This document shows positions 1 through 64,000 of a stretch of DNA of 64,000 nucleotides, one piece after another. The notes under the pieces are model-generated. The model was not told where the DNA came from. It searched no databases and saw nothing but the letters and a program-made list of their open reading frames with translations. A program made the translations under genes and the position numbers. Source of the stretch: Eledone cirrhosa (taxonomy: Eukaryota); contig OZ024740.1 in assembly GCA_964016885.1 (NCBI GenBank), positions 134,478,001-134,542,000 on the forward strand, in the 5' to 3' direction. Every line of letters starts with the position of its first letter. The first letter of the stretch is position 1.

Positions 1-170
1 CATATATATATAAAGAGAGAGAGAGAGAGAGAGAGATCTGCGCGTTCTTTGTTGTTCTCCATTCTGTAGCGGAAGAGAGAAAGAGAGGGGGTATGAGTCA
101 GAGAGAGAGAGAAAGAGAGAGAGAGGGTAAGGGTATGAGAAAAAAGGGAGAGGGGTTGGGAAAGAAAGAA

Positions 171-221
171 AGTTTAAGCAAAGAATCGCTGCTTTCAACA
201 TTAACGGGATCTTCTGAAACT
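171..221 (-). ncRNA. Type I hammerhead ribozyme-like motif, repeat family B (degenerate copy)
   Basis: Minus strand reads AGTTT-CAGAAGA-tcccgttaatgtt-GAAA-GCA-gcgattctt-TGC-TT-AAACT. Stem I is AGTTT/AAACT and stem III is GCA/TGC. The core has U4>A and stem II is decayed in this copy. Confidence 0.5.
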
Positions 222-527
222 AAAAAATTCAATCTGTCAACGCAGAATTAAATATTTCGAGAAACGTTGCAGCCGAAGGAAAACAGGAAGACAATATTTT
301 GGTTCGTGAAGACGTTCCGTGGTAATGAACGGAAAAAAAGCGAGGATAATACGTCGTTATGTGGACCGAGAAGAACATTTTCATGCAAAGACAAGACCAA
401 GTTTATGGTGTAAATGGAGTCGTTAGACTAATATTCTATTTAAAATAACTGAATGATTTCCAGCCCCGGAGTTTAAGAATGATGTAAATAAAATTGTAAA
501 CGAAAATGACAGAGGTTATTAAAATAG

Positions 528-640
528 TTGTTTCTACTTTTGGCACAAGGCCAGCAATTACCCAGTACATTACTGGTACTTTATTTTATCGACCCCGTAA
601 GGATGAAAGGCAAAGTTAACCTCGACGGGATTTTAACTTT
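528..640 (-). mobile_element. 3' part of the abundant tRNA-derived SINE (family S1)
   Basis: Reverse complement of the motif gaggttaactttgcctttcatccttacggggtcgataaaataaagtaccagtaatg, which recurs about 20 times in the window. Confidence 0.8.
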
Positions 641-779
641 GCCTTAAAATAGTCAAAGTAAATAGTGAAGATTTAGGCCAGTACATACGTATGCGCTGAC
701 GGACATACACATACATATACATACGCACACACAAATACATACACACACACAAACACACGTGCGCGCGCGTGTTTGTGAG

Positions 780-1211
780 TAAACCTTATGCATTTCTACA
801 GTATTTTCATCAAACTTAAGACATAGGTTACTTATGTACTCCGGATGGTCATGGGCACTTTCATTTTTCCAGATATTGATTATAGGGCCTCCCGGCAGAT
901 AACCCCCTTTAACCACTTCCTTGGAGTCGACTGAAGAACTGCAGTGCAATGCAACAAAACGTCATAACTTCTGGAGTTCGCAACCGATTTTCACAAAACT
1001 TGACACATGGGCTACGTTTGTTCTATAGATGAATCTGAATTCTCAGAATTGGCACATATTGAGTAGGGGACCCCTGGGGGCAGGAACCCCCTTTTGGAAA
1101 AAGCCGATGATTTTGTAAAAGTATAGTTTTCGAAGTAGCACTGAAGTATTGACATAAATGGTATACATAACTGCTATTTAATACCCGAGCAACGCCGGGT
1201 ACCTCTGCTAG
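780..1211 (+). mobile_element. Non-autonomous Helitron-like element, 3' portion
   Basis: Ends with hairpin tacccg-agcaacgc-cgggta followed by cctctg-CTAG|T, the canonical Helitron 3' terminus. The same terminus occurs on the minus strand at 32022. The left boundary is approximate. Confidence 0.6.
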
Positions 1212-1219
1212 TTAATAAT

Positions 1220-2450
1220 ATACCAATAACTAAAATAAATATTGATAGAAAAAAGGACTTAGAACGTGAAGTAGAGTCAAGTTTATTTAAAAACTGAATT
1301 GTGACTTCGAAGTGATGTTTGTGTCGTTTGTTGTTAATATAGCAAAAATATATTACAGACATGACATTGTTCTATAAGTGGAGAGAAATTACGTTTTTAT
1401 TTTGGATATGCTTGCTTACTATACCTAATTCTGTTTTAGCGGTGTTAATTAACCTGCATTTAGGATTATTAGAAAAAATTAAGTTCGGGGTTTTTTTTTA
1501 AGTAAGCTGTAGTGTGCTTAGGCTTAAAAGTTTTACTCGGTCGTCTATAATAAGGTTTTTAGCAATTTCTTAAGCTTTAGTTTTATGGAGTTTATGCCTA
1601 AGTTTAAAGTCTGTCTCCAGCACGAAGGCTCATCAGGCCAGTGTTTATCCAGGTTTCTCTGGCGTTAAGTGACTGAGAGTACAAGACTCCCTCTGAACAA
1701 AACGCCAGTTCATCGCACGGTTAAATCCCCAGCTATTGCAGGTACTCATTTTTAGCTGAATATACTGGAGCAACGTGAAATGAACTGTTTTGCTCAAGAA
1801 AACAACACACAACCCAGTTCAGGATTCGAACCCATGGCATTATGGTCCAACACCCTTACCACTAGGCAATGCACCTAGATATATGTGCTGGCGCCATATT
1901 CTTTTGTAAATATCAATGATATTGTTATATAATGTGATAAAGATCTTTTGGTAGTTTTCCAATGATATTTGCATTTTCTTGGGGAGGGATGTATGGATGT
2001 TAAATTCGGTTTTAAATAATTTCACTCACTTTACCAAATTTAAAATAGTTGTCTCCAGTGGAACCAATTCTTTGCTCATAGCTTCTTGTTCTAAACCCAA
2101 ACATATTTTCTACTTTCGTTCCGGGTGGACCTTTGTCAATAATATAAGCCAATCTTCTCATATTTTTATAAAATATTCAGATTCTGGGTAAATTCTTTAG
2201 ATGGAATGAAATATTTTGAATGGTAAAATTCAAGGAGTACTGTTTAATATTCATCGACGTTTCCGTCTTATACAATGTTCTGTTATATGAATATGCCTAG
2301 ATAAATGTAAACACTTCAGTGGAAACGAGAAGAAAAGAGCCTACACAGTACTGGAAGAGGGTTATATAATTTATTGGAAGCTGAAATTCACAAATCCTTA
2401 CTCCAAGTTTCTCGTTGCCGAAGATATATTTTTCTTGTCTATTATAACGT
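1220..2450 (-). pseudogene. Old Penelope-like RT relic interrupted by a SINE
   Basis: Minus-strand fragments 'NNPKCRLINTAKTELGIVSKHI' (~1400-1465) and 'ENMFGFRTRSY' (~2080-2115) align by eye with 'RKPSIRLINPTKSDIGRISKKI' and 'KEIFGFNTYKS' of the Penelope-like ORF at 24803-25597. Many stops and frameshifts. Confidence 0.6.
1612..1877 (-). mobile_element. tRNA-derived SINE (family S2)
   Basis: B-box-like gggttcgaatcc, a cttgagcaaaaca..ttcacgttgctccag segment and a GAGCC-TTCG tail. Homologous to the plus-strand copy at 48581-48870. Confidence 0.75.
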
Positions 2451-2667
2451 TTCGTTAATCTTACTTTTTCTATGCTATTGTCCTTTCCATTACTCTCTTT
2501 TTCAAAAAAACACTATATTCTCGGCCAATAATATAGAGTGCTTTTTATGCCATTAAAACATTTCCTCCGATGGTTTATTATATACCAACTATTATACACC
2601 GCTTTCATAATCGTCCGATGATCGGCTACGAGATACACAGAGCAATAATTTGTGTAGTTGTAAATTC

Positions 2668-3328
2668 GTGTGTGCGCGTGTGAGTGTGTGTGAGTGTATG
2701 TGAGTGTGTGTGAGTGTATGTGAATGTATGTGAGTGTATGTGAGTGTATGTGAGTGTATGTGCGAGAGTGTGTGTGTGTGAATGTATTTGTATACGCAGG
2801 TCCGAATATGTGTGTGTACGTGTGTGTGTGAGTGTATGTGAGTGTATGTGAGTGTATGTGCGTGAGTGTTAGTGTGTGTGAGTGTATGTGCGTGAGTATG
2901 AGTGTGTGTGTGTATGTATTTGTATACGCGGGTCCAAATATGTGTGTGTACGTGTGTGTGTTTGTGTGTGAGTGTATGTGAGTGTGTGTGAGAGTATGTG
3001 CGTGTGTGTGTGTATGTATTTGTATGCGCGTGTCCGAATATGTGTGTGTGAGTGTATGTGAGTGTGTGTGCGTGAGTGTTAGTGTCTGTGTGAGTGTATG
3101 TGCGTGAGTGTTAGTGGGTGTGTGAGTGTGTGTGAGTGTACGTGAGTGTATGTGCGTGAGTGTTAGGGTGTGTGTGTGTGTGAGTGTATGTGAGTGTATG
3201 TGCGTGAGTGTTAATGTGTGTGTGAGTGTATGTGAGTGTATGTGTGTGGGTGTTAGTGTGTGTGTGTGTGTATATTTGTATACGCGAGTCCGAATATGTG
3301 TAAATATATGTGAGTGTTTGTGTGTGTG
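2668..3328. repeat. Complex GT-rich minisatellite with a higher-order unit
   Basis: GTGAGTGTAT/GTGT units punctuated by four copies of tatttgtatacgc.ggtccgaatatgtg (~2784, 2917, 3017, 3273). Confidence 0.9.
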
Positions 3329-3834
3329 GAAACTCAGGTACTCAGGTGCCAGAATTACCATCTTGGCCTCACTATTCTAATGTAATGGAAGATATAAAAT
3401 ATACACCAACATTCCTACCCATGAACAAACTTTGACAAACAAAGCACGAATAATAGATTAGCGGGTCTCCCACTAGGAAAATCAGGCAAAAATGAAATAT
3501 TTGTTTCCTAATACAAGTTGAATGTTTGGTGAGGTTACATTTCTTTTTTGTTTTTCGTTTGTTTGTGGTTTTTATTTGTCTTTGTTGTTGTTGTTGTTGT
3601 TTCCTCCATTCTATCAGCAGTGACATTATAACCCATATCTCACCAATCTCTCTAAAAGTAGTCCTTATCTAGAATCTATTTCGTTGAACATATTTCTATC
3701 GGGAGCTTCGAAACGATTCTCAGCAAATAAATTTTCTTTCGGGTGCCTGCCTTCCGTGTACTGCGTGTGGGTGTCTGTTTGTGTGTTTGTGGATATGTAT
3801 CTTGTATGTGCATTTTCTTTCTCTGCACATCTGT

Positions 3835-4880
<1,046 letters not shown>

Positions 4881-5182
4881 GTGCTTGGATGCTAGCATGG
4901 CTGTGAGATTAAGAAATTCTCTTCGCATATCAACGTTATTTCAGGTTCTATCCTAGTGCATGTCACCTTCAGCAAATATTCATAATTTTCTTATGGAATA
5001 TATCATGTAAATACAGTTTAATAAAAAAAGAAAATGAGGAAATTTAGAGTGAGAAGAATGGAGTGTAAAATAGGAAAATATAAAGAAAAAAGCGAAAAAA
5101 GAAAAAAACGGGAAGGGGAGGGAATGGCAAAGACTCTAGTGTCACAGTGGATAGGGGAGGGGAGGATGATTAGGCTCTGGGC

Positions 5183-5480
5183 CTAGGGCGCCGTGGTAGA
5201 GGGTCTGTGCCCCGCGGACAAGACCGCAAAAGCATTCCTGCGTATGAAATTTACGGAACTATGTGAAAGCTGCTCAAGCGGATAGTTTCTGTTATTAGGT
5301 ATTATACTTAATTCGTGGTTCGGTTTGCTGCCACCACCTGGACCAGGAGAGCTTTCAGAAAAGTACACTTTATTGCAAATATTCTGACCAGTTATACTGT
5401 CGGGACATAATTTCCTTTCCCCAATTTTAGAAGCCCTGTAAAAAAGGTCTGCGCCACTGGTTCAGTCGTGTAAAAAGGAA
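5183..5480 (-). pseudogene. CRE-like (RLE) non-LTR retrotransposon 3' relic
   Basis: C-terminus 'IRRNAFAVLSAG' resembles the RGNA motif that ends CRE-type endonuclease domains, and matches the relics at 44340 and 45602. Confidence 0.5.
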
Positions 5481-5586
5481 ATTTTAGTAAACAAATTGTG
5501 TATATCCAAAATATATTTTGTTTGCTGACCGGTGTGTATATCTGTGTTTGCATTTGTGAGTATACGTGTGTGTGTATAACACACCG

Positions 5587-5669
<83 letters not shown>

Positions 5670-6329
5670 GGTTTCTATTTCTAATTCTTTATTATATACG
5701 TATATCATATATGCAGCAACACAGCTCGTCATTTTTCATTTATATATAAATGGAGAATAGGAAAGCTGTGTAGTTGCTAGTTAAGGTAGGCTTAAAATTA
5801 AGAAGAAAGAAAGTTGTCTACTGGGTGTCTCGGATATTTCAACGCATTAAAGACAATATATCTACCCCCAGAGCGTTCAATAACTGGGTAAGTTATTGGG
5901 GAAAGGGAGGAGAGAGGGAAGGAAAATAGAAAGGAAATAGGAAAAAGGGAAGAAAAGAGAAAAACAGCGATAAAAACAACAAATCTGAGAATGTGCGAGC
6001 AACTTCAAGAAAGAAAATCCAGGTTCACAACGGTGCTATGAAGTGTCTACAGTGCGGTGATTGGGAAGAACACAAATCAAGGAAGCATTCCATGATGAGA
6101 TATGTAGTAGGTACATTTAAAATATGTAGTCCCAACGGACGAGCTCTCCATTGGGACTATACCTCTTAACAGTGTGTGTATGCGTGTGTGTCTGTGTTTA
6201 AAACAACGAAATGCTACTAATGCTAGTTAGACAAATCCACCACCACCAACTGACCGTCATTGCATAATGCTAAATGCTAAATAGCTGCCCTCTCCGCTTC
6301 AAGTAAGTGAACATATGCCGTCTACTAGA

Positions 6330-7600
6330 AAAGAACAAGTTGAGTTTCTAGTATGATGAGATGTGATTTGGGGCCTGGCATGGCCGTCAAGTGATAATAT
6401 ATTACGGTTGCAATGTAGGAATTTGCCATCTTTTCGTGAGACTGGTCAACTTGTAGTCTCGTCTCAATTCCTAGTCACATAGAGATCGAAACCCAAGATC
6501 CATTGATAGATGCTGGGTGACATGGACTTGCATTTCCAAATACTGAGTTCCAAGACAGCCAACTTATTTTGATAAGTACATGATCTTGTTACCATCTTGT
6601 ATTTCTTTACTGTGGTACCGACCACATCGATTTCCGAGTTACCTAACAGTATGACAGTTGCATCGTCCGCCTGTGCAGACACGATTCTCCAGTATCCCTT
6701 TAACACAATTAATTTTTGCTGTAGGGTTTTAAGAGCCGATATATAAAAGAGCAATGAGAGGGGCACGATTTTAAACTGGCAATCTAGAAGATGCCCCCGA
6801 ACCAAACCAGTTTCTGGAAACGTTATCTCAACCGGATCCACTTAGAACAGATATTAAGCAGTGATGATTATCTCTGTAAAAAACTTTAATTTTGCCTAAA
6901 TTGACTAGAGCTCCACCGAAAGCAGATATATTAAGAACCTTCGCTACGGAAAGCAGAGGTTGGCCGAGATAGATTTACGGCGAATCGCTCAACAATCCCC
7001 AATTTCTATTTGAGCACTTTGCCAAAACCTTTCTTTGTGCACTTAACATATTTGTGTGCTTGAAATCCTCTCTGGCGACCTACATGTTTGCGTCCTTCCT
7101 CTGAAATACCCCGCCCCTTAGATCACAAAAGGGGGAATATCCAAGTACGTTGCCATTTTGATAGATATCTGTTATGGCAGAGACAAATAATGACATGTAA
7201 ACGTAAAGTTCGGAGAGGAAGCTATATTCTCCTAGCCAAGCACCGTTTCTCTCGTATCTTAACCGCTTTTATTGACTACTTTTAACACTACGACACGCCT
7301 GGTAAAATCGCAACAGATCGAGACTGATATTGAAATTTACTGTCTACATTCTACCACTAACACCAATGAGTCGTTGAAAAATCACACACATCTGCCTGGA
7401 AACAGGTAATACACATCTGTCGTGGTTCGTATCATGCCTCTGCTATGAAGATTCATCGAACGACTTTCGCTCGTTTGTGTAAAAAGCACTTAGTTTATCG
7501 AACACCGTAAAATTTATGCACCATTTTCACTAGCGTGTCAAATGCAATATATTTCCTAACAGCTTATTCTAACTGCCCGTTAGCTACTCTTCCAGCCTTA
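6330..7600 (-). pseudogene. Old degenerate L1/Tx1-clade LINE RT fragment
   Basis: 'VPLSLLFYISALKTLQQKL...SAQADDATVIL...IDVVGTTVKKYKMVT' is homologous to the RT 'CPFSSLLYVLTLEPLLHKL...AYADDVIV...IEAIGTTLREYEAVT' at 12600-12950. Boundaries are approximate. Confidence 0.7.
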
Positions 7601-8477
7601 CTAAACCTTAATAAGGATACGTTGCACAATATAGTCTCTGATATACAAATTCTGAATGGTCATAAGTGGAACACCTTTGATCATAAGTATACTCGATTGG
7701 AGCTGACCTGAAGCTAAACAACAATCTTATCGACTCTAATCTTTCCCTTTAAAGATAACCGTTTTTTTTTTTATAATCGCCCCCGTCAACTTTCATCTAA
7801 CTTAATCGCGATTCTGATTTCTGTAAGCTTTTCGAGTTTCCGTGTTGATCATGTAGATCAAAAAAGATAGTGAATGTAGTCAACTACTTGGAACTGTTGA
7901 CATGTACATTATCCCGACCCAATGGTCGGTGGTCTAACATAAATCTGTATATAGATAAGATCTATTTGTCCTGATACGATTTGTACAAGTCACCATTGCA
8001 TACTCTAGGAAACGAAGTAATGCCTGTCTGGCAGTTAGAGGGAGGTTTGTAAGATATTTACACATTCATGCACTTCACTTCTATTAGTTAAGCCCACACA
8101 ATACTACAGTGTATTGAAGATGTCACTCACTAACACAAACGAGTATAATATTCCAAGGAATGATTCTATACACCTGAACAGTCTGACCACCCGACACCAT
8201 TTTCTAAAAATATGATTTGAGGGAGATTTGGCTGCTATTTCTAATAGGACAAGTGATCACGTAGTGGTTGCTTCAATGGTTCGTATTGTTGTTCCAACTC
8301 GAGCTATTTGTTTGACTGATAGCGGCGCTGTTGGTGGTGGTGGTGGTGGTAACGATACTCATAGGGGTGGCGATGTTGTTACCTTCTCTCCTCTCATCTT
8401 TCCTTTCCGTGGTAGCTTATTATCACGATGCATCCATCCGGATAATAACACTTGTGATTAACAATTTTACCTGCCAT

Positions 8478-8545
<68 letters not shown>

Positions 8546-8794
8546 GTCGCTATCTTTTTGGGGGCAATAATTATTTTTTCATGACCTAAAATTATTTTTT
8601 CTTTAATTATATTTTATTGTTTTGTTGTTTTACAAATAAATTATTACCCGCTGGCCAGTTCCGCAATAAATTGGAAAACAAGAATATGCGATAACAAATC
8701 CCTAATGGAGCAAAATCAACAACACGGTTGAAAAATGTTACAGACCAATTAAACAGAGTAGTGCATTGATTGAAAGTAAGTGTAATCCTTATAA

Positions 8795-9415
8795 TGGTTT
8801 CTAATTTAGGCACAAGGCCAGCAATATTGTGGCATGTGGTCGACTAAATCAACCCCAACTCTTCACTGATATTATTTTAGCAACCCTAGAGGGGATTAAA
8901 TGTAAAGTTGAACGCGGAGTGATTTTAACTCACAACATTGAAAGTCAAAACAAATGCCTCGAAGTATTTTGTCCGACGCTTTTGTCCGACGTTTTGCCAA
9001 GCTAAATAATAATCGGTAGCGCATCGGACACCATGCTTCATGGCATAGAGTTACGTCTTTTTACGTTCTGATTTCAAATCCCACCGAGGTTAGCTTTGCC
9101 TTTCATCCTTGGGCATCGATAAAATAAAGTACCAGTCATGCACTGGGTCGATTTAATCGACTTTCCCCTCCCCTAAAACTGTTGGCCTTGTGCGTAAATC
9201 AGAAACCATTATTATCATCATCAGGCGGTGGATTGGCAGTATCGGTAGAGGGTCGGACGCCATGCTTTCCAGCATAGTTACGTCCCTTAACGATCTGAGT
9301 TCAAATCCCGCCGAGGTTGACTTTGCCTTTCATCCTTACGGGATCGATAAAATAAAGTACCAGTAATGCACTGGGTAATTGCTGGCCTTGTGCCTAGAGT
9401 GGAAACAATTATTAT
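8795..9415. mobile_element. Cluster of three S1 SINE copies (one minus, two plus)
   Basis: Copies at ~8795-9000(-), ~9013-9210(+) and ~9223-9415(+), carrying the ggattggcag/gttcaaatcc promoter-like boxes and the shared cctttcatcc..gtcgataaaataaagtaccag domain. Confidence 0.8.
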
Positions 9416-9424
9416 CATCATTTA

Positions 9425-10900
9425 TTTTTATTTTCCACAAGGTCCGACAAAAGGGGGACCATACAAAAAACAGAAATCGAGTAAACTATATAAATCGAGT
9501 AAACTATATAAATAAGATAACAATAAAATGTATAACAATTAAAATTCCCCAATAGAGGAAGGACCACCCAGAGCTGACTTAAAAACCCAACGATTCCTAA
9601 ATAACCCGACGCTCCAGAAGCATCTTAGGACGGGCGCCCCTCTCCAGATCAGCCAGCCTACAGGCGAATAATCAGAATAGACCCATTCACACGGGCCATC
9701 CTCACAGCATTTACCCACCTTTTAACAAATGTACTGGGGTGGCAGCAGTTCACTCTCCACCCTTACCTTCCTTTCCAAGTGGAACTTGAAAAAGTTGATG
9801 AGGGATTGATCAAAGAGAAAGGTGTCTGTCTTCAGTCATTTCACTCTCATCTCCCCACAACCTCTTTTGCTACAACCACCTGATAGAGGAGAACTGACTG
9901 CCCTTTCCGGCTAAAAAATAGGTGGGGGGGGGCGATCCTCACGATGGACTCGTTCGATAAACGGATCCATCTTACACGTGATAACAGCTGTTCGTCATAA
10001 CTCGAAAAGTCAGTAATGTGCGCATCTCGGACAGGTAAGTCTGATCGCACTTCCGTGCCTATATAGTTTATCTGGAACCAGCAGCACTGCCAAGCGATGG
10101 ATTTTTGGAAGTTATCCATAGTCGCCGGTTCGAAGGTCCTCTGGAACAGACAGGTCAGTTCGATTTCGGTGACGCCCTGAGCCTCACCGAGAGCGTCGTC
10201 GCACTTGCCCACCACTAACCACTGACCTCATTGCCCGAATGGTAGAGAGCAGTGAGTGCCGGGCAACATTCCAGAGGCCAAGCGCTCAGTTTCGGTCTCT
10301 TCTTGGCCCGGGACTCCAGCTTGGTCAAAGGCCAGTCACACAAACGGTGACCACACTTGTTCACCGTTTAAAAGTATCTGAAGATGCCGTAGCCTCACCG
10401 CAAGTCTACGCATCATCAGCCATGCCCATCCCATCCTAGAGGATGCTGGCAGCAGATGGACCTCCTCCCAAATGGAACCTGTCCCTTCCACAAGAAGTTG
10501 AAGAGCAAGCGTTCCAATATGGTGAGGTGCTAACGGGGGCATGACACGACTGTCATGTGGTAATAGATGATGGACTTGATATACGCGTTCGTCATTTCCA
10601 GCCCACGATTAAAGAATAGCTACCCCTCGGCCCATTTCTGGGTTCTTATCCATCTGGAGGTCTGGTTATAACCAGACCCCGGGCAATTTCATCATTCGGT
10701 TAATCCAGCGATTTGGAAGGTGTTCGACACACTCACGGTGGTGTCGTCCACATATGCCGACGCAGCCCTTCCACGACTCGGTTCGAGCGGGATGCCACGC
10801 AACAGCTCTAATTTCCGTAGTAAAGACTCGAGAGTCAATATGTGCAGAAGGGAGGAGAGATGGCCATAACTCTGATAAACAAGGTGTTAGCGGCATGATG
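9425..10900 (-). mobile_element. 5'-truncated degenerate L1/Tx1-clade LINE
   Basis: 'MDNFQKSIAWQC...LSRVRWIRLSNESIVRIAPP' parallels 'MDNFQKSLAWQC...LSRVERILLSAESIVRISPP' of the copy at 11220-16402. Both share the 3' end ccttgtgg..aataaa. Confidence 0.85.
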
Positions 10901-10949
10901 TGGTAGAGAAGCAGAACTCAAAGGAAGTTTCAAATAATAATAATAATGA

Positions 10950-11160
10950 TTATTTCTAAAATAGGCACAATGCCAGCAATTTGGGAGGAAGGCGTTAGAT
11001 TAAATCAATTAAGTCGACCCCAGTGCATTACTGGTGCTTTATTTTATCCACCTCGTAAGGATGAAAGGCAAAGCTAACCTCAGCAGGATTGGAACTCAAA
11101 CCGTAAAGGGCCATAATTCTATGGTGTCCGACGCTCTACCGATATGCCAATCCGACGCCC
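10950..11160 (-). mobile_element. S1 SINE
   Basis: Reverse complement of the S1 consensus. Confidence 0.8.
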
Positions 11161-11186
11161 TAATAATAATAATAATAATGATTTCT

Positions 11187-11219
<33 letters not shown>

Positions 11220-11461
11220 TTTTCTTTATTAACCACAAGGGTTTACATAAAGTAGACATTAAGGACAGTACAGGACAATACAGGACGGTACAAATGGGCA
11301 TTTCTGCGTGTAAAAAAACAGAGGATGTAATAAAATAACAAAGAAAAATTCCCCAATAGGGGGGAGACTTCCGAGGGACATTTGTGGAGAAAGCCCATTA
11401 AAAGACCACAGTGACCCTGACCACCAGGGCAAGTTCCCTCTACCAATTTTCCACCTTTAAT

Positions 11462-14228
11462 TTACAGACACATACTCAGAGTAGGCCCATTCACTCGGGC
11501 CATTCTTGCTTCTCTCACCCATCTTTCAACAAAATGCTGGGAAGAGAGCACTTCCCTCTCTACCCTGACTTTCCTTTTCAAATGAAATTTGAAATAGTTA
11601 ATAAGAGCATCACCGAAGAGGTAAGTGCTCGTCTTCAGCCCTTTCAAACGTGTCCACCATACTATCTCTTTCGCCATGGCCACCAGACAGATAAATACTT
11701 CCTGCCCTTCCCGGCTAAAGGAAGAGGGCGGGGAAATCCTCACGATGGACTCAGCTGATAGCAGGATCCGTTCTACACGTGACAGCAGGTGTTCGATATA
11801 AACCCACAAGTCAGCAGTGCTCGGACACTGGACGAGTGCGTGCAGGACGGTTTCGTCGCCCTGCGCGCATCTCGGACATGCCCGGCTGACGGCACCTCCA
11901 TGCCTGTAGAGTTTATCCCGAACTGGCAAAGCTCCTCGGTAGCACTGCCAGGCCAGGGATTTCTGGAAGTTGTCCATAGGCCCCGGCCCGAAAGTTCTTC
12001 CGAAGAGATTGGCTAGTTGATTTTCGTCGACGCCTAGAGTTTCTCAAAGTACGTCATCGCTCTTCTCCTCCACTAATCCTCAATAGAACGCCAATGTGGA
12101 GTTTCCACCGATCACATTGCCCGATTGGTCGAGGGCTGTGAGCGCCTGAAGACATTCCAGTCTCCAAGCGCTCCCTCTCGGTCTTCGCTTGACCCAGGAC
12201 TGCAGCTCCGTCAAGGAGACGAGCTGAGGAAAGACGCGTCTAGCAAACGGCGACCACACCTGATCACCGTCGAGGAAGAGGTGGAGATGTCGTAGCCTGA
12301 GCGCGTGTCTGCGCATCATCAGCCACGGCATGCCCATCCCTCCACGTAGCGGGTGTTGACAGCAGATGGACCGCCTGACCATCGGAGCGCGTCCCTTCCA
12401 CAAAAAGCGAAAGAGCAAACGCTCCAGCGCAGTCAAGCGGGTCTTAGGACAAGGTACGACGGTCAGGCGGTAGTAGATGACGGACGCGATGTACGCGTTA
12501 GCCACCTCCGCTCGACCTTTCAGGGATAGCTTCCTCTCCACCCATTTCTGGGTGAGAGAAGCCAACCTGCTCGTCAACTAGTCCTAGTTTTTGTCCGTCA
12601 GGAGGTCCGGACCGGGTCAGACCCCTAGCAATTTAACCAGTCCGTCCGTCAAGCGCCCGACGAGGCTGTTGTACGGCATGGAACTGCCTCTCCAGGTGCC
12701 GAGCTGCAGGCCCACTGACATTTCCTGGTTGATCATTGCTCCTGTCACCGCTTCGTATTCTCTTAGTGTAGTGCCGATCGCCTCGATGTGTTTGGCGTTC
12801 GACACCACTACGATGACATCGTCCGCATATGCTTACACGGATCTTCCGCATCCTAGTTCGCGCAGGATCCCCCTCAACGTCTCCAGTTTGTGCAGTAATG
12901 GCTCGAGAGTCAATACGTACAATAGGGACGAGAAGGGACATCCTTGGCGGACCGAGCACATGATGTTGAACGGTTCCGAAAGGTGACCGTTCACTCTCAC
13001 CACAAAGCAGATGTCGCTGTGCATGGCAACGATCCAGCCTCTGAAGACGGGCCCAAAGCCATCCGCCCTCAGGACTGCCGCTAGGTAACGATGGTCGAAC
13101 CTATCGAAAGCTTTCGACTGATCTATATTGATCAAGGACCCACCCGTGCCAGGTACCCTAGCTACCCTCTCTACGATGTATCGCATGAGGTGGAGGTTGT
13201 CGTGGATGGATCTGTCGCGAATGGCGCATATCTGCGCCTCTCCCACCAGACCACCAACGACAAGCGCCAACCTCTTTGCTAGCACCTTGGCCAAAATCTT
13301 GAACTCTGTGTTTTTCTCTATTGCTAAAGTCTTACTAAACCTAATGGACTCTATTCTAATCGCTCTTTTCAGAGCAAACCACCATTTGTTGTTGACGATG
13401 GCCCCCGTCAACGCCCGCTTAACTAGTTCGCTAATCCAGTCTCTGTAGGCCTTGCGCGCTGGTAAGGACATTTAGCTTCCAGTAGCCGGGTCCTCGTCTA
13501 TGAAGCCTATCTAAGTCAAGCACACAGATCACGAATGTTTGGTCCGTGTAGCTGGCTATCTTGAATTGTGGACAGCCTATGCTAGACCTATCTATTTCCC
13601 TACAAAATACTCTATCTAGATATGATCTGGATGACCCTATCCGGTTTGTCCAAGTCCACTTGTCCAAGTCACATTCGAGAAATCCAATCGGTACCTGTCA
13701 GACAGTTCAAAACGCCTGAGCAGGTTGGTGAGGCTCTTGCACCCCCCACCCCTATCCGCTAATCCCACACAGTCCCAGCGTGCATCTAAGATCCCGTTCC
13801 AGTCGCCCACTAACACTAAAGAGCGGGACGTTCCAAGAAAGGTCTCCAGACGCCGGAAGAAATCAGGCCGACCTGCTCCTGTAGTGGCATAGACGGCCAC
13901 TAGCCTGAAAGCTTGCCCGTCTCCGCTGGTCACGTCCAGCACCACTAACTTACCTTCTGGGTCCAGGAAGATGGTCCGTATGGCGAGATCCAAACCTCTC
14001 CGAAAAAGCACAGCAACTCCCCCCCCCCCCCGATCCAGGACGGCTGGGAGATGTGTACACATCGTAGCCGCCGAAGATCGGTGCGAAGGCCCGTGCTTCG
14101 GAGATTCTGGTCTCGCTGATGGCCACTACATCTATGTTTAGTGACCTGAGGTCGTTGAGCAGGTGGCCCTGCTTCCATGACGACCCCAAGCCACGCGCAT
14201 TTATGCTGCCTATTCTGAGTGAGGTCAT
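11462..14228 (-). pseudogene. LINE ORF2: AP endonuclease + reverse transcriptase + C-terminal Cys/His finger (frameshifted, with an internal deletion)
   Basis: APE motifs 'SINARGL', 'AISET', 'VGDWN', 'SYLDRVF', 'YTDQ'. RT motifs 'KILAKVLAKRL', 'DQSKAFDR', 'VRQGCP', 'AYADD'. Finger 'CPRCAQGDETVLHALVQC'. Confidence 0.9.
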
Positions 14229-14259
14229 GTTGAAATGGAGTGGAAAAGATGGGAAAGAC

Positions 14260-15929
14260 CACTTACCTTACTTCTCGTAGAGGAAGGATGGTTTCTCCAT
14301 CCTTTTCACTGCTTGTGGCCTACTCTGGAAGGATGTCCTTATAAATCCTCCTGGAGAGTGCTTGTAGGAAGTCTCCGATGTCTTTGGGGAATTTTTGTTT
14401 TAGTGTCGTGTACGTTTTCTGTGTGATGCGAGTGATTTGTATGTGTGGAGGTGGTGGGAACTTTTAGGTTGTTGTGTAGTCTTTTTCTGTGATGCTGGTG
14501 TTGTGTTGGATGTAGTGTAATAATTGGTTGTTGTTCAAATTTAATGCTGTGTAGAGTGTATCGTTTTGGTTGTTTTGTTTTGTTTGCGTTTGTTGTGGGT
14601 TTGTTTCTGTTTCGCTGTTTGGTGACTTTGGTGGTGTTAGGGTTAATGATGGTGATGGTGTTGGTGTTTGTGGTGATGGGGTTGGTGATGCTGGTGTGGA
14701 TGGTGGCATAGCTGTCCTAACTTTTTTGTTTGATAGTTTATTTGTTTCCTCTCTGTATTTTATTTTTGGAGGGGGAAGGAAGAGGATTTTTTCTTTTTTT
14801 GGTTTCTTTTTCTTTTTTTCTTTTTTCCTGATACTGTTTCCCATTCCTCGTCGTCACAATCTGTCTCCAGTTGCGATAGGTCGGGGAGTGGAAAATCCTC
14901 CACAGGCGTTGGTTTTGGTTGTGGCGTGGTGGATGGTGTAGGCGCTGGTGCTAGTTCTGGCGCGTTGGGTGGTGGTGATGTTGGTTTTGCTACTGTTGCT
15001 GGGGTTGTTGCTGTTACAGTTGCTTCTGTTGTTGCTGCTACAGTTGTTGCTGCCATTTCTGCTGCTGGTGGTGTTGATGGTTGAGTCACTGGGGTGGGTA
15101 AGAGAGGTGGCCTCAACCTTTTAGCCTGAGGGCAGAAAGCCCTTAGGTGGGTTCCTTCACCACAAACGACACAACTAGGCCTTCTGCCCTCGACGATTAC
15201 GGTGAGGTGGCTGCCGTCAGTGAGGTCTATTACCTCTGGGATCTACTCAATGCTTTTTTGGTCTGCTTGGATCAGGAGCTCCAACCCAGATCCGGACCAG
15301 TTCTCCTGCTTTTCTTTCGCTATTTTGATTATTTTGGTGTTGGCCTCGATGTCGGCGAGGACATTAGCCAGGGAATTTCGATGGCCGGTGGAACGTGGGT
15401 CACCCTGATCTTCACGAGTCTCTGGCCACAATAGCTTAGGACGAGTGTGAAGTCGTCACTTCTTAATGGGGCCATGGGGTGTCCTCTGGCCTCCTGTGGT
15501 GTTTCAAAGAACACGTCCACGGTTCCATATTTCTGCCCACGTCTGATGTGGGGTTTTTTTTGCTCTCACATGTCCCAAAGCTTTTTGGATTTGAGACTCG
15601 GATGCCCGTTCCACTCGGCGCGATTTTATGTTAATCGTCCGATAAGACACGGTGTATAGGCGCCGATGCTCCATTTTATTAGGTGGGACGGTGAGGCTGA
15701 CCCTGTACCCATCTTTCTTTACCATTCTTTTGGCTTCTTCTAACTCCTCCTGAGTTACCTGGATAGCTTCGCACTTTTTTGCTACTCTGGCAAAAGACAG
15801 AGCTTTCTTATTCTCATTGTTGCTGTTGTTGTTATCGTTATTTTTGTTATTGTTAATTTTAGTTTCAGTCGTGGTGGTGGTGGCGTCAGTGGTGTTCGGT
15901 GTGGAAGAGTTCATTCTGGGTGAATTCAT
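14260..15929 (-). pseudogene. LINE ORF1 (fragmented; Thr/Pro-rich and Lys-rich low-complexity regions)
   Basis: Consecutive minus-strand ORF pieces directly upstream of ORF2, including 'LSFARVAKK' and 'VKIRVTHVPPAIEIPWL'. Confidence 0.7.
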
Positions 15930-16402
15930 TTCGATATCACGAGATAATTTATTTTTTCTTTTGTTTCTGTTGTCGCTGTGGTGGTGGTGGAGGTGGCGGC
16001 TTCAACACCTGCAGTCATTGGTAATGGCGGGAAATGAATGTCTGCCTGAGACAAATTTAAAATATTGCTATTGCTTATATTTTTAGTGTTGGCAAACGTA
16101 GTAATATTTACAATGGTGGTGTCGGTGTGAGGTGTTAGTTTGTTAGGAAGGCTCTCAGCTACTTGGTTCAGCTGTCAGTCAGCCATGATTTTTCAAAGAA
16201 AAATCTTCTTTTTTTTATAATTATAAAAGTTTAAATTTTGGGCTCAAGCCCCAATCTTTTTGAGTGTCCTTTTCAGAAAACAATGTATATGCACTTATAT
16301 ACAGTTAACAATAAAAAATTTCCATAAATGGCAATTTTAAACAACTGAAAACAACAAACCTTTGCGGAGCTCACGATGATACGATTTACTACGTAGGTCG
16401 CC

Positions 16403-16452
<50 letters not shown>

Positions 16453-16453
<1 letters not shown>

Positions 16454-16665
16454 TGTTTCTACTTTAGGCACAAGGTCAGCAATTTGAAGGGCAGGGGGAA
16501 ATCGTTTGAACCAACCCCAGTGCATTACTGGTGCTTTATTTTATCGACCCCATAAGAATGAAAGGCAAGTTAACCTCGGCGGGTTTTGAAATCAGAACGT
16601 AAAGGGTCGTAATTCTATGCCACGAAGCATGGTGTCCGACGTTCTATCGATATTGCCAATCCACA
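16453..16665 (-). mobile_element. S1 SINE whose (ATT)n tail abuts the LINE 5' end
   Basis: Reverse complement of the S1 consensus. Confidence 0.8.
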
Positions 16666-17026
16666 TTTAGGCGAAAGCCACATATATCTAGTTAATGAGA
16701 AAGTAGACGATAACGACACCAGTACATGTCCATTACCTACTTTATCGACCTCGCTAAGACTCCAGAATTTTACCGATTTTGTCATCCACCAAAATATATA
16801 AAACTAACAACAATAATAATAATGTCAATTGTGAAGGTTGTGAGGGGGGAGTTTAATAATAAATTTATCTCACATACAATGATAAGACTGACGTTGGGAA
16901 AAATAGAAAAATTGATAAAAGTAATTATTTTTATTTCATCCTGATTTGTATTATCATTGTTCTTTACCGCGCCAAAAGAATTTCTTTCCAGAAAAGATTA
17001 TACGACAGACTACATTCATATGCAAA

Positions 17027-17138
<112 letters not shown>

Positions 17139-17182
17139 GGCTCTACAGGACTAGAACTGTTTCATTCGGGAGAAATCGTCAG

Positions 17183-17233
17183 GGCTTCCTGATGATTACT
17201 CCCGAATGAAACAGTTCTAGTCCTGTAGAAGCC
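17183..17233 (+). ncRNA. Type I hammerhead ribozyme, family A
   Basis: GGCTTC-CTGATGA-ttac tccc gaat-GAAA-CAG-ttctagtc-CTG-TA-GAAGCC. Six-bp stem I, intact core, 3-bp stem III, GUA cleavage triplet. An inverted copy lies immediately upstream (17135-17183). Confidence 0.85.
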
Positions 17234-17616
17234 ATTTCTATATTAAATATTTATACTTTGCTATGTATTGAGTACCTTACTTACTGTGGTTACCCCCGAT
17301 TGAACCTTGGATAAACTTTTATATATATATATATATATAAACGGAAAAAATGAAACGAAATTTCATTTCCCACTCTTAGTACGGCTGTTACTTAAATATA
17401 AGTACGTATACGTACATACATATATGTATACAGACGTATGTATATATATATACATACATGCACACATATATATATATGTACGTATTTTTTCCATTTATCG
17501 TTTTCGGTGCACCCGGCCGATTAACCCACTCGATATGCAAATTGGGCTGCTCAGCCGTTAATATGCATAAGGAAAGTATATACTTTCGGACGTTCAATCA
17601 TCTAGCAGGAAGGTAT

Positions 17617-17659
17617 ACGTTGCTGACGATAGCTAATAAGCTTGAAACTAGTACAGCGT
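17617..17659 (+). ncRNA. Minimal type I hammerhead ribozyme with palindromic stem III, family C
   Basis: ACGTTG-CTGACGA-t-AGCT-aata-AGCT-t-GAAA-C-TA-G-TA-CAGCGT. Six-bp stem I (one G-U), 4-bp stem II, ACTAGT palindrome at stem III, GUA triplet. Confidence 0.85.
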
Positions 17660-17843
17660 TCCTTTGTCAGTGTTGAACAAACGAGCAACGGTGGTTGCTA
17701 GACACTACGGCTTAATACACCGAGCATTATAATAAATGTTCGGTGAATCCATACGTACATATATATATATGTGTGTGCATGTATGTATATATATATACAT
17801 ACTACTGTACGTCTGTATACATATATGTATGTACGCATACATA

Positions 17844-17889
<46 letters not shown>

Positions 17890-17892
17890 AGT

Positions 17893-17990
17893 GGAATGAA
17901 TACAAAGGAGTATATACCGTTAAAACATGTTTATATAAAAACATTTTTATATAAACATGTTTTAACGGTATATACTCATTTGTATTCCTT
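17893..17990. repeat. Head-to-head inverted repeat next to a (TA)n tract
   Basis: gagtatataccgttaaaacatgtttatataaaaa-ca-tttttatataaacatgttttaacggtatatactc, with imperfect outer extensions. Confidence 0.9.
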
Positions 17991-18152
17991 TCTTTTGTAA
18001 CCGGTCTGCTTATATTCTCGCCCAATAAATATTAACGCTTCTAATATTTAACCCTGTAGGCACAAGTATTGAGCACATTTGCACAAGCTATTGGCAACTA
18101 AATATATATGTATCGCTTATCTCTTCTTCTCTCTCTCGATACTTAAATATTC

Positions 18153-18225
<73 letters not shown>

Positions 18226-18380
18226 GAAGAAAAGTAAAAAATTATCCGCACACTCGCCAAAACTCTTCACTTTCAGCGCTCGAGTGTTAAATGGTGGTAT
18301 TCATGTGATTACGTAACCAAGGCTTGATCTTGATTGCTTCAGTTTTGTTTTTTTTGTTTTTTTTTAGTTACAGAGTAAGC

Positions 18381-19325
18381 ATGGGCGTTCCGTTGGCAGT
18401 GTGCACCAATGAAGAACAGAAATCAGTAATCTGATCTCTCTCTAGCCTGAAGATGAGTTAGAGACTGAAATTCATCGCAGGCTTTCAATACAATGCGGAA
18501 ACAACGTTCGATCGCATAGAAGAGTGTATGAATGAATCGAGAAGTTTTAAAATGGTGGAAGCAGTGCATCCATCAACCCCTCAACCTACTGACATGAAGT
18601 TTCAATAAGCTCGAGAGATGGTTCTGACGAACCTACAAATAACCATCGATAAAGTGGCATTTTCTCCGCAAATTAGTCATAGTTCTGCCTACGAAATCAT
18701 CAATGATAAGCTTCGCTTCTGTAAAATCCCCCCCCCCCTTCATGGCCACTTAATATCCTCAGTGTCCCCCAACCCTATTTCCAGAGAGATCTGACCTGCT
18801 TACACGCAAATTGTAAATAATATATAATAAATAAAATCATTAATTTATATATAATGAATAAGATGTATAAATAGTATGTATAAATAATTATATATTTTAT
18901 ATTTTACTATATATATATAATATGTATCATTTGATATTTAATATAGTATTATATCATCTCTACCACACCACCCCCACTCTGCCTTAGGCACCAGAAACAC
19001 CTAGACCTTCCCAATGATCACCAGGGGGTGGTAGCGCCAACATTGAGAACCTTTGGTCTACACCGTTGAAACCATTGAAAAATTGGCTTTCGAGTTGCTG
19101 GAACACCTTGCATAATCCAGTTCTCGTCCATTCGACTATTACCTCTTTAAACCCCTCAAACTTCTATTACGAAGTCGTCAATTTGCTACGGACGAAGAAG
19201 TACAGGAAGCTATGTATAAATGGCAGCGCGACTAGCTGAAAACTTTCTTCTTCGATGGAATAAACAAGCTTGACGACCACTGAAAGAGCTACGTCGAAAA
19301 GCAAGGAGGCTATGTCGAAAATGAT
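18381..19325 (+). pseudogene. mariner-family transposase relic, interrupted at ~18726-19060
   Basis: N-terminal 'EIHRRLSIQCG..VYE*IEKF*NG' and 'ISHSSAYEIINDKLRFCK'. C-terminal 'PFDYYLFKPLK..FATDEEVQEA..TFFFDGINKL..EKQGGYVEK', a decayed YSPDLAPSDY region. Confidence 0.85.
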
Positions 19326-19380
19326 GTCATTCTCAGCTCATGCTTTTGTTTTCATAAATTACATAAGATGTTCAATTTCC

Positions 19381-19426
<46 letters not shown>

Positions 19427-19430
<4 letters not shown>

Positions 19431-19625
19431 AAAAGAGTCAGGACCCCGACGGCTGAGCTCCGGCCGTTCCGACAGCTAGATCCGGACTGTCGGATCTACA
19501 TGTCGAAACGGCCAGAGGTCAGCCGTTGGGGTCCTGACTCTTTTCCTATTACCCATTCTCCTACCCTGAGTATTGAGTACTCTGGTGCGTTATGGTCCAC
19601 CTGGTTCCTTATCACACTTTCTTTG

Positions 19626-19626
<1 letters not shown>
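19427..19626. mobile_element. Short Penelope pLTR-derived palindromic element carrying HHR 3' halves
   Basis: Arms 19427-19486 and 19491-19549 are inverted. The sequence gtcGAAA-CGGC..GCCG-TY-ggggtcctga..gagtactctggtgcgttatggtccacc is homologous to the pLTR end at 26150-26265. Flanked by (TA)n. Confidence 0.8.
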
Positions 19627-19682
<56 letters not shown>

Positions 19683-19685
19683 CTG

Positions 19686-19775
<90 letters not shown>

Positions 19776-20135
19776 TGTGTAAATATTTATACGAATATGT
19801 ATTTATGAATAGATTCATTTGTATAGATTCATATATCTATGTTTACATTTTTTTGCAATAATATATGCAATGAGATGTATACATATATACATAATATATG
19901 CGATGAAATGTATACATATATACATAAAAACACATGCTGGTATACTCACTTAGGTACATGCATATGTACGCCCACATTGATATATAAATCCAGAACATAT
20001 GTGTATGCTTACCCGCTACACACATACATACATGCATATGTGCATCCAAATGCACATATGCATACGTGCACACAAATATATATACACGTACATACCCAAA
20101 TAGAGATATTTATAAATACATGCATACATATATAC

Positions 20136-20206
<71 letters not shown>

Positions 20207-20266
20207 TGCATTTATACATGTATACATACATACACACGTGCTTATCTATGTACACAGATGATAAAT

Positions 20267-20342
<76 letters not shown>

Positions 20343-20397
20343 GCATACATACATACATACATGCATACATACATATATACATCTATACATGCATGCA

Positions 20398-20431
<34 letters not shown>

Positions 20432-20947
20432 CATGCATACATACATATGTATATATACGTGCAAACATACATACATTCCCACATAGACGCGTACTTAACT
20501 ATGTACACAGATTGAAAAATACATGCATACATACATGCCTAAATACATACATACATACACACATACATTCTTATATACATACATACATACATACATACAT
20601 ACATACATACATACATACATACATACATACATACATACATACATACATACATACGCACGCAGCTACGTAGAAACATTGATAAATTCAGACATACAGACAT
20701 GCCTGAAACGAGATAAATGCATACAAGCCAACTGTATGAATGATTTCTAGCTAACGAAATTGTCTTCTGGCCAAACAATATGTCATCTCAGCCAAAACCT
20801 TCGTTTCCACTTCCTTACAGTTAATTAAGCAATACATTCCATTTAAAATTGATATGTTCAATTCCCAGTTTGCTCCCTTGTTTAGCCCTTTTGATCGTTT
20901 CAATTAATTTTCTTTGAACTTTATACTCAATCTAACTGATTGCTGTT

Positions 20948-20999
<52 letters not shown>

Positions 21000-21008
21000 C
21001 ATTGTATT

Positions 21009-21058
<50 letters not shown>

Positions 21059-21132
21059 ATATATATATAATATATATATAATATATATAATATATATATA
21101 TATTATGTATAAATGAAAATATATATATAAAT

Positions 21133-21193
<61 letters not shown>

Positions 21194-21231
21194 GTGTGTG
21201 TGAAAATGTATATATGTATGTGTGTGTATAA

Positions 21232-21308
<77 letters not shown>

Positions 21309-21330
21309 TGTGTGTGTGTATATACAATCA
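19627..21330. repeat. Compound (TA)n/(TG)n/(TACA)n microsatellite region
   Basis: Seen directly. Confidence 0.9.
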
Positions 21331-21567
21331 TACATACGTACGTACCGAATATATATATTATCACGGAGAGTTTTCGTTCGTCTTTATTTGTGTTTCGTTG
21401 CAGTGTTTACTTCACCTTATTATTTCTGTTGTAGAAAGCAGTGAGTTGGGGAGAGAATGTTTCAATGAATTAAGTGTACTTCGAATTGAAAGAGAAGAAT
21501 CTGTTGAAATTTTTTCCTTCTTGTCAATCTGACCAGTTAAATGAACCTAACAGTTCATTTTATCATT

Positions 21568-21645
<78 letters not shown>

Positions 21646-22228
21646 TCTGTGGGTGTGTGAGTGTGTGGGTGTGAATGTATGTGTGTGTGAGTGTGTATGT
21701 GTGTGTGTGACTGTGGGGGGCGGGTGTGTGTGCGGGGGGGGGGTATATATGTGTGTGTGTGTGTGTTAGAGTGTGTGTACGTGTGTTGGTGGTGTTTATT
21801 GTTTATTGTGGGATTGAAGTGTGCGTTGTTTGGTTTGGTTTGGATAGGTTAGGTTTGGTTCTGGGTAGGTCGAAGGTTTGTTTTTATTCCGTAGTGTTAT
21901 TAAAGCAGACTTGCCATCATTCCGTTCTAGATGCTTTGAAGAATCTAGTTTTAGTTAGTGAAAGTCTCTTTTGTTATCCAATATTCGATTCGACCTCAAC
22001 AAGATTTCTTTTCAAAAATGCAGATCTCTGTCTTTTTGTGTGTGTACGTGTGTATGTGTGTGTATGTGTGTGTATGTGTGTGCGTGTGTGTGTGCATGTA
22101 TGCGTGTATGCGTGTGTGTGCGTGTGTGTATGTATGTTTGTGTGTGTAGTGGAACTGTGATTGCAGTTAATACTATCTCTTAGGTCACTCAAATGAAGAA
22201 CAGCACTGCCATCGGAGGTGTCCAGGTA

Positions 22229-22292
<64 letters not shown>

Positions 22293-22671
22293 GTGTGTGT
22301 GTGTGTGTGTGTGTACATATATGCGCAGACATGGCTGTGTTGTTAAGGAGTTTGCGACCATGTGGTTCGAGGTTCGGTCCCACTGCGAAGTACCTTGGGC
22401 ATGTCTTTTACTATATTCTGAAGTTGACCAAATATTCTGTGAATAGAATTTGAAGACTTGAAAATATCAATACTGAGGTTGGTATGATAAACTACATCAA
22501 AGTGGGTCCCAAGCATAGCTGCTATCTAAAGATTGTTGCCAGTAAAAGAATATCACCACCACCCCCACCCCCACACATACTCTCAAGTGCGTGAACCTAA
22601 TAAACCTTTATTTGTCTGCCTTTCTTTTTTGTTCCCGTCTTAATTTGCACTATATATATATATATATATAT

Positions 22672-22855
22672 ATTGCTTCTACTTTTTGGCACAAAGCCAC
22701 CAATTTTCCCAGTGTATTACTGGTACTTTATTTTATCGACCCCGTAAGGATGAAAGGCAAAGTTAACCTCGGCGGGATTTGAACTTAGTCCGTAAAGGGA
22801 CGTAACTGTGCTACAAAACATGGCGCCCGACCCTCTACCGATACTGCCAAACGTC
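22672..22855 (-). mobile_element. S1 SINE
   Basis: Reverse complement of the S1 consensus. Confidence 0.8.
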
Positions 22856-22866
22856 CTTGTTAGCCT

Positions 22867-23128
<262 letters not shown>

Positions 23129-23699
23129 TTATTTTAAAAGAATAACAAGGACGTTTGGTTACACCTTCATTACACTCCCTATATATATATCGGAAAATGT
23201 TCAGGGCCCCGACGGTAGAGCTCAAGCCGTTTCGCCGGCTATATCTGGACTAAATTAAATTTTTAACGTGGTAATCATATGCCCGAACTTTTCAAGGGAT
23301 AATTCCATATATGGGCATGCGATAATCATGCATTTCTGAAGTTTGTAGTTATCAAAAGGATTGGTCAAAGTTTCTTGTAAACACAGTTAAATCTTTCATG
23401 GCGGTGGGTAGTGGGTGGGGGGTGGCTGCACTTTCCTGTAGAACAAAGAGGGAGTGGGTGACCCCGGTCAAGCGTTAAAAGTAAATTCTATACAACAAAT
23501 TCTAAGGAGTGTGGGTGAAGTAGGCTAGCTAGAAAGCAAGCGAAAATAGAATTATACAGTAATCTGAAAATGGGAAATTCTAAAATTAGAAAAAGAACTA
23601 GAGTCTAAAACTGCTGCTTTTTTTTTTAGCTGGTTTTGCGTTTTCAGCCAATGCTATATAGAATTCACGGGGGAGGGGGTACTGAGGCTACAAAAGCGC

Positions 23700-25640
23700 G
23701 AGTCATGAGGGTGTTTGAAGGCAAGGGAAGTCCTGCGCCATTGGTGTTTACATGCGGTTACATGTTCGTACATGCGGTTACAAGTTCGTAAACAGTATTT
23801 GTATTGTTTCCTCCGAGCATAAGCTACACGGACGGCTTCCTCCCGAGTAGGAGTTAGCCTTGGAAAGTAAGCTCCAAGTAAGATGGTATGTGATGTTATT
23901 ATCTTGGAGGTCCCAGATGTGGCCCGAAAGTGTAATGGCATGTTGCCGGGCCGGGTTTCTGAACGTATGTCGGTGTTAGTAGAGCCGGGTCTTAAAGTCA
24001 CAGGGGGTTAATCCTATATAGGCTTTGTTGGAGTTTTCCGTCCTCACGTTGCATTGGTAGATCACGTTGCGTTCTCGGCATCTGTTGTTGAGGGGGCACG
24101 TAGATCTATCAGGGCAGTTATACCCCCTAGTCGACTCTCCACTAATGTCTAGGCTGTTTCTTCTGTAGGAGTTGAGTTTCTTGTTGTTTGAGGAGGCAAT
24201 GATTTGTGCGAAGTTGGGTGTGGTGCTGTAGAAGAGTTTGATAGTGTTTTTGTTGATTATGTTGAGGTAGCGGTGTTGTGGTGGGGAGTGTTTTTCGAGG
24301 AATCTAAAAAAGATTTTGCCGATTGGTGTTGCAACCTCGGCATTGTGGGGAGGATTGATCCACGTTACGTGGCGTGAGCGGTAGCGTCGCCTGTTGGTTC
24401 CTCTAGGGGAGCCTGGGTAAAATGAGATCTCCTCCCAAAAGCCGCTTCGCTTGAGGGCCTGGTTGTAATACGGCGCATGTTCATTGAATATCTGTTCATT
24501 AGCGGACAAACGAGATATGCGGAGGGAGATGTTTTTAACCAGGTTATTGGTGATGTTTCTAGGATGGTTAGAGCGGCGGTGGATGTAGTGTAGGTTGTCG
24601 TTTGGTTTCCCGTATGGGTAGTACAGATCATTTTCGAGGTTGAGGGTAACGTCCAGGAAATTGGCTCGGGTTAGGGACGTCTGTGGGAAACATTTCGGTG
24701 AGTTTATGTAGTAAGAATAATCCTATAAGATCGGTCACCTCCGCCGAGTCGGCCATACTGATGTCGAAGTGGGAGTCGAGAGCTCTCTTTATCGAATTGG
24801 AGTTATCGAAGAGGAGGACTGTATTTCTGGCATGGAAAATGATGTTTCTTTCCTGGTCGGTGATGGGTATAAGGGTTTTTTGCAAAGTCCAAAGCGGCTG
24901 TAAAGAGCGGTAGGGTAATAGAGGCGTAATAGCTCTCTATGTCGAACTGGATGAATTTGGTGTCCTGTTTATCCTCAATATTCCTGAACCATGAGATGAC
25001 TTCCTGGGTGCTGACCCAAAGGCTAAGTCTCGCGTTTTGCTTGACTTTTGTTATAACGCGGTCTAGGATCTTTTTGCTGATTCTCCCTATATCCGACTTC
25101 GTCGGGTTTATAAGCCTGATGGATGGTTTGCGGTTGAAGTCGGATTTATGGTCCTTCAGGGTGAAGTAGGGATTCCGTGGGTCGAGAGGTTCAGTACGGT
25201 CAGCAACCCCGAGGCTGGAGGTAATGTGTTGTCCATCTAGATTTATGTCGTGGATTAAAGAATGGTTTGCCTTTTTGTAGGTCGAGTTCAGGCTGCTCCT
25301 GATAAGTGTGTGGTATCTGTCAGGGTTGACGAAATAGAGGTTTCCAGTTTTGTCCGAATGCACCAGGATGTCGTTGGTGCTTTCATACTCCGTTATTTTG
25401 CTACGGAGTTGTTGTAGGAATCGGTTGTGTCTGGGTTTGAATTTTATACTCTTGAGCAGGTGAAAGAGGTCATTCTCGAAGGGGGAGAGCAGAGGGTTCG
25501 GTGGGGGAGATTTGTAGGTATTGAATCCGAATATCTCCTTGGTGTCGAAGTCCAGGTTGTCGCGGTATCTATCGTAGAAGAATGTTCTCCGTCTCAATGT
25601 TTTCGTAAACTGGTCGATTTTTTACGTGAGCATCCGTAGG
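23700..25640 (-). pseudogene. Penelope-type reverse transcriptase + GIY-YIG endonuclease (frameshifted)
   Basis: 'RLINPTKSDIGRISKKIL', 'IQFDIESYYASI', 'VTWINPPHN', 'CPLNNRCRERNVIYQCNV..KAYIGLT..FKTRL' (VIY..YIG). The catalytic YxDD region appears to be deleted. Confidence 0.9.
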
Positions 25641-26086
25641 TAAAGTTTTCTCGGTGGAACTCTAGTTCTTTTTTTAATTTTAGAACTCGCTTTTGTAGCC
25701 TCAGTACCCCCTCCCCCGTGAATTCTATATAGCATTGGCTGAAAACGCAAAACCAGCTAAAAAAAAAAAGCAGCAGTTTTAGACTCTAGTTCTTTTTCTA
25801 ATTTTAGAATTTCCCATTTTCAGATTACTGTATAATTCTATTTTCGCTTGCTTTCTAGCTAGCCTACTTCACCCACACTCCTTAGAATTTGTTGTATAGA
25901 ATTTACTTTTAACGCTTGACCGGGGTCACCCACTCCCTCTTTGTTCTACAGGAAAGTGCAGCCACCCCACACCCACTACCCACCGCCATGAAAGATTTAA
26001 CTGTGTTTACAAAAAACTTTGACCAATCCTTTTCATAACTACAAACTTCAGAAATGCATGATTATCGCATGCCCATATATGGAATT

Positions 26087-26181
26087 ATCCCTTGAAAAGT
26101 TCGGGCATATCATTACCACGCTAAAAATTTAATTTAGTCCAGGTATAGCCGTCGAAACGGCTTGAGCTCTGCCGTCGGGGT
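26087..26181 (+). ncRNA. Degenerate HHR-like motif in the Penelope pLTR (mirror copy on minus at ~23206-23300)
   Basis: ATCCC-TTGAAAA-(long stem II region)-GAAA-CGG-cttgagctctg-CCG-TC-GGGGT. The 3' half is canonical; the 5' core differs from CUGANGA at two positions. Confidence 0.45.
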
Positions 26182-26311
26182 CCTGAACCTTTTCCTATTA
26201 CCTACTCTACTACCCAAAGTATCGAGTACTCTGGTGCGTTATGGTCCACCGGGTTCCTTACTTTCTTTCGTTTTATATATATATATGTATATATATATAT
26301 ATTATATATAT

Positions 26312-26482
26312 AATTGTTTCTACCTTTGGCACAAGGCCAGCAATTACCCAGTGTATTACTGGTACTTTATTTTATCGACCCCCGTAAGGATGAAAGGCAA
26401 AGTTAACCTCGGCGGGATTTGAACTCAGACTATAAAGGGCCGTAACTCTTTGCTGCAAAGCATGGCGTCCGACCCTCTACCA
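26312..26482 (-). mobile_element. S1 SINE
   Basis: Reverse complement of the S1 consensus. Confidence 0.8.
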
Positions 26483-26932
26483 CATATATATATAATATAC
26501 ATATATAGTTGTCAGGTCGCTCCCGAGCGCTACTGGTAACATCTAACCGACTACAGCTTGATACATGGACGTATTGTCTGCGTTTGAGCCATGATGTTTG
26601 GACATGTTGCTGGATGAGAAATAAAACCTATCAATGTGTGTAAAAAATGAGTAGACAGAACTCGTTAGCCATGGCTGGCAGTCTGTCTAGGAGAAGGGTC
26701 ACTTTGATTTCAAACCTGGGAGAGATAGGGCTTTTTAGTCACGATTGTAACAACCCTTCATGTGGCCATAGCTTCCTTTTTGTCATGAAGGTGGATGAGC
26801 TGCAGCTCTGTAGCCAGCTTCCGAGTAATGGTCGAAAGAGGATTCGAGACCCACCGACGTCACATTTTCTCCTTATAGCTCTGGTTGCTATTCACTCAGT
26901 CAATGATTTTATAAGAACCGTCTGTGAGAAAT

Positions 26933-28365
26933 CACTCAGACTCAGAAGCTCCCGCGTCTTGCGACGCATGAGGCAATCATAGTGTTCCACCGCGTTCGGT
27001 CAGCAGCCAGTTGCATAGCGTCCCGCCATTGTCTGTTTGTCGCTCGCAGGTCCCTCTCAACTGTCTGGCGCCAGTTCATTTTGGGTCGCCCTCTCCGTCT
27101 GCTTCCCTGTGGGTTCCATTTAAGTACTTGGTTCGCCAGTCTCTCCGAGGGAAGTCTCAAAGCGTGTCCAAACCAGCCCAGGCGTCGCTTGCAGATGGCA
27201 GAAGAGACTAGCTGTTGGTTGGTGCGGTTCCTGACTTCCTGGTTTGTTACATGGTCACTCCATTTAATCCACAGGATCTTTCGCAGACACCTGGAATCGA
27301 ATGCGTCCAACTTCTTCTCTTGGCTGGTCTTAAGGTGCCATGTTTCACTTCCGTACAAGAGTATGGACAGCACGTTGCTGTTGTAGAATCTCATCTTTGT
27401 TTTGAGGGTGAACTTCCTGCTCTTCCAGATCTTGACAAGCTGGTTAAATGCTGCTGAAGCCTTTCCCATTCTACATTGCAATTCACTGTCCATGGCGCCC
27501 CCATTGTCAATGGAGCTTCCTAGGTAGGTGAAGTTGCCCACTATCTCCACCTCCCCCTGTTCAATGAAAACACTAGTTGGTGATGGGTGTGTCCCAGATA
27601 ACATGGTTTTGGTCTTCTTAGCACTGATATTGAGACCTAAGCTTCCTGCTTCGACATTGATATTGTTCATAATGATTTGCGGGTCAGCTGTGCTCTCTGC
27701 AAGTGCAACAATATCGTCCGCAAAGTCCAGGTCAACTTTTGCTCTCCCACCCAAGATATACGCTCTTCTTCGTACCCAGTCAATGGCTATGGCAAAGAGA
27801 ATTGGAGAGAGCGAGCAACCTTGACACACACCAGTAGCCACCTCAAACCAGTCACTGTAACCATCCTCTGTCCGTATTCAGCACTTGGAGTTTGCATAAA
27901 TCTGTTTGATTGCCGAAATGACTTTCTGGGGCAGACCATACTCATGCATGATGCTCCAGAGTGACGGCCAATGAATGCTATCGAATGCTTTGGAGAAATC
28001 GATGAAGCTGACGGCGAGGGGCCTCTGGAATTCGTTGTACCTCTCAATGATGCGGCGTAAGGTAAAGATCTGCTCTGCACAGGAACGTTTTGGTCGGAAC
28101 CCTGCCTGTTGTTCTCGCAGTTCCCGGTCTACCATGCCAAGTCAGGAGGCGAAAGCATGGTCAAGTGGATGGGCCACTTATGTAATCTTGTGTGGAACAC
28201 GGGTGAAGTCCCAGAAGATTGGAGAAACGGAGCGGTTGTCTGTATCCCCAAGAAGGGCAACCTTGCCGATTGTGACAACTGGAGGGAGTGACACTTCTCT
28301 CCATACCAGGGAAGGTCTATTGTCTGATGATCCTGAACCGCATACGTGGCATGGTAGACCGGGAA
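26933..28365 (-). mobile_element. 5'-truncated RTE-clade LINE with 5' inversion and 11-bp TSD
   Basis: RT 'EQQAGFRPKRSCAEQIFTLR..FIDFSKAFDS..GVCQGCSLSPILF..LDFADD..LYGSETW..RRRGRPKMNW'. (TCTGAG)2 tail. TSD CTGTGAGAAAT at 26922-26932 and 28366-28376. Segment 28140-28365 is inverted. Confidence 0.92.
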
Positions 28366-28829
28366 CTGTGAGAAATACCAACTCATAATTCTAAGTGCAC
28401 ACAATTTCATTAATTAGTAAATAAACGACTACGTGTGTGTAATGGCATCTCATACCAACTTATAATTCAGAGTACACATAATTCCTTATCTTCGCACCGC
28501 AGGCAATTCATTTGTATACATATATGATATGGTTTCCTATACATCTTTATTTTGAATCACTTTGTGTTATTTATTGTGTTCGCTAACTAATACTAGCATA
28601 ACGTGGTTGAACTATGTATGAATGAGCCTTCGCCAAAAATATTTTATATACAAAATATATAAGATATGGTTTTCATGCCACAGTACCATGGCGTAGGTAA
28701 GCGAGTGCTGACGAACTGTAACCGGATATTCTTCTAATTATACACACCGAAGGCACCTTTTATTCGAATTCGTAGAGATATCCGACTAAATACTAAATTC
28801 ATTTGACAAGGATTTGCTACAAGCAGCAT

Positions 28830-30600
28830 GACTGAACACAACATCAACATCAACAACGTTAGTGGATAACCGAAGAATAACAACAACGAGAAAGGTAAAC
28901 AATTTTTTTTAGTTGTAGCTACCAAAGAAACCGAAATTATAAATCGCATTTTTCTTGGAGTTACGAACTTAATAACGATTTAACTGTTATAAAACGGCAA
29001 AAAAGATCCCTCTCTTGATTATATAAACAGAATAAAGCTATACTGGGACGAAATACATCCTGAACTAGATCACTTCACAACCAAAGAATTACGGATACAA
29101 TCAACAGCATGTGCGCTATTTTCACTGATAAAATAGAATATCGCAAGGGTATATTTCAAAGAGACAGACTTTCTGTGTTACTATTTATTCTATCATTAAA
29201 TCCCTTGTGCTTTCTGCTCAAGAAATGTGAAGGATACATAATTGGCCAACAGGAGGACAGGAATGCAAACCTAACCCTTAACTTCTTTGTAGATTACCTG
29301 AAACTCTATGCCAAGAGCATAAATGGGATGAAGAAAACTCTTGACGTTCTCGAAAGATATAGGAATGACATCGAACGGTAGACGAAATCCGAGCTATCGA
29401 ATTTAAAACCCGAAAAATCCTAACAAACACCGGAAATTTCCACATTAACAGTAACAAAGACCGCTTCCACCAGAAATGAAAACAGAGACAAAGGCTTAAC
29501 AACAGTCTAAACAGCATTTGAGTGTCATATCATATCCCTCCGACATCTACCAACCACCATGCGTATGACCCCATCTATTGATCAAGTATGTCTACATGAG
29601 ACAGGTAAGATCATGAAAGTTAGGAAGAAACACCTTTAGAAGTACTCCCTGCATGATAATCAAAAACACACACTGAGGCAAATTTCCCAGCAATACTGCA
29701 GTGAATCCATGGATGGAAGGGTGCATGCTTATCAGCAAAAACATCATGCATGGATATGTATGTTGCCAGAATGCTCCAAAGTGAGACTGATATAGATAAG
29801 CAACAATCGCTATATTGGCTCTCATTTTGAAGGATTTGCTTTTGAAATCCAATAACAAGAAATCAATATAAAATACCTGATTCACAAAAGAGATCGGGAT
29901 GCAGGCAAAACACCTAGATGTGACAATAAATGCAGATTCAGCAGACTAATATCGAATATGTCACCCATATCGTAATCATCTGTCCAAAGATGAGATCACG
30001 GTACTTCCTATGAAGCATGTGACCAAAACACGGCTTAGTGATCAAAACACTATACATGCAACCCGCAGAAAAGATAGCCTCGACAATAAACATTAAAAGT
30101 TACAGCAATGGGGAAGACATACATGCATAGTAGTGGAAGTCAGCTGCTCAGAAGATGTCAATATGATATTAAAGATTATAGAAAAGGGGAACATCTATGC
30201 AGAAGTAATGAGGAATCTGCAGATCCACACATACAATAACATCCATAACCACGCGCACGCTCACACACACACTCTCTCTCTCTCTCTCTCTCACTCCCCC
30301 CCCCCCCTCTCTCTCTATCTATCTATCTCCTGGTAAAAATCTATAAAATAATGAAACCAGAAGAACATACATACATACAAGAACATTTATGCTGAACTAA
30401 TGAGGAATCTGCAGATACTCCACCCTGACTTTTCCTTTAGATTTGTAGCTGTTGTCGTTGGGGCTCTGGAATATGTTACTAACTGCCTCAGTACAAAGTT
30501 TGAGAAGCTGGACTTCACAGAACTAGAAAGGGAACGGGTAATTAGGAAATTGCAAGTACAGCTGTAAAAATATTTCAAACATTTCAAAAATTTAGCATAT
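28830..30600 (+). pseudogene. R4-like (RLE-type) non-LTR retrotransposon relic
   Basis: 'RKGIFQRDRLSVLLFILSLNPL..FFVDYLKLYAKS' (decayed GIFQGD and MDDLKLY motifs), a Cys/His knuckle remnant near 29920-29990, and 'IVVEVSC..EKGNIYAE..FVAVVVGAL'. Confidence 0.75.
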
Positions 30601-31024
30601 AATCACAGCAAGCACACATGCATTTATACACCTATAATACAAAACATACAATAGCAACCATACCTGCTCACACACACCACACATACAAGGCACTTACTCC
30701 AATGCTGAGGCAGCCATGACATGATCACACCCTAAAATATAACGTGACTGAATGCACGTTTACTATACGTAAATATTGTATAGAAGTTCATATATGCTTT
30801 AATCATGCGTGGGGTGGGGTGGGGTGGGGGGTAAAATATGACGTGCATTTGCTGTCAAACAAATATATATGTAAGTATATAAGTAGACCTATATAAGTAG
30901 CCCTATAGGCGGCGAATTGAATGCTTTGCGGTATTCGTTTCAGCTCTCTGAGTTCAGATCCTGCTACGGTCAACTTTGACTATCATCCAATCAAGTTCCA
31001 TGAAAAAGTCTAGTACTGGGGTCG

Positions 31025-31100
<76 letters not shown>

Positions 31101-32147
31101 TCAGACTTGGAGAGGCGAAGAGCTCCGTCAGGTTTAAAAACATGTCCTAGAAACGTTGTATGTCAATACAGTGCCCCTACAACACCCTCAGAAGTTATAC
31201 ATCCACAAATATATATACGTATATAAGTAGCTTTACGATTCCTTTGCCTTAATGCCTCGTGTTATATCATTATCTTCTCGTGGTGTCTACTGAGAAAGTA
31301 ATGACTTCTGAAATACGTAGATACACGTTTTTAAGTGAATGCTAAGGCAGCTGTTATATGATCACAGCTTTTAAGAAGTCATACGAGAATGTATATATGT
31401 TTATTTTATATGTATATGTAAAATATATCCATATTTATTCTCAACCACGTTGTTTCAGTGCCATTACTAAATATATGTACTTAGATATATGTACTTAGAT
31501 ATTAACTTCTTTCCTTAAGCTCTCAATTTCAGATGGAGTTTTAGGATCACTGTTGTGAAGTACAACAATTTTGTATAACCTTGGAGCGTGTTGGGCACTT
31601 GTTTCAAACATGGTGGAACGAGAGCTGGCATCTGGATATTAGTAAGCCGACAAAACTCGTTTTTAACACACCTCGCTCTGTCCACACTAAGAAAATTACC
31701 AAACCTGTATTTTCCACTACACAGTTCACACTTATTCACACCAAATTATGTGACAGGTCATAACATCATAGGATTTTCTCCAGAGTTTTGGATATTTCCA
31801 CACCAGTGCTACACAGCAAAGATTCTTAGCTATTTATGTACTTATATATATTTTATTTAATTATACAAATTTGTATAAAACTGATTTTTTTACGGTTCAG
31901 TAATGCTCATCTCTGAGATCTACGCCCTAAGCGGCTGCCTAGTTTGCTTTTAATGGTAGCGCCGGGTCCTATTAACTTTAACATTGACGTCGTGACATTT
32001 CTATGCTTGTTTTAGTATACACTAGCAGAATGGCCCGGCGTTGTTCGAGATTCTAAACATAGATTGGTATGTTTATCCCTCCTTTCTGAAACAGTACAGA
32101 GAAGTACGGAATACCTCGGCCTGGGGATGGTGTCTACATTTTGTGCT

Positions 32148-32179
<32 letters not shown>

Positions 32180-32190
32180 TAACACATTAA

Positions 32191-32241
32191 AGTTTAAGCA
32201 AAGAATCGCTGCTTTCACCCTTAACGGGATCTTCTGAAACT
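32191..32241 (-). ncRNA. Type I HHR-like motif, family B
   Basis: AGTTT-CAGAAGA-t-CCC-gttaa-GGG-t-GAAA-GCA-gcgattctt-TGC-TT-AAACT. All three stems are intact; core U4>A; CUU triplet. Confidence 0.7.
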
Positions 32242-32832
32242 AAAAAAATCAATCTGTGAACGCAGAAGTAAATATTTGCAACCGAAGGAAAACAGGAAGA
32301 TGATACTTTGGTTCGTGAAGACGTTCCCTGTCAATGAAGGGAAAATAGCGAAGATAATACGTCAGCAATGAGAACAATATTTGTCATAATGTCGCAATGC
32401 AGACAGCCAGACATACAGACAGATATTATAAGGGCGCGACGTTATAGCTATGTATCTATCTAAAACAGTTTCGTCGTATGTTCACCAATTGATGCAGAAG
32501 TCCTAATAAAAAGTGAAGTCGCCTTGGCTGAATAGGCGAATAATTTTCCACTAAGATTTTTCAAAAGCATGTAATTGCGTTCCCTCTCTTTTTTGTTTTG
32601 TTGTTTTTGCTGCTGTTGGTGTAATAGCGGCCGTTGGTCGTACTACTAACACAATCTCGTCCTTCTTCAGCCAATCGTGTAATCCTCTTCTGCCTCGTCA
32701 GCAATGAGAACAATATTTACTCTAGGGTTCTTATATATTTGATATATATTTATCCTTATCGAGCCTCGTGGAATACATACATTTGTTTATATTTTGTTAT
32801 TGTGTATGAAAACATATCTGTACACGAATATA

Positions 32833-33031
<199 letters not shown>

Positions 33032-33047
33032 TAAAATAATAGATTAA

Positions 33048-33098
33048 AGTTTAAATGAAGAATCGCTGCTTTCACTCTTAACGGGATCTTCAGAAACT
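33048..33098 (-). ncRNA. Type I HHR-like motif, family B, with canonical CUGAAGA core but decayed stem III
   Basis: AGTTT-CTGAAGA-tcccgttaagagt-GAAA-gcagcgattcttcat-TT-AAACT. Confidence 0.55.
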
Positions 33099-33148
33099 AA
33101 AAAAATCAATCTGTCAACGCAGAAGTAAATATTTCGAAAAACGTTACA

Positions 33149-33258
<110 letters not shown>

Positions 33259-34248
33259 TATATATATACATATATACACACATATACATATATACACACA
33301 AACACACACACACAGATAGTGTCATAATGTCGTAATGCAGACAGCCAGACATACAGACAAATATTATAAGGATGCGACCTTATAGCTATTTATCTATCTA
33401 AAAAGACAGACTAAGAAAGAGAGAGATCGCTAAATCGCCTAATGCGGTCCCTAGGACATTGAAAATTTGAAATATTTTTTTGCTCAAAACACTCACACGA
33501 CCATAAGTATTATATGTGTAAAGTTTGAAAAAATCGGTTGGGTGGTTCTCGAGTTTTAGGGAGTCAGACAGACAGACATTCTCTGTTTTAGATATACAGA
33601 TAATTGATTACACGATCACAGGTGTGTATATGTGACTTAATAATCCTCTCTCTCCCTTCTATCTCCAATTACTTTCACTTCTCTGATCCCGCTTAAATAA
33701 CTGGTCTTAAATGTGTACATAATATCCCAATCTAATCCAAACCAGGACCTTCTCACTCCTGTTGAAGGAACCCCTCCGCTTTCTGTTTGGTTTTGGTTAT
33801 GTAGCTGTACTCAGCACGCTTGGCCAATTGCGAGTTGGTGAGGCTATTTAACCTATAGGTGAGGTGGATGGCTGTGGACTCTGGGGAGTTCATCCACCCT
33901 TTTTACAGCACTTGATTTTTGCGCTGCTGGGATTCCACTTACGCCTTCTCACCAGACTAGGGTCTGGTGGGAGAACTGGTTTAGCCATCGACTACTCGAC
34001 CATAAAGCAGGTTGTACTTGGTTACAAGATACCAATAGCTGACAGAAACCTGACATAATACTATGATATATAATGTATATATAATAATATCATAATTATG
34101 TTGCTGTATACCGTAGAAAGATTCAGATCTATGTGTGTGTGCGTGTGTACGTGTGAAGGCGAAACGCTAACAAGGAAAACAACACAAGAGAACAATACTG
34201 TACGATGAGGATATATATTAGTTTAACGCTTGGTATATTGGGAAAGAG

Positions 34249-34284
34249 CCTAACATTTCGGATATAAGGTCATTCATCAGAAGA
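34249..34284 (-). ncRNA. Degenerate minimal HHR (AACGTT-type palindromic stem III)
   Basis: tt-CTGATGA-atgaccttatatcc-GAAA-tg-TT-ag. Consistent with CpG decay of GAAACGTT; stem II is poor. Confidence 0.4.
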
Positions 34285-34433
34285 TAGAATGAAAGATAAA
34301 AAAAATATAAGGATAGACGGGAGTAAGAATATCAAGGAACGGGACTTTTTTACACGAGGAACGTACGTGCGTGTTTAGTCAGCTATTAAGGCATTCGTTG
34401 CGGGGTTTTTTCTAAACTCTCTCTCTCTCTCTC

Positions 34434-34464
<31 letters not shown>

Positions 34465-34701
34465 TTTTTTTTCTCTCTCTTTTTCTCACTCTCTCTCTCT
34501 TTCTTTCTCTCTTTCAAACCTCAAATTTAACACAAAGCCTAAAACTGTAAATCTATCTCTAATTAGGAATTCTATCGACTATACTTTCAAATTTATCCAC
34601 TTAAATCCATTACAATTTTCCCTGCCTATTAGTGTCACTTCTTCCTTGTTTTCTTTCCTTTTATCTTATCTTATTAACCCACTAACAGATTTGTTTTTCT
34701 C

Positions 34702-34755
34702 ATTAGTTCTGAGGAGATCAAAACAATGAAACAAATCATAAATTTGTAAATTGAT
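34702..34755 (+). ncRNA. Type I HHR, family D
   Basis: ATTAGTT-CTGAGGA-gatcaaaacaat-GAAA-CAAAT-cataa-ATTTG-TA-AATTGAT. Seven-bp stem I (two G-U), 5-bp stem III, GUA triplet; stem II is weak. Confidence 0.7.
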
Positions 34756-35049
34756 TTATATAAAACTTAACATATTTATCTCTACATTGTTTGTGGACAA
34801 CTTATTTTCTAACGAACAAGCTCACCCAACGAGGATGTTTGTATGTGGGCGTGGGCACGTGTGTGTCTCTGTGTGTAAGAATGTATATCAACATTTCTAT
34901 AGTCTTTTCTTAACAGCATTTATGCATGAAATCGATAAAATGCCAAAACTTAAACTCGAATAACACAAATAAAATAACATTACACACAAACGTATATAAG
35001 TAATATATAGGTGTGTGTGTTTGTATATATATATATATATATATATATA

Positions 35050-35131
<82 letters not shown>

Positions 35132-35172
35132 ATATGTATATATGTATACAATAAAACTCACCTCCTACAGAG

Positions 35173-35206
<34 letters not shown>

Positions 35207-35275
35207 GTGTGTGTGTTTTGTATGTATATATATATACAAACACACCACACAACACACACACACACACACACACAC

Positions 35276-35341
<66 letters not shown>

Positions 35342-35512
35342 TGTTGTGTGTGTGTGTGTTTGTATATATACACATATATATATATATATGTGTATGTGTG
35401 TGTAATATAAGACATATGCACTCACACATTCGTGTGTGCGTTTGTTCGTTGGAGTGTGTGGGAGGAGTGGAAGTATGTGTCAGTGCGTGTGTATGTGCTT
35501 CTTTTTATATTT

Positions 35513-35543
35513 ATCTGAAGAACAACGTGAAACTCGGAGTAAT
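35513..35543 (+). ncRNA. Minimal type I HHR, family E (stem I 5' strand largely missing)
   Basis: AT-CTGAAGA-AC-aac-GT-GAAA-CTC-g-GAG-TA-AT. Near-palindromic stem III ACTC(G)GAGT; GUA triplet. Confidence 0.65.
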
Positions 35544-35807
35544 CGGACTTTGAGATTTGTGGCATAAATTCATATTAAATCATTGTTTCTACTTTGGGCA
35601 CAAGGCAGCAATTATCCCAGTGCATTAGTGGTACTTTATTTTATGTGTGTGTGTGTGTGTGTGTGTGCGTGTGCGTGTGCGTGTGTGTGTGTTGTGTGTG
35701 TGTGTGTGTGTTATGCATTTCCGTAGAAAAGGTAATGGAAATATATAGATAGATAGATAGATAAATTATCCCGGTTCAATCGGGGGTAACCACAGTAAGT
35801 AAGGTAC

Positions 35808-35854
35808 TCCTGATGAGTTCTCCCGAATGAAACAGTTCTAGTCCTGTAGAAGCC
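35808..35854 (+). ncRNA. Type I HHR, family A (5'-truncated by an inversion)
   Basis: TC-CTGATGA-GTTC-tccc-GAAT-GAAA-CAG-ttctagtc-CTG-TA-GAAGCC. It is preceded by an inverted piece of the same family's tail (35766-35809 is the reverse complement of ~17270-17314). Confidence 0.75.
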
Positions 35855-35966
35855 ATTTCTATATTAAACATATAAACGTGTATATATATATATATATGTT
35901 TAAGCGTCAGTCATACAAAAGTGAGTTACTACAAACGAACGAAATTTAATTTCGTTTCGTTATTTG

Positions 35967-36024
<58 letters not shown>

Positions 36025-36369
36025 TGTATATATATATATAATTATTTCCGGTTCTGTGCGAAATAATTTCAAATCCTGCTGACGCTAATGGTGCTTTAAT
36101 CCTTTAGGATTGATTATCGGACTTTTTAAAACGGCGGAAGGGATACCTTCAAGTATATGTTTCGTCTCTTGGCGTTTTGACAGAAACGCCTGCGTCGACA
36201 CTGGTGCTAAACTGCATTGGCTTTTGCTTTTCCATTGAAGAAAATCTGTAGCGAGTGGAATCAGATTTCAATATACCCGCAACTATTGGTCTTTTATAAA
36301 ATAACTCTTGCCCTCGCCTGAATCTTGGAAAGGATAATTCATATAAATATCCATAGCCTTACGTCACGA

Positions 36370-36400
<31 letters not shown>

Positions 36401-36781
36401 TGTATGTATGTATGTATGTATGTATGTACGTATGAACTGCATAATTGATATATCTGTGTGTGCGCGTAATATATATATAGTGTGTGTGAAAATTACTTAC
36501 ACACACACACACACACACACAGACACACAAGCATACGATCACACGTGTGTGTATGTGTATATCTATATGCATGTGTATATAAATGGATAGTAATGTGTAC
36601 ATGTGTGTACACACATATATATATATATATATATATACATGCATACATGTGTTGGATTTACACATAAACATACATATATAATATATAAATATATATAAAT
36701 ACATATACGTATGCGTATATGTATATATATATATATATAAATATATATAAATACATATACGTATGCGTATATGTATATATA

Positions 36782-36820
<39 letters not shown>

Positions 36821-37738
36821 GCACAAGTATTTAAAGACGGCACGGTTTTTTTCTCATCCGGATATGTCTATGTGTGTATGAGGGATTGTTCGCAAAAGTG
36901 CACGTGCGTGTGCGTATATTCCTGTGTCCATACGTATATGATTATGCTTATGCACATATATACGTATCTGTATGTCCCATGTGTATGTGCGTACGTATTT
37001 ATATGTAGTTATACGTTTTTACTGATAATTATGTACGTACATTTATCGTATATATTTATGCCTGTAGCGTGAGTAAAAAGATTCTCTCTCAGGTATACAG
37101 AACACACACACATATATATAACATATACTCACACACATACGTAATAGATAGATGTGTTATTGATTTGCTGGCGAGCGGAGCAATAGTCTTGACTTTATCA
37201 AAAGCACTGAAGCTTTCAGCTAACTTTCCAGGTTGTCACTCTTCTGTGAACCTATTCAAGTGGAATGGACAACTTCACAATACCAGAAGCTTTCTCTCGA
37301 AACTCTTTACTACAAAATGTCTAGCAACTAGTTGGGCGGGAGGGAGAGATGGATCTAGTATAACAAACACGGGAGCTCAGTTCTAGGGCCCGCGCGGGAG
37401 GAAGAGCGTCTCTGCGAGCGAGCGGGGTACTTCCCGCTCTATATATCTATGTCTTCCTCTCTTTCCCTCCCTATATTCGCTGTCTTTCCCTCAAGCGGTG
37501 GGGCGGGCAAAGAAATGTGTGAGCTGGCGCCTCGGCGAGTATTCTCTGTCTCCCTCTCTTTCTCTCTCTAAATATCTCTGATTCCCTCTCTTTTTCTTTC
37601 CCTCCCTATATATGTCTGTCTCCCTTTCTTTTTCTTTCCCTCCTATATATCTCTGTCTCCCTCTCTTTCCTCTCTATATAACTCTGTCTCCCTCTCTTTC
37701 CCTATCTATATATCTCGGTCTCCCTCTCTTTCCCTCTC

Positions 37739-37938
37739 NNNNNNNNNNNNNNNNNNNNNNNNNNNNNNNNNNNNNNNNNNNNNNNNNNNNNNNNNNNNNN
37801 NNNNNNNNNNNNNNNNNNNNNNNNNNNNNNNNNNNNNNNNNNNNNNNNNNNNNNNNNNNNNNNNNNNNNNNNNNNNNNNNNNNNNNNNNNNNNNNNNNNN
37901 NNNNNNNNNNNNNNNNNNNNNNNNNNNNNNNNNNNNNN
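37739..37938. other. Assembly gap (200 N)
   Basis: Run of N. Confidence 0.99.
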
Positions 37939-38027
37939 TATTTTTCTGTTTTTCTAGTATATACTTATATGCATGCACACACTTGCGCGCGCACACGAAT
38001 ATATATATACATACACACACACACATA

Positions 38028-38064
<37 letters not shown>

Positions 38065-38830
38065 TTCTCACTCGCTCATTGATTTAGTTTCTTACTTCAC
38101 CTCCTGATTTCTTGTTTTTCTCCTCTCTCTCTCTCACACTCACACATATACATACATATATACATTCACACATATATATATACGTGTGTATATATATATG
38201 TGTGTGTGTGTCTTTTTTTCAGTTTTCATCTCTGTATAGTTCTCGGTTTTATTCTTTCCCTCTTGGCTTTTCTCCCTTCCATTTTCTCACACTTTCCCAT
38301 TTATTCCGTTATCCTGGAGCTTTAACCCAAAGGTAGATCTAGCACTTTATCTAAATACTTTGCAGAATTATGGGCCTCAAATATTTGTATTTGTTTTGTT
38401 TTGTTTTGTTTTGTTTTGTTTTGTTGTTGTTGTTGTTTTTTTTTGTTGTTGTTTTTTTTTGGGGGGGGGGGGTCTTGTGGTCTTTCTCAGGGTTACTACC
38501 ATTTCTTAGCTCACATCATTTGGAAGGTTCCATGTCATTGGAGTACGTTTCAACAAGATAAGAACGAATCAGTCTGGAGTATTTGAATATTGTTTGCAAA
38601 GCAGGTCATTCTGTTCTTGTGTAATACATCTGCTGAGGTTTCAAGAAACCGTTGAGTTTACTGTGTCTTCGATTTACTACTCTCTCCCAACCGGATTGAC
38701 GAAATCCATGCGAAAATACTTAACAGCTTCTAAGAACCCCATCAGATAACCGTCATCCACTCTGTTTCAACAGCAATCTATTTTGGCCTTGTTTCTGTTT
38801 CCGACGTCTTCAGTGTGATGATCTGCTCCT

Positions 38831-39040
38831 GAACAACCTCCATAATTTACAACAAAGAGCCTACCATTAACTCCACCTGGGCTGAATTCTCTTTCTGGAA
38901 ACCTTTTTCACTCTATCTAACTAAACTGCGAACAACCACCATATTTTACAACAAAGAGCCTACCACTAACTCTACCTTGGATGAAATTCTCTTTCTAGAA
39001 ACCTTTTTTTTTCAATCTATCTAAATAACTAAACTGCGAA
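38831..39040. repeat. Diverged ~100-bp tandem duplication
   Basis: gaacaacc.ccata.tttacaacaaagagcctacca...ctaaactgc occurs twice. Confidence 0.9.
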
Positions 39041-39100
39041 CTTACTGAATAGCAAAATGAAAATACAAAACCTTGTGCATGTTACCCTTCTACTAATTTG

Positions 39101-39193
<93 letters not shown>

Positions 39194-39377
39194 TCTCTCC
39201 CTCGTATGTGTGCGTTCCGTATTTTTTTTTTACAATATTTTCATTTTTTCCTCAAACTTGCGTGATTATTTTATTTTTTATTTTCTGTTTTCTAATATAT
39301 ACATGTGTGTGTGTACATTCACACCCACAACCACATCCACACATCCCCATACACACACACACACATACATATATATA

Positions 39378-39575
39378 TATATTTATTAAAATAACAGATA
39401 AAGTTTAAGCAAAGAATCGCTGCTTTCAGAAGATCCCGTTAAGGTGAAAGCAGCGATTCTTTGCTTAACTTTAATCTGTTATTTTAATAAATATTTCCTC
39501 TAGGGTTTCTATATATTTTATATATCCTTATCGAGCCCTCTTTGGATTTAGTCTTCACATTTATTATTATTACTA
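39378..39575. mobile_element. Family B palindromic element with plus-strand HHR motif at 39424-39470
   Basis: atatttattaaaataacagat..aagtttaagcaaagaatcgctgctttc followed by cagaagatcccgttaaggtgaaagcagcgattctttgcttaactttaatctgttattttaataaatat. Sits in (TA)n. Confidence 0.8.
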
Positions 39576-39756
39576 TATATATATATACAATATGTTGAAA
39601 AGGTAACACACTAGCGAGAGATACAGTGCGCCCTCAATAAAAAAGGGAAAAACCACCAGTGTATGGAATCTATAACCTATGAAAGGCAGAATATAGACAC
39701 GATAATTAAAAATATAAATTAAAAGCGTAAATAAATACCTCTATAACTATATAACA

Positions 39757-39828
39757 CACGTACAATCCAAAGTGATCTGTTTCGCAGTAAGTTGTTGACG
39801 GAAATGAGATACCCGGTTCATCAGCGTG
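39757..39828 (-). ncRNA. Type I HHR, family F
   Basis: CACG-CTGATGA-(34-nt stem II region ending tactgc)-GAAA-CA-gatcactttggat-TG-TA-CGTG. GUA triplet; the base of stem II is mismatched. Confidence 0.65.
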
Positions 39829-39909
39829 GGTTAGGCTATACATTTCAGACAAGAGAAACACTAGAGAATAATATTTTTATATGACGCCTGCTATTGATGT
39901 TTACTGTCG

Positions 39910-40042
39910 ACGGCCCTTTACGGTCTGAGTTCAAATCCCGCCGAGGTTAACTGTGTCTTTCATCCTTACGAGGTCGATAAAATAAAGTACCAGTAGTGCA
40001 CTGAGATAATTGCTGGCCTTGTGCCAAAAGTAGAAACAATTA
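39910..40042 (+). mobile_element. S1 SINE (5'-truncated)
   Basis: Matches the S1 consensus. Confidence 0.8.
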
Positions 40043-41959
40043 TTTATTAACAGTAATGTTTTAAATGGTAGTCAACCCCAGAAACACTGTGTGCTTGCTA
40101 GCTTGGAGTAAAAATCTCAAAACGTCGGCCTCTGTGCCCTTTTTTGTGTGGGAGGTGGGGGGGGGGGCATAGTTGTATGTTATTTTTTCCTATACCATCG
40201 ACCATTTAAAATCTATATTTCGGACCACTCTCCTCTAATGGGAGAACTCTTAGCCAGCTTCTGGTTGGTGTTTTCTCTAAAAGCCATAAAAATGCAGTGT
40301 TCCACATCAATTGTCATGCTAACGTTAAAATTCAGAAACAGCAAACACCATATATAACAGTGACTTGTTGTGTTTCTTTCAATCTGTATTCACCTTATCC
40401 CTGATATCTAGAGGAATTCGCAAAAGCGAGCTAGAGTCATCAGAAAATAGGAAATTTCCTTGGGAGATAATATTATTGATTGCTGGATTTCTTTTGATTA
40501 TTTCCATCCACTACTTTTATTTCTGTTGAGCAATATAGAAAACATTCATAATTTTGTCTAGCGGGAGAAATTTAAATCAACTCTGAAATCCATTGTGACA
40601 TGCACCAAATTCTACATTCATAATATTAAAACTTAGGACCTCAGCAAGAATCAACTAACTGGATTTTCAGGGAATTTTCGTCCCACGAACTATTTATCGT
40701 GCCTGATGCATGTGTAAAAATAACCTCTTTCGGGTATACAAAACATACACACACACTCACACGCTAATAGATAGATGTATTATTGATTTGCTAACGCGCA
40801 GAGCAACAGTCGTGAGTTTATCAAAAGCACTGGTATGAATCAGCAGTTCCAGATAAACTCTACAAGTATGGAAGAGCCGTTAACCTGGCCTGTCCAAGAT
40901 GAGCGCAAAGAGCGCAAAGAGCGCAAAGAACAGTTTTGTATCAGAGAATTGAGGACTTGTAATGTGTTGTCAAACAGCTCATGATGCATTGAGGAGAGAT
41001 CTGATTATCCACAGAATCCATCGCAAAAATTGTCTCATCAGCTTCAATCAGCCAGGAACAGCAAGCAGTTTTCTTCTATTTGGTAGCTATGGCGACAGGG
41101 GATATGTGAGGAACGGCAGTAAAAGTATTGAGAACAAACATTTTAGTCTTTAGTCAAGCCCTCATCGTTGTTTTCAAGTTCCACTTGGAGAGGAAACTGA
41201 ATATAGAGAAAAGTGCTTCCCTTTAATACATTTATTGAAATGTAGTTGAGAATGGCATATTATTATGAAGTGGTTGATTGACAGAATCGTTGGGGCTATG
41301 TGGTATTTTTTCAGCTCTTTAAGTTCAAATCAAACCGAGATCAAATTTGCCTTTCATCCTTCCTAGGTCGATAAAATAAAGTATCATTCAAGTATTTAAA
41401 TTGATTTGATCGACTTCCCCTTCCCCCAAAATGCTGTCCTTGTGCAAAAATTAGAAACCATTATTATTAGAGCAATGGATAGAAGAATCTGTAAAGTGCA
41501 GAACAAATTGCCTTTCGTCATGCTCTGAGTATTTAGTTACGCTATTTAGTTACGTTCTGGGTTCAACTCTCACCGGGTACAGCTTTGGCTTTCATCTTTC
41601 TGGATCGATAAAATATGCTTGTCAAGCGGTGGTATGAATGAAATCAATAACTCACTTTCCCTAAATTTTCTAGTTGTGTGTATATGTTAAAAAAACATTA
41701 ATATTAACCCTAAACATAACTCTAACCATACAAATAGTGAATGTTTTAGTGACTATCATTGTCAAGAGCGTATGACTGTATCCATAGCTAAACGATCTAA
41801 CTTATACTGACCCCCAACTACTCAATATGTTTAAGAGTCAATGAGAAACGCCTCTATATAGTCACTCGACTTGCTAGAAATAGCAGGCAAATCTCTCACA
41901 AAAGAGACATTCTACCATCGTAAAAAAAAAGGATTACATTGGATAATGTAATTGTAGAT

Positions 41960-42104
41960 CAGTCTTGAGCAAACTGCGACCCGTTTGGATTTCTGAATAG
42001 CACGCCTAATTTCAAAATTGCCTACAATTCTTTCGTAGTGCGGCCCGCCTTATGATAAGCCACATCCTATGCGGCCCACTGCTCGAAAAAGGTTGCCATG
42101 TCTG
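41960..42104. mobile_element. hAT-type MITE with 8-bp TSD
   Basis: Ends CAGtcttgagcaaact..aggttgccatgtCTG, internal gcggccc motifs, and TSD TTGTAGAT/TTCTAGAT (NTCTAGAN-type target). Confidence 0.75.
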
Positions 42105-43219
42105 TTCTAGATAGTCATAGATACATTATATCAGAATAAAAATGAGGCGATTACGGCTGGAACATATTTTATCCTAGGCCTGCCAGATCAGAGCTGTCAT
42201 GGCGACAAACAACGATAACAACAGCAAGTCAGTGAGGGGGCTCTTCGAAGTTGCTCGATCTGCTAGAAATAGCAGCTAAACCCGTTCCGTTAGCTGATAG
42301 CAGAGAGTTCCGTTCCAGCTCACGGTTCGGCCTTAACAAAGATACCAAGCAATGCTCTATTACTTTCACTTCTATCATTTAACTCTCTAAAGTGACCTCA
42401 ATAATGAATAACCAACGAGTTAATTAAGAAAATTTATTGGAAATGTTTTCCCTCTCTCCCTTATACAGCGCGACTTGCAAATATTTGTTTGAAATTTATT
42501 TCATTATTTCACAAAACAATTTTTTTATTTTGCTTTTTTTTAGGGAGTGTTTTTTATTTTTTAGAAAATTTTGTCGAACCTTATTTTTACCGAATTTTAT
42601 GTTTGTTTAATTATTCGGTCATTCGTTCAATCAATCTGTTGTTTGTTTAGATTTTTATCTTTTTATCTTTTTATTTTTATTTATTTATCTATTTATTAGC
42701 TTCTTTGTTTCTGTCGTGTCTTTTTTAAGTTTCTTTAGTTATTTGATGGGTTTTTGTTTTTTGTTGTTTTTTTTTTCGTTGCTTTTCATTGTACTTTTTT
42801 TTTCTTATCTGAGAATAAAATCTGTTGAATTGTAAGTCAATCAAGTGACGAATTTCCTAACAAAAGACGCGTTCTCTACAAGAACCATGTTCACAGGATG
42901 AGAATTCCGTTTTAAAAATATGGAGCCCTGACATTCAATTAATAATGATTCGTTGGATCGAACGCTGATAATGCGTTAATTTCCCAGCAAAGGAAGGAAA
43001 AGCGTAAGGAAGAAAGAAAGTAAGAGACAAAGTTGATATCACGATGAAATGTAGTCATCTGTTTTGGAACGGTGAGGATTCCAGCTTTTCATTGATGTTA
43101 GTTTTTTGTCGTTGGTTGAATAATGAATTTTCACTGAAGAATAGCGTTAAAGCATGACCGCTTTTTAATGCATATAGATAAATGTGTGAGTGTTAATGCA
43201 TATTATGTGCGCGCTCGTG

Positions 43220-43333
<114 letters not shown>

Positions 43334-44339
43334 AATATAGTATATTAGAATTTTTTTTTATGTTACTCAGATTACTCTCTACTATTACTTTGAATTTCGC
43401 AGTTACCCGCTGATCATGCAAAACTCAGAGTACCACCAAAAATCTAAGTAATACAACAAAAATGCACTTTTTACCTTACATTGGTATTGAGTACTTTTCC
43501 TCGTGTTTGCAAGTGTGTAAAGACTGACGAGCGGATGGGTTGACACGTATATAAAGGCTACATCTTGGTTTCGAGAATTGCCATCCGTTGACTTTTTTCT
43601 CATACATAGCTGGCTTTTTAGCCCTTCCAAGGATTTAGATTCCTGTCTGCATATGCTGCAGCGAAAGAAAAAAGAAAAGGCCATGCTGAAGCAACACACA
43701 TGAAAATCGTTTAGATCCTGATGCCTGTACTTGAAGATTTGTTTGCCCTGGACCAATCTCACTCTCTAAACAGCGATGATAGGTATCCAAAAAGACGAAC
43801 AGGTCAATATTATTGGCTGTTACCGAGTCGCAGGTTTTACATCAGAGTGTTCCTTCTTCTAGATTGATTTACTAACAAGAACTAGGGGTTTCTCACGCCC
43901 GGTGGGCTAACTGCGCGCCCAGGTACCAAACCGAGTATGTATACATACATGCATTGATAGTTTGACTTAATTATCAGCAGTTTCACGAGAAAACAAATCT
44001 AAATCAAGTGCATTTGGAAAAAGTAAAACTAAATGGAGAATGGTGTTTTAGGGCACGGTGCTAACGTAGGGGTGTTGATGAGTTGGGGACAGCATGAGGA
44101 TGGTGTCGTAGGGGCGCTGGCTTGGGCATTTTCAGCCAATTTCTTCCAGAGAAGGAGGGAGAGAGAGGAAGTAAGAAAGAAATATAGAGTAAGAATCAAG
44201 TCCATTACTGGACTGGACTAGTATTTTTTATTGACCCCCGAAAGGATGAAAGGCAAAGTTGAGCTCAGCCGAATTTGAACTGAGAAAATGCAGAGCCGAA
44301 ACAAATATCGCAAAGCATTCTATCCGGCGTTCTAGCGAC

Positions 44340-44645
44340 CCTTCCCTCTTCTTGGATGCTACATGCTGTGACACCTTCTCCAATGGTCACCTGGTGCATT
44401 CGGCTACCTGCCCAGGCCCTGCTGTACCGGCCGCTCACTGATGGGTTTTTGGTAGAGCCTGTTGCAGTGGAGACTTCCGGCGTTCTTGGTCCCCTGACCA
44501 CGTCCCTGCTCACTGCTATCGGAGTGTGGTTAGCCATTCACAGGTGCCAGCCATGCGAGGTAGAGTAATTATCCCAGTGCGTCTCCCTCGCCGTCCTCCG
44601 GGGTCATGTATTCTCCCTCCTGTCGGCCGGGACAAAGCGGCCGAA
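44340..44645 (+). pseudogene. CRE-like non-LTR retrotransposon endonuclease (RLE) fragment
   Basis: 'LDATCCDTFS..' followed by 'EPVAVETSGVLGP..LLTAIG..LSQCVSLAVLRGHVFSLLSAG'. Confidence 0.7.
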
Positions 44646-44834
44646 GGTAAGTTAGTTGGAGGATACTTGTTCGGACGTCAGACATACACACATACTAACC
44701 ACTTGCATTTTAACTAATAGTTCTGAATTTTATCTGTTTTCCATCAATAAGATCACACTTCAACACAGATCCAATAAATTTATTTCTCAAAGAATGCTTC
44801 AGTTCGAACTACTCATGTATTCTCTCTCTATCTC

Positions 44835-44865
<31 letters not shown>

Positions 44866-45601
44866 CATCCTTAATAACCTTTGGTCATCCTTGGTCACTT
44901 TATCTTACAACACTGAATACTCTGGCTGATCAATATCTTAAAACATGCCTTACCACTGGCCATCTATTATTAGTAATAGTAGTTTTGTTTCTAATTCTTA
45001 GTCTAACATGTTTATAATTTTGTTCTCATTATTTTCCTTTTCTCATAAATCTGAACTGGTCCAGTCAGTATTCATCAGACCTGATCTCATAACTCTACTC
45101 AATTCCTAAAACCTAGAATTATTATTGATTATCACAATTAGAGATTAGTGGTGTGGAGAAATCTAATAATGTAGATTGAAATCTCACATCATACGTTATA
45201 AATGAAACTTTTACTTGTGGTAATAATTATAATAGGTTTACAAAGTTAGTGACGACAGTATTACAAACTAACACCAAAATGTTAAAATGAAAAAAAAACC
45301 TGACACTGAGTATTCCGAAAAGGAAATATTTTTTAATACTGCCTTTTTATTTAATATGTCATAACTTTTTTTCCTTTTTTTATTTTTATTTTTTTTTGTT
45401 ATGGTTGTTCACTATCAGATTAACCTAGTAGTAAGATTAGCATTTGCTACGGGCCCCACAAAAATGTTCAAGAACCTGGTGCTAAGTGCTTTACACTATA
45501 GTACTATGCTCCCTTTAATATGTCACATTCTATGTCTCATTATGTCTAGTTTTCAATATAGGGTTACATTTTTTCTTTTTTTTATATAAATCTACTACTA
45601 C

Positions 45602-45870
45602 TTTTTTTTTTTTTTACAGAACTGCTTATACAAAAACAAAACACTATTAAAGGGAACAAAAAATAAAAATAAAAATGAAAAGAACAAAAAGAAAAAAGAA
45701 TCAAGCAAGGAAAGGAAGGGACAGACACTACAGTCTGAGCGGTGCCTCAGCTGCACCCCGTGGACAAAATGGCAAAGACGTTACCGCGGGGCCAGAGACA
45801 CTCGCTACAACAATCATCCCACCTCACGGGGCTCCCACTTCAAACAGGCCACCGTCTTTCCGATTTTAAA
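45602..45870 (-). mobile_element. CRE-like LINE 3' end with poly(A) tail
   Basis: Minus strand 'RGNVFAILSTGCS*', a T-rich 3' UTR, and A14 at 45602-45615. Confidence 0.55.
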
Positions 45871-45959
45871 TCAGCAGTGTGGGGACCAAGGACATTAGAT
45901 ATTTACTCTTTTACTCTTTTACCTGTTCCAGCCATGCTGGGGCACCACCCTTGATAAAG

Positions 45960-46178
45960 GATCGATCGACTTTCGTCAAATCTGACCGAGGAAACAATGT
46001 TTCCGTTGGTCTTTCCAGTTGCTAGTACTATCTATCGGTCGCGACTCCGAGTAGAAGAAGCAACGTGAAATAAAGTGTCTTGCTCAAGGACATAACGCAT
46101 CGCCCGGTCCAGGAATTAAACTCACAACCTTAAGATTGTGAATCCAATTCTCTAACCACTCAGCCACACGCCTTCACT
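45960..46178 (-). mobile_element. tRNA-derived SINE, family S3
   Basis: Homologous to 59250-59467. A further copy lies at ~51805-51980. Confidence 0.85.
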
Positions 46179-46254
46179 ATATATATATTTTTTTAACTTA
46201 CGTGCCCTTTATAGTATTTTCTAGAAGCCCTGCACTAACCTAATCCGGTACTAA

Positions 46255-46455
46255 TGTTGTGTCTTCCGTTATTATTGTCACTGTTGTAGCTGTCATTGTT
46301 GTGACTACTGTCGTTGTGACTGTTGTACTTGCGAGTGTCGTTGTTGTAACTGTCGTTGCTGTAGCAAACGTTGTTGTTACTACTGTCGTTACTGTGGCAC
46401 TCGTTGCTGTGAGAATCTTTGCTGTGGATATCGTCGTTGTTGAGACTCTCGTTTT
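46255..46455. repeat. Degenerate (GTT/GTC/ACT) trinucleotide repeat
   Basis: Seen directly. Confidence 0.85.
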
Positions 46456-48580
46456 GCATAATTTATTTTTGTGTCGTTAGTGGATGCAATCAAGCCGAAT
46501 AGTTAAGATGTTTCCTTCGCAATCATAAGCTCCTGAGCCCGATCTCGCCGAGACACATCGTGGGCAGGTGTCATTTGTCATAGCCTCGAGTCGACTGAAG
46601 ACTTATGAGTGAAATTAGAAGAAAGCTCTCTGGAAGACCATTGGATAAGCTATACATGTAATTTAAAAAAACAGCCTTGTCACCCCTGTCACACAGAATC
46701 TCCTTGAGAATTACGTTGAATGTGTATGTGTCTGCTGACTGCACGTTAAATGCATGAGCAGGTTGTTTGTTGATCAAAAAGCTGAATCACTGATCGCCGA
46801 AACATTGTTTTATATAATTATTTTTTATCGTTGTTGTTGTGACTATCGTTGACATAACCTTAATAGGTTCTGTTTGAAGTTTTGAGGAGGTAATTGTTTT
46901 GTTTCTTCTGATGCCTTTGATTTTCTTAGCCATTTTAAACTACCAATATCAATTCTCTTTATTTATTTAAAACTGAATGATTTGAAGAATATTCGACTGC
47001 TACTTCTGGCAGATCGAATGACCATAAAGAGTCCCCCTCATTTGCTCGTATCTAGTACACTACCTACCTGTCTTACTTGTGCAGTTCTATCTATTCAGTC
47101 TCATCTGTTCTACTCCATATTTTCAGCTCTTGTGACATGTCAACATCTGTACATCCCCCCCCCCCATCCACAACCCTTAGATATATTCACCGCTACCTTC
47201 TCCCATCACCTCAAATGATTCCTGTAAAAGCACTTACAGATTCCTTTAAATGCACTATGCTTAATATTTTATCCCTGTCCCCAAGAGTATACGCATCTAT
47301 AATCCTTTTCCAAGCTTTCTTTGAAATCATGTTTTGCTCTCTGTCAAACTATTATCAACTAAAAAAGAATTAGTCAAGATCTAATACTTTTTTCTCATCA
47401 CATATTTATTTGTTGTAAACTTTTTAATACCCCATTCATTAAATATATAAATACTAATGATTAGCTTACGTGAATTATTTAACCGTTAATCACTAAACAG
47501 TTCTAATCGACGTCAATAAATGCACGATTTATGCCTATAAATATACAATAGTTTGGCAAGTACAGTGAAGTTAGAATAAAACCAAAACATGTCTGGAGTT
47601 GTCTCTCGTTCTTGTAGAAAAAAAAATATCTAAAAAAAACAGTTAGATAGAGCAAGTTTTGTATTCAGTAATGCAGACTTAGTTCTCTTTCAACAATATA
47701 GGCGGCGGCGCCTCTTATAAAAATGTGTTCTAATAAGGATTGTGCAATACAGAATTCCAATTACCATTTCATTTCAACTTAATTTGGTGATTATAAAATT
47801 GTAGATCTCATTCTAATATTGTATCATACGAAAAATCGACAGTGCATATCCCATTATCATCACAGGACTGTACATCTGACCAAGACAAGAGAGTGAATTG
47901 GCAGAGTCGTTAGAGCATCGGATTAAATGTTTTACTGTATTTATTCCAACTTTCTAGGTTCAAATCTCGCCGAGGTCAATTTTGCCTTACATTCTTTCGA
48001 GTTCGATGAATAAAGTTCAGGGTGGTAGTTTGGTGGAATTGTCAGAGCATCGAACGAGATGCCTTTGTGGTATCTATTTATGCTCTTTCCGTTCTGAATC
48101 CCCACCAGAAAACTGGTGACACGATAAAACTGGAACTTCTATCATTAAGAAACATGCAAAAAACCGCTTATGAAATGCAACCTCAACGGAAGCCCGCTAA
48201 ACTTACACAAATGTGAGTCGTAACACAACGACATCATCAGGCCAAGACTCCAAGATCTCACTGAGGTATTGTGTTTAGCTGTAATTGGATTCTAAAATAT
48301 TAGCACTACTTGGTTGAGTCATTCACTCCTCTCACTTGCAAAACCGTCTTCCTTTTGTAACATTAAAAAGGCTCAGATGTAGTGAAACGAATGTCTGGAG
48401 GTTAAACTATTGCTAGAAATGTGGGAGGCGTGAATCCAAACAGTTTGGATAGTACGGTTACACTTATATAATAGTTCAGCTAATGTTAACTTGTTTAATG
48501 TTGGGAGCCTCAAAAGTGCTAATGAGAAAAAAATTCTGAAGATCAGGAAAAATACAATATTTGTCATTGACTAATGTTAT

Positions 48581-48870
48581 GGAGGTTCGTGACCAAGTGG
48601 TAAGTGTGTGGCACTTACGATAATAATGTTGTGGGTTCGATTCCTGGACTGAGTTGTGTCTTGTGATCTTCAGTAAAACATTTCTTTTCACGTTGTTCCA
48701 GTATACGCAGCTGAAAATGGGTACCAGCAGTAGCTGGGGGGGGGGGTTACCCCTGCGATGGACTGGCGTCCTGTCCAGAGGGGGGGGTCTTGTAGTCTCA
48801 GTCGCATAATGCCATGGAAACCGGAGTAAGTACCGATCTGATGAGTCTTCGGGCTCGAGACGGGAGCCAA
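48581..48870 (+). mobile_element. tRNA-derived SINE, family S2
   Basis: A box tgaccaagtgg, B box ggttcgattcc, a ccctgcgatggactggcgtcctgtccag segment, and a 3' hairpin GAGTC-TTCG-GGCTC. Confidence 0.8.
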
Positions 48871-48908
48871 CTTCTGACATGTTTATCTTTCGGACCTCCT
48901 CAGTGAAG
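48871..48908 (-). ncRNA. Degenerate minimal HHR candidate
   Basis: CTTCa-CTGAGGA-ggtcc-GAAA-gAT-aaac-ATg-TC-aGAAG. Full core and GUC triplet, but core-proximal mismatches in stems I and III. Confidence 0.4.
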
Positions 48909-50339
48909 CATAGATTAGTACATGTTTGTTAGTGTGAACAACCGGAAGACAATAGAATTAACAAATGTTTCTTTAGTGTGCAGTGCTAACTTCAGGGCCT
49001 ACCATGGTCCAGAAATATGTACAAAAGACCCGTTCGCGCATTTTTATATGATCTAAAATCTCTTCAGGAGTCAACGATGATTTACTTAAGTAAATCAACT
49101 CCAACTCTCAATTGCTACGTTATTTTAGCGGTCCCCAAAGGATAAAAAGCAAAGTTGATCTTATAAGAAGATTGAATAATCTAAATTTAATAAGAAAGAG
49201 GTGGAAATGTAAAAATACTAAAGCGCTTCCTGCACTAAAAGGTATCCAGTATTTCAGTTATCTTGACCTCCTCCATACGTTCTAAGTTCAAATTCTGCCG
49301 GAGTCAACTTTCCTCGATAAAGTTAGTATCGAACACCTATTGGCGATCAATTTTTAAATAATTGTATCGCACCATTTCTAAGCTTGGAGCTTCGTGCCAA
49401 CGTATGAAAACCATCTCGCAGGATGCAGGATCAATTTTGTGATTCTTTTTTAAATTCTATAATATTGAACAAAAATAAAGTTAGTTTTAAGAGCTAAGTA
49501 TAAACTATATAAGGAAGCTATGGTAGAGTCATTATAATGTCGGATAGAATGCTTTGCGGTATTTTTTTCGACTCTCTAAGTTCAAATCCCGCCGAGGTCA
49601 CCTTTGCCTTTCATCCATTCGAGGTTGATAAAAAAGTACAAATCTAGTACTGGGGTGGTTCTTCCTCTATATCTCTTTCTCACTTCTATTTCCTCACTCT
49701 CTATCCTTCACTAGAAGAAGTCTGCTTATTTCAGACCTGGAGATGAGATGGGTTCCATCATGTTTTAAAATGCCCATGAAACGCCTTATGTCAATACCGC
49801 GCCATTTCAACTCCTCAAGAGTTACGGATCATGCGTGCATAAACTATATGAGGAGGCTATGGTGTTCCTGTATTATTGTAAAGATTAAATTAATGTAATT
49901 GACGTTGAATATTTGCAGTAGAGTAACCATGTTGTAAAACCAAAGATATTTTAATATTTTTCATAAAAATAAATAGGCGATAAATGGGCATGTGTTGCTA
50001 GAGCGTCGGATTAAATACCAGCTCACTGTGCTCTGAATTGAAATCACGTAAAGGTCAATTTTGCTCTCATCCTTCCGGGGTGGTTGGATTGGCGGAGTTT
50101 TCAGAGCATCGGATCGGACACCTTGTGGTATTTTTTCTGCCTCTCTGTATTCTGATGGCCTATTTAGGTGGTAGATACCTCACCTATTTTTAATAACACC
50201 ACATGGCTCTTGAAAAGAGCTATGTGCACTGTCCTTTTCTTTCAAATTAAGCATTAAAAACAAAAATTAATTGTCCCTCATATTACGATATAAAAGGTCT
50301 AAATGTAGTTTAATTGTTTGTTTTTTTTAGGCAGTAGCT

Positions 50340-50752
50340 AGGTGGATTGGCAAAATTGATAGAGCGTCGAATAAATGCCTTTGCGACATTTGTTCTAGCT
50401 CTTTACATTTTGAGTTCAAATCCATGTCAACTTTACCTTTCATCCTTCTTTGGTCGATAAATCAAAGTACCAGTAAAGTACTTGGGTCTATATAATCAAC
50501 TTTACCCTCCCGCAAAATTGTTGACTTTGTACCCAAATTAGACATAATTATTATGGCTGGTGGATTGGCAGTATCGGTAGAGGGTCGGACGCCATGCTTT
50601 GATGATGCACAGAGTTACGGCCCTTGCCATTCTGCGTTCAAATCCTGTCGAGGTTAACTTTGCCTTTCATCCTTACGGGGTCGATAAAATAAAATACCAG
50701 TAATGCACTGGGTAATTGCTGGCCTTGTGCCCAAAGTAGAAACAATTATTAT
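50340..50752 (+). mobile_element. Two tandem S1 SINEs
   Basis: Copies at ~50340-50550 and ~50553-50752. Confidence 0.8.
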
Positions 50753-53700
50753 GGCTAGAGCAATTTCTGTATAAACTAAAACATATTTCTTGTCTGAAAA
50801 TTAAATGTTCTCTTCCTATAGAAATAGACCTCAGAGAATACAGCAATTCTGAAAGAATGATAATTTTTCCTGATAAACTATAATATAATATAATTTCCTA
50901 CATTGGTCACTTTTAACCTTCAAACATCTCAGACACATAATTTTTATTTGTTGTTATGTTAGAAGGTATTCGTGAAATAACAGGGACTTCTCAACTAGTC
51001 TTAAAATTTGAAGCGGTGGGTACAATCGAGTAAATGTCACCCAGTAATTCATTCGTGCTTATTTCATCCTCGAATGATGAACAGCAATGTTGAATTAGAC
51101 AAGATTTGAATTGGTAATGATCTACCAATCCTACCATCCAAATAATAATTTCTGACTTAGGCTCAACTCCTCAAATTTTATGAAAGGATTAAAAGGTTAA
51201 GTTAAAGTCTATCCCAAGTCATCAGGCACATCAAACTGGTGCTTGTTCCCCGTTTCATTTCTCTCTCTCCCTATATATATATATATATATATATATATTC
51301 ATCCTTCATTGCTTTTCAATATGAAGACGCAATACTTTATATCTTTATCACATTGATGAAACATTGAAACGAGCTAGCTGTCCACTTGGTGTTCATAATA
51401 CGGTCAATTATATAAATGTTTATTCTAGTTGAGAAGTACCGTCAGACAAATACTTTTGGTTTAGAGGTGGATTACTGTAAACAGTACACAATTTGTCCAT
51501 AAACTATGGAAAAATTATCAATTCCATGAACTCTCACCGAATTACTAACTTCAAGTTTTAATCTGTTTAAGAACTCCATAGGATTAACTTGAAAATTATT
51601 GCAGGCCCAGATTTGACACCAAGAATGATGTTAACCACAAGTATTATAAGGTTCTATTTCAAACCCATGACTGAATAGACAGTTCAATAGATGCTTAGTA
51701 AAATCACAGCTTTGTAATCGGGTAGTTCAATTAGGTTTAAAAACAATAACTGATCTATCGCTCTCATCGATCCCAGACCTCATTCGGTTGCCGAGTAGGG
51801 TGGACCTCGTCAAATTGGACCAAGGAAACAATGTTTCTATCTACTATCTACCGGTCGCAACTCCTGGCAGAAGAAGCAACGTGAAATAGACACAACGCAT
51901 TACTCGGTCCGAGAATTGAACTCACAACCTCACTATTGCGAATCCAACTCTCTAACTACTAAGCCAAGCGACTTCACTAATAAAGTGGTCTGAAGATTGT
52001 TGATTCAATTAGAACTAAATTATTGTCATACATCTGAATGATATACTGACAGAATTTCATTTTCGTATTAATGGCTATTAACTGTCTCTATAGCACTAAT
52101 ATGGTGACGTAGTCCAATTCCAGTGTCAATACCATGTTTTAAGTTCCGGTACGCGAATGAAATCAGAGCATGATTTGTCTTTATGAAGTAGATTCTACAA
52201 AGAATGAAATATGGATAAACTAACTTTTAGTTGCGAAGTATTCATGGTTTTACATTAGTTTCTAAGAGCATCTTCACCAGCTTTATTTTAGCGCATAGGC
52301 TTTTGATGGTTTGTGAGCTCAGATCGACTAAAAAGGTGTGAAAAAATATTTATCCATCTGTGGCATCATCATTGCCTTCGCTGTCCGTGATAATTTCTTA
52401 CATATGTTCTTTTGCTGACAAATTTTGACATTTTTTCTCTACTTGGAGTAATAAATGTGAAAAATGTCAAAACAGCAGGACATTTCGAAAATATACTAAA
52501 AAACAGAAGTGTTGAGAATTAAAAAAATTGTATAAATACATTGGAAAATAGTGTGTTAGGAACAAATGTAGTAAATCTGCAAAACTTCTCGACATCCAGC
52601 GTCTGCTGAACCTCCAACCGATGGAAATTAATTTTAAACATATAAAAAAATTACAGAGGGTTCAACATTTATGTAAATTATTATCTTAACCATACAAACA
52701 AAGATGAATTAGTGCTTCTTCGTTTCCAGGTTACCATGAACGTAAAAGTGTTTACCTTATCAAAAGTGGTTATGAAAGTGTTTTCAATTTTCAAAAGGAA
52801 GTGAAAATGTATTTTCTAGATAATAAAATTATTAAGTGGATAAATTTACGTACACCGTGGACAATAGTGTGCCGACATCCAGAGCAACGTTTGCATTTGA
52901 CTCAGAATTTGAAAGCGAACAAATATGTGCAAAATGCGTTTAGTCATTTTGAGCTGAACTCTTCTGAGATACAGTTTTGAGGCTTGCCTCTTTGGTGGTG
53001 TTGGGTACTAGTGATGATTTGTGAACGTTGCTTTCACAAGGTACTTATCATAATTTTTCAATTAATTTTATAAGAAGAAAATAAGTCAATTTGAGTGTGA
53101 ATCCAGACAACTGAGAATGAACTTGATGTAGATGATGCAGATATCACCATTGATAATCCTTAAATAATGGAGAACAAGAGAGCAGTTGCTTTTTCCGTAA
53201 GGTTTTAGATCCCGACACGTCAGATGTATGGTTATCATAAAACAATCACAACCCCACAACAGATCACACCATATTTTTTTTGTGAATATAAGGGAGAGGG
53301 GTTAGAGGGGTTAGAGCATTCGACAAAATGCTTTGCGGCATTCAATTATGGCCCTTACAATCTAAGTTCAAATCTCACCAAGGTCAATTTTGCCTTTCAT
53401 CCTACCGAGGTCGGTAAAATAAACTACCAATCAAGTATTGTAGTCGATATAATCGACTTTCCCCCTCCCTGCAAATTACAGGCCTTGTGTCTAAATTAGA
53501 AGCTTGTTTTCGTGGATAAACAAGGCTATGGCAAATGACTGTCGCTCAAGATGCCACGCAGTGGAATTGAACCCGGGACCTTATGATTCCAAAGGGAACT
53601 TTTTAACTATTCGGTCATGATGCGTCCACTAAATGACTTACTGCTATTATCTTTACCTCCGCTACAGATTCTTGATGTTAATCATGGGTGTTGTATCAGG

Positions 53701-56224
53701 AAAACTTTAATTATTTCTATCCGAGAAACATGCATTCAACAGCATGTTTAAGTGGGTTAGAAGCCTGAATATTGTGACTGTAAAAATGATTGTTGGAAAC
53801 GTGTTGACTGTATTGGGGAATTATGTAAGAAAATCGCTCAGAAGCCCAAGGATTGGTGAAATAGCTAATCAGAATATTATATGGACAATACTGTATGAGT
53901 AAAGGCTGTAAATCAGATGTAACTGAGATGATGATACGGATAAAGCAATCCTAGAGAAACCAGTGATCCAATATTTTGTTGGCTGCTTTTGGTAGGCTAT
54001 TCTTGTATTCTTTTTTTCGCATATTTCTTATTCTCTTTTCTATCGCGTTCTTTTTCTCATTCTTTCTTTCTCATACTCTCTCTCTCTCTCACACACACAA
54101 GCCATCACCAACATAGCATACCAAATACTTTATAACAAAGGATGAAATATAACATTCCGTATAGATCTATCGTATTAGAGATATGAAATCTTCAATCTTG
54201 AAACCTTCAAACATTCGCCGGAAACGCAAACCACATAAATATATTTTATGATATCAGTTTAGAATTACGTCTCCAAGGCTGAGCTCCAAATTCCGATTGT
54301 ATTACGAAGCTTGGCTTTTGAATATCACACTTGTAATATTAAGCTTGCAAATGTGTGCACTGGTGCATATGACTGCAATTGTGAATATCCATATCGGTGT
54401 TCGCTAACGGAAAAATCTGAAAATTTGATTTGTACATAGACAGTATCGGAAGGATTTAATATTTCAAGTCATGTTAGGCCAAATGAACCGACCTCGTGAC
54501 AGAGATGATAAAAGGACATCAAGAGGATGCAAAATTAGGTTCGCTGTAATGTATACCCTCCAAATGGCGTGTGCGTCATATGTAGTTGAGCCAATGTATC
54601 TTTTAAAAGCTGGCATATAAAATATTTCAGTTACGAAATAATTACACGGAATCTTTCCTGGTGAACGAAATTTGGGAAATAAAAAGAATCTTTAACTGTT
54701 TATTTTCAAAGCAATTATGTAATATTAAAGCTAATTAATTCTCTAAAGACAAACGTGTTTCATAAGTTAGAAACAAATATCTTTCTTTTGAGTCATGTAT
54801 GGAATATAAGTACATTTTATTCTTTCTTTTTTAAGCTATTTAGGCTATTTAAATGCTACATTGATTTTATATTCTCATATCCATTACTATTTTCTTCTTC
54901 AAATGACCAGATATATCTATAAATATTACGGTGACTGTAAGATAGAATGATTATTCTACACAACTATTTCATCATAGATATGTCAGTTAACAAACTTTTT
55001 ATTTCTAATTACGTTTTAACATATATTTTAGAATTAATGAAAGTATTCGTGGAATTAAATTACATGTCTTTAATTAGCTCAAGAAGTACTTTACATTAAT
55101 TATTTGTATATTCTAGAGCTCCAGTTCAAGGAACAGTAAGCATGCAGAAGATACAATTGGTCCAATAAAACAAATGTATTGGCCTGACAATGACAGTATT
55201 GTGAAGTATTTATAATTGAATTTGTGCTTCTGTATTAACAGAAAAATTATCGAAGTTAAAGATAAGCTGAAGAAATATCCTGATCATTGAATCTATGTGT
55301 AGATTCAAAAGAGGCATATGAATGGATGTGGAGTTAAGATGTTCACTTCGCAACTGTCTTGCTACCGTAGCCATGTGAGTCAAATTTGATGAACGAACAC
55401 TGCGTGAAAGCCTCTTGGAGGGACCTTTCCTGTTCTGTGTGATAGACTTAATCTCTCACCCAGTTTAACACTACCCTTTCGTGCATTTAGTGGAGGTGAA
55501 ATTCACCCAATTGAATACATTCAAACCTGGTCTCCAGTCTGAAGATAGCCTCCTCTCTTCCTCCCATCAGCCAAAGACGTCCTGATACAATCGCATAATG
55601 AAAATTGTATCAACAAATAAAATCTTTTTCTACAATAGTCTGATTGTCATGAGGTTATCAAATGATACATTTATCCATAATTGAACAGTTTCAAGTTGTT
55701 TTTGTCCAATAAAAACAAATAGTTGAACATTTATATGAGAGAAAATAAACACATGAACAGATGAGGTGTGTGGTGAGTTTTCCACGTAATTTTTTATGCC
55801 ATAGACAGAAGATAAATAGCAGTGCCTATAATTCTTTCCAAGGCCTCCGTAACTTTGGGGGGGGTTATTCTAAGACCGGAGACCTGGCCCGAATGATTAC
55901 AACAAATTAGGCACTAATAAAACACCCAATAGCCAAGTGGTGGTCTTAAACAGGGCGATGGGTTGAATTATTTCCACTTAAGTGCACCAGTGAAGGGTTT
56001 GTTTTCATATAGTGTTTTTGCACATAATACTCTGGCATGGAGTATCCTTCTCTAACTTATTCTCTCAAGAAGAGCAAAACTTAGCACTGCCAGCAAACAA
56101 ATCACTTGCCAGTTGTACAGTTCTGCCTTTGATGTGAGCCAGAGTTTCTTTCTTCTTGTACCATAAACACAAAGTCAGAAATCTGAAGGTAGGAGTTACT
56201 CGATTAAAACGACCGCACTATTTG

Positions 56225-56405
56225 AATGGATTGGCAGTATCAGTAGAGCGTATTCTTTGCAGCATAGAGTTATGGACCTTTACTTTCTTAGTTCAAATCC
56301 CGCCGAAGTTAGCTTTGCCTTTCATCTTTATGGGGTCGATAAAATAAAGTACCAGTAATGCACTGGGGTAATTGCTGGCCTTTTGCCAAAAGTAGAAACA
56401 ATTAT
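56225..56405 (+). mobile_element. S1 SINE
   Basis: Matches the S1 consensus. Confidence 0.8.
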
Positions 56406-57484
56406 TTGACTGATACTTAAATTTAAAAAAAATCAAACTGCGTAAGGATTAAAGGCAAAGTTAACCTCGATGGAACGTAAAAAAAACGTAAGAAATACTA
56501 CAAGCATTTTGTCGGATGTTCTAATGAATAATAATAATATTTTCTTTCGTAGACACAAAACCTCAAATTTGAGGGAGGCGTATTTTATATCATATCACTC
56601 CAGTATTTTCCTGGTACATTATTTTATCAATCCCTGAATAATGCAGACAAAATTGACCTCGGCAAGATTCAAACTCAGGCCGTACTTAAATACTCTAAGG
56701 CATTTTGTCTGACGCCTTAAGGATTTTACCACTATCCATTTTTTTTTCTTATTTTTACCACAAATAGGAACATTACAAAAATGATGGGGGTTTACAAATC
56801 ACTATGAAGAAAAAACGCATGAAAAGCAACATGTTCAATAAAAGAGAGACATACCACATCCCCATATGAGAGAAGTCATGTGGCGTTATTCAAAGAACCT
56901 CATATCTCATGGATTCCTTTTACTACTAAAATTTCAATCAACACCACCCCTGGCTAATCCCATCAACCACTTTGGGGACCCCGGCATCAAACGATCAAAT
57001 ACTGTGAAGTCCTACAGTTTATTTTTCATAAGGTAACACAAATCATGTGTTCCTACGTCACAGCAGAGCGCCGAACAAAGTCGCTTATGGTATTTCTTCC
57101 GGATCTTTACGAGTTCAAATCCCACCGATGTCAACTTTACCTTTCATCATTCTGGGGTCGATAAAATATTGACTTCCGCCTTCACTAAAACTGCAAATTG
57201 TCTCACTTAGGAACATTATATAAAGATAGATTTAGATATCATCATCATCATCATCATCGTTTAACGTCCATCTTTCACGCTAGCAGGGGGTAGGACGGGT
57301 TGTACCTTTGTGAGGGATCAGGTCAAGGGACCGTGATTCGCTCACTCAGAACTGATTTGGCTTGGTTTCTGCGGCAGGATGCCCTTTCTAACATCAATCA
57401 CATTTACAGTGTGTGGTGGGTGCTTTTTGTGGTGTCGCCAACACAACCACTTTACAGTGTGGACTGTAATATATATATATAGTA

Positions 57485-57632
57485 ATAATAATAAATGTGA
57501 AGACTAAAATCCAAAGAGGGCTCGATAAGGATTAATATATATCAAATATATAAGAACCCTAGAGCAAATATTTATTAAAATAACAGATTAAAGTTTAAGC
57601 AAAGAATCGCTGCTTTGACCCTTAACGGGATC

Positions 57633-57636
<4 letters not shown>
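57485..57636 (-). mobile_element. Family B element truncated inside the HHR core
   Basis: Reverse complement of 39428-39575. Begins at AGAAGA; GAAA is mutated to CAAA. Sits in (TA)n. Confidence 0.75.
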
Positions 57637-57663
<27 letters not shown>

Positions 57664-57684
57664 TTAATTCTGTATGTGTATGTG

Positions 57685-57723
<39 letters not shown>

Positions 57724-58001
57724 GAGAAAGAGAGAGAGGGGATTTAATATAGCAATTGTTTTATGGAGCGCTAAGTGACTTTAAATTTTGAAAGCATGTT
57801 AGCTTATTGTAAGCTGCTACAACACTGATTTGAGTATAGTTTATAATTTGAATCTAGCGCTTTCGTTTTTCATCGGTTTTCACTCACCAAACTTAATTGT
57901 TAGAAGGGTGAACATATCGGAAGTTTGACCACCGTTTTAACAACTATATTCAAATCTTAATAAATCTCGTGAAAGGAAAAAGCGCTAGATACAAATCGTA
58001 A

Positions 58002-58038
<37 letters not shown>

Positions 58039-58114
58039 ATATGTTATATTATATATATATATTATATATATATATATGTTATATTATATATATATTATAT
58101 TATATATATTCCTA

Positions 58115-58326
58115 ACGATCGACTTTCGTCAAATCGGACCGAGGAAACAATGTTTCCATTGGTCTTTCCAATTGCTAATACTATCTATCGCAACTCCAGG
58201 TAGAAGGAGCAACGTGAAATAAAGTGTCTTGCTCAAGGACATAACGCATCGCCCGGTCCAGGAATCGAACTCACAACCTCACGATTGCGAATCCAGTTCT
58301 CTAACCACTCAGCCACACGCCTTCAC
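58115..58326 (-). mobile_element. tRNA-derived SINE, family S3
   Basis: Close inverted copy of 59250-59467. Confidence 0.88.
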
Positions 58327-58456
<130 letters not shown>

Positions 58457-58523
58457 GTTAAGAACTCAGAGTAGTCTCTTACAATTAAATAGCTCTAAGA
58501 AAAAAGCTTTTCCGAGCCATACA

Positions 58524-59218
58524 ATATAATTGAGTAAACAAGAGAGATGAACACTAATATAATCATACATGTGTTCGAATCGCAAGGATCAAATTTGCTA
58601 GGGTGAAAAAATACTCATTACAGCAATATGGTTTGTTATACTTAACTTTAAATATTAAATTAAGAAAAATAACAGACCTATATTGGGCAAAACGCCTGGT
58701 AACAACTAGACAGTATTGGAGACTGTTTTAGCAACGACTTATTAATTGAAGTTCTCACGTTTCTCTGCTCCTCAGTAGTTGTTGAGAAATTAGTGATCCT
58801 TTCGCTTCTAAAAATATTAGAGAATGAATTGTGTGCGATATGAAATATCGCACGTGTCATTCGGAACCCAGCTTTTCTCGAAATTCCCTGTCGCTAAAAG
58901 TAGCAGCCTGGCTGTCAGGACATTAATATTTAACTCTACATGATGGAGACGATAAACGTGAGGAGCAGAGAAACGTGAGAACTTCACTTAATAAGTCGTT
59001 GCGAAACAGTCTCCAATACTGTCTAGTTGTTAGCAGGAGTTTTGCCCAATATAGGTCTGTTATTTTTCTTAATTTTTCTTAATTTAATATTTAAAGTTAA
59101 GTATAAGAAACCATATTGCTGTAGTTAGTGTTTTTTCACCCTAGCAAATTTGGTCCTTATGATTCGAACACATGTATGTTTATATTAGTGTTCATCTCTC
59201 TTGTTTATTCAATTATAT
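58524..59218. mobile_element. Head-to-head inverted element (arms ~250 bp) carrying HHR family G
   Basis: Arms 58524-58774 and 58959-59218 are reverse complements with scattered mismatches. Confidence 0.85.
58701..58783 (-). ncRNA. Type I HHR, family G (left arm; mirror copy at 58959-59031 on plus)
   Basis: AACAACTA-CTGAGGA-GCA..TGC-(taaaa here; GAAA in the right arm)-CAGT-ctccaat-ACTG-TC-TAGTTGTT. Eight-bp stem I and GUC triplet. Confidence 0.75.
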
Positions 59219-59249
59219 ATATATACATATATATTATATATATATATTA

Positions 59250-59467
59250 GTGACGGCGTGTGGCTGAGTGGTTAGAGAATTGGGTTCGCAATCGTAAGGT
59301 TGTGAGTTCGATTCCTGGACTAGGCGATGCGTTATGTCCTTGAGCAAGACACTTTATTTCACGTTGCTCCTTCTACCTGGAGTTGCGACCGATAGATAGT
59401 ATTAGCAATTGGAAAGACCAACGGAAACATTGTTCCCTCGGTCCGATTTGACGAAAGTCGATCGTCT
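59250..59467 (+). mobile_element. tRNA-derived SINE, family S3 (CORE-like central segment)
   Basis: A box TGGCTGAGTGG, B box GAGTTCGATTCC, tgtccttgagcaagacactt (resembles the CORE/MIR motif), and 3' hairpin gacc..ggaaac-att-gttccc..ggtc. Confidence 0.88.
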
Positions 59468-59469
59468 AA

Positions 59470-61652
<2,183 letters not shown>

Positions 61653-61802
61653 CTGTTAGAACACGAAAAGTGTGAAACAACAGAATGTTCACTTTTGGTG
61701 TTCTAACATATATGCGTAACTTCTTCATAAATTTTCCGGGGATAGCCGTGGTGGTGGTGATCGTATGTCATTGGCTAATTTTCAACCAATCAGAGTAAGT
61801 GT

Positions 61803-61852
<50 letters not shown>

Positions 61853-62574
61853 TATTCCCCCTCTCTCTATATATATCTTACGCTTTCGCTTTACACTCCT
61901 CCCCTTCAATAACACATTTGCCCCTCTCTATATATCTCTTATACTGTTACACTTATATTTCCATTTATTTATTACCCCCTCTCTCTATACCTCTTCCACT
62001 GTTACTTACGCCTGTTTCTCTCTATCTGTTCCGTCTCTATATATATCTCTCTTACTCTTTCGCTTTGCACTCCTCCCCTTCAATACCATCTCTCCCCCTC
62101 TCTATATATTTGTTACTCTATCGCTGCACGCTCCTCTCCTTCAATATATCAATTACACACTTACGCTTCACACTCCTTTATCCCCAGCGCCCCTATATAT
62201 ACACCACCCCCCGATTCTATATTTTAATGTTCCGTTGCACCGTGAATATATGTGTCTATATATATATACACATATATTGTATATATACATTCATGTATGT
62301 GTATACACACTCATGTATGTATATACACTGGTTTTATGTGTGTATTGTAAATTTGTACTGTTAAAACACGAAACTAACATTCGATTGACACTTTGATTAC
62401 CTGTACAGGCAATAGTTATTAGAATGCTGTTGAAGTGTGTATATATTTTGGGGGGACATCCTGTATATACACACATTATATATAATACAATAAACAGATA
62501 AATACACACATATATATATGAGCTTATTTAATTATAAATATTGTGAATTTTTAACTCAGTTCAATTATATATAT

Positions 62575-62622
62575 AAATGGCTTCTACAGGACTAGAACTG
62601 TTTCATTCGAAAGAAATCATCA
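62575..62622 (-). ncRNA. HHR family A copy truncated at the core
   Basis: TGATGA-tttc-tttc-gaat-GAAA-CAG-ttctagtc-CTG-TA-GAAGCC-attt. The stem I 5' strand and C3 are absent. Confidence 0.6.
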
Positions 62623-63244
62623 TAATATTGAGAGGGGGGACTAGATAAAATATTTCAAATCAAATGTGTATAAGTTATAAGTTAAAATGTATAAATAGAG
62701 ACGATAGTGGAGGTATATCTGTTTAGTGGAACAGTAGACGATAGAATTAAATACAGACGAGAATCTCCCTTTAATGAAACAGCAGACGATAGAATTAAGG
62801 CAATTTAAATTTTAAGCATTTGCATTTTTGCCTTTCATCGTTACGGGGTCGATAAAATAAAGTACCAGTAATACACTGTCACTATAAGTAGACGACTTTC
62901 AAATTGAATTGTTGGTTCCATTTCTTTAGTATTTTCAATTGTAGTTATCTACTTAAAAAGCGTTACACGGTTAGAGACATAATTGGTAAGTTATATCTTC
63001 CCTATTAAACCATTGCATTATTTCGCCTACAATAGAACAAAAATGAAATGTTCTTTAAAGAAACAGGAATATAACTTTATAAAAAAAAAAGTTGCATCCG
63101 CTTCTTTTATCATTGATAATTTTTTCGTTTTAATATTAATTGTTTTTTGTAGTTGTTTATATTAAAAATCTTACTGTAATATTTACTTAAACGAAGGCAG
63201 ACATCTAAACTTATTGATTAATCTTGAGCGAAGGACTAGATAAA

Positions 63245-63298
<54 letters not shown>

Positions 63299-63303
<5 letters not shown>

Positions 63304-63515
63304 GAAGAATGATAACATTTCAAGCAAAGAGTTTAATTAGGTAATGACTTACAAATTTGTTTCAGTATATATTTAATATAATATTAATATATTTTGTAAT
63401 ATTATTAACTAATTATTATAATTAGCGCTTCAGGCTTTGTCTATATACTGAAACAAATTTGTAAGTCATTACCTAATTAAACTCTTTGCTTGAAATTGTA
63501 TCACTCTTCGTTTTG
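63299..63515. repeat. Head-to-head inverted repeat with HHR 3' halves
   Basis: Arms ~63299-63371 and ~63442-63514. Each reads tatact-GAAA-CAAATTTG-TA-agtca (palindromic ACAAATTTGT). The CUGANGA half is absent. Confidence 0.75.
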
Positions 63516-63689
63516 AATTTCTCCTAAGTATTCAATACTCTGTTGAGAAATACATTTTACATAAACAGTCTTTGTACCATTTATACGGTATTAATTACTT
63601 ATATCTATATATATATATATATAGCGTATGATTAGAACTGTGTTTATTATTAATATTTTAATGGATTTAATGAAAAATTTTAGGTGTTC

Positions 63690-63762
63690 ATATATATATT
63701 CTAAAAATGCGCGAAATCGTGAATCCGCGATAGTTGAACCGCCAAGTAGCGAGGTATCACTG
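63690..63762. mobile_element. Tigger/pogo-like terminal fragment
   Basis: ccgcgatagttgaaccgccaagtagcgaggtatcaCTG followed by TA. Confidence 0.5.
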
Positions 63763-64000
63763 TATATATGTTTATATATATAGTGTAGCTGTGATGTATC
63801 TCGCGAGTGAATCGAGACCTGTCACTGATTTTGGTGTCCCCACTGCCGATGTGAATGAGCAACGCTGCACTTGTGAATTGGGTCTTGATGTTGCAGGCAG
63901 TTCATATACTTACAATGATGCGGTCCCACAAGCTTGTTCACATTCCTGTGCTAATAATCTAGATGGGCGTATTAAATTGGATGTGAAAGCAGCTTACCGG

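What the first reader, a model, noticed from the sequence alone, without database searches (positions are those of the whole stretch)
17617..17659. Intact minimal HHR with a 2-nt palindromic stem III loop (probable obligate dimer)
Seen: a perfect core, 6-bp stem I and 4-bp stem II. Stem III is ACTAGT, which cannot close as a monomer hairpin but can pair between two molecules. A hairpin caccgagcatt..aatgttcggtg with AATAAA follows at ~17718-17746. Established: small PLE-associated HHRs with palindromic stem III cleave as dimers. This is the best candidate for an active ribozyme in the window.
Basis: partly seen in the sequence, partly recalled or inferred. Interest (0 to 1): 0.75.

Follow-up and report, generated by a model that had tools for sequence, protein, structure and literature searches.

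The report
Lone hammerhead copy of a retrozyme
This is a real hammerhead-type RNA motif, but it is one ordinary, solitary copy among thousands of a short non-coding mobile repeat, whose tandem copies elsewhere in the genome likely cut themselves in pairs to make RNA circles.

Summary
The motif is real and not chance. It is not a minimal Penelope-type hammerhead. It is a full-length type I hammerhead (17602-17670) with an extended helix I, a 6-nt loop 2 and a U-U mismatch at the base of helix II. It lies in a 422-429-bp non-coding repeat with 7,740 exact copies of the 35-nt core pattern: a non-LTR retrozyme. Helices I and II covary across sister families, and helix III stays palindromic in three different sequences, which supports cleavage as dimers (inferred, untested; 'obligate' is too strong). 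Insertions are often two-armed, sit in (TA)n and end at two fixed sites, one per arm (33 of 34 informative pairs), as expected of Penelope-type reverse transcription. No Penelope ORF abuts the unit (0 of 61 flanks). The window copy has one hammerhead, a 21-bp deletion and a broken distal pair, and dispersed copies decay neutrally, so it is probably inert. A very young subfamily of identical arrays elsewhere is the better test material. The scan reported the two-armed retrozyme picture before, on sister families in this genome. Verdict: new member of a known kind.

The parts
17602..17670 (+). Full-length type I hammerhead: distal helix I 17602-17607/17665-17670 and 17610-17613/17661-17664, internal loop 17614-17616/17660, proximal helix I 17617-17622/17654-17659
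   Evidence: this copy has a private G>A at 17604 that breaks a distal pair (57 of 58 copies have G)
17623..17653 (+). Catalytic core, helix II (U-U plus 3 bp, 6-nt loop 17634-17639) and palindromic helix III 17647-17652; predicted cut after 17653
17484..17850 (+). Right arm of the insertion: unit positions about 418 to 376, with a 21-bp deletion after 17716; ends at fixed end site E1
17339..17491 (-). Left, inverted arm: unit positions 278-430, no hammerhead; ends at fixed end site E2
17320..17338 (.). (TA)n target, left side
   Evidence: sequence
17846..17887 (.). (TA)n target, right side; boundary with the arm is blurred by microhomology
   Evidence: sequence
17535..17542 (+). Octamer ATGCAAAT, 88 nt before C3; possible promoter element (inferred; the name is recalled)
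   Evidence: kept at -79 to -100 in families A, B, C, D and F, absent from the 310-bp family
17718..17745 (+). 11-bp hairpin of the repeat unit; its AATAAA is probably not a poly(A) signal

Best explanation
The motif is the full-length type I hammerhead of a 422-429-bp, multi-thousand-copy non-coding repeat (a non-LTR retrozyme), and this window holds a solitary, slightly damaged copy that is likely inert. Shown: the fold covaries across sister families; the unit occurs as dispersed copies and head-to-tail arrays; insertions lie in (TA)n, have variable 5' ends, are often two-armed and end at two fixed sites about 54 nt apart, one per arm. Inferred: tandem arrays are transcribed; neighbouring hammerheads pair through the palindromic helix III and cut; the unit-length RNA is ligated into a circle that has one hammerhead and so resists re-cutting; a Penelope-type RT-endonuclease nicks (TA)n and copies the RNA from both DNA strands at two internal start sites, running round the circle to give multi-unit arms. 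The window copy could be cut only with a partner RNA in trans and could not release a unit-length RNA, since that takes two hammerheads.
For: 7,740 exact core matches, control 0; 40,683 of the general architecture, control 1. Eight family representatives: 12 of 15 pairs change on both sides, 6 of 6 in helix I; covariation score 0.79 against 0.30 shuffled and at most 0.18 in slid controls. Helix III centre TA, GC or AT, always palindromic in these representatives. Closing helix III in the monomer with the A-U pair costs 5.4 kcal/mol; the 6-bp intermolecular duplex is -4.8. Unit GC 38.6%, circular fold z -7.8. 142 of 164 arms end at E1 or E2; 33 of 47 back-to-back pairs are E1+E2, 1 is E1+E1, 13 involve another end (p 4e-9 on 33:1). 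This fits two adjacent RT start sites and extension of both strands shown for an anole PLE (PMC11167929) and the one-ended tail and inverted copies of PLEs (PMC8557442). An autonomous PLE-like family here also shows arm ends at two sites before (TA)n (2 and 6 ends in 30 loci). 19 insertions on many contigs have units identical or nearly so outside the AT tract, up to 13+5 units; one carries 2 private changes in all 7 units of both arms.
Against: No cleavage, expression or circle was observed. 79 of 104 sampled insertions have no two same-strand hammerheads (sample not random). Core plus palindrome mutate as fast as the rest in dispersed copies (17/914 against 155/7547, p 0.8), so selection shows only between families. 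Position 10.1:11.1 is unpaired in 5 of 8 representatives, which should slow cleavage. 8 of 9 predicted Xenopus retrozyme dimers did not cleave in vitro (bioRxiv 10.64898/2026.07.22.740005). 5' ends are not enriched at the cut site (2 of 164, 4.2 expected), and PLE insertion in vitro did not need the ribozyme. No sequence shared with the one PLE family tested. Covariation counts come from 8 related sequences chosen by a core pattern and helix I pairing, so they lean towards the structure.
Confidence: 0.8

Rival explanations
1. It is the minimal hammerhead of a Penelope pseudo-LTR, left behind by a truncated autonomous element.
For: PLE-like insertion anatomy; palindromic helix III; PLEs are abundant in this genome; Xenopus retrozymes resemble pLTRs.
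Against: Architecture fails the min-HHR features (against 26, 73). No PLE protein match in 61 free 5' flanks, searched with 3 PLE-like proteins. The PLE-like family examined has a different hammerhead with a long helix II. The unit repeats head to tail with no ORF between copies.
Confidence: 0.08
2. The hammerhead works as a monomer because loop 1-loop 2 contacts make up for the weak helix III; the palindrome only adds to the rate.
For: Extended helix I and 6-nt loop 2 are kept. Most invertebrate retrozyme hammerheads cut as monomers (PMC7761336); axolotl monomers cut 6% and 22% in an hour. One relative here has a longer, non-palindromic helix III (L198).
Against: Helix III would be one pair plus a tetraloop, as in the dimer-dependent amphibian motifs; the palindrome is kept through double changes; the monomer's lowest-energy fold buries the core.
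Confidence: 0.2
3. The arrays grow by local DNA duplication or come from linear multimer transcripts; no RNA circle is involved and the ribozyme is a passenger.
For: Old arrays show irregular higher-order repeats. In one strictly alternating array the opposite arm shares only some of the private changes. Identity within young arrays is expected anyway because the whole subfamily is nearly identical. Ribozyme mutants did not block PLE insertion in vitro.
Against: Long arrays on both arms of fresh insertions with E1/E2 ends; private changes shared by every unit of both arms in one insertion; structure kept across families down to about 65% identity.
Confidence: 0.2

Closest known systems
Metazoan non-LTR retrozymes (Cervera and de la Pena 2020, PMC7229834; read passages, Results parts 1-2 of 3 and Discussion)
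   Same: Short low-GC tandem unit, one canonical type I hammerhead per unit, strongly self-paired predicted circle, PLEs in the same genome.
   Different: Unit at the long end (422-429 bp); two-armed inverted insertions with two fixed ends in (TA)n are not described in the parts read; expression not shown here.
Axolotl HHR_Amex1 and HHR_Amex2, newt satellite 2 (PMC7229834)
   Same: One pair plus palindromic tetraloop in helix III (Amex1); U-U at the base of helix II (Amex2); both cut better as dimers.
   Different: Both weak points fall in one motif here, and in what looks like an invertebrate genome, where the review says most motifs cut as monomers (PMC7761336 passages).
PLE minimal hammerheads (Cervera and de la Pena 2014, PMC4209133, parts 1-2 of 4 read; Lunse et al. 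2017 known only by title and a review passage)
   Same: Type I topology, palindromic 15.2-16.2, predicted dimer cleavage.
   Different: Helix II short, helix I long with a defined loop 1, no bulged base before 10.1, no G10.1-C11.1, no flanking ORF.
Poseidon PLE of the green anole (Frangieh et al. 2024, PMC11167929, parts 1-2 of 4 read)
   Same: AT-rich target, two adjacent internal start sites, both strands extended; matches the E1/E2 ends.
   Different: That element is autonomous, its tail is described as 30-40 bp against about 54 here, and no sequence link to a partner PLE was found.
Newt satellite 2 snRNA-type promoter (Coats et al. 1994; title and one citing passage in PMC2220036 only)
   Same: Hammerhead repeat with a candidate internal promoter; an octamer is conserved here (that the newt promoter has an octamer is recalled).
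   Different: No proximal element was identified and no transcription tested; the 310-bp sister family lacks the octamer.

Membership tests
Canonical metazoan type I hammerhead | Conserved core CUGANGA, GAAA, UH | tested here: met
   invariant columns
Canonical metazoan type I hammerhead | Helix I of 6 bp followed by an internal loop 1 | tested here: met
   6 of 6 pairs change on both sides; HH9 model aligned end to end
Canonical metazoan type I hammerhead | Helix II of 4 bp | tested here: inconclusive
   3 bp plus U-U; the 470-bp sister family has a full 4-bp helix with G-C; axolotl Amex2 has the same U-U
Canonical metazoan type I hammerhead | Loop 1-loop 2 tertiary contacts | tested here: inconclusive
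   loop sizes and several letters match the HH9 consensus and are kept; contacts themselves not testable
Canonical metazoan type I hammerhead | Helix III of 1-2 bp with a small palindromic loop | tested here: met
Canonical metazoan type I hammerhead | Self-cleavage in Mg2+ | not testable with these tools
   needs in vitro assay
PLE minimal hammerhead (min-HHR) | Long helix II (7-8 bp) and short helix I (4-5 bp) with poorly defined loop 1 | tested here: not met
   feature; observed
PLE minimal hammerhead (min-HHR) | Extra nucleotide between 9 and 10.1, and G10.1-C11.1 | tested here: not met
   feature; register fixed
PLE minimal hammerhead (min-HHR) | Palindromic 15.2-16.2 and loop 3 | tested here: met
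PLE minimal hammerhead (min-HHR) | Lies in a pLTR flanking an RT-GIY-YIG ORF | tested here: not met
   0 of 61 free 5' flanks match 3 PLE-like proteins; a sample, not the whole genome
Non-LTR retrozyme | Tandem unit of 150-450 bp with one type I hammerhead each | tested here: met
   family level: 25 of 104 insertions have two or more in tandem; arrays
Non-LTR retrozyme | Low GC, non-coding, self-paired circular fold | tested here: met
   GC 38.6%, 69% paired, z -7.8; unit too short for an RT and no RT ORF within arrays
Non-LTR retrozyme | At least two consecutive hammerheads for an active copy | tested here: not met
   window copy has one; criterion from the Li et al. preprint. This makes it an inactive member, not a non-member
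Non-LTR retrozyme | Expressed as unit-length linear and circular RNA | not testable with these tools
   needs northern blot, RNase R or raw RNA reads
Non-LTR retrozyme | Target-site duplication larger than 4 bp when present | not tested
   insertions lie in (TA)n, where duplications cannot be read

The most novel reading that the evidence does not exclude
The family is a self-transcribing retrozyme: a conserved octamer drives its own transcription, a doubly weakened hammerhead cuts only in pairs and so spares the monomer circle, and a Penelope enzyme copies that circle from two start sites on both DNA strands. A subfamily with identical copies on many chromosomes is moving now, which makes the whole proposed retrozyme cycle testable in one animal.
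Probability: 0.3. Interest if true: 0.6.

Novelty: new member of a known kind. Interest (0 to 1): 0.33.

Why it matters
The single copy matters little. The family does: the published retrozyme cycle assumes read-through transcription and an unidentified reverse transcriptase, and the review read here says these repeats show no promoter and no motif that points to their helper. This family offers a conserved octamer, Penelope-type two-site ends, natural palindrome swaps in helix III and a very young subfamily, all of which give direct tests.

Tried and rejected
No RNA holder listed for the stretch; three runs of unrecorded kind laid as contigs showed only family variants: no evidence on expression. 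Rfam at gathering score: nothing; the 1-kb E-value scan gave only microsatellite-driven miRNA matches. Selection on the core among dispersed copies: none. Poly(A) signal: AATAAA present in families A and B, absent from C2, D and F, and arms end in (TA)n: rejected. Alternating (period-2) arrays L032 and L033 as records of dimer circles with one weak hammerhead: both have helix lesions in alternate units, but n = 2, such lesions are likely by chance, no parent was among 35 scored candidates and one search points partly to local duplication: unresolved. Within-array identity as proof of a circle: weakened, since the young subfamily is near-identical throughout. Partner PLE: no match longer than 11 nt with the one family tested. 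Pfam recognised RT and GIY-YIG in 1 of 6 flanking ORFs and RT weakly in 1 more; the L040 family is called PLE-like from recalled motifs and anatomy only. Print: no description of this family found in searches for hammerhead with octopus, with cephalopod and retrozyme, or retrozyme papers since 2021; Lunse 2017 and Coats 1994 were not held, and no supplements were read, which may list such motifs. No paper on 10.1:11.1 mismatches was found. Look-ups of earlier findings by sequence, nearby place and words gave nothing.

Full report
Observation. A scan found 1 strict match in the window and 0 in 300 block-shuffled windows. Two things were missed. Helix I continues through an internal loop to 17602/17670, and Rfam's HH9 model aligns over all 77 positions (E 0.0057, below gathering). 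Position 10.1:11.1 is U-U. The 43-nt motif alone folds no better than shuffles and pairs the palindrome with the core's CUG.

The element. The window is part of a 3.0-Gb genome; an animal, probably a cephalopod, is my inference and was not tested. The flanking 271 bp gave 2,023 candidates, 40 scored, all 88-100% identical. The 35-nt core pattern has 7,740 exact matches, control 0. The unit is 422-429 bp, head to tail. Of 104 insertions with a whole hammerhead, 79 have no same-strand tandem pair and 25 have 2-8. The sample is the 30 best matches to the window copy plus loci taken from the first listed matches on one contig, so it is not random. The window insertion is two-armed: an inverted piece without hammerhead (17339-17491) and a forward arm (17484-about 17850), between (TA)n runs. 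It has a 21-bp deletion and a private change at 17604 that breaks a distal pair.

Is the fold selected? Among 58 independent copies picked by a motif outside the ribozyme (the long array L119/L120 and further copies within an insertion were dropped), core and palindrome differ at 17 of 914 positions and the rest at 155 of 7,547 (p 0.8); 42 of 58 are intact. So inserted copies decay neutrally and this copy's intact core is ordinary. Between families the fold is kept. Relaxed patterns found sisters: a 470-bp family with a full G-C-closed helix II and the same 6-nt loop, a 310-bp family and others (40,683 matches, control 1). In 8 representatives, 12 of 15 pairs change on both sides, all 6 in helix I; covariation score 0.79, shuffles 0.30, slid controls at most 0.18; 10.1:11.1 is unpaired in 5 of 8. 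The centre of helix III is TA, GC or AT, each a palindrome. In a search restricted to centres starting with A or C, 47 of the first 100 of 972 matches were AT by my count; most others looked like single changes of the TA families, and 8 were one CT variant. These sequences are related and were chosen by pattern, so the controls overstate significance.

Monomer or dimer. Closing helix III with the single A-U pair costs 5.4 kcal/mol; two palindromes pair at -4.8. Axolotl Amex1 (one pair plus palindromic tetraloop) and Amex2 (U-U in helix II) cut 6% and 22% in an hour as monomers and much better as dimers (PMC7229834). Dimer dependence is therefore likely, 'obligate' unproven. The window copy has no partner in cis. 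Caution: 8 of 9 predicted Xenopus dimers did not cut (Li et al. preprint, parts 1-3 of 5 read).

How it moves. Of 164 uncut arms, 67 end at unit position 370-380 (E1) and 75 at 419-4 (E2); 44 and 61 of these run into (TA)n, against 3 of 22 other ends. Of 47 back-to-back pairs, 33 have one end of each kind, 1 has two E1 and 13 involve another end. 5' ends are scattered and not enriched at the cut site. An anole Penelope protein cuts AT-rich DNA, extends both strands and starts at two adjacent internal sites (PMC11167929); inverted copies and a tail at one end are PLE traits (PMC8557442, 12 of 20 passages). I saw inverted arms and fixed ends, but the two-armed, two-start reading was sharpened by earlier scan notes on the 310-bp family. 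PLEs are present: one flanking ORF has RT and GIY-YIG, and a PLE-like family shows two end sites before (TA)n. No unit abuts a PLE ORF (0 of 61 flanks) and no helper was identified. Nineteen insertions of a 422-bp subfamily are identical or nearly so outside the AT tract, with up to 13+5 units; one has 2 private changes in all 7 units on both arms, as copying from one circle would give, though a multimer transcript of an unseen parent would too. These were found by querying with such an array, so they are selected for youth. The window copy belongs to an older group.

Promoter hint. ATGCAAAT lies 79-100 nt before C3 in five related families down to about 65% identity and is absent from the 310-bp family. 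Newt satellite 2 is reported to use an snRNA-type promoter (citing passage only), while a review says retrozymes seem to lack promoters (PMC7761336 passages). This is a lead only.

Comparison and verdict. It works like the amphibian retrozyme hammerheads and meets the testable features of non-LTR retrozymes at family level. It fails the PLE minimal-hammerhead features (PMC4209133). No description of this family turned up; supplements were not read. The copy itself is an ordinary, probably inert insertion. New member of a known kind; interest 0.33.

Noticed in passing
window 17138-17240: A 100-bp palindrome made of two inverted hammerhead-like halves (C3 at 17189 on + and 17182 on -; helix III of 4 bp with an 8-nt loop), folding at -80.7 kcal/mol, z -17. 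It is a separate repeat family: 1,436 candidates, 40 scored, best matches 95-100%. A related half lies at 35810 on +.
   Followed up: partly
L256-L285 (for example G000:C931:1840-9619): Very young 422-bp subfamily: 19 insertions on different contigs with identical or near-identical units, many two-armed, up to 13+5 units.
   Followed up: partly
L032:4340-6300 and L033:3000-7800: Arrays in which two unit types alternate strictly (0 differences at period 2, 14 and about 9 at period 1); dimer circle or local duplication unresolved.
   Followed up: partly
L040:1153-4420 (-): PLE-like element with a 775-codon frame that Pfam does not recognise; its own hammerhead-like motif at L040:3822 has a long helix II and a palindromic helix III; arms end at two sites before (TA)n.
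   Followed up: partly
window 23793-25621 (-): Broken PLE-like ORF of the L040 type.
   Followed up: no
window 11462-16001 (-) and 26942-27877 (-): Fragments that look like two LINE-type retrotransposons (names from recalled motifs).
   Followed up: no
L119/L120, L303-L314 (G000:C1:96.98-97.04 Mb) and G000:C4:351.90-351.93 Mb: Large, old satellite-like arrays of the same unit with irregular higher-order repeats and many damaged hammerheads.
   Followed up: no
window 17895-17990: A long inverted repeat right after the insertion's right (TA)n flank.
   Followed up: no
L198:1480-1540 (-): Relative with a longer, non-palindromic helix III, a possible monomer-active variant.
   Followed up: no
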